NCBI GenBank assembly: GCA_963666515.2
Contig: OY762897.2
Coordinates: 3,200,001-3,264,000, forward strand
Source of the DNA: Candidatus Binatia bacterium
GTDB taxonomy: Bacteria > Desulfobacterota > Binatia > UBA9968 > JAJDTQ01
Length of the DNA: 64,000 nucleotides
Direction: 5' to 3'
Positions 1 through 64,000 of this stretch are shown here, one piece after another (the stretch's first letter is position 1; each line of letters starts with the position of its first letter). A program made the position numbers and the translations under genes. Under the pieces are notes generated by a model that made no database searches, was not told where the DNA came from, and saw only the letters and a list, made by a program, of their open reading frames with translations.

Positions 1-323
1 GCGCCATGGATCCTGAGTATCTCGTGGAAGATGGGAAGGAGGTCGTCGCGCCTTACCGGCTGTCCGCTGAGCAGGGTGACCAGACCGCCGACGTCGGGGT
101 CTATGGTGTAGTTGAGCCGCAGGTGCCGCGCCAGCACGTGGATGACCTCCACCAGGTCGACGCCGTCGAAGTTCAAGGTCACGAGGTCGGGACGGGTCGG
201 GTCGGGCGCGACGCCGGGCGCCGCTTGCGCGGCCCGAGGAGGTTCCGTTTCCTGAGCCTGCGCCGGACCTTCGACCAGACAGGCCCCCAACAACAACCAT
301 GCGAGAAGCTGCAACACGACCAT
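1..323 (-). CDS. gspD: Type II secretion secretin GspD-like protein, N-terminal part (runs off window)
   Basis: Not in ORF track. Manual translation from ATG at 323: MVVLQLLAWLLLGACLVEGPAQAQ (signal peptide)...LVTLNFDGVDLVEVIHVLARHLRLNYTIDPDVGGLVTLLSGQPVRRDDLLPIFHEILRIHG, which matches the secretin N0 domain pattern. Confidence 0.75.
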   Translation of the reverse strand, partial: MVVLQLLAWLLLGACLVEGPAQAQETEPPRAAQAAPGVAPDPTRPDLVTLNFDGVDLVEVIHVLARHLRLNYTIDPDVGGLVTLLSGQPVRRDDLLPIFHEILRIHG

Positions 324-336
324 GGTATGTTTGCCA

Positions 337-352
337 TGCAAAATCCGGGCCG
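337..352 (-). promoter_or_regulatory. Possible sigma54 (-24/-12) promoter for the gspD-like gene
   Basis: Minus strand CGGCCCGGATTTTGCA versus consensus TGGCACG-N4-TTGCW; GG-N10-GC spacing is correct, 2 mismatches. Confidence 0.3.
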
Positions 353-435
353 CGCTGCCCGGCATGATGCCGGCTTCCGGTAGAGGCAGGTTGCCGACCG
401 CCCGCCACCACTCCCGGAGAGGGGGGCGGAGGCTG

Positions 436-2655
436 CTACGAGCCCAGGCCCAGGAGCTTGAACTTGACGGCGAGGAGGGTCCGGTCGGGGTTGGCCCGGC
501 TGTCCACGGACAGGGCAAGGGTCCAGCACTTGCACCGGGAGAGGTACTTGACGCCTGCCTGGTTGCGCGTCAAGCGGCCCGAGGCGGCGTCGTAGCTGCC
601 GTCGTAGAGGAGCAGAAGCCGATCGGTGACGCGGAACAGGGCGTCGGCCTGAACGACGTCGAGGGCTTCGCCTTGCAGGCACCGCGGGTCTCCGGGACAG
701 TCCGCGAGGAGAAGGAGGTTGGCATGGCGGGCGAGAGGAGAAAGCGGGTTCGCCCGGACGTGGCGGTAGCTCACTGAAACGCCGTTGGGACGGCGGAAGT
801 CGCCGTCGCCGACGTTCGTGTCCGGCGGAGCGTCATCCACCAACGAGAACCCCAGCGCGGCCTGACGGAGGTTCCAGGGTCCGGGGTCGATGCCGAGGCT
901 GACGGCGACGTCGAGGTTGTCCGCGGGGTTGACGCCCACGCCGACGGACAGGTCGGACAGGCCGTCCTCGCCGCCGCGCGTCCGGTCGATGTCGAAGCTG
1001 GCCGCAACCCGGGCGCGGGCGAAGTCGTCCGCCGAGCCGGCTTGACCGTCGCGGCCGGGGGCGCCACGGCTGGGAGGGTCCGGCGGGGCGACGGGACGGC
1101 GCATTCCCCAGAAGCGGTTGGTCAGCGACAACGTGACCAGGTTGCGGCGTCGGATGCGGTCGACGCTGTCCCATATGGGGGCGTCGCTCTGGTCGGTGGC
1201 GGGTATGAACAGGTACTCGACCGCGGGCTCCAGCACGTGCCGGACCCGGCGCCACGCCCCGTTCTTCCGTTGGTAGGTGCGGCTCAAGGACGTGGCCAGC
1301 CTCGATCGTATCTCCACCAGCTCACGGGAGCTGGTGCGGGCGAACTTCCCGGTGAAGTCGTTGGCCGTGGGATCGAACCTGCCGCCGACGGAATCGAGGC
1401 GGTACAGGGTCTCGCGCAGGGCGACGCTGGTGGCGAGCCTGAAGTGACGGCCGACGGTCACCGGCCAGGTCAGCTCGGGCCGGAGGTCGATCCGCAGGCC
1501 GTCCGCCCACTCCTGCCGGACGTAGCGCGTCAGCGTCGCGTCCCAGCCCAGGTCGAGGCTTCGGCCGAGGCGGCGCGCGCCGCTGAAGGCGACGTGCGGG
1601 ACGCGGTGGAGCGCGCGCGGTTGAGGCTGGACCAGGTCCTGCACATAGTCCAGCTCCCCTTTCAAGGTCATCCCCGCGGCGTGCCGGTAGAAGCCGAGCC
1701 GCGACGCGCTGTAGCGGCTCGTGCGCGCGAGCCGCTTGTCGGCGGCGCTCAGATCGGAGAACTCCATCAGTTCCCGTGTCACGAAGCTGTCGCTGTAGAG
1801 AGCCACGTCGCTGAACGTCGTCCACGGGGCGCGATGCCGGTGGGTCAGCAGGATGCTCCAGCGGTCCACGGGGATCGCCGGGTCCGCGATGCCCGTGTCC
1901 TCCGCGGCCCTGTCGTCGCGCAGCCGCTCGTTGAAGTACGACACGTCCAGCCGCCCGGCGGCGCCGGCGTTGAGGACGGTGCGGACCTGTCCGGTGAAGC
2001 CGACGCGCGTCCTGGACTCGACGGCGAGGTTGAGGGTCAGGTCGTTGCTCTCGTCGAGGGCCCAGAAGAAGGGCTGCCCGTAGCGCAGTCCGGCCCGGTC
2101 GGACCAACCCAGCGAGGGGAAGAGCAGACCGGTGGCGCGGTCCGTGGCGTAGGGGAAGGTGGCGCGGGGCAGATACAGCACCGGAACGTCGTAGACGTAG
2201 AAGGTGACGTCGTCCATCGCGGCGTTGCCGTCCTCGTCCAGCCGGAACTCCCGGGCGCCGATGCGCCAGGGAGCCGCGCCGTCCTCGCACAGGCACGTGG
2301 TGAAGCGACCGTCCAGCACCGTGCCGGTCTCGTTCGCCAGGTCCACTTCGAGCCGGGAGGCCCGCAGCCGGTAGCGCGGATCCCGGAGACGGACCGCACC
2401 CTCGGCGCGCAGCGTCCGCCTCGACCGGTCGATCTCCACGGAGTCCGCCCCGAAGACCGATTCCCGGTGCCGGACCTCCACGTTGCCCCTGGCCCGGACG
2501 GCCTCTCCCTCCCGGCGCACCTCGATGGATTCTTCGGCCGACACCTCGATCCGCTCCCGGCCGTCCTCCGGCTGGGCGCGGACCCCGGCGACGGAGGACA
2601 GCCCGCAGCAGCAGGCCAGGAGCCACGTCACGACGTGTGAACGCCGGAGACGCAT
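436..2655 (-). CDS. lptD: LPS-assembly outer membrane protein LptD
   Basis: ORF 436..3096 trimmed to MRLRRSH (ATG 2655); signal peptide, OstA-like N-terminus, FTTCxC motif, R-TGLLFP, beta-barrel C-terminus with CKCW. Confidence 0.85.
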   Translation of the reverse strand: MRLRRSHVVTWLLACCCGLSSVAGVRAQPEDGRERIEVSAEESIEVRREGEAVRARGNVEVRHRESVFGADSVEIDRSRRTLRAEGAVRLRDPRYRLRASRLEVDLANETGTVLDGRFTTCLCEDGAAPWRIGAREFRLDEDGNAAMDDVTFYVYDVPVLYLPRATFPYATDRATGLLFPSLGWSDRAGLRYGQPFFWALDESNDLTLNLAVESRTRVGFTGQVRTVLNAGAAGRLDVSYFNERLRDDRAAEDTGIADPAIPVDRWSILLTHRHRAPWTTFSDVALYSDSFVTRELMEFSDLSAADKRLARTSRYSASRLGFYRHAAGMTLKGELDYVQDLVQPQPRALHRVPHVAFSGARRLGRSLDLGWDATLTRYVRQEWADGLRIDLRPELTWPVTVGRHFRLATSVALRETLYRLDSVGGRFDPTANDFTGKFARTSSRELVEIRSRLATSLSRTYQRKNGAWRRVRHVLEPAVEYLFIPATDQSDAPIWDSVDRIRRRNLVTLSLTNRFWGMRRPVAPPDPPSRGAPGRDGQAGSADDFARARVAASFDIDRTRGGEDGLSDLSVGVGVNPADNLDVAVSLGIDPGPWNLRQAALGFSLVDDAPPDTNVGDGDFRRPNGVSVSYRHVRANPLSPLARHANLLLLADCPGDPRCLQGEALDVVQADALFRVTDRLLLLYDGSYDAASGRLTRNQAGVKYLSRCKCWTLALSVDSRANPDRTLLAVKFKLLGLGS

Positions 2656-3950
2656 GGCGGGAATGCGCGGCCGGGCTCCCGGGCCGACAGCTTGCGGGCG
2701 CTGGCGCGGACCGCGCCCACGAGATAGAGGGAGCCCGCCACCAGGATCGGCTCGTGGCTTCGCCGCCGGTCCGCGGCGAGGGCGGAGAGGGCGGCGACGG
2801 GATCGTTGACGACCCTCGCCGGCAGCGTCCGCGGCAAGGCCGCGGACAGGGAGCGCGGATCCGCGCCCCGCTCGGTCGGCGTCCGGGTCAGGACCACCTC
2901 GCTGCACACGCGCGAGAGGGCTCTGAGCATCGACGGCCAGTCCTTGTCGGACATGCTGCCGAACAGCAGACGGACCTTGACGCCGTCGAGGAGCCCCCGG
3001 ACCTCGTTGACCAGCGTCTCCACCGCGCCGCGGTTGTGCGCTCCGTCCAGTATGATGGCGGGAGATCCCGGCAGGACCTCGAACCGGCCCGGCCACGACA
3101 CCGACTCGAGGCCGGCCCGGAGCGACGCCTTGCGGACGGGCAGCTCGGCCTGCAGCAGCTCCAGCGACGCCAGCGCGACCGCGGCGTTGTGCCGTTGAAA
3201 CTCCCCGGCGAGGCGGCCTTTCAGGTCATCGACCCGCCATTCCCGCCCGCGGTAGGCGAACCGCCGGCCGCGCCGGGTGACCGCGAAATCCCGGCCCCAC
3301 TGGTAGACCCGGGCCTTTCGGGAGCGCGCGATCCGGTGTATGACGCGACGGGCGGCGGGCCGCAGGTCTCCGCAGACCACGGGGACGCCGGGCTTGATGA
3401 TGCCGCCTTTCTCGCGCGCGATGGACTCGAGCCGGGTTCCGAGGAAACGCTCGTGGTCCCGGGAGATCGTGGTGATGACGCTGACGCTCGGATGCACCAC
3501 GTTGGTGGCGTCGAGCCTTCCGCCGAGGCCCACCTCGACCACGGCGACCTCCACCGATTGGCGGGCGAAGTGCAGGAAGGCCATGACCGTGGCGAACTCG
3601 AAGAACGTCAGGCTCAGGGAAGCCCGGTTCGTCCGGTCGGCCACCTCCCGGACCAGGGCCATGACCGCGGCCCGTGAGACGGACCGCTTGCCGACGCGGA
3701 TTCTCTCGGTGAAATCGGTCAGGTGCGGCGAGGTGTAGAGTCCGGCCCGATAGCCCTCCGCGTGCAGCACCGAGTGGATCATGGCGGCCGTGGAGCCCTT
3801 GCCGTTGGTGCCGGCGACGTGGACCACCCGGAACGAGTCCTGCGGGTCGCCGAACAGCGCCAGCGCCTGCGCCACGCGCTCGAGCCGCAGGTCGATCTCG
3901 GCGCCGCGCAGGTTGTAGAGGAAATCGAGGCTGTTCCGGTAGTCGTTCAC
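2628..3950 (-). CDS. folC: Folylpolyglutamate/dihydrofolate synthase
   Basis: HVAGTNGKGST, YTSPHL, EVGLGGRLDATN, WPGRF, DGAHN, GSLYL motifs; GTG start overlaps the trpF stop. Confidence 0.95.
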   Translation of the reverse strand: MNDYRNSLDFLYNLRGAEIDLRLERVAQALALFGDPQDSFRVVHVAGTNGKGSTAAMIHSVLHAEGYRAGLYTSPHLTDFTERIRVGKRSVSRAAVMALVREVADRTNRASLSLTFFEFATVMAFLHFARQSVEVAVVEVGLGGRLDATNVVHPSVSVITTISRDHERFLGTRLESIAREKGGIIKPGVPVVCGDLRPAARRVIHRIARSRKARVYQWGRDFAVTRRGRRFAYRGREWRVDDLKGRLAGEFQRHNAAVALASLELLQAELPVRKASLRAGLESVSWPGRFEVLPGSPAIILDGAHNRGAVETLVNEVRGLLDGVKVRLLFGSMSDKDWPSMLRALSRVCSEVVLTRTPTERGADPRSLSAALPRTLPARVVNDPVAALSALAADRRRSHEPILVAGSLYLVGAVRASARKLSAREPGRAFPPCVSGVHTS

Positions 3951-4570
3951 GGCGCCTTGGCCGCGGCGATGAAGTCCTTCATGCGCTGGTGGTCCTTGCG
4001 GCCCGGCACGGCCTCGACGCCGGAGCACACATCCACGCCGAAGGGTTTCACCACGCGCACCGCCTCGCCGACGTTGTCGACGTCGAGACCGCCGGCCAGG
4101 ACCACGGGACGCGCCATCGGCTCCCGCAGCCACGTCCAGGTGAAGGCCGACCCCGAGCCGCCGAACCCCGGGCTCCAGGAGTCCAGGAGATAGTAGTCCG
4201 CGGGGTACTCCCCGATTCCCTGGAGGGTCTCCTCGTCCCGGACGCGGAACGCCTTGATCACCTTGAGCGGCCAGCGGGCGCAATAGTCCGGCTCCTCGTC
4301 GCCGTGGAACTGCACCGCGGTGAGCCCGGAGCCTCCCTGCGACCGGCACGCCCGGAGCACGGAGTTCACGTGGCGCCGCGACTCGTTGACGAACAGGCCG
4401 GCGGCGCAGACCCCGGCGGGCAACTCGCGCAGGATGCTGGCCGCCTCTTCGGGCGGGATGTACCTCGGGCTCGGCGGATAGAAGTTGAACCCCAGCGCGT
4501 CGGCGCCGTACTCCACCGCCCTGAACGCGTCGCCGGCGTTGGTGACGCCGCAGATCTTAACCTTGACCAT
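3947..4570 (-). CDS. trpF: Phosphoribosylanthranilate isomerase
   Basis: MVKVKICGVT, SPRY, VQFHGDE, LAGGL, GVDVCSGVE. Confidence 0.95.
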   Translation of the reverse strand: MVKVKICGVTNAGDAFRAVEYGADALGFNFYPPSPRYIPPEEAASILRELPAGVCAAGLFVNESRRHVNSVLRACRSQGGSGLTAVQFHGDEEPDYCARWPLKVIKAFRVRDEETLQGIGEYPADYYLLDSWSPGFGGSGSAFTWTWLREPMARPVVLAGGLDVDNVGEAVRVVKPFGVDVCSGVEAVPGRKDHQRMKDFIAAAKAP

Positions 4571-5393
4571 TGCGTTCGGCCGCGGCGTCCGCCCCCAGCA
4601 ACTCGGCAAGTCTGGCGCCGGGGTCTCCGGCGCGCATCAGCGCCTCGCCCACCAGAAAGACCCGTCCGCCCGAGGCCTCGAGCCGCTCGACGTGCTCCAC
4701 CTCCTTGATGCCGCTCTCGCACACGGCCAGCACGTGGGCGGGGATCCGCGGCAGCAGGGCTTCGGCCACTCCCAGGTCCACCTCGAAGGTGTGCAGGTTC
4801 CGGTTGTTGATGCCGATCATGGACGCGCCGATGTCCAGGGCCGTCTCCAGCTCGCCTTCCGAGTGCACCTCCACCAGCACGTCCAGGGAGAGGGACCGGG
4901 CCTCGGCGTGGAGCGACTCCAGGTCGGCCTCGTCCAGGATCGCGGCGATCAGGAGCACGGCGTCGGCGCCGAAACTGCGCGCCTCCACCAGGTGATAGGG
5001 GTCCAGCACGAAGTCCTTTCGGAGCAGCGGCAGCGACACCGTCGCGGCGATGTCGGAGAGATAGCGGAGGGAACCGTTGAAGAAGCGCTCCTCGGTGACC
5101 ACCGAAAGGGCGGCGGCGCCGTTGGCCTGATAACGCGACGCGATGGCGACGGGGTCGAAGTCCTGACGGATCACGCCCTGGGAGGGCGACGCGCGTTTCA
5201 CCTCGGCGATGACGCGGCGTCCGGGCCGCGACAGCGACCGCGCGAACCCCCGGCGCTGGCGATGATAGAGCGGGCGGTCCTTCAGCGACTCCGCCGGGCG
5301 CCCCTTCCGGCGGGAATCGGTGTGGGCGCGCACGTGCGCCACGATCCGTTCCAGGAAGTCGTTCCCTGCCGGCCGTGTGCCTTCACGTCCCAT
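4557..5393 (-). CDS. trpC: Indole-3-glycerol phosphate synthase
   Basis: IAEVKRASPSQG, LLRKDF, GADAVLLI, GINNRNL, ESGI. Confidence 0.95.
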   Translation of the reverse strand: MGREGTRPAGNDFLERIVAHVRAHTDSRRKGRPAESLKDRPLYHRQRRGFARSLSRPGRRVIAEVKRASPSQGVIRQDFDPVAIASRYQANGAAALSVVTEERFFNGSLRYLSDIAATVSLPLLRKDFVLDPYHLVEARSFGADAVLLIAAILDEADLESLHAEARSLSLDVLVEVHSEGELETALDIGASMIGINNRNLHTFEVDLGVAEALLPRIPAHVLAVCESGIKEVEHVERLEASGGRVFLVGEALMRAGDPGARLAELLGADAAAERNGQG

Positions 5394-5466
5394 CGCCGTG
5401 CCGCATCCGGTTTTTCAGCCTGCCGCCGCGCGCCGCGTCGAAGGTCCCGGTCCGCGCGCCCTGCGT

Positions 5467-6483
5467 TCACGCCTCGTTGGTGAGCCGGACGAGGTGCTGG
5501 AGCTTGTCCAACGCCGCCCCCGAATCGATCCGCTCCCGCGCCAGGCTGACGCCCTCGGCCACGGTCGCCGCCCGCTCGCTGACGCACAGCGCCGCGCCGC
5601 TGTTGATCAGCACCACGTCCCGCGCGGGACCCGTTTCTCCCTTGAGGACGGCCGTCACCATGGCGGCGCATTCCGCCGGGTCTGCGGCCGTGAACCGCGC
5701 CGCCGGCTGCTGCTCGAAGCCCAGCTCCTCGGGGTGGAGGGTATAACAGGCAACCGCCCCGTCTTTCCACTCGGCCACCGCGGTGGGGCCGCCGATGGAG
5801 ATCTCGTCGAGGCCCTCGTCGCCGTGGACCACCATGGCCCGCCGGCTGCCGAGGTTGCCGAGCACCTGCGCCACCGTCTCGATGAGCGCGCCGTCGTAGA
5901 TGCCGATCAACTGGTGGGTGGCCCGGGCCGGGTTGGTCAGCGGGCCCAGGAGGTTGAAGATGGTCCGTATGCCCACCTCCCGGCGCGGCGCCGCGGCGTA
6001 CTTCATGGCGCCGTGCAGCGCCGGCGCGAACAGGAAACCGATGCCCGCCTCGCGCAGACAATGTTCCACCGCCGCCTTGGGGACGTCGATCTTGACGCCC
6101 AGGGCGCCCAGGACGTCCGCGCTGCCCGATCCGCTGGAGACCGCCCGGTTGCCGTGCTTGGCCACGGTGACGCCGGCGGCCGCCACCACGAAGGCGACCG
6201 TGGTGGAGATGTTGAACGTGTTCTTGCCGTCGCCCCCGGTGCCGCAGGTGTCCAGGACGCGGCCGTCGCCGGCGTCGACGTGCAGCGCCTTTTCCCGCAT
6301 GACCCGGGCCGCGCCGGTCACTTCCTCCACGGTCTCGCCCTGGATCCGCAAGGCAGTGAGGAACGCTCCCACCTGGATCGGGGTGGCCTCGCCCGTCATC
6401 ACCTGGTTCATGACGTCGACCATCTCCTGCTCGGTGAGGTTGGCGCCGGCCACGAGCCGGGCTATGGCTTGCTGGATGTTCAT
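5467..6483 (-). CDS. trpD: Anthranilate phosphoribosyltransferase
   Basis: DTCGTGGDG, FNIST, AKHGNRAVSS, RTIFNLLGPLTNP, GLDEIS. Confidence 0.97.
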   Translation of the reverse strand: MNIQQAIARLVAGANLTEQEMVDVMNQVMTGEATPIQVGAFLTALRIQGETVEEVTGAARVMREKALHVDAGDGRVLDTCGTGGDGKNTFNISTTVAFVVAAAGVTVAKHGNRAVSSGSGSADVLGALGVKIDVPKAAVEHCLREAGIGFLFAPALHGAMKYAAAPRREVGIRTIFNLLGPLTNPARATHQLIGIYDGALIETVAQVLGNLGSRRAMVVHGDEGLDEISIGGPTAVAEWKDGAVACYTLHPEELGFEQQPAARFTAADPAECAAMVTAVLKGETGPARDVVLINSGAALCVSERAATVAEGVSLARERIDSGAALDKLQHLVRLTNEA

Positions 6484-7040
6484 CGGTTCCTCGTGACTTC
6501 GGCGTTCTTGTAGGTGTCCTTGAGCCGTTCAAGGTCCGCTGCGGCCGCCTGGCGGGTCTGATAGGCTCCGACCCGCACCCGGTAGAAGGTCTTCTGGTTG
6601 AGCCGAATGGACGTCACGTAGGCCCGGTAGCCCCGCTTCTTGAGCTCCGCCGCCATGTTGGCCGCGGTGGCGCGGCTTCGGGAAGCGACGACCTGCAAGG
6701 TCCACGGAGCCTTTCCGTCGCCGGCTTTGGCCTGCTTCTGACGGGCGGGCTTCTGCCGGGCGGGCTTCTCCCCGCCGGGCGGCGAAGCCGGCTCCGGTTC
6801 GGTCAGGGTCTCGTAGAACGTAACCTCCCCGTCGGGCTTGGGCTTGCCGGACTTCACCGGGACCTGGACTGCCGATTCCTGGCGGCTCAGGAGCTTTCGC
6901 TCCTCGATGCTCTGTCCGATCAGGATGCCGAGAAAAAAGATGAAGGCCGACGAGGCGACGAAGAGGGACGCAACCGCCAACAACTGGCCGCGGCTGAAAT
7001 ACACGTCGCCGCCATCCGCCGCCTTTCGATGGTTGGCCAT
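6480..7040 (-). CDS. SPOR-domain (FtsN/DedD-like) membrane-anchored protein
   Basis: One TM helix, TFYETL motif, Pro/Lys linker with KPARQ repeat, C-terminal WTLQV...YRVRVG SPOR domain. Confidence 0.85.
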   Translation of the reverse strand: MANHRKAADGGDVYFSRGQLLAVASLFVASSAFIFFLGILIGQSIEERKLLSRQESAVQVPVKSGKPKPDGEVTFYETLTEPEPASPPGGEKPARQKPARQKQAKAGDGKAPWTLQVVASRSRATAANMAAELKKRGYRAYVTSIRLNQKTFYRVRVGAYQTRQAAAADLERLKDTYKNAEVTRNR

Positions 7041-7055
7041 GGACGGGACGGGGGA

Positions 7056-7484
7056 CTAGCTCCCGGCGGTCGAGGTCGGTTCGCTTGCGGTCTCGTCGGG
7101 TGCGGCCGCCTCGGCCTCCGGTTCACCCACTGCCGGAATCAGCTCGATCACGGAAAGCGGCGCCGCGTCGCCCCGGCGGCGCCCGACCTTGACGATACGG
7201 GTGTAGCCGCCGTTGCGGTCCTTGAAGCGCGGCCCGATCTCGCTGAACAGCCGCGCCACCACGGCCTTGTCCTGAATGAAGGCCAGGGCGCGCCGGCGCG
7301 CGTGCAGGCTGCCGTCCTTGCCGAGCGTGATCAGCCAGTCGGCCCAGCGCCGCAACTCCTTGGCCTTGGCGTCCGTGGTGGTCATGCGGTCGTGGCGCAG
7401 CAGCGACGTGGCCATGTTGCGCAACAGCGCCTGCCGGTGGCTGGGACTACGGTTGAGCTTTCTGCCTTTTTTCAGGTGCCGCAT
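7056..7484 (-). CDS. rplQ: 50S ribosomal protein L17
   Basis: [27 protein letters not shown]. Confidence 0.98.
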
Positions 7485-7487
7485 GGC

Positions 7488-8510
7488 CTACGCCGTCTCC
7501 TTCTGATCAGCCTGCTTCCGGCTCTCGAGCTCCTCGCGGCCGGGGAAATGGTCCAGCTTCATGCCCAGCTCCAGCCCCAGCTCGCCGAGCAGCTCCTTGA
7601 TCTCGTTGAGCGATTTGCGCCCGAAGTTCTTGGTCTTGAGCATCTCCTGCTCGGTCTTCTGAACCAGCTCGCCGATGTACTTCAGGTTGGCGTTCTGCAG
7701 GCAGTTCTGCGCCCGTACGGAGAACTCCAGGTCCTCCACCGCGCGGAAGAGGTTCTCGTTGAGCAGCGCGCCTTCGGAGTCGGACTCGCTCTCGGCCGGC
7801 TTCGGCCCCTCCCGGGAGTCGATGAAGATGGCGACCTGGTCCTGGAGGATCTGCGCGGCGTACCCCAGCGCCTCCTCCGGCTTCTCGCTTCCGTCGGTCC
7901 ATACCTCCATGACGAGCCGGTCGTAGTCCGTCCGTTGCCCGACCCGCGCGTTGGTGACCGTGAAATTGACCTTGCGGATGGGAGAGAACACCGCGTCCAT
8001 GAAGATGGTGTCGACGGGCTGGTCCTCTTCCCGGTTCCGTTCCGCGGGCACGTATCCCTGCCCCATCCGCACCACCATGACGGCGTTCAGCCGTCCTTCC
8101 TTGGACAGCGACGCGATGTGATGGTCGGGGTTGAGGATCTCCACCTGCGGCCCCCTGACGATGTCCCCGGCCAGGACGTCCCCGGGGCCGCTGGACTCGA
8201 TCCGAATCACCTCCCGTTCGGAGCCGTGCAGCTTGAGCCGGACCTCCTTCAGGTTGAGGATGATGTCGGTCACGTCCTCGGTGGCGCCCTGGATGGTGGA
8301 GAACTCGTGCAGCGCGCCGTCGATCTGGACCGACGTGATGGCCGCGCCCCTGAGCGACGACAGCAGGATGCGCCGCAGGCTGTTGCCGATGGTCTGGCCG
8401 AACCCCCTCTCGAAGGGCTCTCCCACGAACTTGCCATAGGTCGCGGACAGGCTCTTCTCGTCGACCTCGATGGTTTCGGGCTTGATCAGTTCGCTCCAAT
8501 GCTTGTGCAT
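7488..8510 (-). CDS. rpoA: RNA polymerase alpha subunit
   Basis: [41 protein letters not shown]. Confidence 0.98.
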
Positions 8511-8534
8511 GGGATCTCCAACACGGTTCAGGCG

Positions 8535-9161
8535 CTACTTCGAGTACAGCTCGACGATGAGCTTCTCGTTGATGGGGGTGGTGATGTCGCTGCGGCTCGG
8601 CAGCACCTTCACCGTTCCGGAGCAGTTCTCCGCGTCGACCTCGATCCAGTCGGGCACGCCGCGCCTCTGCGCCCCTTCCAGCGCAGAGACGACCCGTTCC
8701 GACTTGCGGCTCTTCTCCGCCACCGAGACGACGTCGCCCACCCCCACGCGGTACGAGGGAATGGTCACCCGCCGGCCGTTGACCCGGACGTGGCCGTGCC
8801 GCACCAGGAGGCGGGCGTCGCCCCGGGAGCACGCGAACCCGAGCCGGTAGACGACGTTGTCGAGCCGTCTCTCCAGGATCACCAGGAGGTTCTCGCCGGT
8901 GATCCCGCGGGCCTTCTCCGCGGTCTCGAAGCTGCCCCGGAACTGCTTCTCCAGCAGCCCGTACATGCGCTTGACCTTCTGCTTCTCTCTGAGCTGGAGG
9001 CTGTACTCGGAGAACTTGAGGCGCCGCTGGCCGTGTTGACCCGGAGGATAGTTGCGCCGCTCGATGGCGCACTTGTCCGTGTAGCACCGCTCTCCCTTGA
9101 GAAACAGCTTCAGGTTCTCTCGCCGGCAGAGCCGGCACACCGGACCATGATACCTAGCCAC
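8535..9161 (-). CDS. rpsD: 30S ribosomal protein S4 (Cys-containing form)
   Basis: [33 protein letters not shown]. Confidence 0.98.
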
Positions 9162-9174
9162 TCACGCTCTCCTC

Positions 9175-9585
9175 TCAGACACGCCTTCGCTTGGGAGGCC
9201 TGCAGCCGTTATGGGGAATGGGCGTCACGTCCTTGATCAGGCTGATGTTCAACCCCGCCGATTGGAGGGACCTCAGCGCCGACTCCCGGGCCGAGCCCGG
9301 CCCCCGCACGTACACCTGTATCGAATGCATGCCGTGGTCCATGGCCTTGCGCGCGACGTTGTCCGCGGCCTGCTGCGCCGCGAAGGGCGTGCCCTTGCGG
9401 GAGCCCTTGAAGCCGATGGCGCCGGCGCTCGACCACGCCACCACGTTGCCCTGGGTGTCGGATATCGTGATGATCGTGTTGTTGAAGGTGGAATGGATGT
9501 GCGCCACCCCTTCGGCGATGTTCTTTCGTCCGCGCCGTTTCCTCGGCGCCCGCGCGTCACGCGCTTTCTTCGCGGCCTGAGCCAT
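9175..9585 (-). CDS. rpsK: 30S ribosomal protein S11
   Basis: [28 protein letters not shown]. Confidence 0.98.
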
Positions 9586-9614
9586 GAACGCTCCTGTTCT
9601 GGTTTACGTCCGCC

Positions 9615-9998
9615 CTACCCCTTCGAGGGCGGCCTCTTCTTTCCGGCTATGGTCCTTCTGGGTCCCATCCGGGTGCGGCCGTTGGTATGGGTGCGCTGTC
9701 CCCTGACGGGCAGCCCGCGGCGGTGCCGGAGGCCCCGATAGGACCCGATGTCCATGTGGCGCTTGATGTCCATGGTGACGTCGCGCCGCAGGTCGCCCTC
9801 CACCTTCACTTCCTGGTCGATGATCCGCCGGATCACGACGACCTGGTCGTCGGAGAGGTCATCGGACTTGAGCTGGAACGGGATTCCGGCCCCCCTCAGG
9901 ATGTTCCGGGACGTGGTCGCGCCGATGCCATAGATGTAGGTCAGAGCAATTTCCATGCTCTTGTTCTTGGGCAAGTCCACCCCAGCAATACGTGCCAT
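9615..9998 (-). CDS. rpsM: 30S ribosomal protein S13
   Basis: [27 protein letters not shown]. Confidence 0.98.
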
Positions 9999-10022
9999 GC
10001 ATCACTCCCTTCGAGTCCGCGC

Positions 10023-10136
10023 CTACCCTTGCCGCTGGGCGTGCTTGCGGGTGACGCAGATGACCCTGACGACTCCCTTCCTGCGAACGACCTTGCACTT
10101 GTTGCAGATCTTCTTGACCGATGCTCGTACTTTCAC
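10023..10136 (-). CDS. rpmJ: 50S ribosomal protein L36 (Zn-binding form)
   Basis: Manual translation from GTG: [37 protein letters not shown]. Confidence 0.97.
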
Positions 10137-10163
10137 TTCCGACCTCGTTGTCTGCGCGGGACG

Positions 10164-10922
10164 CTACAGCCGGCTCAACACGTACGGCCCGTCCGCGGTG
10201 ACGGCGATGGAATGCTCGAAATGGGCCGCGAGACTCCGGTCCCGGGTGACCGCGGTCCAGCCGTCTTCCAGTATCCGTATCTCCCTGCCGCCGGCGTTGA
10301 CCATGGGCTCCACCGCCAGCACCATCCCCGCCCGCAGCCGGCCTCCCTTGCCGGCGTCGCCGTAGTTCGGCACCGGCGGCTCCTCGTGCAGCTTCCTGCC
10401 GATGCCGTGCCCCACGAACTCCCGCACCACCGAGTAGCCGGCGCCCTCCGCGATCTCCTGTATGGCGGCGCCCAGGTCGCCCAGGCGGTTGCCCTCGCGC
10501 AGCATCTCGATGCCCTCGGTCAGGGCGGTCTCCGTCACCTGCATGAGACGCTCCGCCTCGGGACTCACCCGGCCCAGCCCCACCGTCACCGCGGAATCGC
10601 CGTAGAAGCCCTCGTACACCACCCCGAAGTCCATGCCGAGGATGTCTCCTTCCTCCAGCACCCGGGCCGACGGTATCCCGTGCACGATCTCCTCGTTGAC
10701 GGAGGTGCACAGGCTGTGCCTGAAGACCCTGCCGGCAACGGCGTAGCCCTTGAACGCCGGCTTGGCGCCTTTCTCGTAGGTCATCCGCTCCGCCAGCTCG
10801 TCCAGATCCAGGGTCGTCATCCCGGGTCTCACGGTCTCCTTCAGCGTTTCCAGCACCTCCGCGACGATGACGCTGGCGCGCCGCATCGTCTCTATCTCGG
10901 CCCGGGACTTGAGATGAATCAT
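10164..10922 (-). CDS. map: Type I methionine aminopeptidase
   Basis: SVNEEIVHGIP, GHGIG, HEEP, AVEPM, AHFEHS. Confidence 0.97.
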   Translation of the reverse strand: MIHLKSRAEIETMRRASVIVAEVLETLKETVRPGMTTLDLDELAERMTYEKGAKPAFKGYAVAGRVFRHSLCTSVNEEIVHGIPSARVLEEGDILGMDFGVVYEGFYGDSAVTVGLGRVSPEAERLMQVTETALTEGIEMLREGNRLGDLGAAIQEIAEGAGYSVVREFVGHGIGRKLHEEPPVPNYGDAGKGGRLRAGMVLAVEPMVNAGGREIRILEDGWTAVTRDRSLAAHFEHSIAVTADGPYVLSRL

Positions 10923-10980
10923 CTGACGATCGCCTCCGTCCGCACCCTCGCTCCGCCGCGCGCCGTCCCTCGCGCGCCCG

Positions 10981-12283
<1,303 letters not shown>

Positions 12284-12291
<8 letters not shown>

Positions 12292-12727
12292 GGGAAAGGA
12301 CTTCTACCCGGCCTCCCGCGGCCTCGATCTTCTCTACGGCGCTGCGGGAAAAGCCGTGGGCCTTCACCGTCAGCGGCTTGGACAGCTCTCCGCGGCCCAG
12401 TATCTTCACCAGGCCCTTGCCCGCCAGCCCCGCCGCCCGCAACGATTCGGGCGAAACCTCCTGGCCCGCGTCGAACCGGTCGAGCCCGTCGAGGTTGACG
12501 GGGGTGAAGCTGGTCCTGAAAGGGTTGTGGAACCCGCGCTTGGGCACGCGCCGCGTGAGCGGCATCTGGCCGCCCTCGAAACCCGGCCTGACGCCGCCGC
12601 CGGAGCGTGAGCCCTGGCCCTTGTGGCCGCGGCCGCAGGTCTTGCCGGTGCCGGAGCCCATGCCCCTGCCCACGCGCTTCTTGGCGTGCCGGGTGCCCTT
12701 CGCCGGGCGTAACTCACGCAGATCCAT
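12284..12727 (-). CDS. rplO: 50S ribosomal protein L15
   Basis: [19 protein letters not shown]. Confidence 0.98.
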
Positions 12728-12766
12728 GAACGGCTCCTTTTCGGTGTCCGGTCGCGACGGGACGCC

Positions 12767-13264
12767 CTATCGAATCTCCGCCAGCGGCTTGCCCCTCAGG
12801 TCCGACACCTCCTCCGGGGACTTGAGGCTCTTGAGGGCCTCGAACGTCGCCTTGACGAGGTTGTGCGGGTTGTTGGAGCCGATGCACTTGCTCAGGACGT
12901 TGGGAATGCCGGCCGCTTCCACCACGGCCCTCACGCCCGCGCCGGCGATGACCCCGGTGCCGGGGGCGGCGGGCTTCAGCAGGACGTGCCCGGCGCCGTA
13001 GCGGCCGGTGACCTCGTAGGGGATGCTGTCGTCCACCAGCGGCACCTTCAGCAGCGTCTTCTTAGCGTGCTCCACGCCCTTGCGGATGGCCTCGGGCACC
13101 TCGTTGGCCTTGCCCAGGCCGTAGCCGACCACGGAGGCCTCGTCGCCCACCACCACCAGCGCGTTGAAACTGAACCGCCGTCCACCCTTGACCACCTTGG
13201 CCACGCGGCTGATGTGGATGACCTTCTCCTTGAGCTCCAGGCCCTGCGAATCGACTCGTTCCAA
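12767..13264 (-). CDS. rpsE: 30S ribosomal protein S5
   Basis: [21 protein letters not shown]; TTG start. Confidence 0.97.
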
Positions 13265-13277
13265 GACAACCCCCGAA

Positions 13278-13631
13278 TCAGAAGACGAGACCGGCCTCCC
13301 GGGCAGCCTCCGCCAGCGCCTTTACCCGTCCATGAAAAAGAAACCCGTTGCGGTCGAACACGACCTGGGAGATCTGCTGCGCCCCGCACAACTCCGCGAT
13401 TCGCCGGCCCACCTGTTTGGCCGCCTCGACTCCCTTGCTCTCCTCGTCCCCTTTCGACAGCGTGGAGGCGCTCGCCAGCGTCACCCCGCGCTCGTCGGAA
13501 ATGACCTGCGCGTAGATGTGCTTCGAGCTGCGGTACACGCACAGCCGGGGACACGCGTCGCTTCCCGTGATGCGCTTCCGCACGCTTCGCTGCCGCCGCT
13601 TGCGGCTCAGGAGCTTCTTGCTCGTCAACAT
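13278..13631 (-). CDS. rplR: 50S ribosomal protein L18
   Basis: [28 protein letters not shown]; start taken at MLTSKK. Confidence 0.95.
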
Positions 13632-13653
13632 GTTCTCACCCGATCCCGCCAAC

Positions 13654-14202
13654 TCAACCGGCCGCGCCGCCCATGGCCTTGCCCGCCTTCCGCTGCACCA
13701 GCTCGCCCTGATACCGTATCCCCTTGCCCTTGTAGGGCTCGGGAGGACGGAAACGCCGCACCTCGGCCGCGGCCTGGCCGAGCACCTGCTTGTCGTGGCA
13801 CTCGAGGGTGATCACGGTCTGCCGTTCCACCGAAGCCGACACGCCCGCGGGCAGCGGGAACACCACCGGATGCGAGTATCCCAGCGTCAGGTGCAGCGCC
13901 TGGTCCTTCAACTCCGCGCGGTAGCCGACGCCGTTGATCTCCAGCACCTTCCGGAACCCCTCGCTGACGCCTTCGACCATGTTTGCCAGGAGCTTGCGGG
14001 TAAGCCCGTGCAGCGACTTCAGCGCCTTGGACTCGTCCTTCCGGCGGACCTGGAGCCTGTCGCCGTCCACGTCCACCTCGATACCTTGCGGGATGTGGTG
14101 GGACAGCGTCCCCTTGGGGCCCTGGACCCGCACTTCCGAGCCCTCGAACGCCACCTTGACGCTTCCGGGCACGACGATCGGCAGTTTCCCTACACGCGAC
14201 AC
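13654..14202 (-). CDS. rplF: 50S ribosomal protein L6
   Basis: [26 protein letters not shown]. Confidence 0.98.
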
Positions 14203-14212
14203 GAGACACCCT

Positions 14213-14617
14213 CTAGCTGATCGAACAGAGCAACTCGCCGCCGACCCTGGCCTTGACCGCCTCCCGGTCCACGACGATCCCCTTGGGGGTGGACAGGACG
14301 TGGGTTCCCAGCCCCCGGCGCACCGGATGGATGTCCTTGTAGCCGAGGTACACCCGCCGCCCCGGGCGGCTGACCCGCTTCAGCTCGGTCATCACCGGCC
14401 GGTGGTCCCGGTCGTACTTCAGGTAGATCCGGAGCGTGTCCTGCACCTGGCCGTCGACCTGGATGCGCCGGATCTGCCGCACGTACCCCTCTTCCACCAG
14501 GACCTTCATGATGCTTTCCTTCAGGCGGGACCACGGGACGTCCACGGTTTCGTGCTTCGCCATCCCGCCGTTCCGCATCCGCGTCAGCAAGTCCGCGATT
14601 GGATCGGTCATACTCAT
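14213..14617 (-). CDS. rpsH: 30S ribosomal protein S8
   Basis: MTDPIADLLTRMRN, SRPGRRVY, GGELLC. Confidence 0.98.
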   Translation of the reverse strand: MSMTDPIADLLTRMRNGGMAKHETVDVPWSRLKESIMKVLVEEGYVRQIRRIQVDGQVQDTLRIYLKYDRDHRPVMTELKRVSRPGRRVYLGYKDIHPVRRGLGTHVLSTPKGIVVDREAVKARVGGELLCSIS

Positions 14618-14632
14618 TCGAGACTGCGCCTC

Positions 14633-14818
14633 CTACCAGCTTGCCTTGATGAGCCCGGGGATCTCTCCCCGGCGCGCGTGCAGCCGCAGGCAGATCCTGC
14701 ACATCCGAAACCGCCGGTAGAACGCCCGCGCCCTGCCGCAAAGCGGACAGCGGTTGTACTGGCGCACCTTGAATTTCGGCGTTCTTTCCGCCTTGATGCG
14801 GAGACACTTCTTAGCCAC
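14633..14818 (-). CDS. rpsN: 30S ribosomal protein S14, short Zn-binding type
   Basis: GTG start; MAKK...YNRCPLCGR...MCRICLR...IPGLIKASW, 61 aa. Confidence 0.96.
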
Positions 14819-15371
14819 TTGTCGTACCCCCGTCGCTGGCGAACGGCATTCCCAGGTGCTTGAGCAGGGCCCTGCCCTCATCATCGGTGCGCGCGGTGGT
14901 GACGATGGAAACCGTCAGCCCGTGAAGCCGTTCCACCGACTCCGCCCTCACCTCGGGAAAGATGATCTGCTCGCGGATCCCCAGCGAATAGTTGCCGCAG
15001 CCGTCGAAAGACCGGTCCGAGATGCCCTTGAAGTCCCTCACCTGGGGAAGGGCCACCTGTATCAGGCGATCGAGGAACTCGTACATCCGCGCGCGCCGCA
15101 GCGTCACCATGCACCCGATGGGATTGCCGCGGCGGAGCTTGAAGTTCGAGATGTCCTTGCGCGCCCGGGTGACCACCGGCCGCTGGCCGCTGACGGCGCC
15201 CAGCTCGGCCACCGCGGCGTCCAGCAGCTTGGCGTTCTGCACCGCCTCGCCGATGCAGACGTTGATGGAGACGTTCCTCAACCGCGGCACCTGGAGCTTG
15301 TTGCGATAGGCGAACTGCTCCATCATCGCGGGCACGATCGCCTCATGGTATCTCTGTTCCAGCCTGACCAT
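14811..15371 (-). CDS. rplE: 50S ribosomal protein L5
   Basis: [28 protein letters not shown]. Confidence 0.97.
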
Positions 15372-15397
15372 CGTTACACTTCACTCCTGCCGGGACG

Positions 15398-15709
15398 CTA
15401 TCCTATCCCCTGGCCGCAACGCCGGCAGACGCGCACCTTCTGCCCGTCTTCGAGGGTCTTGTGTCCGATCCGGACCGGGGCGTTGCACGGATCGCACATG
15501 ATCATCACGTTGGAGACGTGGATCGAAGCCTCCTTCTCCACGATGCCGCCGGGCTGCTGCGCGCTGCGGGGCTTGGTGTGGCGCTTGACGAGGTTCACCC
15601 GCTCGATGAGCACCCGGCTCTTCTTCGGCAGCACCTTGATGACCTTGCCGGTCTTCCCGCGTTCCTTGCCGGCCACCACCATCACGTTGTCATCTTTGCG
15701 GACGAACAC
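15398..15709 (-). CDS. rplX: 50S ribosomal protein L24
   Basis: GTG start overlapping the rplN stop; VMVVAGKERGKTG, KEASIHVSNV. Confidence 0.95.
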   Translation of the reverse strand: MFVRKDDNVMVVAGKERGKTGKVIKVLPKKSRVLIERVNLVKRHTKPRSAQQPGGIVEKEASIHVSNVMIMCDPCNAPVRIGHKTLEDGQKVRVCRRCGQGIG

Positions 15710-16077
15710 TACAGCACCTCCGGCGCCAGCGAGACGATCTTCATGAACCGCTTCGCCCTCAGCTCTCTCGCCACCGGACCGAAGATGCGCGTGCCCACGG
15801 GCTCCTTCTGGTTGTCGATCAGGACCGCCGAGTTGTTGTCGAAGCGGATGTACGAGCCGTCCACCCGGCTCAACTCCTTGGCGGTGCGCACCACCACGGC
15901 CCGGACCACGTTGCCCTTGGGCACCTTGGAATTGGGCATGGCCTCCTTGACCGACACGACGATGACGTCGCCGATGCTGGCGTACTTGCGCCGGGTCCCC
16001 CCGAGCACCTTGATGCACTGGACCCGCCTGGCGCCCGAGTTGTCCGCCACGTCCAGTACCGTCCCCACCTGAATCAT
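15709..16077 (-). CDS. rplN: 50S ribosomal protein L14
   Basis: [26 protein letters not shown]. Confidence 0.98.
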
Positions 16078-16081
16078 CGGA

Positions 16082-16390
16082 CTAGACCCCTGTGCCTTCC
16101 GGCGCCGCCGGAGCCTGCGAAGCCGCCGCCTCGCCGCCCGGACGGTTCAGTATCCGGCTCACGCGCCACCGTTTCTGACGGCTCAGCGGCCGGCACTCGA
16201 CGATGACCACACGGTCTCCCACCCGGCACTGGTTGCGCTCGTCGTGAGCCTTCACCTTGGTCCGGCGCCGGATGTATTTCTTGTAACGCGCGTGAAGGAT
16301 GATCCGCTCCAGCTCGACGATGACGGTCTTGGCCATCCGATTGGTCCTGACCACGCCTTCACGTTGCTTCGTGACCCCGCGCTCACTCAT
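16082..16390 (-). CDS. rpsQ: 30S ribosomal protein S17
   Basis: [21 protein letters not shown]. Confidence 0.96.
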
Positions 16391-16604
16391 GGTCGCCTTC
16401 TCGTTTTCCTGCCGCGGCGCGGCGCTGCTCGCCCAGGACCGTCTCCACCCGCGCCAGGTCGCGCCGCGACTGACGCAGTTTCATGGGGCTCTCGAGCTGC
16501 CCGGTGGCGCGGCGCAGGGTCAGATGAAAGAGCTGCTCCTTGAACTCCGTGCGCTTCTGCCGCAGCTCGTCCGCGCTCAGGTCTCGCAGTTCCTTTGCAC
16601 GCAT
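16383..16604 (-). CDS. rpmC: 50S ribosomal protein L29
   Basis: MRAKELRDLS, ATGQLE, RRDLARVET. Confidence 0.96.
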   Translation of the reverse strand: MRAKELRDLSADELRQKRTEFKEQLFHLTLRRATGQLESPMKLRQSRRDLARVETVLGEQRRAAAGKREGDHE

Positions 16605-16617
16605 CGAAAACCCCCGC

Positions 16618-17022
16618 CTACCGCTCCACGAACACGGTGGCCAGACCCAGCTTGCGCGAGGCGAGGCGGAACGCCTCCCTGGCCGCGTCCCGCTGAACCC
16701 CTTCCATCTCGAACAGGAGCTTGCCCGGCTTGATCACCGCCACCCAGGCATGGAGAGGACCCTTGCCCTTGCCCATGCGGACCTCGGCCGGCTTCTTGGT
16801 GATGGGCTTGTCCGGGAAGACCCGTATCCAGACCTTGCCGTGCCGCTTCAGGTAGCGGGTCAGCGCGATCCGGGCGGCCTCGATCTGACGCGCCGTCAAG
16901 TAACCCCGGTCCACCGACTTCAGCCCGTAGTCGCCGAAGGAGAGGCTGGAGCCCCGTCCGGCGAACCCGCCCCGGCGGCCCTTCTGAATCTTGCGGTACT
17001 TGACTTTTCTCGGTTCAAGCAT
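16618..17022 (-). CDS. rplP: 50S ribosomal protein L16
   Basis: [23 protein letters not shown]. Confidence 0.98.
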
Positions 17023-17050
17023 GATTGCACCCGGCTAAGGCATCGCCTCC

Positions 17051-17713
17051 CTACAGTCCCAGGGACGCCTTCTGCTGCTCTTCCTGCTTCGTCAGGATCT
17101 CGCCCCGGAAGATCCACGCCTTGACGCCGATGACGCCGTAGGTGGTCTTGGCTTCCGCCAGACCGTAGCTCACGTCGGCGCGCAGGGTATGCAGCGGCAC
17201 CCGTCCTTCCCGGTACCACTCCGTGCGCGCGATCTCCTGGCCGCCGAGCCGGCCGCCGCACTGGATGCGGATCCCCTGGGCGCCCATGCGCAACGCGCGG
17301 GAAACGCTCTCCTTCATGGCCCGGCGGAAGGCCACGCGGCGCTCCAGTTGAAGGGCCACGTTCTCCGCCACCAGTTGCGCGTCCAGGTCGGGCCTTCTCA
17401 CCTCGTGGATGTTGATGAAGACCTCCCGCGACGACAGCTTCCCCAGCTCTTCCTTGAGCTTCTCGATCTCCGCGCCCTTCTTGCCGATGACGATGCCCGG
17501 ACGAGCCGTGTGGATGTTGATCTTGGCCTTGCCGGTGGCCCGCTCGATCTCGATCTTCGATATGCCGGCGTGGTGGAGCCGTCCCTTGAGGAAGCCCTTG
17601 ATCCTGAGGTCCTCGTGCAGCAGCTCGGGGTAGTCGTTTCCCGCGTACCACTTCGAGTCCCACGACTCGATGACGCGCATGCGGAAGACCTTGGGGTGCG
17701 TTTTCTGTCCCAT
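17051..17713 (-). CDS. rpsC: 30S ribosomal protein S3
   Basis: [28 protein letters not shown]. Confidence 0.98.
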
Positions 17714-17715
17714 CC

Positions 17716-18051
17716 TCAGACCCTTTCGTCAACCACCACGGTCAGGTGGCTCAGGCGCTTGCGGATGCGGTTGGCGCGGCCCATTCCGCGCGGCATGAAC
17801 CGCTTCCACATCCCGGCCTGACCGACCTCCGCCGACTTGACGTACAGGAGGTCCACGTCCACGCTCTGGGTGTTCTCGGCGTTGGCCACCGCCGACCGGA
17901 CGGTCTTGGCGACGATGCCGGCGCAACCCTTGGGCACGAACTTGAGAATCGTCAGCGCGTCCTCCACCGACCGGCCTCGGACCTGGTCCACCACCAGCCT
18001 CATCTTGCGAGGCGAGACCCGGGCGAACTTCGTGACCGCGCGCGACTCCAT
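17716..18051 (-). CDS. rplV: 50S ribosomal protein L22
   Basis: [24 protein letters not shown]. Confidence 0.97.
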
Positions 18052-18054
18052 GGC

Positions 18055-18345
18055 CTATCTCCTCACGCCCCTGGCGTCGCCCCGGCGGTCTCCGGCATGG
18101 CCGTGAAACGTGCGCGTGGGCGAGAACTCGCCCAGCTTGTGGCCCACCATGTTCTCGGTCACGAACACCGGCAGGAACTTCCGCCCGTTGTGCACCGCGA
18201 TGGTGTGGCCGATCATGTCCGGGGTGATGGTCGAGCGCCGGGACCAGGTCTTGACCACCCTCCTGGCCTGGGACCGGTTCATTTCCTCGATCTTGCGCAT
18301 CAGGTGGTCGTCCACGAAAGGACCCTTCTTGATCGAGCGAGCCAT
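18055..18345 (-). CDS. rpsS: 30S ribosomal protein S19
   Basis: [30 protein letters not shown]. Confidence 0.98.
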
Positions 18346-18347
18346 GC

Positions 18348-19175
18348 CTACTGTCCCTTTCTGCGCTTCACGATGTACTTGTCGGAAGGCTTGACGCCGC
18401 GGGTGCGGTAACCCTTGGTGGGCTTGCCCCAGGGGGTCTGCGGGTGGTTGCCCTTGGACTGGCCCTCGCCGCCGCCGTGCGGATGGTCCACCGGGTTCTT
18501 GGCGATGCCCCGGGTCACCGGCCGGCGGCCCATCCAGCGGGACCGGCCCGCCTTGCCGTAGGTGACGTTCTCGTAGTCGGCGTTGCCCACTTCCCCGATG
18601 GTGGCGCGGCACTCGGAGCGCACGTTGCGCAGTTCCCCGGACGGCAGCTTGAGCAGAGTGTAGTGGCCCTCCTTGGCCATCACCTGCGCCGAGGCGCCGG
18701 CGCTGCGGACGATCTGCCCTCCCTTGCCGGCCTTCAACTCCACGTTGTGCACCAGCGTGCCGGTGGGGATGTGCCTCAGGGGCAGGGAATTGCCCGGCTG
18801 GATGTCGATGTCCTGGTCGCCGGACAGGATCCGGCTCCCCACCCTGAGCTTGTCCGGGGCCAGGATGTAGCGCCGCTCGCCGTCGAGGTAGCAGATGAGC
18901 GCCACCCGGGCCGAGCGGTTGGGGTCGTACTCGATGGCCTCGACCCGGCCGGCGACCCCCTTCTTGTCCCGCTTGAAGTCGATGAACCGGTAAAGCCGCT
19001 TGTGTCCGCCGCCGCGGTGGTCCTTGGTGATCCTGCCGGTGTTGTTGCGCCCGCCGTGTCCTTTGAGCGGCCGCAACAGCGCCTTGTGCGGCGCGTCGCG
19101 GGTGACTTCCTCGAACCCGAAGCCCGTGGAAAAACGGCGCCCGGGGGAAGTCGGGCGGCGGTTCTTGATCGACAT
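18348..19175 (-). CDS. rplB: 50S ribosomal protein L2
   Basis: [27 protein letters not shown]. Confidence 0.98.
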
Positions 19176-19197
19176 GGACTACAACCCTCTTCCTTGC

Positions 19198-19488
19198 TCA
19201 ACCGACGCCGAAGAAGTCGATGCGGTCACCTTCCTTCAGCGTGACCACCGCCTTCTTCCACAGCGGCAACCGTCCGGTGTTTCGGCCCACCCGGCGCATC
19301 TTGCCGAGATAGCGCGCGGTGCGGACGTTCAGCACGGTGACCTTGAACAGCGCCTCCACCTGTTGGCGGATCTCGATCTTGTTGGCGTCCGTACGCACCT
19401 TGAAGACCACCTGGTTCGACGACTCGGCCAGCAGCGAAGCCTTCTCGGAGATCAGCGGACCGAGGACGGTATCGCGAACGCCCCTCAT
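19198..19488 (-). CDS. rplW: 50S ribosomal protein L23
   Basis: PLISEK, ANKIEI, WKKAVVTL; ATG overlaps the rplD stop. Confidence 0.96.
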   Translation of the reverse strand: MRGVRDTVLGPLISEKASLLAESSNQVVFKVRTDANKIEIRQQVEALFKVTVLNVRTARYLGKMRRVGRNTGRLPLWKKAVVTLKEGDRIDFFGVG

Positions 19489-20081
19489 TGCGAGAACCTC
19501 TCCTCGATCTTCTCCAACGCCTCGCGGGTCAGCACCAGGTGCTCGAAACGGAGCACGTCGTAGACGTTCAGCCCGGCCACCCGCAGCACCTTCACGCCGG
19601 GCAGGTTGCGGGCGGACAGCTCGATCTTCTCGTCGCGGTCGCCGATGACCAGCAGCGACTTTCCGACGCCCAGCGCGGCCAACGCCTCGGCCATGAGGCG
19701 GGTCTTGATCTCCGAGACGTCCTCGGGCTCCACCACCACCAGCTTGTCTTCCTGGCGCTTCAGGCTGAGGGCGGACAGCACCGCCTGCCGGCGCGCCTTC
19801 TTGGGGATCCGGTACGAATAGTCGCGGGGCGCGGGCCCGAAGACGGTGCCGCCCCCGACCCAGATGGGCGAGCGCACGCTGCCGGCGCGCGCCCGGCCCG
19901 AGCCCTTCTGGCGCCACGGCTTGCGGCCGCTGCCGCGGACCTCGCCGCGGGTCTTGGTGGACGCGGTGCCGGCGCGGCGGTTGCTCAACTGCATGACCAC
20001 CGCCTGGTGCAACAGGTGCGGGCGGACGGCCACGCCGAAAATGCTGTCCGGAAGCGCCGGCTCGATCCTGCGAAGTTCCAT
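19485..20081 (-). CDS. rplD: 50S ribosomal protein L4
   Basis: [33 protein letters not shown]; start MELRR. Confidence 0.96.
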
Positions 20082-20083
20082 TC

Positions 20084-20716
20084 CTACCCCTTGACGGCTC
20101 GCCGCACGAGCACCACCCCGCCGTTGGCCCCCGGAACCGCGCCCTTCACCAGCAGGAGGTTTTCGTCGGCGCGGACCGCGACCACCCGGAGGTTCTGGAT
20201 CGACACCCGCTCGTTGCCCAGGTGACCGGCCATTCGCTTGCCCTTGAAGACCTTGCCGGGATAGGAGCGGTTGCCGATGGAGCCGCCGTGGCGGAAGTAC
20301 TCGTGGGTGCCGTGGGTGCGGGAGAAGCCGCGGAAGTCCCAGCGCTTCATGACGCCGGCGAAGCCCCGGCCCTTGGAGGTCCCGGTGACGTCCACCAGGT
20401 CCCCGGGCTTGACGAAGTCCGTCACCGTCAGCTCCTGGCCCACTTCGTAGCCGGAGACGTCGTCCACCCGGAACTCGCGGAGCACCCGGAAGGACCCCTT
20501 CTCGGCCTTGGCCATGTGGCCCCGCAAAGGACGGTTCACCCGCTGGTTCTTCTGCCTGCCGAAACCGAGCTGCAGCGCGTTGTAGCCGTCCTTCTCGACG
20601 TCCTTCTTCTGCACCACCACGCACGGGCCCGCCTCCACCACGGTCACGGGAATCACGTTGCCGGTGTCGTCGAAGAGCTGGCTCATGCCGATTTTCTTGC
20701 CGATGAGACCCGTCAT
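20084..20716 (-). CDS. rplC: 50S ribosomal protein L3
   Basis: [31 protein letters not shown]. Confidence 0.98.
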
Positions 20717-20725
20717 CTCCCTGCC

Positions 20726-21034
20726 CTATTGAAGCTTGATCTCCACGTCCACGCCGGCGGCCAGATCCAGCTTGCCCAGCGCGTCGATGGTCTGCTGGGT
20801 CGGCTCCAGGATGTCCAGCAGCCGCTTGTGGGTGCGTACCTCGAACTGCTCCCGCGACTTCTTGTCGACGTGCGGGGACCGGTTGACGGTGAACCGCTCG
20901 ATGCGCGTCGGCAGCGGGATGGGGCCGGCCACCCGCCCGCCGGTCCTCTTGACGGTCTCGACGATCTCTCCCACCGACTGGTCCAGGACCCGGTAGTCGT
21001 AGGCCTTGAGCCGAATGCGGATTTTCTCGTTCAC
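20726..21034 (-). CDS. rpsJ: 30S ribosomal protein S10
   Basis: [29 protein letters not shown]; GTG overlaps the fusA stop. Confidence 0.98.
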
Positions 21035-23112
21035 AGCGACGCCTCCCGGCCCATCATGTCTTCCTTCACCGTTTCCGGCACTTCCTCGTAGCGCGAGAAC
21101 TGCATCGTGTAGGTCGCCCGGCCCTGGGTCCTCGATCTCAGGTCCGTGGCATAGCCGAACATCTGCGACAGGGGGACGCGGGACTCCACCACCTGCGCGC
21201 TGCCCTTGGCGGTCATCCCCAGGACCTTGCCCCGGCGCGAGCTGATGTCGCCGATCACGTCGCCCATGAACACCTCCGGCACCACCACCTCGACGTCCAT
21301 CACCGGCTCCAGCAGCACCGGCGACGCCTTCCGCAACGCCTCCTTGAAAGCCATGGAGCCGGCGATGGTGAACGCCATCTCCGACGAATCCACGTCGTGG
21401 TAGCTGCCGTCGAGGAGCGTTACCCGCACGTCCACCACCGGGTATCCCACCAGGCCGCCGTTGGTCATGGCCTGGGCCACGCCGTTCTCCACCGCGGGGA
21501 CGTACTCCTGCGGTATCGCGCCCCCCTTGATGGCGCTGACGAACTCGAACCCGCTGCCCGTGGGCTGGGGCTCCAGGCGCAGGTAGACGTGGCCGAACTG
21601 CCCGCGGCCGCCCGACTGCCTGACGAACCGGCCTTCCTGCTCCACCGTCCGGCGTATGGTCTCCTTGTACGCGACCTGCGGCTTGCCGACGTTGGCGTCC
21701 ACCTTGAACTCCCGCAGCAGCCTGTCGACGATCACCTCCAGGTGAAGCTCTCCCATGCCCGATATCAACGTCTGGCCGGTCTCCTGGTCCACGGTGACCC
21801 GGAAGGAGGGATCCTCCTTGGCCAGCTTCTGGAGGGACGACGCCAGCTTTTCCTGGTCGTCGCGGGACTTGGGCTCGATGGCGATGGCGATGACGGGTTC
21901 GGGGAAGTCGATGGATTCGAGGAGGATGGGGTGGTCCTGGTCACAGAGGGTGTCGCCGGTCTTGGCGCTGCGCAGGCCCACGGCCGCGGCGATGTCTCCG
22001 GCGCAGACCTCGTCGATCTCCTCGCGCTTGTTGGCGTGCATCTTGAGGATGCGCCCCAGACGCTCCCGCTGACCGGTGGAGGCATTGTAGACGAACGCGC
22101 CGGACTTGCGCGTGCCGGAATAGACCCGGAAGAAGGTCAGCGATCCCACGAAGGGATCGGCCATGATCTTGAACGCCAGGGCGGAGAACGGCGCTTCGTC
22201 CGAGGTCGGGCGCACCGCCTCTTCGCCGCGGTCCGGATCCGTGCCGCGGATCGGCGGCACGTCCAGCGGCGAAGGGAGATAGTCGATGACCGCGTCCAGC
22301 AACGGCTGCACGCCCTTGTTGCGGAACGCGGCGCCGCACAGCACGGGGACGAGCTTCAGGTCCAGTCCCGCGGCCCGAATCGCCCGCACCAGCCGGTCGC
22401 CGGAGATTTCCTCGCCCTGGAGGTACGCGGTCATGATCGAGTCGTCGCAGTCCGCCAGCGTCTCCAGCAGGATCTCGTGGTATTCGTCGGCCTGGGGTTG
22501 CATCCCGGCCGGTATCGGCGCCTCCCGGAAGCTGGCGCCGAGGTTCTCGTTGTCCCACAACACCGCCTTCATCCGCACGAGGTCCACGACGCCCTGGAAG
22601 CCGTCTTCGCACCCCACCGGGAGCTGGATCACCAGGGGGCGGGCCCCCAGCCGCTCCTCGATCATCTTCACCACGCGGAAGAAGTCGGCGCCGACCCGGT
22701 CCATCTTGTTGACGTAGGCGATCCGGGGCACGCCGTACTTGTCGGCCTGCCGCCAGACGGTCTCGGTCTGCGGCTCCACGCCCCCCACCGAGCAGAACAC
22801 CCCGATGGCGCCGTCCAGCACCCGCAGCGACCGTTCCACCTCGATGGTGAAGTCCACGTGGCCCGGGGTGTCGATGATGTTGATCCGGTGGTCGCGCCAG
22901 TGGCACGTGGTCGCCGCCGAGGTGATGGTGATCCCCCGCTCCTGCTCCTGGACCATCCAGTCCATGGTCGCGGTGCCGTCGTGCACCTCGCCCAGCTTGT
23001 AGTTGATGCCGGTATAGAACAGCACGCGCTCGGTCGTGGTGGTCTTGCCGGCATCGATGTGGGCCATGATGCCGATGTTGCGGGTGCGGTCCAGTGGTAC
23101 CTGTCTGCTCAT
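21031..23112 (-). CDS. fusA: Elongation factor G
   Basis: [39 protein letters not shown]. Confidence 0.98.
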
Positions 23113-23141
23113 TGCTCTTGATCGTGTGTCCGTACGACGGC

Positions 23142-23171
23142 AAAAAAAGGAGGCGGTTCTACCGCCTCCTT
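23142..23171 (-). terminator. Intrinsic terminator-like hairpin between rpsG and fusA
   Basis: Minus strand AAGGAGGCGGT-AGA-ACCGCCTCC-TTTTTTT: perfect GC stem followed by a 7-T run. Confidence 0.75.
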
Positions 23172-23196
23172 GATCGGATGATGACTGACCTGACGA

Positions 23197-23667
23197 CTAC
23201 CAGCGGTAATGGGCGAAGGCGCGGTTCGCCTCGGCCATCCGGTGCGTGTCTTCCTTCTTCTTGACGGCGTTGCCCCGCTGGTTGGCGGCGTCCATCAATT
23301 CGCCGGCGAGCTTCTCGTCCATGGCCTTCTCGCTCCTGGCCCGGGCCGAGCTGATGAGCCAGCGGAGGCTCAGCGAAAGCCGCCGGTCAGGACGGACCTC
23401 CACCGGCACCTGGTAGGTGGCGCCGCCGACGCGCCGGGAACGGACCTCCACCATGGGCTTGGTGTTGTCCACGGCGCGCTTGAACACGCCCAGCGGCTCG
23501 GTCTTGGCCCTGTCCGCAATGATGTCCAGCGACCGGTAGAGGATTCCCTCGGCGATGCTCTTCTTGCCGCGGCTCATCATGTTGTTGATGAACTTCGTGA
23601 CCAGCCTGTCCCCGTACTTGGGGTCCGGGAGCAGCTCTTTCCGCTTTATTTCACCCTTGCGCGGCAT
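23197..23667 (-). CDS. rpsG: 30S ribosomal protein S7
   Basis: [31 protein letters not shown]. Confidence 0.98.
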
Positions 23668-23671
23668 GTCC

Positions 23672-24043
23672 CTACTTCGGCCTCTTGGCTCCGTACTTCG
23701 AGCGGCCCTGGCGGCGCTCCTGGACGCCGATGGAGTCCAACGCGCCGCGGATGATGTGGTAGCGCACGCCCGGCAGGTCCTTGACCCTGCCGCCACGGAT
23801 CAGCACCACCGAGTGCTCCTGCAGATTGTGCCCCATGCCGGGGATGTAGGAGGTCACCTCCGTCCCGTTGGTCAGGCGTACCCGCGCCACCTTGCGCAAC
23901 GCCGAGTTGGGCTTCTTCGGCGTGGAGGTGTAGACCCGGGTGCACACGCCGCGCTTCTGCGGACAGCCCTGTAGCGCCGGCGCGGTGTTCTTCTGCCGCT
24001 GTATCTCGCGTCCCTTGCGGACCAGTTGATTGATCGTAGGCAT
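23672..24043 (-). CDS. rpsL: 30S ribosomal protein S12
   Basis: [30 protein letters not shown]. Confidence 0.98.
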
Positions 24044-24071
24044 CTCGCTCGACTTTCGCAGTAAACTGCCG

Positions 24072-24100
24072 ATTTTATCGGAACTTTGACAGCCTGTCAA
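24072..24100 (-). promoter_or_regulatory. Sigma70-type promoter of rpsL, with a palindrome overlapping the -35 box
   Basis: Minus strand TTGACA-N17-TAAAAT, 28 nt upstream of the rpsL ATG; TTGACAG-C-CTGTCAA palindrome at 24086-24100. Confidence 0.8.
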
Positions 24101-24103
24101 CGG

Positions 24104-28231
<4,128 letters not shown>

Positions 28232-28239
28232 GATGCCTC

Positions 28240-32334
<4,095 letters not shown>

Positions 32335-32384
32335 GAGATCCCCTTTCGCTCGACCCTGAGAATGACGCCCGGCGCCGCCGGACA

Positions 32385-32449
32385 GGGCGGCTGCCGGCCG
32401 CCCCTGCCACTGGCCTCCCCGGACAAGGGCGGCCGCGGGTCGCCCCTAC
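32385..32449 (-). repeat. Two tandem GTAG-type REP-like palindromes (one degenerate) after rplL
   Basis: Minus strand GTAGGGGCGACCCGCGGCCGCCC (32427-32449; its TAG is the rplL stop) and GCAGGGGCGGCCGGCAGCCGCCC (32385-32407). Confidence 0.75.
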
Positions 32450-32817
32450 TTGACCTCGACGCTGCCGCCGACCTCTTCGATCTTGTTCTTGACCTCCTCG
32501 GCCTCGTCCTTCGAGACGCCTTCCTTGACGTTCTTCGGAGCGCCGTCCACCAGGTCCTTGGCCTCCTTCAGACCCAGGCCCGTGATCTCCCGCACCACCT
32601 TGATGACCTGGATCTTCTTCTCGCCGGAACTGGTCAGCACGGCGTCGAACTCGGTCTGCTCCTCGGCCGCCGCGGCGGCAACCGGCGTCGCGGCCACGGC
32701 GACGGGCGCCGCGGCGCTGACCCCCAGCTCTTCTTCCAGCTCCTTGACCAGGCTGGCGGCCTCCAGCAGGGACATGTTCTTGATGAAATCCTTGACTTGC
32801 TCCCGACTCACTTCCAT
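32446..32817 (-). CDS. rplL: 50S ribosomal protein L7/L12
   Basis: [31 protein letters not shown]. Confidence 0.98.
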
Positions 32818-32866
32818 TGGTGGATTCCCCCTTCTACCGTCGTTGTCTACGGATCGAACTTCAGGG

Positions 32867-32935
32867 GGGCGACCGCGGGTCGCCCCTACACATACGCCAG
32901 CGATGACCCCATGCAGGGGCGACCCGCGGTCGCCC
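32867..32935. repeat. Inverted pair of GTAG-type REP-like palindromes between rplJ and rplL
   Basis: GGGCGACCGCGGGTCGCCCCTAC (32867-32889) and GCAGGGGCGACCCGCGGTCGCCC (32913-32935), separated by 23 nt. Confidence 0.8.
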
Positions 32936-33462
32936 TAGCCCTTGCTCTCCTCGATTGCGCCGAGCAGACGCACCAGTTGGCTGCCCGGCTCCTGGATGGT
33001 CCGCAGCAACCGGCCGGCCGGCGCCTGCATCAGCGACAGCACCTGCGCCTGCAACTCGGGCAGGCTCGGCAGCGCGGCCAGCCCCTTGACCTGCACCGGT
33101 TCCAGCAGCGTTCCGTCCAGGACCGCGCCCTTGATGGTCAGGTCGTCGTTGTCGTCCGCGAACTTGACCAGCGCCTTGGACAGGCCCACCGGATCGTCGT
33201 AGGCGAACACCCAGCCGTTGGGGCCGGTGAGGAAGTCCTCCAGAGCCTGATACGCCGTGTCCTTGATGGCCAGCCGCACCAGGTTGTTCTTGGCGATCTT
33301 GTATTCCCCGGCCGCCTCGCGGACGTCGCAACGAAGCTGCGTCATCTTGCTGACGGACAGCCCCCGGTAGTCGGTCACCACCGCCATGGTGGCGGTGCGG
33401 AACCTGTCCTGGAAGGCGTCGACGACGGCCGATTTTTCCTGACGATCCACGCTGTTCTCCAA
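32935..33462 (-). CDS. rplJ: 50S ribosomal protein L10
   Basis: DYRGLSV, KNNLVRLA, LAALPS; start TTG 33462 or GTG 33450. Confidence 0.96.
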   Translation of the reverse strand: MENSVDRQEKSAVVDAFQDRFRTATMAVVTDYRGLSVSKMTQLRCDVREAAGEYKIAKNNLVRLAIKDTAYQALEDFLTGPNGWVFAYDDPVGLSKALVKFADDNDDLTIKGAVLDGTLLEPVQVKGLAALPSLPELQAQVLSLMQAPAGRLLRTIQEPGSQLVRLLGAIEESKG

Positions 33463-33479
33463 TCAATGCCGCGCCCGGT

Positions 33480-34184
33480 TCACACCGCCATGACGCGCAC
33501 TTCCGCCGGGTCGATCCGCACGCCCGGTCCCATGGTCGCGGCCACCGCCACGCTCCTGATGTAGGTCCCCTTGGCCGCCGCGGGCTTGGCGCGCAGCAGC
33601 GCGCCCACCACCGCCTTGGCGTTGTCCAGCAGCTTGTCGGCCTCGAACGACACCTTGCCGATGGGCAGGTGCACGATGCCCGCCTTGTCCACCCGGTACT
33701 CCAGCCTGCCCGCCTTGATCTCCGTGACCGCCTTGCCGATCTCCGCGGCCACGGTGCCGGAGCGCGGGTTCGGCATCAGGCCCCGGGGGCCGAGGATCTT
33801 GCCGATGCGGCCGACCGCGCCCATCATGTCGGGCGTGGCCACCACCTTGTCGAAGTCGAGCCAGCCCTCGGTGATCTTCTTGATCAGCTCGTCGTTGCCG
33901 ACGAACTCGGCGCCGGCCTCCTCGGCCTCCTTCTCCTTCTCGCCCTTGGCGAACGCCAGCACCCGGACCGGCTTGCCGAGGCCGTGGGGCAGCCCCACCG
34001 CGCCGCGGATGTTCTGGTCCGCCCGGCGCGGGTCGACGCCGAGCCGGACCGACAACTCGACCGTCTCGTCGAATTTCGCCGTAGCGGTGTCCTTGACCAT
34101 TCGTATCCCCTCTTCCAGAGGATACTTCCGGGCCTTGTCCACCTTTTCCGCGACTCCCTGGTACTTCTTGCCTTTCGCTCTCAT
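33480..34184 (-). CDS. rplA: 50S ribosomal protein L1
   Basis: [22 protein letters not shown]. Confidence 0.98.
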
Positions 34185-34202
34185 GACAGCCCCCGCGCCC
34201 GA

Positions 34203-34625
34203 TCAGACGACCTTGAGCCCGAGACTCCGGGCCGTGCCCTCGACGGTCTTGACCGCGGCCTCGATGCTGGCGCTGGTCAGATCGGGCATCTTGACTTGGG
34301 CGATCTCCAGAACCTGCGCCTTCGTCACCTGCCCTTTCGTTTCCTTGCCCGGCTCCGCCGCACCCTTGTCGAGCCCGGCCGCCTTCTTCAGCAGCACCGC
34401 GGCCGGAGGGGTCTTGGTGATGAAGCTGAAGGAGCGGTCGGCGTAGACGGTGATGATGACCGGGATGATCATGCCCTGCTCGTTCTGCGTCGTCGCGTTG
34501 AAGTTCTTGCAGAACTCCATGATGTTCACGCCCCGCTGACCCAGGGCCGGGCCCACCGGCGGGCTGGGGTTCGCCTGCCCCGCGGGTATCTGCAACTTGA
34601 TCTCGCCGATCACCTTCTTGGCCAT
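34203..34625 (-). CDS. rplK: 50S ribosomal protein L11
   Basis: [27 protein letters not shown]. Confidence 0.98.
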
Positions 34626-34665
34626 GGTTCCGTGTCCTGTCCCTCTGGTTCACGCGATAGCCGGT

Positions 34666-35199
34666 CTAGCTCCGCTCCACCTGAATGAAATCCAGCTCCA
34701 CCGGAGTCGCCCGGCCGAAGATGCTGATCAGCACCCGCAGCTTGCCCTTGTCGGGCTTGACTTCCTCGACCACGCCGTTGAACTCGGAGAAGGGTCCGTC
34801 GATGACCTTGACGCTCTCGCCCACCGAGAAGACCACCCGGGGCCGCGGCCGCACCGCGCCTTCCTCCATCTGGTGCGTGATCGCCCGCACCTCCTCCTCG
34901 CTCACCCACGGCGGCTGCGTGCTGCCGCCGACGAACCCGGTCACCTTGGGAGTGGACTTGACGACGTGCCAAGTCTCGTCGTCCATCACCATTTGAACCA
35001 GGATGTAGCCCGGAAAGAACTTTCGCGACGACGTCCGCTTCTTGCCTTTCACCAGTTCGACGACCTTCTCGGCCGGCACGAGGATCTCGCCGAACCGGTC
35101 GCCGTTGCCCTTCAACACCTTGATCCGCTCCTCCAGAGCGGCCTTGGCCTTGTGCTCGAACCCGGCGAAGGTGTGGACGACGTACCAGTGCTTTTCCAT
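34666..35199 (-). CDS. nusG: Transcription factor NusG
   Basis: WYVVHT, FFPGYILV, DGPF, IFGRATPVEL. Confidence 0.98.
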   Translation of the reverse strand: MEKHWYVVHTFAGFEHKAKAALEERIKVLKGNGDRFGEILVPAEKVVELVKGKKRTSSRKFFPGYILVQMVMDDETWHVVKSTPKVTGFVGGSTQPPWVSEEEVRAITHQMEEGAVRPRPRVVFSVGESVKVIDGPFSEFNGVVEEVKPDKGKLRVLISIFGRATPVELDFIQVERS

Positions 35200-35215
35200 G
35201 GGATACCCGGTTGCC

Positions 35216-35428
35216 TCAGCGCAGCAGCCACTGTCTCGCGTACGAAAGCAGGAAATCGACCAGGCCGAGATAGATGGCGAAGAAAATCACCACCAGCACC
35301 ACCACCCCCGTTGCCGCGTAGGTCTCCCGCCGGGTCGGCCAGTGCACCCGCTTCAACTCCTGCCAGGCTTCGCGAACGAAGTCGGTCAGCCGCCCCACGG
35401 AGGCGAACGAATCAGTGAGCTTTTCCAT
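35216..35428 (-). CDS. secE: Preprotein translocase SecE (single-TM form)
   Basis: ELKRVHWPTRRE followed by a TM helix; syntenic position. Confidence 0.93.
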   Translation of the reverse strand: MEKLTDSFASVGRLTDFVREAWQELKRVHWPTRRETYAATGVVVLVVIFFAIYLGLVDFLLSYARQWLLR

Positions 35429-35442
35429 CGCCGGCGATGAGC

Positions 35443-35519
35443 TGGCGGGTCAGGCAGGACTCGAACCTGCAACAGCCGGATTTGGAGTCCGGTGCTCTAC
35501 CAATTGGAGCTACTGACCC
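35443..35519 (-). tRNA. tRNA-Trp (CCA)
   Basis: Cloverleaf GGGTCAG...CCGGA-CTCCAAA-TCCGG...TTCGAGT...CTGACCC-G-CCA. Confidence 0.96.
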
Positions 35520-35531
35520 GGCTCCGCTGAA

Positions 35532-35684
35532 TCAGACCCGGATTTCCTTGTGCGCCGTGTGGGTGCGGCAACGACCACAGAACTTCTTGAACTCGAGCTT
35601 GTCCGCTGTTCTCTTCTTGTTCTTGGTCGTGGTGTAGTTCTTCCGCTTGCAGCGGTCGCAGGCCAGCCCAACCAGATCACGCAT
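35532..35684 (-). CDS. rpmG: 50S ribosomal protein L33 (Zn-binding form)
   Basis: Manual translation [50 protein letters not shown]. Confidence 0.97.
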
Positions 35685-35698
35685 CTCTCACCCCCAGC

Positions 35699-36889
35699 TT
35701 ACTGGACGATCTCGGTCACGACCCCGGCGCCGACGGTGCGGCCGCCTTCGCGGATGGCGAAGCGCAGGCCGTCGTCCATGGCGATGGGGGTGATGAGATC
35801 GACGTCGATGTGAACGTTGTCGCCGGGCATGATCATCTCGGTGCCCTCGGGCAGCGTGGCCACGCCGGTGACGTCGGTGGTGCGGAAGTAGAACTGCGGG
35901 CGATAGCCGTTGAAGAACGGGGTGTGCCGGCCGCCCTCTTCCTTGGTCAGGATGTACGCCTCGGCCTTGAACTTGGTGTGCGGGGTGACCGTCTTGGGCT
36001 TCGCCAGCACCTGGCCGCGCTCCACCTCGTCGCGCTTGATGCCTCGCAGCAGCACGCCGATGTTGTCGCCCGCCTGTCCCTCGTCGAGCAGCTTGCGGAA
36101 CATCTCGACGCCCGTGGCCACCGTCTTCTGGGTCTCCTTCAGGCCGACGATCTCCACCTCGTCGCCGACGTGCAGGATGCCCCGCTCCACCCGGCCGGTC
36201 ACCACGGTGCCGCGGCCGCTGATGGTGAAGACGTCCTCCACCGGCATGATGAACGGCTTGTCCACGTCCCGCATGGGGTCGGGAACGTAGCTGTCCACCG
36301 CGTCCATCAACGCGGTGATCGAGTCGGTGCCCAACTCGCCACCCTCTCCCTCGAGGGCCTTGAGCGCGCTGCCGGTGATGACCGGGATGTCGTCGCCCGG
36401 GAACTGGTACTTGGAGAGCAGCTCCCTCACCTCCAGCTCCACCAACTCCAGCAGCTCGGGGTCGTCCACCATGTCGGCCTTGTTGAGATAGACCACGATG
36501 GAGGGAACGCCGACCTGGCGGGCCAGCAGGATGTGCTCGCGGGTCTGCGGCATCGGGCCGTCGGCCGCGGACACCACCAGGATCGCGCCGTCCATCTGGG
36601 CGGCGCCGGTGATCATGTTCTTCACGTAGTCCGCGTGTCCCGGGCAGTCCACGTGGGCGTAGTGGCGCTTGTCGGTCTGGTACTCGACGTGGGCGATGTT
36701 GATGGTGACGCCCCGCTCCCGCTCCTCCGGCGCCTTGTCGATCTGGTCGAAGGGCACGAAATCCGCCGACCCCCGTTCCGCCAGCACCTTCGTGATCGCC
36801 GCGGTCAAGGTCGTCTTGCCGTGGTCCACATGGCCGATGGTGCCGATGTTGAGGTGTGGTTTCGTACGCTCGAATTTTGCCTTGCTCAT
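35699..36889 (-). CDS. tuf: Elongation factor Tu
   Basis: [28 protein letters not shown]; ORF trimmed to ATG 36889. Confidence 0.99.
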
Positions 36890-36943
36890 CTTCTCCTCCT
36901 GTGGATCCCTCTCCGTTGGTTTCAATCCTTTACAAACAGGCAA

Positions 36944-37016
36944 AGCCCAGGAGCGGGCTTGAACCGCCGACCTCGTCCTTACCAAGGACGTGCTCTACCG
37001 ACTGAGCTACCTGGGC
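36944..37016 (-). tRNA. tRNA-Thr (GGT), CCA not encoded
   Basis: GCCCAGG...CGTCC-TTGGTAA-GGACG...TTCAAGC...CCTGGGC-T. Confidence 0.95.
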
Positions 37017-37101
37017 ATGGGGTCACGTGGCGGAAGACGGTCTCCGAAGGCGCTCTCGCGGAACGGGCCGCTTCCCACGGACATTCGGACCACTGATTCT
37101 G

Positions 37102-37178
37102 TGGAGCGGGAAACGGGATTCGAACCCGCGACCCCGAGCTTGGAAGGCTCGTGCTCTAGCCAACTGAGCTATTCCCGC
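37102..37178 (-). tRNA. tRNA-Gly (TCC)
   Basis: GCGGGAA...CGAGC-CTTCCAA-GCTCG...TTCGAAT...TTCCCGC-T-CCA. Confidence 0.96.
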
Positions 37179-37212
37179 AAATGATTCCTTCGCTCCAGAG
37201 TCCTGCAACTGA

Positions 37213-37298
37213 TGGTGGAGAGGGGAGGATTCGAACCTCCGAAGCCGATCGGCGGCAGATTTACAGTCTGCTCCCTTTGTCCACTCGGGAACCTCTCC
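37213..37298 (-). tRNA. tRNA-Tyr (GTA)
   Basis: GGAGAGG...GCAGA-CTGTAAA-TCTGC, long variable arm, CCA end. Confidence 0.96.
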
Positions 37299-37328
37299 CT
37301 GATTTTCTGGCCGGACAGATCGCTCACG

Positions 37329-37403
37329 TGGAGCTGGCGATAGGATTTGAACCTACAACCTGCTGATTACAAATCAGCTGCTCTACCGTTGAGCTACGCC
37401 AGC
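37329..37403 (-). tRNA. tRNA-Thr (TGT)
   Basis: GCTGGCG...GCTGA-TTTGTAA-TCAGC...CGCCAGC-T-CCA. Confidence 0.96.
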
Positions 37404-37491
37404 GGATCACCCTGCGTCCGGGAACAAAAAGCCACACCTACCCTGTCCCTCGTTATTGAAACAGGGCAAAGATTGGCTACGGATTCCCGAA

Positions 37492-37521
37492 ATTTTAAGC
37501 ATCTGACGGAGGAAATGTCAA
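37492..37521 (-). promoter_or_regulatory. Sigma70-type promoter of the tRNA-tuf operon
   Basis: Minus strand TTGACA-N18-TAAAAT; the -35 box overlaps the rlmB stop codon. Confidence 0.7.
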
Positions 37522-38342
37522 CGGGGCCGGCCGGGAACCGCGGAAAATCGTTGCCGCGCCAGTTCGTACACGAACATGCCCCAGGCCACGCCGACGTTCA
37601 GCGAGCCGACCCGGCCCGCCATGGGGATGGAGACCAGGTGGTCGCAGCTTCGCCGGATCAGCGGCCGGATGCCCCGTTCCTCGCCGCCCAGCACCACGGC
37701 CAACTTTTCCGGATAGACGAGGTCGCAGGCCCGGTTCTCCGCCTGGGCGTCGAGCCCCACCACCCAGTAGCCCCGATCCCGCAACGCCGTCAGCCCGCGG
37801 TGGAGGTTCGGGACGCGGTAAAGCTCGACGTGGTGGACAGCCCCCGCGGAGGCCTTGGTCACGGCACCCGTGACCCCCGCGGCGCGGTCCTTCGGAATGA
37901 CCACGCGCCCCACCCCCATGGCCTCGCAGGTGCGCAGGATGCCGCCGAGGTTCCGGGGGTCCACCACCCCGTCCAGAAAGAGCACGCAGTCGGCGCCCGC
38001 CGGTGGCGGGGCGGCAATCAGCGCATCGAACGAGCCGTAGGCGAACGGCGCCACGCGGGCGGCGACGCCCTGGTGCTTCGCCCCCCGGGTCAGGGTGTCC
38101 AGCGCGCGGGCGTCGATCTCCGAGACCCGGCAGCGCTCCCGCCGAGCCGCCTGCTCCACCCCGCGTAGCGCAGGGCCGCGGCTGCCCGGCAGCAGCAGCA
38201 CTTCAACGACTTCGCCGGGCGCCGCCCGGAGCTTCTCCAGCACGGGATGGATACCGTAGACCAGCGCCGGCTTCCGCCGGCGTCTTTCCGGTTCGTGTCC
38301 CGCCCGGCCGGTTCGCGGAGGCTGGATTGAGGAATTCATCAA
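37518..38342 (-). CDS. rlmB: 23S rRNA Gm2251 methyltransferase (TrmH/SpoU family)
   Basis: YGIHPV, HQGVAA, DPRNLGGILRT, KASAGA, GGEERG, IPMAGRVGSLNV; true start uncertain (only 20 bp from the divergent lptF). Confidence 0.92.
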   Translation of the reverse strand: MMNSSIQPPRTGRAGHEPERRRRKPALVYGIHPVLEKLRAAPGEVVEVLLLPGSRGPALRGVEQAARRERCRVSEIDARALDTLTRGAKHQGVAARVAPFAYGSFDALIAAPPPAGADCVLFLDGVVDPRNLGGILRTCEAMGVGRVVIPKDRAAGVTGAVTKASAGAVHHVELYRVPNLHRGLTALRDRGYWVVGLDAQAENRACDLVYPEKLAVVLGGEERGIRPLIRRSCDHLVSIPMAGRVGSLNVGVAWGMFVYELARQRFSAVPGRPR

Positions 38343-38362
38343 AGAAGGCTACCATTGCCGGT

Positions 38363-39553
38363 GTGCATCGGACCTTGAGCGCCTATGTAGCCGGTCAGAT
38401 CATCCCGCCGTTCCTGGTCGGACTCTTCGCGTTCACGCTGGTGTTCCTCACCGGCCGCATCGTCAAGCTCATCGAGCTGGTCGTCAGCCGCGGAGCGTCT
38501 CCGGGCCAGATGGCCAAGCTGTTCGCGCTCATCCTGCCGACGCTCCTGGAAACGACCCTGCCCATGGCCTTCCTGCTGGGGATCCTGTACGGTTGCGGCC
38601 GCCTCACGCGGGACAACGAGACCCTCGCCTTCAAGGCGTGCGGCGTCGGCCCGATTCACTTCCTGATCCCCGTGGGCCTGGCGGCGCTGGCGGTATCGGC
38701 GCTCGCCCTGGTCCTGTCGGTCTTCGTGAGACCGGCCGCCAACGTCGCGGTCAAGCAGGAGCTTTACTCCATCGCCCGGAGCCGCGCCGGGTCCCTCGTC
38801 AAGGAGCGGGTGTTCAACGATTTCTTTCCCAAGGTGCTGATCTACGTCGACCGGGTGGTCCCCCCGGGGAACGCCTTTCAGGGGGTGCTGATCGTCGACC
38901 AGAGGGACCGGGACGCCGAAAATCTTATCATCGGACGGGTCGCGCTGCTACTTTCCGACACGGACTTCGTCGGCTTGAGGTTGTACGACGGCATGATCCA
39001 TGAGCGGCGGAAGAACCGGGCCGGGTTCAGCCGCACCTCGTTCAGCGTCTACAACCTGCACCTGGAGCTGGACCCGCTGCTCTCGCCGCTGACGCCGGGG
39101 CGGCGGAGCCCCGAGGAGATGTCGCTACGGGAGCTGCGGCAAGCGGTCCGGTCCAGGTCGGCGCGGGGCGAGAGCGCGATCCCGGAAACGATAGAAGTCC
39201 ATCGGCGCTTCGCTTTCCCGTTCGCGCCGCTGGTCTTCGCGCTGCTGGGGGTCGCCATCGTCCTGGCGCCCAGCCGGCCGCGCACGGGGCGCTCTCACGG
39301 AGTGGCCTCGTGCCTGGCTTGGCTGTTCGGCTACTACGCGCTGCTTTCCCTGGGCACGGCCATGGCGGAGACCGGCAGGATCCCGCCGGCCTTGGGGCCG
39401 TGGCTGCCCAACGCCGCAGTGGGGCTCGTCTCGGTCCACCTGTTCGTCAGGACGCTCAAGGAATCACCGTCGCCGTTGGGGCCGGCGGTGGGAGGCCGGC
39501 TTCGAGCCTTGGGCCGAAGGCTCGTGAGGCGGCGCGAGGCCCCGCAGAGATGA
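38363..39553 (+). CDS. lptF: LPS export permease LptF
   Basis: YjgP/Q-family layout (3 TM, periplasmic domain, 3 TM), GRLTRDNE, WLPN; start set at GTG (VHRTL). Confidence 0.85.
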   Translation: MHRTLSAYVAGQIIPPFLVGLFAFTLVFLTGRIVKLIELVVSRGASPGQMAKLFALILPTLLETTLPMAFLLGILYGCGRLTRDNETLAFKACGVGPIHFLIPVGLAALAVSALALVLSVFVRPAANVAVKQELYSIARSRAGSLVKERVFNDFFPKVLIYVDRVVPPGNAFQGVLIVDQRDRDAENLIIGRVALLLSDTDFVGLRLYDGMIHERRKNRAGFSRTSFSVYNLHLELDPLLSPLTPGRRSPEEMSLRELRQAVRSRSARGESAIPETIEVHRRFAFPFAPLVFALLGVAIVLAPSRPRTGRSHGVASCLAWLFGYYALLSLGTAMAETGRIPPALGPWLPNAAVGLVSVHLFVRTLKESPSPLGPAVGGRLRALGRRLVRRREAPQR

Positions 39554-40662
39554 GCCATCCCAAGGGACCCCTTGCGGCTCCGGCGCCGGGAAGCACCCTC
39601 GACCGCTATCTGCTGGCGCTGTTCTCCCGCGTCTTCGCCGGCACTCTCCTGGCCGTCATCCTGTTGCACCTGGCGGGCGACGTCTTCAACCGGGTCGACA
39701 ACCTCATGGGGAGCAGCGCGACGCTCTCGACTTCCGTCCGGTACTTCGTCCACCGGCTGCCCCTGCTGGTCTCCCGCAGCGTCGGCTTTGCCGCGCTGTT
39801 CGCCGCGTTCCTGACCCTGGGCGCGCTGTCGCGGCGGCGCGAGCTGGTGGCCATCCGCGCCTGCGGCCTCAGCCTGCACCGCGTCACCGCGCCCCTGCTC
39901 CTGGCGGCCCTCGGCATCAGCGCCGCCACGTTCTTCTGGAACGAGACCGCGGTGCCCTCCTCCACCAGGAAAGCCAAGCACATCTACGACGTGGAGGTCC
40001 ACGGGAAGGAGCGGCAATCCGTGTTCGGCAACCGGGAGATCTGGATGCGGAGCGACGGCGACTTCATCCGCGCCGACGACTTCGACGCCGAGCGCAATCG
40101 GCTTCGCGGGCTGGTGATCTACCGGCTCACCCCGGAGTTCAAGCTGGACGGGCTCATCGAGACGCCCGCGGCGAGCTGGAACGGCAACCGCTGGGTGCCG
40201 GAGGGAGGCACGGAATGGCGTCTGCTGGAGGGTGGAGGGGTGCGCCGGCGATCCGTGGGGACGACCCTGCCCCTGGATGAGGAGCCCGACGACTTCCGCG
40301 TCTTCGCGCGTTCGCCCGACGAGTTCGGCTACTTCGAGTTGAGGGCGCGCATCGACGACTTGCGGGACAAGGGGGTCGATACGGTGCGGGACACGGTCAA
40401 CCTGCACGCCAAGGTGGCGATTCCGCTGGTCACGCCGCTCACCATTCTCCTGGCGGTGGCGCTGGCGACGAGGCCGGGAAGGAAGGACAGCCTCGTGCTG
40501 AACTTCGGGCTCGCGGTCGCGATAGGATTTTCCTACTGGGTGCTGCTGGGCTTCTGCGTGTCGTTGGGCAAGGCCGGAGCCATGCAGCCCTGGCTTTCCG
40601 CTTGGCTGCCCAACCTGCTGGTGGGTTCGTTCAGCCTGTTCCTGTACACGGGCTCCGAGTGA
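39550..40662 (+). CDS. lptG: LPS export permease LptG
   Basis: LDRYL, ELVAIRACGLSL, AWLPNLL; ATGA overlap with lptF. Confidence 0.85.
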   Translation: MSHPKGPLAAPAPGSTLDRYLLALFSRVFAGTLLAVILLHLAGDVFNRVDNLMGSSATLSTSVRYFVHRLPLLVSRSVGFAALFAAFLTLGALSRRRELVAIRACGLSLHRVTAPLLLAALGISAATFFWNETAVPSSTRKAKHIYDVEVHGKERQSVFGNREIWMRSDGDFIRADDFDAERNRLRGLVIYRLTPEFKLDGLIETPAASWNGNRWVPEGGTEWRLLEGGGVRRRSVGTTLPLDEEPDDFRVFARSPDEFGYFELRARIDDLRDKGVDTVRDTVNLHAKVAIPLVTPLTILLAVALATRPGRKDSLVLNFGLAVAIGFSYWVLLGFCVSLGKAGAMQPWLSAWLPNLLVGSFSLFLYTGSE

Positions 40663-40678
40663 GCCCGCGACGAGGGGC

Positions 40679-41071
40679 CTAGCGCTTGGAGAACTGCGGC
40701 CGTTTCCGGGCCTTGTGCCTGCCGTACTTCTTACGCTCCACCGCGCGCGGGTCGCGGGTGACGTAACCGGCCTTCTTCAGCGTGACGCGGTAACCCTCGT
40801 CCACCTGCATCAGCGCCCGGGTGATCCCATGCCGGATGGCGCCGGCCTGACCGGAGATCCCGCCTCCCTTGACGTTGACGACGAGATCGAAGTCACCGAG
40901 GGTGCGGGTCACGTGAAAGGGCTGGCGGACGATCATCCTGGCCGTTTCGCGGCCGAAATAGTCTTCGAGCACCCGGCTGTTGATGCGGATGTCTCCCTTG
41001 CCGCGTCTCAGGTAAACCCGCGCGACCGAGGTCTTCCGCCTGCCGGTCGCGTAAATGAACTCTTCCGCCAT
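40679..41071 (-). CDS. rpsI: 30S ribosomal protein S9
   Basis: [27 protein letters not shown]. Confidence 0.98.
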
Positions 41072-41116
41072 CTTCGTGAACCTGTCCTTGACCGCAACGG
41101 GGTCGAAACCGCCCTG

Positions 41117-41551
41117 CTAGATATCGAGAGGCTCGGGCAACTGTGCTTGGTGCGGGTGCTCCGGGCCGCCGTAGACCTTCAGCTTGTTGAGTTGGCCTCT
41201 TCCGAGCCGGTTCTTCGGCAGCATGCCCTTCACCGCCAAGCGCACCACCGCCTCCGGCTTGCTGGCCCGCATCTGCGGCAGCGTCGCCACCCGCAGGCCG
41301 CCGGGATACCCGGTGTGGCGGTAGTAGAGCTTGTCGGTGTCCTTGGCCCCGGTCAGCTTGACGCGGCTGGCGTTCACCACGATGACGAAGTCGCCCGCGT
41401 CCACGTGTGGGCTGAAGGAGGGCTTGTGCTTTCCTCGCAACACCCGGGCGATCTCGGTCGCCATCCGTCCGAGCACCTTGCCCTCGGCGTCGACGATATA
41501 CCAGCGACGCTGCGCCAGGGACTCCTCCTTTGTCATTTGAACCGTACGCAT
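41117..41551 (-). CDS. rplM: 50S ribosomal protein L13
   Basis: WYIVDA, LRGKHKP, GMLPKN, HPHQAQ; start MRTVQ (the longer ORF runs through tRNA-Asp). Confidence 0.96.
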
Positions 41552-41561
41552 ATCAAAAATA

Positions 41562-41638
41562 TGGCGGGGCCGACGAGACTCGAACTCGCGACCTCCGGCG
41601 TGACAGGCCGGCGTTCTAACCAGCTGAACTACGACCCC
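41562..41638 (-). tRNA. tRNA-Asp (GTC)
   Basis: GGGGTCG...CCGGC-CTGTCAC-GCCGG...CGGCCCC-G-CCA. Confidence 0.96.
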
Positions 41639-41717
41639 GAATGGAAAGAAACGTATAACGGTAATCTTCCGGGAATGCAACACCGGCGGCGCACGCGGAT
41701 CGCCGGCGTGCCGGGAA

Positions 41718-41790
41718 TGGGCGGTACAGGACTTGAACCTGTGACCCCCGGCTTGTAAGGCCGATGCTCTCCCAACTGAGCTAACCGCCC
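41718..41790 (-). tRNA. tRNA-Val (TAC), CCA not encoded
   Basis: GGGCGGT...TCGGC-CTTACAA-GCCGG...ACCGCCC-A. Confidence 0.95.
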
Positions 41791-41800
41791 GAAGCCCCGG

Positions 41801-44263
<2,463 letters not shown>

Positions 44264-44272
44264 GGCTCCCCC

Positions 44273-45526
<1,254 letters not shown>

Positions 45527-45538
45527 TGAAACTCCCCT

Positions 45539-46141
45539 TCACCCCTTTGCGGCTACGTCAGCGCGGCTGGTGATCACTTCATCCACCAATCCATATTCCA
45601 AAGCCTGCCGGCCCGTCATGAACAGGTCCCTGTCCGTATCCCGCTCGATTCTCTTGAGCGACTGACCCGTGTGCTTCACGAGGATCGCGCCGAGTTCCTC
45701 CCGCATCCTCAGAATCTCCCTGGCCTGGATGTCCACGTCGGCCGCGGTGCCCTGAAAGCCGCCGAGGGGCTGGTGGATCATGATGCGCGAGTGCGGCAGG
45801 GCGTAGCGCTTGCCCTTCTCGCCGGCGGCGAGCAGGACGGCGCCCATGCTGGCGGCCTGACCGAGGCATACGGTGGAGACCTGCGGGCGGATGTACTGGA
45901 TGGTGTCGTAGATGGCGAGGCCGGCGGTCACCGAGCCGCCCGGGGAGTTGATGTAGAAGTAGATGTCGCGTTCCGGATCCTCGGATTCCAGGAACAGCAA
46001 CTGCGCGGTGATCAGATTCGCCACCTCGTCTACGACCGGGCTCCCCAGAAAAACGATCCGGTCCTTCAGCAGGCGGGAATAAATGTCGTAGGCGCGCTCC
46101 CCGCGACCGGTCTGCTCTACGACGAAAGGAATGAAGTTCAT
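45539..46141 (-). CDS. clpP: Clp protease proteolytic subunit
   Basis: [27 protein letters not shown]. Confidence 0.98.
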
Positions 46142-46197
46142 GTTGCCTCAACCCGGGTGGCGACGCCACCAGAAAAGTCTAACCTCTTTTGTATCCG

Positions 46198-47496
46198 TCA
46201 GCAAGCGCTTTCCGGCGGGTCCACCACCGTAACGTCGGCCTGATCCAGCAGGAAATCCAGCGTCTTTTCGGACACGAGCTGGGAGCGCATGGTCTCTCGC
46301 GCCCAGTCCTGTCGGTAGTGCTCGCGCACCGCGGCCGCCTGACTGCCGCCGGCCCGGGCCACGGCGTCGATCCGGCCGTCCACCTCTTCGTCGGAAGCCG
46401 TGATCCCCTCGGCCGCGGCGATCTTCTCCAGCAGCAACGTCGCCCGGACCCGGCGTTCCGCCTGCGGCGTCAGCTCTTCCCGTACCTCCTCCGTGGTGGG
46501 TTCCGTAGCGTCCGCCCCCGGCCGTTCCCGCCGGCTCCCGGCCCGGCGCACGAGGTACGACAGTTCCCGGTCCACCATGGACGGAGCGACCTCGAAGTCG
46601 TGCTGGTCGATGAGATGCTCCATGATCCGGTCCTTCAACCCACCGTCCTGAAGCGTCTCGATCTCGCCCTGCAACCGGGAGCGCACCTTCTCGCGCAGTT
46701 CGTCCAGCGAATCGCACTCGCCGTAGTCGCGCGCGAACTCGTCATCGAGGGGAGGCAGAATCTTGCGCCGGATGTCCCGGACCGTCACCTCGAAGTCGGC
46801 CGTCTTCCCGGCCACGCGCTCATCGTTGGCATCCGCGGGGAAGCTCACCGCGATGTTGCCGGGCTCCCCCCGTTTCATGCCCACGAGGCCCCGTTCGAAC
46901 TCCGGTAACGCCTGGCCGGCGCCGATATCCACCCCGTAGCCCTCGGCCGCGCTTCCCGGAAACGGCTCACCGTCCACCGAGCCCGAGAAGTCGATCAGCA
47001 CGTAGTCTCCCTCTTCCACTTCGTCGCGCCCCTCCACCGGCTCCAGTTGCGCGTTGCGGTCCTGAAGCGACGTCAGGGCGCGGTCCACGTCGTCGTCCTT
47101 CACGTCGGCGCGCAAGCGCTCCACCGGCACCCCGCGATAGTCCTTCAGCTCGATGTCCGGCTTCACCTCGATCACCGCGCTGAACGCGAACGCCTGCGCC
47201 TCGTTCAGATCGCCGGTCTCCAGCCGCGGTTCGGACACCGGCTCCAGCCCCTGGTCCTTCACCGCGCCGGCGAGCGACTCCTCCACCAGCTCGGACAACG
47301 CCCGCGCCTGGATCTCCGTGCCGTAGAGGCCGCGCAGCACGTTCTGCGGAATCTTGCCGGCGCGAAAACCGCGCACCTTGGCCTGGCGCCCGAACTGCCG
47401 GTAGATGCGCGCGAAGGCCTTGTCCACCCGCTCCGCGGGGATCTCCACCCGCAGCCTTCGCTGGGTAGGCGTCAATACGTCGACTTCACACTTCAT
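46198..47496 (-). CDS. tig: Trigger factor
   Basis: GFRAGKIP ribosome-binding motif, FKBP domain, LDDEFA; upstream of clpP. Confidence 0.96.
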   Translation of the reverse strand: MKCEVDVLTPTQRRLRVEIPAERVDKAFARIYRQFGRQAKVRGFRAGKIPQNVLRGLYGTEIQARALSELVEESLAGAVKDQGLEPVSEPRLETGDLNEAQAFAFSAVIEVKPDIELKDYRGVPVERLRADVKDDDVDRALTSLQDRNAQLEPVEGRDEVEEGDYVLIDFSGSVDGEPFPGSAAEGYGVDIGAGQALPEFERGLVGMKRGEPGNIAVSFPADANDERVAGKTADFEVTVRDIRRKILPPLDDEFARDYGECDSLDELREKVRSRLQGEIETLQDGGLKDRIMEHLIDQHDFEVAPSMVDRELSYLVRRAGSRRERPGADATEPTTEEVREELTPQAERRVRATLLLEKIAAAEGITASDEEVDGRIDAVARAGGSQAAAVREHYRQDWARETMRSQLVSEKTLDFLLDQADVTVVDPPESAC

Positions 47497-47528
47497 CCCC
47501 GTTCCGCTCCCGAATTCCGTTGCCGTGA

Positions 47529-47611
47529 TGGTGCGAGAGGGGGGACTCGAACCCCCACGGTTGCCCGCTAGATCCTAAGTCTAGTGCGTCTACCAGTTCC
47601 GCCACTCTCGC
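47529..47611 (-). tRNA. tRNA-Leu (TAG)
   Basis: GCGAGAG...CTAGA-CTTAGGA-TCTAG, variable arm, CCA end. Confidence 0.95.
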
Positions 47612-47749
47612 ACGCCGTTGACACGCACACCCGCGTGTCCCTGCTTTTGCTGTAGCAACCGCGCAAACCGCAAGTCAAGGTAGCTTCCGTCCGGGATCGG
47701 CCTGATCGAGGGCTGGATGGCCGGTGAGCCTTTGAGAGAGGGGGGGGAG

Positions 47750-47823
47750 TGGGCCGCCAGGGATTCGAACCCCGGACCTACTGATTAAGAGTCAGCTGCT
47801 CTACCAGGCTGAGCTAGCGGCCC
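47750..47823 (-). tRNA. tRNA-Lys (CTT), CCA not encoded
   Basis: GGGCCGC...GCTGA-CTCTTAA-TCAGT...GCGGCCC-A. Confidence 0.95.
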
Positions 47824-47840
47824 GCACGACCTGTTTTGAT

Positions 47841-47918
47841 TGGGGTGAGTGAAGGGACTTGAACCCTCAACCCCTGGAGCCACAGTCCAGTGCTCTAACC
47901 AATTGAGCTACACTCACC
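47841..47918 (-). tRNA. tRNA-His (GTG), with encoded G-1
   Basis: G-GTGAGTG...CTGGA-CTGTGGC-TCCAG...CACTCAC-C-CCA. Confidence 0.95.
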
Positions 47919-47940
47919 AGAAACACCAACTTCCGACATG

Positions 47941-48017
<77 letters not shown>

Positions 48018-48075
48018 GTCGAACCGTTCCTTCAAAGCCCGTTCGCGGCAGGTCGGCCGAGCCGCCCCGCCGGCG

Positions 48076-48152
48076 TGGTCGGGGCGAGCCGATTTGAACG
48101 GCCGACCCCCTGCTCCCAAGGCAGGTGCGCTACCTGGCTGCGCTACGCCCCG
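48076..48152 (-). tRNA. tRNA-Pro (TGG)
   Basis: CGGGGCG...CCTGC-CTTGGGA-GCAGG...CGCCCCG-A-CCA. Confidence 0.95.
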
Positions 48153-48164
48153 TCACGGAGTCTG

Positions 48165-48192
48165 ATTTTACCTGATGTCGCGCCGATATCAA
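48165..48192 (-). promoter_or_regulatory. Sigma70-type promoter of the tRNA Pro-Arg-His-Lys cluster
   Basis: Minus strand TTGATA-N16-TAAAAT, 12 nt upstream of tRNA-Pro. Confidence 0.65.
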
Positions 48193-48239
48193 GCGTTGAG
48201 CCACCGGGAGCGCGTCCGGGCAGTCGAATCGCTGCGGGC

Positions 48240-48264
48240 GGGAGCGTCCGGCCGGTCGCCCTAC
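48240..48264 (-). repeat. Degenerate GTAG REP-like element overlapping the rph stop
   Basis: Minus strand GTAGGGCGACCGGCCGGACGCTCCC. Confidence 0.5.
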
Positions 48265-48986
48265 GAGCGCCAGTCCCGAAGCGCCCGTTGCTGCACGTCC
48301 AGGATCCGCTGGATGCCCGTCTGCGCCAGGAGGATCAACCGGTTGAGGGTCGCCGGGCTGAAGGGCCGCTTCTCGGCTGTGCCCTGGACCTCCACGAACT
48401 CCCCCGACCCGGTCATCACGAAGTTCATGTCCACCTCGGCGTTGTTGTCCTCGCCGGCGTCCAGATCCAGCAAGGTCTTTCCCTCCACCACGCCCACGCT
48501 GACCGCGGCGACGCTGTCCTTGAGCAGGCCCTCCGGCACGGTCTTGTCGGCGACCCACTTCGTCAACGCGCAGGCCAGCGCCACGTAGGCGCCGGTGATG
48601 GAGGCGGTGCGGGTGCCGCCGTCCGCCTGGATCACGTCGCAGTCCAGCCACACCGTCCGTTCGCCCAGACGGTCCATGTTTGCCACGGAGCGGAGGCTGC
48701 GTCCGATGAGCCGCTGGATCTCGTGGGTGCGGCCGCCCACCTTGCCGCGGGCCGCCTCCCTGGGGATGCGCACCGGCGACGACGACGGCAGCATGCCGTA
48801 CTCCGCGGTGATCCAGCCCCTGCCGGACTTGCGCAGGAACGGCGGCACCCGGTCTTCGATGTTGGCGGTGCAGATGACCCGCGTCCCGCCCATCTCCACC
48901 AGCACCGAGCCGGCGGCGTGCTCGATGAACCCGGGCGTGATGTGGACCGGCCGCAACTCCTCGTCCCCACGTCCGTCGGCTCGCAT
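48261..48986 (-). CDS. rph: Ribonuclease PH
   Basis: MRADGR, GWITAEYGMLP, GRTHEIQRLIGRSLR, ADGGTRTASITG, EVQGTAE. Confidence 0.97.
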   Translation of the reverse strand: MRADGRGDEELRPVHITPGFIEHAAGSVLVEMGGTRVICTANIEDRVPPFLRKSGRGWITAEYGMLPSSSPVRIPREAARGKVGGRTHEIQRLIGRSLRSVANMDRLGERTVWLDCDVIQADGGTRTASITGAYVALACALTKWVADKTVPEGLLKDSVAAVSVGVVEGKTLLDLDAGEDNNAEVDMNFVMTGSGEFVEVQGTAEKRPFSPATLNRLILLAQTGIQRILDVQQRALRDWRS

Positions 48987-49139
48987 GTGCATGTTTACCT
49001 GCACTCCGACGCACACCGTAGACGCTCTCAAGGCCGAAGACAAGCCCGACGCTACGCCGCTCTCGGGGTCCCTTCGTGGGAGGTCTCGGCAGCGCAAGGC
49101 GAGGTTCCGCTAAAGTTCCTCCGGGCGGCGTTGAGCCAC

Positions 49140-49167
49140 TTGACGCGGCTGGACGCCCCTGTAGAAT
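49140..49167 (+). promoter_or_regulatory. Sigma70-type promoter of the accessory island
   Basis: TTGACG-N16-TAGAAT, followed by a GGGAGA Shine-Dalgarno before ATG 49202. Confidence 0.65.
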
Positions 49168-49201
49168 ATCCATGGTCGACCAAAACTGACGGGAGAAGAC
49201 C

Positions 49202-49708
49202 ATGGTTTCCGATCAAACGAGAAACGCCGTCTGGCAGGACATCCTGGACGCAGCAAGACTCGTCCGGTACTACGAGACACTGGCCGACCGGCATCGGTTC
49301 AAGCACTGGCTGATTCGGTTCCTGATGTTGGCGGCGGCGGCCGGGGGAGTCGCGGCGCTGCTGGAATTGCTTCCATCCATTGCTCAGTTGGTGGCCGGCG
49401 GGCTGATCGCCTTGCTTGTTGTGTGGGACTCCATTTCCGACTACGCAAAGAAGGCTGCCGTGCTACACGCGATCAGCCTTGAATGCAGCTCCTTGGAAAA
49501 CGAATGGCGCGAGCTATGGCTGGACATCGAGAATGAGGCGACCGATGAGGCCGACGCTCGAGCCAGGAACAACCGGCTCGCACGCAGAATGGATGACGTA
49601 ACCGCATGGGCGGGGCACGCGGACATCCGAGAGAATACCAGGCTCAACGAGGAATGCGAGGCAGCGGCGTACCGCGTGGTGGTTGACCGATATGCAGCCG
49701 AGAACTAA
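49202..49708 (+). CDS. Two-TM membrane protein, SLATT-like effector
   Basis: 168 aa: N-terminal helix (RYYETLADRH), two adjacent hydrophobic segments (WLIRFLMLAAAAGGVAALL, IAQLVAGGLIALLVVW), helical C-terminus; promoter and RBS present. Family assigned by architecture only. Confidence 0.6.
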   Translation: MVSDQTRNAVWQDILDAARLVRYYETLADRHRFKHWLIRFLMLAAAAGGVAALLELLPSIAQLVAGGLIALLVVWDSISDYAKKAAVLHAISLECSSLENEWRELWLDIENEATDEADARARNNRLARRMDDVTAWAGHADIRENTRLNEECEAAAYRVVVDRYAAEN

Positions 49709-49814
49709 GAGAGCCAGCGGCAAGCCTGCGAGGCCGGGCAAGACTCCGCCGCCTTCCCCGCCTCCAAAACCTCCGTCCAAAAAACCTGCTCCGCCACGCC
49801 AGGACAAAGCATAG
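49692..49814 (+). CDS. Small Pro/Lys-rich peptide (40 aa), hypothetical
   Basis: Manual translation MQPRTKRASGKPARPGKTPPPSPPPKPPSKKPAPPRQDKA*; start overlaps the upstream gene by 17 nt, GGTGG upstream. Confidence 0.5.
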   Translation: MQPRTKRASGKPARPGKTPPPSPPPKPPSKKPAPPRQDKA

Positions 49815-49877
49815 CGCGCCGGCGACGGTTACTTCATGACGGGCCGTTGGGAGTGCGCTGAAACGTACGGAACCGAA

Positions 49878-51367
49878 ATGCTCGAACGCCTGGAGTTGGA
49901 AAACGTCGGCCCGGCGCCGGAAATGCTGCTGGATCTGCAACCCCGGTTGAATCTCATCACCGGCGACAACGGGCTCGGCAAGAGCTTCCTGCTTGATGCC
50001 GCCTGGTGGGCGCTGACGCGGAGGTGGCCTCGTGATCTGAATCACGCCTGACCTCCGGCTACGCGGCCCGTCCGTCGGATATTGCGAAACCGGCGAAGCT
50101 GCAATTCGCACTAACAACCACTGCCGGAAAGCGCGGGAGCTTCGAGAGCAGATACTCAGCCCAAGACGAGAGCTGGACCGGCCAACCTGGAAGACCGTGG
50201 AGCCCCGGACTGGTTATCCATGCACACGCCGACGGCGGCTTCTCGGTCTGGGATCCGGCCCGGAACTACTGGAAGAAAAAAGGGAATATCGACGTTCAGG
50301 ATCGGCTTCCGGGGTACGTTTTCTCACCGGAAGAGGTCTGGACCGGGCTGGTCGTCCCGATCCAGGGCAAAGCGACCAGGGTCTGCAAGGGACTCCTCGA
50401 CGATTGGTCGAGTTGGATACGGGAGAATGGGGAGAACGCACGCCGCATGGCCGAGGTCGTCAGTACACTGACGGTCGGAGACGAGCCTTGCCAAGTCGGT
50501 CCGATCCTGCGGCTTTCCGTTGATGACGCGCAGGACATCCCATCGATCAAGACCGAATATTCCGACGCCGTTCCGATCGTGCTCGCATCATCGGCGGTGC
50601 GCAGGATTACCGGCTTGGCCTATATGCTCGTGTGGGCCTGGAGCGAACACGTGCGTGCCGCAGCACAGCTCGGCTTAAAAGTCGCCGGGCAGGTAATTCT
50701 GCTGTTTGACGAAATAGACGCGCACCTTCATCCACGATGGCAGCGAGCCATCATACCCGCAATTCTCCGAGTAATGGACCATCTCACTGATCGCAACACG
50801 GGCGTACAGCTCATCGCGGCCACCCACTCGCCGCTCGTGCTCGCCTCGGTGGAGCCTCACTTCGATGAAGACCTCGACCGGCTATTCCACCTGGAGATAC
50901 GCAATGGTCGGGTGCACCTCGATGTCAAGCCGTGGGCGGCACAGGGCTTTCGGAATCTCTGCGCCTACTCTGCGATGTACGAACCGGTCGGGACTGTGGA
51001 TCACTTCGTAAGCTGCCATGAAGACCCGTCGAAGACATACGAGTGGGACAACTACCGCTACTGCGCAGCATGGATCAATTCAAGCAAGGGCAATGCGCCG
51101 GCAGGTGATCTGCTCGATCCGTTCGATATCGAGAACGGGTGGTTCGAGATCCATCTGCCGTCCTTGCAGTTGCGAGTTTCGGACACCATTCCCGACGAGT
51201 TCCGGGAACGCGCCGAGTACGTATTGAACAGGCTGCATCTGCGCGACGACGAGCGTGTCATACGTCAACGCAGCGAGTGGTACCGCATGTATCAATGCGG
51301 GGAGCTTTCCTTGGATGGACTCGACGGGAAAGCACCGCTGATAGCTGCAGCAATAGACAGGGCATGA
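49878..51367 (+). pseudogene. Frameshifted ABC/AAA-type ATPase fused in frame to an HNH nuclease domain (Septu/PtuAB-like)
   Basis: Walker A GDNGLGKS in 49878..50051; the frame switches within 50036-50048 and stays open into ORF 50447..51367, which has Walker B/D-loop LFDEIDAHLHPRWQ, H-loop ATHSP and then HNH motif LCAYS...DHF...YEWDNY..C...NSSK. Confidence 0.75.
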
Positions 51368-51422
51368 ACATGACGTTGACGTGGACGCGGGGAGGGGCGT
51401 GACCGGCGGCCCATCCACAATC

Positions 51423-51443
51423 GGGCTCGAATTCCGCCCCTAC
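51423..51443 (-). repeat. GTAG REP-like variant overlapping the aldehyde dehydrogenase stop
   Basis: Minus strand GTAGGGGCGGAATTCGAGCCC. Confidence 0.5.
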
Positions 51444-52861
51444 AGGTGGAAGACGACGGTCTTCAACTCGGTCATCTCCTCGACGGCGTACTTCGGGCCT
51501 TCCTTGCCGAAGCCCGACTCCTTGAGGCCGCCGTACGGCATCACGTCGGCGCGCCACTGCGGCCCCCAGTTCACGTGCAGGTTGCCGGACTCGACCTCGC
51601 GGGCGAAGCGCATGGCCCAGCCGACGTTCTCGGTGAAGATGCCCGCGGAAAGGCCGAACACCGTGTCGTTGGCCAGCGCGATGGCCTCGTCGATGGATTC
51701 GAACGGTGTGACCGCGACGGCCGGGCCGAACAGCTCGTCGCGCGAGATCCGCATGCCGCTGGAAACGTCGGCCACCACGGTGGGCGCGTAGACCGCACCG
51801 TTGCGGGAGCCTCCGGCCACCAGCCGGGCGCCTTCGCCGACGGCCTCGTTGACCCACTGCTCCACCCGGACGGCTTCGGCCTCCTTGATCATCGGCCCCA
51901 CCTGGGTCGCGGCATCGAGTTGGCTGCCGGTGGCCAGGGCCTCCACCCTGGGCGCCAGCGCGCCCAGGAAGTCCGCATACACCTTGCCGTCGGCCAGCAC
52001 GCGCTGGGTGGAGATGCAGACCTGCCCGGAATTGGCGTAGCCGGTGGCGGCCACGGCCGCGGCCACCTTGTCGAGGTCGGCGTCCGGCATGACGATCAAC
52101 GGGCAGTTGGAGCCCAGCTCCATGGTGACCTTCTTGATGCCCGCCACCCGGCAGATGTTCTCCCCCACCTCGCGGCTGCCGGTGAAGGTGATCTTGCGCA
52201 CCCGGGGGTCGGCCACCAGCGGATCGCCGATCTCGCCGCCCGAGCCGGTGAGGCACTGGACGCCCTCGGGCGGCACGCCGGCCTCCAGCAGGATCTCGGT
52301 GAGCTTGAGGCCCGACAGCGGCGTGTCGGAAGCCGGCTTGATGACCACCGAGTTGCCGCCGGCGATGGCCGGGCCCACCTTGTGGCACAGCAGGTTGAGC
52401 GGGAAGTTGAACGGGCCGATGGCCACCACCACGCCGCAGGGCACCCGGAGCGTGAAGGCCAACTTGCCCGCTCCCGCGGGGTCGGCGTCCAGCGGCACGG
52501 TCTCGCCGTGCACCCGCTTGGCCTCCTCGGCCGAGGCGGTCAGGGTCTCCACCGCCCGGCGCACCTCGCCCTTGCCCTCGGCCAGGACCTTGCCCTCCTC
52601 GCTGGAGATGAGCGTGCCCAACTCGTCCACCCGCTCGGCCATGAGCGCGGCCGCGCGGGTCAGCACGCGCCAGCGCTCGTGGGCGGTCATGCGCGCCATC
52701 ACCTTGGCGCCGCGCTCGGCGAACGCGAGCGCGCGATCCACGTCGGCGACGCCGGCCTTGGGCACGGCGTCGATGACGGAGCCGTCATACGGGTTGCCGA
52801 CATCCTGCATCCTGGGTCGGTCCACCCACTCGCCTGCAAGAAACATCTTCATGGCGATCAC
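51440..52861 (-). CDS. Aldehyde dehydrogenase family protein
   Basis: PFNFP, FTGS, MELGSN, GQVCIS (catalytic Cys), ELFGP, PYGGLKESG. Confidence 0.93.
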   Translation of the reverse strand: MIAMKMFLAGEWVDRPRMQDVGNPYDGSVIDAVPKAGVADVDRALAFAERGAKVMARMTAHERWRVLTRAAALMAERVDELGTLISSEEGKVLAEGKGEVRRAVETLTASAEEAKRVHGETVPLDADPAGAGKLAFTLRVPCGVVVAIGPFNFPLNLLCHKVGPAIAGGNSVVIKPASDTPLSGLKLTEILLEAGVPPEGVQCLTGSGGEIGDPLVADPRVRKITFTGSREVGENICRVAGIKKVTMELGSNCPLIVMPDADLDKVAAAVAATGYANSGQVCISTQRVLADGKVYADFLGALAPRVEALATGSQLDAATQVGPMIKEAEAVRVEQWVNEAVGEGARLVAGGSRNGAVYAPTVVADVSSGMRISRDELFGPAVAVTPFESIDEAIALANDTVFGLSAGIFTENVGWAMRFAREVESGNLHVNWGPQWRADVMPYGGLKESGFGKEGPKYAVEEMTELKTVVFHL

Positions 52862-52979
52862 ACTCCTTTGCGCGGTTCAGGCCGCATCATCATGCTGGGC
52901 TTGACCCGGGGCCCGGGGCGACGGTGAGGCAGTCCGGGGGGCGGGTGATGGCCCGGGATGACGGAGTGATGGTCCGTCG

Positions 52980-54050
52980 TCACACCAGGTCCCCTATCGG
53001 CTCCAGCACGGTTTCCGAGAGCCCCTCGATCATGGCGGCGAGGCTCGGCGGCTCCACCGTGCCGATGGCGGCCATGGCCGCCTGCCGGCGGGCGTGCATC
53101 TCCCCCACCGCGAAGCGCAGCGAGCCGAGCCGGTCGAACAGGGCCCCGGCCCGCTCCACGTCCGCGGCCGACGTGTCCGCCCGGTCCCTGTCGAGCACCT
53201 CCAGCAGCCGGCGCGCGTCGTCCGGCGGCGCGTTCTCCAGCGCGTGGACCGCCAGGACGCTGCGCTTGCCCTCGGCGATGTCGCTGCCGCGCTGGTCGCG
53301 GCCCTTGTCGCCGTAGAGGTCCAGCACATCGTCCTGCACCTGGAACAGGATGCCCAACTGGCGCGCCGCTTCGGTGAGCCCCTCGACGACCCCGGCCTCC
53401 CGGCCCAGCATCTCGGCGCTGCCCGCCATGCCCAGCACGAACAACCGCGCGGTCTTGGCTTCGACCATGTCGAAGTACCGCGCCAGCGAGGGGCGCGGAC
53501 TGGCCCGCAGGGCGAACTCCTGCTCCTGCCCGTCGATGACCTTCAGCGTCTCCATGAGGATGCGCCGCGCCAGCGCCTCCCGCCGCTCGCCCGACACCGG
53601 CGCGCGCTGCGCCAGCAGCAGCGTGAAGTAGAACATGGCGTCGCCAAGGTTGATGGCGCGGGCCACGCCGAACCGGCGCCATACCGTCTCGTGCCCCCGG
53701 CGTGCCTCGTCGCCGTCCTGCACGTCGTCGTGGACCAGCGTGGCGTTGTGCAGCATTTCGCACGCCGCGCCCATGGCCACCGCCCTGGCCGGGTCCTCGC
53801 CCAGGCAGTCCGCCACCAGCAGCGGCAGCAGCGCGCGCAGCCGCTTGCCGCCGGTCTGAAAGTGGTAGCGGGTCATCTCGGCCAGCCCGGAACCGGCAAG
53901 CTCCGCTTCCCGGACCACATCGTCGAGGAGGGACAGGACTTCGGGCAGGTAGCGTTTGCGGATGCTTTCGAGGTGGGCCAGGAACGCCTGCCTTGCCGCC
54001 GCCGAGGGGTCGCCGGCCGCCGCACGGCCCGGGGGATCGTCGCGCGCCAT
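52980..54050 (-). CDS. Polyprenyl diphosphate synthase
   Basis: GGKRLR, LVHDDVQD...RRG, NLGD, GQ, KT, FQVQDDVLD; start MARDD. Confidence 0.9.
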   Translation of the reverse strand: MARDDPPGRAAAGDPSAAARQAFLAHLESIRKRYLPEVLSLLDDVVREAELAGSGLAEMTRYHFQTGGKRLRALLPLLVADCLGEDPARAVAMGAACEMLHNATLVHDDVQDGDEARRGHETVWRRFGVARAINLGDAMFYFTLLLAQRAPVSGERREALARRILMETLKVIDGQEQEFALRASPRPSLARYFDMVEAKTARLFVLGMAGSAEMLGREAGVVEGLTEAARQLGILFQVQDDVLDLYGDKGRDQRGSDIAEGKRSVLAVHALENAPPDDARRLLEVLDRDRADTSAADVERAGALFDRLGSLRFAVGEMHARRQAAMAAIGTVEPPSLAAMIEGLSETVLEPIGDLV

Positions 54051-54061
54051 GCGCGTCCTTC

Positions 54062-54265
54062 TCAGCGGAGCTTCATGCCGAACGCCACGGGCCCCTTGTC
54101 GCCCGCGCGGGTCTGGAACTGCACGCTGTCGCCTTCGCCGAAGTCCTCGAACTGCACCCGCGGCGCGCCGCTGCCGCGGTGGAAGAAGACGTCGTCGCCG
54201 CCGTCGTCCGGCTCGATGAAGCCGAACCCCTTGTCCCTCAGTATCTTCTTGATGGTTCCCGTCAC
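54062..54265 (-). CDS. Cold-shock domain protein
   Basis: GTIK, KGFGFI (RNP1), VFFH (RNP2), KGP; 67 aa; GGGAGG RBS. Confidence 0.92.
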   Translation of the reverse strand: MTGTIKKILRDKGFGFIEPDDGGDDVFFHRGSGAPRVQFEDFGEGDSVQFQTRAGDKGPVAFGMKLR

Positions 54266-54291
54266 GCTTCGGCCTCCCTGTTCCCGCTGTC

Positions 54292-54319
54292 ATCTTAGTC
54301 GATTTCTGGTATGCGTCAA
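54292..54319 (-). promoter_or_regulatory. Sigma70-type promoter of the csp gene
   Basis: Minus strand TTGACG-N16-TAAGAT. Confidence 0.6.
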
Positions 54320-54324
54320 GAAGG

Positions 54325-55038
54325 ATGACCGGTTCGCTGCGCGTCATGGATCTGGGCCGCCTGGAATACGAGGCGGCGCTGGCGGTCCAGGAGCGGGTGC
54401 TCGAAGAGAAGGTCCGCGAGCCCGCGGACGACTGCCTGATCCTGGTGGAGCATCCGCACGTGATCACCACCGGCCGGAGGGAAGCGGCCTCCCACGTCCT
54501 CGACCCCGGCGGCGTCCCGGTCCGCGCCACCAGCCGGGGCGGCGACGTGACCTACCACGGCCCCGGCCAGTTGGTGGCGTACCCGATCATCGATCTCAAG
54601 TCGAAGCTGCGCCGCGCCGTCCACCGCTACCTGCACCGGCTGGAGCAGGTGATCATCGACGTGCTCGGGGCGTTCGGTCTGGAGGGCGCGCGTCGGCCGC
54701 CCTTCACCGGCGTGTGGACCGGCGACCGGAAGATCTGCGCCATCGGCATCGCCGTCAAACGCGGCGTCACCTATCATGGCGCCGCCCTCAACGTGGCGCC
54801 GGACCTGGACTATTTCCGCAGGATCGTCCCGTGCGGCCTGGAATGGGCTCAGGTCACCTCCATCGAGCGGGAGGCGGGGAGGCTGGTTGAGATGGATGTA
54901 GTGAAATCCCTGCTGGTGCAGGGCTTCTGCCGGAGGTTCGGATACGAAGGGTTCGTGCGGGATGGGGACGCGCCGGCGTCGGGCGCGGGCGGAGGGCGAC
55001 CGCGGGTCGCCCCTACTTCTGAAACCAGTCGGCGTTGA
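54325..55038 (+). CDS. lipB: Octanoyltransferase LipB
   Basis: [43 protein letters not shown]. Confidence 0.95.
54994..55016 (-). repeat. GTAG-type REP-like palindrome supplying the ferredoxin stop codon
   Basis: Minus strand GTAGGGGCGACCCGCGGTCGCCC, identical to the copy at 32867-32889. Confidence 0.8.
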
Positions 55039-55276
55039 TCTGCGTGTACTCCTGCCACTTCTCGGGGACCGCGGCCTCCTCGAAAATGGCCTCGACGGGA
55101 CAAACCGGCTCGCAGGCGCCGCAGTCGATGCACTCTTCCGGATCGATGTAGAGCATGTTCTCTTTCTCGAATGTCTCGGGGTCGTTCTTGGTCGGGTGGA
55201 TGCAATCGACAGGGCAAACATCGACGCAAGCCGTATCCTTGACGTCGACACAGGGCTCTGCAATCACGTAGGTCAT
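55013..55276 (-). CDS. Dicluster ferredoxin (7Fe FdxA-type Cys pattern)
   Basis: [18 protein letters not shown]...[12 protein letters not shown]; GGAGG RBS. Confidence 0.93.
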
Positions 55277-55418
55277 TCACGTCCTCCTGGAGATACTGGT
55301 GGCCTGTCCACGTGTTCCCAACCACGAACAGGTGACTGTTTTTGCTAACAAATAGGCCGGTTCAAGTCAAGCGCGCGGGCCGTCCGGCGCCCCGTCCACG
55401 GCCCCCGTCATCCCCCTT

Positions 55419-56843
55419 TCACCCTTTTCCGGCCCGCTTCCGCGGCAGCGTGTGGGTGGCGGTTCCGTAGAAGCTCTCGGCGCACTCCATGAGGGTCTCG
55501 GAGAGGGTGGGATGCGGGTGGACGGACTCGGCGAGGTCCCTGGCGGTGGCGCCCATCTCGACGGCCAGCACGCCCTCGCCGATCAGCTCGCCGGCTCCGG
55601 CGCCGGTGATGCCCACGCCCAGGATGCGCTCGGTGCCGGGCTCCAGGACCAGCTTGGTCAGCCCTTCGGGGCGGTCGAGGGTGAGCGCCCTGCCGGAGGC
55701 GCCCCAGGGGAACTTCACGACCTCCACCGCCACCTTCCCTGCCTTGGCCTCCTGCTCGGTGAGCCCGCACCAGGCCACCTCCGGCTCGGTGAAGACCACC
55801 GCGGGGATCACCACGCCGTCGATGGTGCCGGACTCGCCGGCGATGACCTCCACCGCCACCCGCGCCTCCTTGACGGCCCGGTGCGCCAGCAAGGCGCCGC
55901 CGTTGGCGTCGCCGATGGCGTAGATGGCCGGGTCCGCAGTCTGCTGCTGGTCGTTGCACTCGATGAAGCCGTTGGCGCCTACCCTGACATCGGTGTTCTC
56001 GATCCCCAGGTCCTCGTAGCTGGGGGTGCGGCCCACGCTCACCAGCACCCGGTCGTAGCTCTCCTCGCGCTTGGCCCCGCCTGCCTCCATGGCCACCTTG
56101 ATCTTCCTCCCGCTGGTGGCCATGCTCAGCACCCGGGTCTTGAGGCGGATCTCCTTGAAAAGCGCCCCGGCCACCTTGGCCACGGGCCGCACCAGGTCCG
56201 CGTCCACCCCCGACAGCAGGTGTTCCAGCGCCTCCACCAGCACGATCTCGCTGCCCAGGCGAGCGTAGACCGTCCCCAGCTCCATGCCGATGTAGCCGCC
56301 TCCCACCACCAGCAGCCGGCCCGGCACGTCCTGAAGCTCCAGCGCCTCGGTGGAGGTCATGATCCGCCGGTTCCCCAGGTCGAAGGCCGCGGGCATGGCC
56401 GGCCTGGAGCCCACCGCGATGATGGCCTTGTCGTAGTTGACGAACTGCTGCCCCTCGGCGGTCTCCACCCGCAGGGTGCGGGAGTCCTCGAAGTGGCCGC
56501 GGCCGTGGAGCCGCTGCACGCCCCGCCGCGAGCACAGCCCGTCCAGCCCCTTGGCGAGCTTGCCGATGACCGAATCCTTCCACGCCCGCAGCTTGTCGAG
56601 CTTCACCTTGGGCTTGCCGAAGGCGACGCCGCGGGCCGCGGACAGCGCCGCCTCGTCGATGACCTGGGTGGCGTGGAGCAGGGCCTTGGACGGGATGCAG
56701 CCGCGGTTGAGGCAGACCCCGCCCAAGCGCTCGTCCCGTTCCACCAGGAGCACGCGCTTTCCCCTGTCCGCGGCGTAGAAGGCCGCGGCATAGCCGCCGG
56801 GGCCTGCGCCGACCACGACGATTTCCGTTTGGATGGGTTCCAC
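55419..56843 (-). CDS. lpdA: Dihydrolipoamide dehydrogenase (E3)
   Basis: GAGPGGY, GGVCLNRGCIPSK, GGGYIG, HPHPTLSE. Confidence 0.96.
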   Translation of the reverse strand: MEPIQTEIVVVGAGPGGYAAAFYAADRGKRVLLVERDERLGGVCLNRGCIPSKALLHATQVIDEAALSAARGVAFGKPKVKLDKLRAWKDSVIGKLAKGLDGLCSRRGVQRLHGRGHFEDSRTLRVETAEGQQFVNYDKAIIAVGSRPAMPAAFDLGNRRIMTSTEALELQDVPGRLLVVGGGYIGMELGTVYARLGSEIVLVEALEHLLSGVDADLVRPVAKVAGALFKEIRLKTRVLSMATSGRKIKVAMEAGGAKREESYDRVLVSVGRTPSYEDLGIENTDVRVGANGFIECNDQQQTADPAIYAIGDANGGALLAHRAVKEARVAVEVIAGESGTIDGVVIPAVVFTEPEVAWCGLTEQEAKAGKVAVEVVKFPWGASGRALTLDRPEGLTKLVLEPGTERILGVGITGAGAGELIGEGVLAVEMGATARDLAESVHPHPTLSETLMECAESFYGTATHTLPRKRAGKG

Positions 56844-56884
56844 GGGCCTCCTGACCGATCAGCCGGCCTGTGCCGCCGGCGGGT

Positions 56885-58186
56885 TCATGAGACGGGCCAC
56901 TTGACGTCCGCCTCGGGATAGTCTTCCAGGCAGCGCACGATCTCGCGCAGGAAACGCGCGCCGTCGGCGCCGTCGATCACCCGGTGGTCGTACGAGAGCG
57001 CCAGCGGCAGCACCATCCGCGGCACCACCTTCCGCTCCCGCACCACCGGCCGGTGCACGCCCCGCCCCATGCCCAGCACCGCCACCTGGGGGCTGTTGAC
57101 GATGGGGGTGAAGTAGGAGCCGCCGATGCTTCCCAGGTTCGAGATGGTGAACGTCGCCCCCTGCATCTCGTCCGCGGCGAGCTTGCGCTGCCGGGTGCGT
57201 TCCGCCAACTCGTCCAGCTCGATGGAGAGGGCCAGCAGGTCCTTCTTGTCGGCGTCGCGGATGACCGGCGCGATCAGTCCGGCCTCGGTGTCCACCGCCA
57301 CGCCGATGTGGACGTAGTCGCGGGTGACGATCTCCAGGGCTTGGTAGTCGATGCTGGTCTTGAACGACGGATACCGGGACAGGGCCGACACCGCGGCCTT
57401 GATGGCGAAGGAGGTCACCGTCAGCCGGGCGCCCGCCTTCTCATAGGCCTTGGCGTAGCGTTTGCGCAGCTCCATCAGGCCGGTGATGTCGGCGTCATCG
57501 AACTGGGTGACGTGGGGCACCGTGGTCCACGACTCCGTCATGCGCTGGGCGATGGTGCGCCGGAGCGGCGACATCCGCTCCCGCTTGCTGGGCCCCCACT
57601 TGGTCAGGTCCAGGGTCTGGAAGACGTCGCCCGCGGGCGCCGCGGCTGGAGCCGGCGGCTCCAGCGCCCGCTGCTGAAGCCCCTCGATGTAGCTCCGCAC
57701 GTCCTCCATGACGATGCGGCCGCCGCGCCGGCTGCCCTTCACCCGGGTGAGGTCGATGCCCAGTTCCCGCGCCGTCTTCCGCACCGAGGGCGAGGCCGGC
57801 GGCGGCGCGCCGCTGGCGGAGACGTGGACGTAAGCCTCCGGCGGCGCGGCCGGCGCGGCCGGCGCTTCCGCCGCGGTCCCCGGCGGCAACGCCGGGGCCT
57901 CGGCTGCGGCCGCGGGCGCCTCCCCGGCCGGCGCCAGAGCCGGTTCGGCGGCCCCGTCGTCCTCGATGGTCACCAGCACCTGGCCCACCGAGACCACTTG
58001 GCCCACGTCCACGTGTATCCGCGCCACCTTGCCGGCGCCGGTGGAGGGAATGGGGGCCACCGCCTTCTCGTTCTCCAGCTCCAGGAGGGTCTGGTCCAGC
58101 TCGACCCGGTCCCCTTCCCGGACCACGATGTTGACGACGGTGCCGGAGTCGGCCCCTTCGGCCAGTTTGGGAAGCGTTACGTCCAT
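56885..58186 (-). CDS. aceF: Dihydrolipoamide acetyltransferase (PDH E2), single lipoyl domain
   Basis: Lipoyl ENEKA, E3-binding ASPSVRK, TISNLG, SYDHRVIDG. Confidence 0.92.
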   Translation of the reverse strand: MDVTLPKLAEGADSGTVVNIVVREGDRVELDQTLLELENEKAVAPIPSTGAGKVARIHVDVGQVVSVGQVLVTIEDDGAAEPALAPAGEAPAAAAEAPALPPGTAAEAPAAPAAPPEAYVHVSASGAPPPASPSVRKTARELGIDLTRVKGSRRGGRIVMEDVRSYIEGLQQRALEPPAPAAAPAGDVFQTLDLTKWGPSKRERMSPLRRTIAQRMTESWTTVPHVTQFDDADITGLMELRKRYAKAYEKAGARLTVTSFAIKAAVSALSRYPSFKTSIDYQALEIVTRDYVHIGVAVDTEAGLIAPVIRDADKKDLLALSIELDELAERTRQRKLAADEMQGATFTISNLGSIGGSYFTPIVNSPQVAVLGMGRGVHRPVVRERKVVPRMVLPLALSYDHRVIDGADGARFLREIVRCLEDYPEADVKWPVS

Positions 58187-58202
58187 GGGCTGCGGGCCGC
58201 GG

Positions 58203-60956
<2,754 letters not shown>

Positions 60957-61049
60957 GCTCTTCCGGGGATGCGACGAAAACGTTTGCGCAAGCGGCACCT
61001 GCCGGGCAACATATTCACCGCCGCCCGCACCTGTCAAGCCCTTTCGGGC

Positions 61050-61149
61050 GGCGGCGCCGCGACCGGAAGCACCCCCGGAGGAGGCGGCGCCACGACCGGA
61101 GAACACCGCCCGGAGACGGCGCGTCGCGGCCGGAGAACACCGCCGCGGA
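61050..61149 (+). repeat. Three degenerate ~33-34 bp tandem repeats in the aceE-ligase intergenic region
   Basis: Core CCGGAGAACACCGCC exact at 61096 and 61130, degenerate copy near 61063. Confidence 0.6.
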
Positions 61150-61179
61150 CGGCCCTTTCGCGACCGACGGCGATCCGCC

Positions 61180-61899
61180 ATGCAGTGCCTCGACCTGACG
61201 CTACCGACCCCCGAAGCGAACCTGGCCTGCGACGAGGCGCTGCTGGACGACTGCGAGGAGAGGCAGGACCGGGAGGTCCTCCGGTTCTGGGAATCGCCCG
61301 ATCCGTTCGTGGTGCTAGGCCTCGCCGGCCGGCGCGACCGCGAGGTCCACCTGCCGGCGTGCCGCGCCCGGGACATCCCCGTGCTGCGGCGATGCAGCGG
61401 CGGCGGCGCCGTGGTCCAGGGTCCCGGCTGCCTGAGCTACGCGCTGGTGCTGCGCATTTCCGGCGACCGCGCGCTGGAGCGCATCGATTCCGCCAACGCC
61501 TTCGTCATGGAGCGTCACCGGCGCGCGCTGGCCGAAGCCACCGGCCTGCCCGTCCGGCGCGAGGGCGTCACCGACCTGGCTGTGGGCGGGCGGAAGTTCT
61601 CCGGCAACGCCCAGCGCCGGCGGCGGCGCTGCCTGCTGTTCCACGGCACCTTCCTGCTGGACTTCCCGATCCCGCTGATGGAAGCGATCCTGCCGTACCC
61701 GCCCGCGGCGCCCGGCTACCGCGGCGAGCGTCCCCACCGCACATTCGTCACCAACCTGCACCAGCCCGCAGCCCGCATCAAGGCCCTGCTGACGCGCGCC
61801 TGGAAGGCCGAACCCGGCAGCGTCGATGTCCCGGACGAGCCCATCGCGTCGCTGGTGGCGCAAAAGTACGCGCTGCGGAGCTGGAACGAACGGTGCTGA
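61180..61899 (+). CDS. Lipoate-protein ligase family protein (catalytic domain only)
   Basis: NLACDEALL, RRCSGGGAV, KFSGNAQ, HGTFL; start MQCLD. Confidence 0.88.
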   Translation: MQCLDLTLPTPEANLACDEALLDDCEERQDREVLRFWESPDPFVVLGLAGRRDREVHLPACRARDIPVLRRCSGGGAVVQGPGCLSYALVLRISGDRALERIDSANAFVMERHRRALAEATGLPVRREGVTDLAVGGRKFSGNAQRRRRRCLLFHGTFLLDFPIPLMEAILPYPPAAPGYRGERPHRTFVTNLHQPAARIKALLTRAWKAEPGSVDVPDEPIASLVAQKYALRSWNERC

Positions 61900-61925
61900 G
61901 AGCAGCGGAGGTGCAGGGGCGGGGT

Positions 61926-63842
61926 TCAAACTTGGCCGTGTCCTACTGCCCCATGATCCGCTGTCGACCGGAGATGGTCGATCACCTTGTCGGCGATCTC
62001 GTCGACGCTGTGCTCGGCGGTCTTCAGCACGATATCCGGGTTCTCGGGCGGCTCGTAGGCGCTGTCGACCCCGGTGAAGTTCTTGATCTGACCGGCCCGG
62101 GCCTTGCGGTAGAGCCCCTTGGGGTCGCGCTGCTCGCAGACCTCGATGGGGCAGTCGACGAAGATCTCGACGAACTCGCCTTCGTCCATCATCTCGCGGG
62201 CCATGGTGCGCTCGTCGCGGAAGGGCGAGATCACGGAAACCAGGACGATCAGCCCGGCATCGACGAACAGCTTGGCGACCTCGGCGATGCGGCGCACGTT
62301 CTCCACCCGGTCCGCCGCGGTGAAGCCCAGGTCCCGGGTCAACCCGTGCCGCAGGTTGTCGCCGTCCAGGGTGTAGCTGTGCCGGCCCATGGCGTGGAGG
62401 CGCCGTTCCACCGCGTTGGCGGTGGCCGACTTGCCCGCCCCCGACAACCCGGTGAACCACAGGACGCACGCCTTCTGGCTCTTCTGCGCCGCCCGTGCCG
62501 GCTTGTCGATGGCGAGTTGGTGCGGGGTCAGGTTGGAGCCTCGCCACAGGCCGAAATCGATCATGCCGGCGCCCACCGTTTCGTTGGTGTAACGATCGAT
62601 GAGGATGAAGCCGCCTGTCTCCCTCAACTCCCGGTAGGGGTCGAAGGCGATCCGCCGGTCCAGCCCGATGTTGCAACAGGCGATGTCGTTGAGGCCGAGG
62701 GTCCTGGCCGCGGCGTGCTCCAGCGTGGTGACGTTGAGCTTGTACTTGATGGCCGTTATCTGCGCCCCGAGCAGGCGTGTGCCGATTTGCAGAAGATACG
62801 GGCGCTCGGGCAGCAGCGGGTTCTCGTGCATCCACACGATGTGACAGGCGAACTGGTCGCTGAGGCTCGGTGGGTCGGCGGCCGAGGCGATGATGTCTCC
62901 GCGGCTGACGTCGACCTCGTCGGCGAAGGTGAGCGTCACCGCCTGACCGGCGCGCACGTGGTCGAGGTCGCCGTCCGGTCCCACGATGCGTTTTACGGTC
63001 GAGATTTTCTGTGAGGGGAACAGCATCACGGGGTCGCCGGTGCTCACGAGCCCGGACGCGACGGTGCCGGCGAAACCGCGGAAATCGGCGCTTGGACGGT
63101 TCACCCACTGCACCGGCATGCGGAAGGGCGCGCTCTCGCGGCCGGCGGCCACCTCGGCGGATTCCAGGCCTTGCAGCAGCGTCGGCCCGTCGTACCAATC
63201 CATGGCGGCGGACGGCCCGGTGACGTTGTCGCCGGTGAGCGCCGACACCGGAATGCAGGTCACGCCGGTCACGTCGAGCCGCTTCGCGAAGTCGCCGTAG
63301 GCCCCGGCGATGCCGTCGTAGACGTCCCTGGACCAGTCCACCAGGTCCATCTTGTTGATGGCCGCGATTACGTGGCGCACCCCCAGGAGGGAGAGGATCG
63401 TCGTGTGGCGGCAGGTCTGCGGCAGCACGCCCTTGCGGGCGTCGATCAGGACCACCGCGAGGTCGGCGGTGGAGGCGCCGGTGGCCATGTTGCGCGTGTA
63501 CTGCTCGTGTCCGGGCGTGTCCGCGACGATGAAGGATCGCCTGCCGGTTGAAAACATGCGGTAGGCGACATCGATGGTGATGCCCTGCTCGCGCTCCGCC
63601 TGAAGTCCGTCCACCAGGAGCGCCAGGTCGAGGTCGTCGCCCTGGGTGCCGTGCCGCTTGCTGTCGGCCTCTACCTTGGCGAGCTGGTCCTGAAAGACCA
63701 GCCGGGACTCGTAGAGCAGCCGCCCGATCAGCGTGGACTTGCCGTCGTCCACGCTGCCGCAGGTGATGAAGCGCAGGATGTCCCGGTCTTCGCGGGCGTT
63801 GACGTAGGCGCGGAATTCCCGATCGTCCGGCGTGGCGGACAT
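61926..63842 (-). CDS. cysNC: Bifunctional sulfate adenylyltransferase subunit 1 / APS kinase
   Basis: [28 protein letters not shown] plus C-terminal [22 protein letters not shown]. Confidence 0.95.
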
Positions 63843-64000
63843 CAGAAATACCCCTCCTGCTTCTTGCGCTCCATGGAGCCCTCTCCGTCGTGGTCGATGA
63901 CGCGCCCCTGGCGCTCGGAGTGCGTGGCCGTGAGCATCTCGCGGATGATCGCAGGCACGCTGCCGGCGTCGGACTCGATGGCGCCGGACAGCGGGTAGCA
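63842..64000 (-). CDS. cysD: Sulfate adenylyltransferase subunit 2, C-terminal part
   Basis: [10 protein letters not shown]...[23 protein letters not shown]; TGATG overlap with cysNC. Confidence 0.93.

Follow-up and report, generated by a model that had tools for sequence, protein, structure and literature searches.

SLATT proteins are said to have been defined by Burroughs et al. 2015. Two sources portray them as mobile effectors of bacterial defence systems that are predicted to form pores (PMC9226505; 10.64898/2026.04.29.721553), and the accessible text of the DRT10 preprint names the silencing and triggering of SLATT effectors as an open question and describes SLATT-RT pairs in which the partner gene overlaps the SLATT stop codon (10.64898/2026.04.29.721553). 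The locus reported here lies in a 64,000-nucleotide stretch of DNA (the window, meaning the whole stretch that was analysed) and joins a SLATT-like gene, coding for a protein with two transmembrane helices (2TM), to an overlapping micro-ORF, which on comparative evidence is very probably a conserved protein-coding gene that is coupled to the SLATT-like gene within a two-gene module. Parts of this layout recall further described systems. In the two-component spanins Rz/Rz1 of phages, the gene for a membrane protein has its 3' part overlapped by a small proline-rich reading frame that is shifted by +1; insects and mammals make proline-rich antimicrobial peptides that are cationic, consist of ~30-40% proline, carry P-R-P-type motifs, are secreted by their producer and bind in the ribosomal exit tunnel or trap release factor; and arrest peptides, of which SecM is one, typically combine a conserved motif at fixed spacing with a variable N-terminus and leave the residues past the arrest point free to vary, while pausing of ribosomes on polyproline is EF-P-dependent. 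The features of the locus are compiled in Table 1.

Table 1. Features of the locus and of its downstream neighbour (positions in the window).
Feature	Position	Strand	Basis
Promoter-like site TTGACG-16 nt-TAGAAT	49140..49167	+	Consensus scan, 10/12 matches
SLATT-like 2TM gene, 168 aa	49202..49708	+	NCBIfam SLATT_4/SLATT_1 matches below cut-off, AF2 model
Micro-ORF, 40 aa	49692..49814	+	+1 frame, 17-nt overlap with the 3' end of the SLATT-like gene
Conserved peptide core G10-P28 (GKPARPGKTPPPSPPPKPP)	49719..49775	+	Alignment of 36 peptides
N-terminal PtuA fragment (Walker A region), neighbour outside the module	49836..50051	+	PADLOC PDLC00307 positions 1-53, E 6.5e-26
Remaining PtuA fused by deletion to PtuB, outside the module	50054..51367	+	PADLOC PDLC00307, PDLC00348

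The window's 2TM protein found no match in Pfam, and among the NCBIfam models it was matched by SLATT_4 (E 5.9e-5, 23 bits at a cut-off of 55) and SLATT_1 (E 1.6e-4, 21.6 bits at a cut-off of 41). Within the family, SLATT_1 was matched by 86 of 93 members and SLATT_4 by 37 of 93 (E<=0.01, best 1.5e-8), and the Pfam model SLATT_1 by 9 of 93. Judged by these profile matches, the protein is a distant SLATT relative that lies below the curated family cut-offs. Its homologues number 125 and are mostly 164-170 aa long, with the aromatic residues W11, Y23 and Y24 invariant and W106 nearly so; longer or fused forms were not found among 5674 candidates, a result of little weight. The AF2 model (pLDDT 89.9) places helices at residues 4-53, 59-79, 81-110, 116-139 and 146-167, and the sequence itself shows a hydrophobic stretch at roughly residues 37-80, so that model and sequence reading together give the SLATT-type layout of two adjacent transmembrane helices with flanking N- and C-terminal helices. 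A Foldseek search of the model against the PDB returned no match at E<=0.001, and the best Z of 9.9 in a wide VIA-align search, obtained for BAR-type long-helix bundles, lies below the informative level for helical bundles.

The original prediction had described a 40-residue frame that overlaps the 2TM gene by 17 nt, follows a GGTGG and uses mixed proline codons, and the DNA agrees with it throughout: the micro-ORF extends from the ATG at 49692-49694 to the TAG at 49812-49814, the TAA of the 2TM gene occupies 49706-49708 and hence leaves the 17-nt overlap, with the micro-ORF in the +1 frame, and GGTGG is located at 49678-49682, 9 nt 5' of the ATG. An alternative start, TTG at 49683, would give 43 aa according to the ORF listing. 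The Shine-Dalgarno signal is modest, with a mean duplex energy of -3.9 vs -3.0 kcal/mol at control positions. The product, MQPRTKRASGKPARPGKTPPPSPPPKPPSKKPAPPRQDKA, has a proline content of 35% and a net charge of +10, whereby 14 of the 40 codons specify proline (CCG 7, CCT 5, CCA 2), 11 specify lysine or arginine and 1 specifies aspartate. Alignment of 36 peptides identified P12, R14, P15 and P24 as invariant. The family has medians of 35% proline and a net charge of +7, with 12% K and 9% R; its peptides are cationic, contain at least ~25% proline and carry a P-R-P-type motif, P-x-R-P being invariant. None of the 36 contains cysteine, a lipobox, a signal sequence or a hydrophobic stretch, the highest 9-residue Kyte-Doolittle mean among them being 0.42. 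Across loci the peptides are 30-60 aa long; many open with M-P-P, an N-terminal linker of ~8 to 35 residues precedes the core, and the polyproline tract (PPxPPP, up to P16) keeps a constant spacing behind the conserved upstream motif despite the variability of this linker. In some clades (L011, L051-L054), the tails are short or absent.

The DNA 3' of 2TM homologues, where an equivalent proline-rich frame was expected if the prediction was right, was compared in 55 loci, i.e., 54 public MAG loci with a 2TM homologue and the window. Of these, 44 carry an uninterrupted ORF in the +1 frame that includes the core G-x-P-x-R-P-x4-PPxPPP, made up of 41 found by pattern (L010 was dropped for a frameshift, L017 for a stop) and the variants L012, L025 and L050; six further loci hold recognisable remnants of a broken peptide ORF. 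The gene is conserved in at least six phylum-level groups. In 39 loci, the ORF starts at the stop codon or next to it (36 from the tally and 3 variants read individually); all of them use the +1 frame, and in 37 the two genes overlap by 7-17 nt. Likewise, in a more distant clade (32-34% identity), to which another copy from the genome of the window belongs, an overlapping +1 proline-rich ORF is found in 4 of 4 loci. A canonical SLATT_1 gene of the same phylum (L060, the 1 of 201 genomes above cut-off), which served as a single control, has no proline-rich ORF downstream.

Preservation of the ATG was found to depend on the TAT-GCN junction at the end of the 2TM gene. Here, 46 of 47 loci encode the last tyrosine by TAT, vs 43 of 222 (19%) for the other tyrosine codons of the same genes (Fisher p 1e-25, which is overstated as the loci are related), and where the tyrosine is replaced, the ATG is still formed by CAT-G or GAT-G in 5 loci, only L011 having ATA. 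As a consequence, one silent change of a tyrosine codon in the 2TM gene abolishes the start of the peptide. A C-terminal extension of the 2TM protein, made by frameshift or feigned by sequencing error, was considered and rejected: of the 120 homologues listed, nearly all end with R-Y-A-(A/T) after 164-170 aa, and conservation of the ATG speaks for an initiation of its own. Selection, for which the original prediction had proposed a dN/dS analysis, was assessed as pN/pS and is purifying in the peptide frame only, with a value of 0.52 for 10 core codons in 41 loci vs 1.30 and 1.69 in the two other frames. Core residues are kept through changing codons, in that two prolines are each present in 41 of 41 loci with 4 codons and an arginine in 41 of 41 with 6, the latter by means of both AGR and CGN codons. 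That there is no gene at all, and that the frame is open by chance or belongs to a conserved non-coding DNA or RNA element, would suit an ORF that is short, of low complexity, located in G+C-rich DNA rich in spurious ORFs, missing from protein catalogues and without expression data. This is scarcely credible, as frame, start codon and motif recur beside 2TM homologues across phyla with variation at third positions, while coding-type substitutions are confined to this one frame and the TAT excess protects its start. The comparative evidence thus supports the translationally coupled, cationic polyproline peptide gene that had been predicted to be tied to the 2TM gene.

The micro-ORF had been called unannotated, and this was borne out by its absence from two very large protein catalogues. 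In a collection of 5.8 billion proteins, a word index revealed no protein of 22-70 aa that shares three 5-residue words with the peptide, and a profile of the 36 peptides gave 0 matches in 1.84 billion representatives, a search in which a low-complexity profile of 42 positions has little power. Nor was a description of such a peptide found in the literature on SLATT, toxin-antitoxin systems and polyproline/EF-P. The small gene is so far uncatalogued, which is explained by its being short, overlapping and of low complexity; a gene found in at least six phylum-level groups can hence escape catalogues of billions of predicted proteins.

Together with their own promoter-like site, the two genes form a self-contained module of ~0.6-0.7 kb. 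The site is located 35 nt 5' of the 2TM start and comes from a consensus scan only, in which 1 was found vs 0.6 expected. Nucleotide similarity to the window is confined to 49192-49771, and a contig from another study is ~94% alike across 49128-49848, a stretch that includes the promoter-like site, and diverges thereafter. The only family common to all 55 loci is the SLATT-like ORF, and outside the module no ORF family occurs in more than 12 of the 55. Further ORF clusters, which run opposite to the 2TM gene or through it in another frame (35 and 20 loci), were interpreted as shadows of conserved coding sequence and not as genes. Pfam scans of 39 loci revealed no recurrent partner, be it SMODS, SLOG, RT or another signal producer, among the neighbours. 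The module resides at unrelated genomic sites, with a protein identity of 45-70% across phyla, and in 17 of the 39 scanned loci genes for R-M, MazF, RES, ApeA-HEPN, phage lysis or transposases lie within ~3.5 kb. Phage lysozyme and/or holin genes were found within 2-3 kb in 6 loci, the lysis genes being on the other strand and absent from most loci. The pair is a compact mobile module present in many bacterial phyla. A search of 2.9 million viral contigs gave 48 pattern matches and 0 confirmed relatives.

The ATPase-HNH gene downstream had entered the original prediction as the target of an EF-P-dependent stalling sensor. By its profile matches, it is a decayed Septu (PtuA/PtuB) and not an intact system. 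PtuA is frameshifted near 50044, where the profile match passes from one frame to the other at position 53/54 and where related contigs have one extra base behind 50044; contigs of two runs match the window over 49964-50200. The second frame matches PDLC00307 at positions 54-346 of 424 (E 2.9e-103) and PDLC00348 at positions 48-189 of 198 (E 2.7e-52), PtuA positions 347-424 and PtuB positions 1-47 being lost. In one RNA run (X17), contigs from relatives cover the PtuA-like part only, which is no evidence for silence of the module. Since tblastn, applied to the 4 kb around the module, detected PtuA/PtuB in none of the 54 other loci, and since no downstream gene is conserved, a stalling sensor for this remnant is not supported and the link to it was rejected.

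The arrangement of the peptide might still be read as one in which the act of translating the ORF matters rather than its product, the stability of the 2TM mRNA or its 3' end being set by ribosomes that pause on polyproline or by translation that masks a C-rich Rho-loading site after the 2TM stop. This would account for polyproline at a fixed distance behind a conserved motif with a variable N-terminal linker, and for the C-rich tract immediately 3' of the 2TM gene, and a related route is described in the available part of a report on B. subtilis, where Rae1 cuts mRNA upstream of ribosomes that are stalled at proline motifs when EF-P is lacking (PMC12407103). Such an action in cis is judged decidedly unlikely, as purifying selection acts on the encoded protein past the proline tract too, the last 7 codons having a pN/pS of 0.37 in frame vs 1.25 and 1.25 elsewhere (13 loci, chosen because their tails align), and as G and R of the core survive synonymous and two-step codon changes. 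Furthermore, arrest peptides normally precede the gene that they regulate, and here no gene is conserved downstream.

The module might also serve animal-associated bacteria as a source of host mimicry, the peptide imitating eukaryotic proline-rich ligands of SH3, WW, profilin or EVH1 domains. Patterns of SH3 class I/II type (K-x-x-P-x-x-P, P-x-x-P-x-K) can be read by eye in the core, 9 of the 15 runs that hold small shares of the stretch carry a sponge metagenome label, and one run (X5) has a module copy that is ~94% alike. The peptide profile had two matches in the PDB, both at chance level (E 3.2 and 3.9), and the better of these is the SH3-binding proline-rich region of the ubiquitin ligase Itch, a non-significant match since E 3.2 is at chance level for a low-complexity profile. 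As the peptides have no secretion signal, as their partner is a membrane protein of defence type with R-M, toxin-antitoxin or prophage genes nearby in 17 of 39 loci, and as a habitat bias may stem from which genomes fill the collections, mimicry is considered highly unlikely.

The reading preferred here combines the coupled gene in its module with a SLATT effector that is inhibited by the peptide and a gauge of translation, and as a whole it is regarded as quite possible, if not yet probable. Its functional part, i.e., that the peptide inhibits the effector and that peptide supply gauges translation, is put forward tentatively. Translation of the peptide is very probably coupled to that of the SLATT-like gene via the ATG, which lies 7-16 nt inside that gene's end and in the +1 frame throughout, and the SLATT-like protein would, by analogy to predictions for SLATT in CBASS, DRT10 and related systems, be a membrane-damaging effector. 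The cationic, presumably disordered polyproline peptide would be the dedicated partner of this effector, most likely bound to its cytoplasmic helices and thereby keeping it inactive. The charges are complementary, the peptides having a median of +7 and the C-terminal part of the SLATT-like proteins a median of -3; a prediction of the complex, with an own alignment for each of the two, gave ipSAE values of 0.14 and 0.14 (mark 0.32) and decides neither way. Given the M-P-P start in many loci and the PPxPPP of up to P16, synthesis of the peptide is expected to rely to an unusual degree on EF-P and on elongation that proceeds without disturbance. A drop in translation capacity, e.g., by phage takeover, would leave the cell short of the peptide and thereby free the effector, which would render the module toxin-antitoxin-like or abortive-infection-like. 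If the proline tract gauges translation capacity, EF-P biology would be linked to cell-suicide immunity. In its most far-reaching form, the idea is that of a minimal 'translation-health' immune switch, in which a SLATT-type pore is checked by a micropeptide whose synthesis has to cross M-P-P and up to 16 prolines, so that an insult to elongation or EF-P (phage takeover, translation inhibitors) would permeabilise the membrane without a dedicated sensor protein. This form is doubtful; if true, it would constitute a new class of abortive-infection sensor logic, and a SLATT effector would for the first time be seen to have a polyproline micropeptide as partner.

The pattern of gene loss bears on this. 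With the SLATT-like frame intact, the peptide ORF is missing in L022, L034, L044 and L045 and broken or disconnected in L016, L017, L030, L032, L037 and L041, whereas the SLATT-like frame is broken beside an intact peptide in L050 only, and perhaps in L036. The breaks of the peptide ORF are taken from consensus sequences of MAGs, and no fewer than 3 of them fall within the C-rich proline tract, a place prone to errors of assembly. These 10 loci disfavour a role as essential antitoxin, as decay of the toxin would be expected first. They fit instead a peptide that is itself the effector, cationic and proline-rich and acting on ribosomes or membranes, with the SLATT-like protein as conduit, release pore or immunity factor: losses and breaks affect the peptide ORF in 10 loci vs 3 for the SLATT-like gene, as if the peptide were costly, its composition (35% proline, 21% K+R, a median net charge of +7, no cysteine and no hydrophobic stretch) and its invariant P-x-R-P core are those of such a molecule, and purifying selection covers its full length including the C-terminal tail. 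An effector peptide is nonetheless unlikely, as no signal peptide, leader, dedicated exporter or conserved neighbour was seen, as the likeness to animal proline-rich antimicrobial peptides is compositional, homology searches having found none, and as SLATT proteins elsewhere are described as effectors and not as transporters.

Comparison with the known systems places the module, in which the peptide is tentatively regarded as inhibitor of the SLATT-like protein, between several of them. With the arrest peptides (SecM) it shares consecutive prolines at a fixed distance behind a short conserved motif and a variable N-terminus, but its ORF follows the partner gene, a regulated downstream gene is lacking and, in the 13 chosen loci, its tail is under selection at the protein level. 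The proline-rich antimicrobial peptides are alike in composition, motifs, length and the predicted extended, unstructured shape; unlike these, the module's peptide is made in a bacterium without a leader, and no homology was found. As in Rz/Rz1, a small proline-rich ORF lies in the +1 frame at the 3' end of the gene for a membrane protein, whereas lipobox, cysteine and signal sequence are absent from the module's peptides (36 of 36) and the 2TM protein has two membrane helices behind a 35-residue cytoplasmic helix instead of one N-terminal anchor. Type II-like toxin-antitoxin systems, in which a small, disordered and labile antitoxin binds and neutralises a toxin that arrests growth, are resembled in that the module is a mobile two-gene cassette of adjacent, overlapping genes that appears autonomously promoted (one promoter-like site upstream in the window) and whose small product is probably disordered. 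It differs from them in that the small gene comes second, which is the less common order, that the peptide has no DNA-binding fold and that a membrane protein is the toxin candidate, and it differs from an essential antitoxin in that the peptide is lost while the 2TM gene is intact in 10 loci. There is a likeness in protein architecture to the SLATT effectors of CBASS, DRT10 (UG17), DRT3 and RADAR, which are likewise small, with two adjacent membrane helices between cytoplasmic helices, and to which weak but consistent SLATT_1/SLATT_4 matches and mobile, defence-type neighbourhoods add; as in the SLATT-RT pairs of DRT10, as far as the accessible text of the preprint describes them, the partner gene overlaps the SLATT-like stop codon. 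Unlike in these systems, the partner is a polyproline peptide of 30-60 aa and not a SMODS, SLOG or RT enzyme. SLATT proteins being recurrent immune effectors that are mechanistically unexplained, a SLATT-like protein with this single partner offers a system small enough to be dissected fully.

By comparative sequence evidence, the Pro/Lys-rich micro-ORF overlapping the gene of a two-helix membrane protein (2TM gene) is strongly supported as a polyproline peptide gene that belongs with the 2TM gene and is translationally coupled to it, which was the core claim of the original prediction. The observations behind that claim were borne out in every detail: the frame, translated as MQPRTKRASGKPARPGKTPPPSPPPKPPSKKPAPPRQDKA (40 codons, ATG 49692 to TAG), lies in +1 relative to the 2TM frame and overlaps that gene by 17 nt, GGTGG is found 9 nt upstream of its ATG and its 14 prolines use mixed codons (CCG 7, CCT 5, CCA 2).

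Coordinates of the module, its surroundings and its divergent second copy (window positions unless a contig is named)
Feature	Position	Strand	Remarks
2TM (SLATT-like) gene	49202-49708	+	168 aa, TAA at 49706-49708
Micro-ORF	49692-49814	+	ATG at 49692, TAG at 49812-49814, 40 codons
Promoter-like site	49140-49167		TTGACG, 16 nt, TAGAAT; basis: sequence scan
PtuA N-terminal part	49836-50051	+	PDLC00307 profile positions 1-53
PtuA remainder fused to PtuB	50054-51367	+	PDLC00307 54-346 (of 424), then PtuB profile 48-189 (of 198)
Terminator-like hairpin and T-run	49787-49811	-	inside micro-ORF
Flanking ORF	48261-49097	-	presumably RNase PH, by eye
Flanking ORF	51440-52861	-	presumably aldehyde dehydrogenase, by eye
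Five tRNA genes	47529-48152	-	Leu-tag, Lys-ctt, His-gtg, Arg-tct, Pro-tgg
ORFs in a row	41801-47496	-	presumably Lon (820 aa), ClpX (417), ClpP (200), trigger factor (432), by eye
Second divergent SLATT-like gene (L056)	G000:C1:1234550-1235044	-	34% identity, own overlapping +1 Pro-rich ORF, TATGC start

Relatives of the 2TM protein (34-70% identity) were found at 54 loci, the source MAGs of which are, by record titles, Binatia, Acidobacteriota, Nitrospirota, Nitrospinota, Alpha- and Gammaproteobacteria, Latescibacterota and Entotheonella. Counting the window makes 55 loci, at 52 of which the 2TM frame is unbroken (>=160 aa); it is disrupted at the other three, L010, L036 and L050. The state of the micro-ORF was scored at all 55 just downstream of the 2TM gene in the +1 frame, using the pattern [GSAY]-x-P-x-[RK]-P with a run of prolines after it. 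The pattern matched 43 loci, of which 41 hold an intact ORF once L010, whose frame shifts after four prolines, and L017, which has a stop in frame, are subtracted; variant cores were found by eye at three more (L012, L025, L050). The Pro-rich ORF expected beside 2TM homologues is hence intact at 44 of 55 loci, including L037, which is without an in-frame start codon, and L011, which has ATA instead of ATG. Recognisable remnants with a frameshift or stop are left at six loci (L010, L016, L017, L030, L032, L041), four (L022, L034, L044, L045) have no recognisable small ORF, and at L036 the 2TM gene is split by an IS, with its distal part aligning to window 49595-49795. This IS carries a DDE_Tnp_1 transposase (Pfam E 1.6e-21) and occupies about 4390-5240 of L036, the distal part of the module resuming ~850 nt after the insertion point. 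Four loci of a more distant clade (32-34% identity) were also checked, namely another copy within the genome of the window and L057-L059 from its relatives. Each possesses a Pro-rich ORF in +1 whose start falls at the same TATGC junction, and L057-L059 have a P-P-R-P core. The family extends beyond the 54 loci studied.

That the micro-ORF is translated is suggested by its start as well as by its codons. Its ATG arises where the 2TM protein has its penultimate Tyr-Ala (TAT GCN), and the junction Tyr codon is TAT at 46 of 47 loci as compared to 43 of 222 among the remaining Tyr codons in these genes (Fisher p about 1e-25, a significance overstated because the loci are related); at five loci where the junction Tyr is absent, a His (CAT-G) or Asp (GAT-G) codon supplies the ATG instead. 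From the first base of the ATG to the last base of the stop the distance is 10 nt (19 loci), 13 (11), 7 (3) or 16 (window), always in the +1 frame, and at two loci where an ATG just past the stop was scored, another one 10 nt before the stop also opens the frame. Across 41 loci the core Pro, Arg and Pro are invariant while using 4, 6 and 4 different codons, the Arg alternating between AGR and CGN. The expected signature of protein-level selection was recovered in the peptide frame only: pN/pS over ten core codons (41 loci) is 0.52, an upper bound because synonymous sites are saturated, versus 1.30 and 1.69 in the two remaining frames, and over the last seven codons (consensus K-D-G-K-K; 13 loci picked for alignable tails) it is 0.37 versus 1.25 and 1.25. 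Since the greater part of the ORF is past the 2TM stop, this conservation is not a shadow of the 2TM gene. The Shine-Dalgarno interaction is modest (mean -3.9 versus -3.0 kcal/mol at control positions), which fits reinitiation by the terminating ribosome.

Alignment of 36 peptides identified M1, P12, R14, P15 and P24 (window numbering) as common to all, with G10, P21, P23 and P25 nearly always kept, and so a core G-x-P-x-R-P-x4-P-P-x-P-P-P was derived. It is preceded by a linker of ~8-35 residues, frequently starting M-P-P, and followed by a short tail rich in K/P/E/Q. Median length is 43 aa, median proline content 35% and median net charge +7, the longest proline run having a median of 6.5 (range 3-16). 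Sequence checks found neither Cys nor a hydrophobic stretch in the peptides, hence no signal peptide, lipobox or membrane segment. One contig each of three sequencing runs (X1, X3, X5) has G>A at window 49736, which alters the codon of invariant Pro15 at its third base and is thus a synonymous strain variant. The T-run of the minus-strand hairpin is the complement of the AAAAAA of codons K30-K31; four terminator-like hairpins were found in the region versus 1.8 expected, and this one could end convergent transcription or be due to chance. No peptide-like protein was found at 22-70 aa in a 5.8-billion-protein collection, and a search for the peptide among 1.84 billion representatives gave none either.

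The 168-aa 2TM protein has no match in Pfam or PADLOC and matches NCBIfam SLATT_4 (E 5.9e-5) and SLATT_1 (E 1.6e-4) below threshold; in the family alignment of 93 members, SLATT_1 is matched by 86 and SLATT_4 by 37 at E<=0.01. The AlphaFold2 model built from this alignment is all-helical and confident (pLDDT 89.9) with a hydrophobic helical hairpin at ~residues 37-80; fold searches with it returned nothing specific and the nearest Atlas clusters are hypothetical proteins without names. We call the protein SLATT-like, a distant relative rather than a filed SLATT member. Homologues at E<=0.001 number 125, and nearly all of the 120 listed measure 164-170 aa; no longer or fused form was found. The possibility that the Pro-rich frame is a displaced 2TM C-terminus was ruled out, as in a 24-sequence alignment the homologues end in R-Y-A-(A/T) and the window protein is only two residues longer.

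The module of SLATT-like gene and micro-ORF lies in an island of ~60% G+C (49150-51400) versus ~70% on either side. Downstream, the PtuA profile is split over two frames and runs into PtuB, which implies a frameshift near 50044 and a gene-fusing deletion; 49836-51367 (+) is, by its profile matches, a decayed Septu system. At the frameshift, the window is matched by contigs of two runs, but these runs belong to a single study, possibly with the source among them, and do not count as independent support; related contigs have one extra base behind 50044. With PtuA/PtuB near the module at 0 of 54 other loci and no conserved downstream gene, the proposed link of the micro-ORF to the downstream ATPase-HNH is refuted. 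A purely cis-acting micro-ORF, with an arrest or Rho-masking role, is likewise weakened, since no downstream gene is conserved and the peptide tail is under protein-level selection.

All-against-all clustering of ORFs within 4 kb left the SLATT-like gene as the sole family common to all 55 loci, the next clusters being its other-frame shadows or neighbours restricted to groups of close relatives, in <=12 loci. Nucleotide similarity of other loci to the window is confined to 49192-49771, and a contig of the sponge-metagenome-labelled run X5, from another study, resembles the window at ~94% over 49128-49848 and differs from it past both ends. Among 30 relatives (18 of the same genus) none has a close copy and three have the distant type; no relative was found in the viral contigs searched. 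Neighbours vary by locus: in a scan of 39 loci by greedy longest-ORF picks instead of gene calls (L028 and L041-L054 left out), 17 have an R-M gene, MazF, RES, ApeA-HEPN, phage lysozyme/holin or transposase within ~3.5 kb, and the remaining ones ordinary metabolic or housekeeping neighbours. The picture is that of a small cassette of two genes, apparently moving horizontally. Six related loci (L014, L017, L019, L023, L024, L025) have phage lysozyme and/or a GTA-type 3TM holin ~1.3-2.7 kb upstream on the opposite strand, and four of them DNA methylases downstream, which suggests a prophage or GTA-like region. The window's tRNA cluster, ~1 kb before the island, is a possible integration hot spot. 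Of 15 runs with minor shares of the stretch, nine bear the label sponge metagenome and one the label coral reef metagenome; among X5, X6, X10, X12-X15 and X17 the contig comparison covers X5 and X17, the X5 copy being the module alone. Host mimicry, with the peptide as SH3-type ligand, would draw only on these labels and on a chance-level PDB match to the Itch proline-rich region (E 3.2).

SLATT proteins are described as mobile effectors or accessories, predicted to form pores, in CBASS, DRT10/UG17, DRT3, RADAR and AbiA-type systems, with their triggering an open question (PMC9226505; 10.64898/2026.04.29.721553). As the peptide is the only partner of the SLATT-like protein, we take the latter as putative effector and the peptide as its putative regulator. 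Most simply, the peptide would inhibit the SLATT-like protein by binding to the cytoplasmic helices, which are mildly acidic, and the peptide's supply would hinge on efficient translation of M-P-P and PPxPPP, the dependence of polyproline translation on EF-P being well established. The main fact against a classical antitoxin is the decay pattern: the peptide ORF is missing or broken with the SLATT-like frame intact at 10 loci and the reverse holds only for L050 and perhaps L036, counts that come from MAG consensus sequences with several breaks falling within the C-rich tract, a likely place for assembly errors. This pattern also fits a rival reading, in which the peptide is itself the costly agent, cationic and proline-rich, acting on ribosomes or membranes.

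The nearest architectural analogy to the module is the Rz/Rz1 phage spanin pair, whose small proline-rich gene occupies the +1 frame of the membrane-protein gene; unlike Rz1, the module peptides are devoid of the spanin-defining lipoprotein signal. The literature searches brought up no account of a proline-rich peptide gene next to a SLATT gene, the SLATT-defining paper being outside their scope. The module, experimentally very tractable, is by its predicted products a SLATT-type variant with an unprecedented partner: whereas in the SLATT systems described in the cited sources the partner is an enzyme making a nucleotide or DNA signal, here the sole partner is a peptide.
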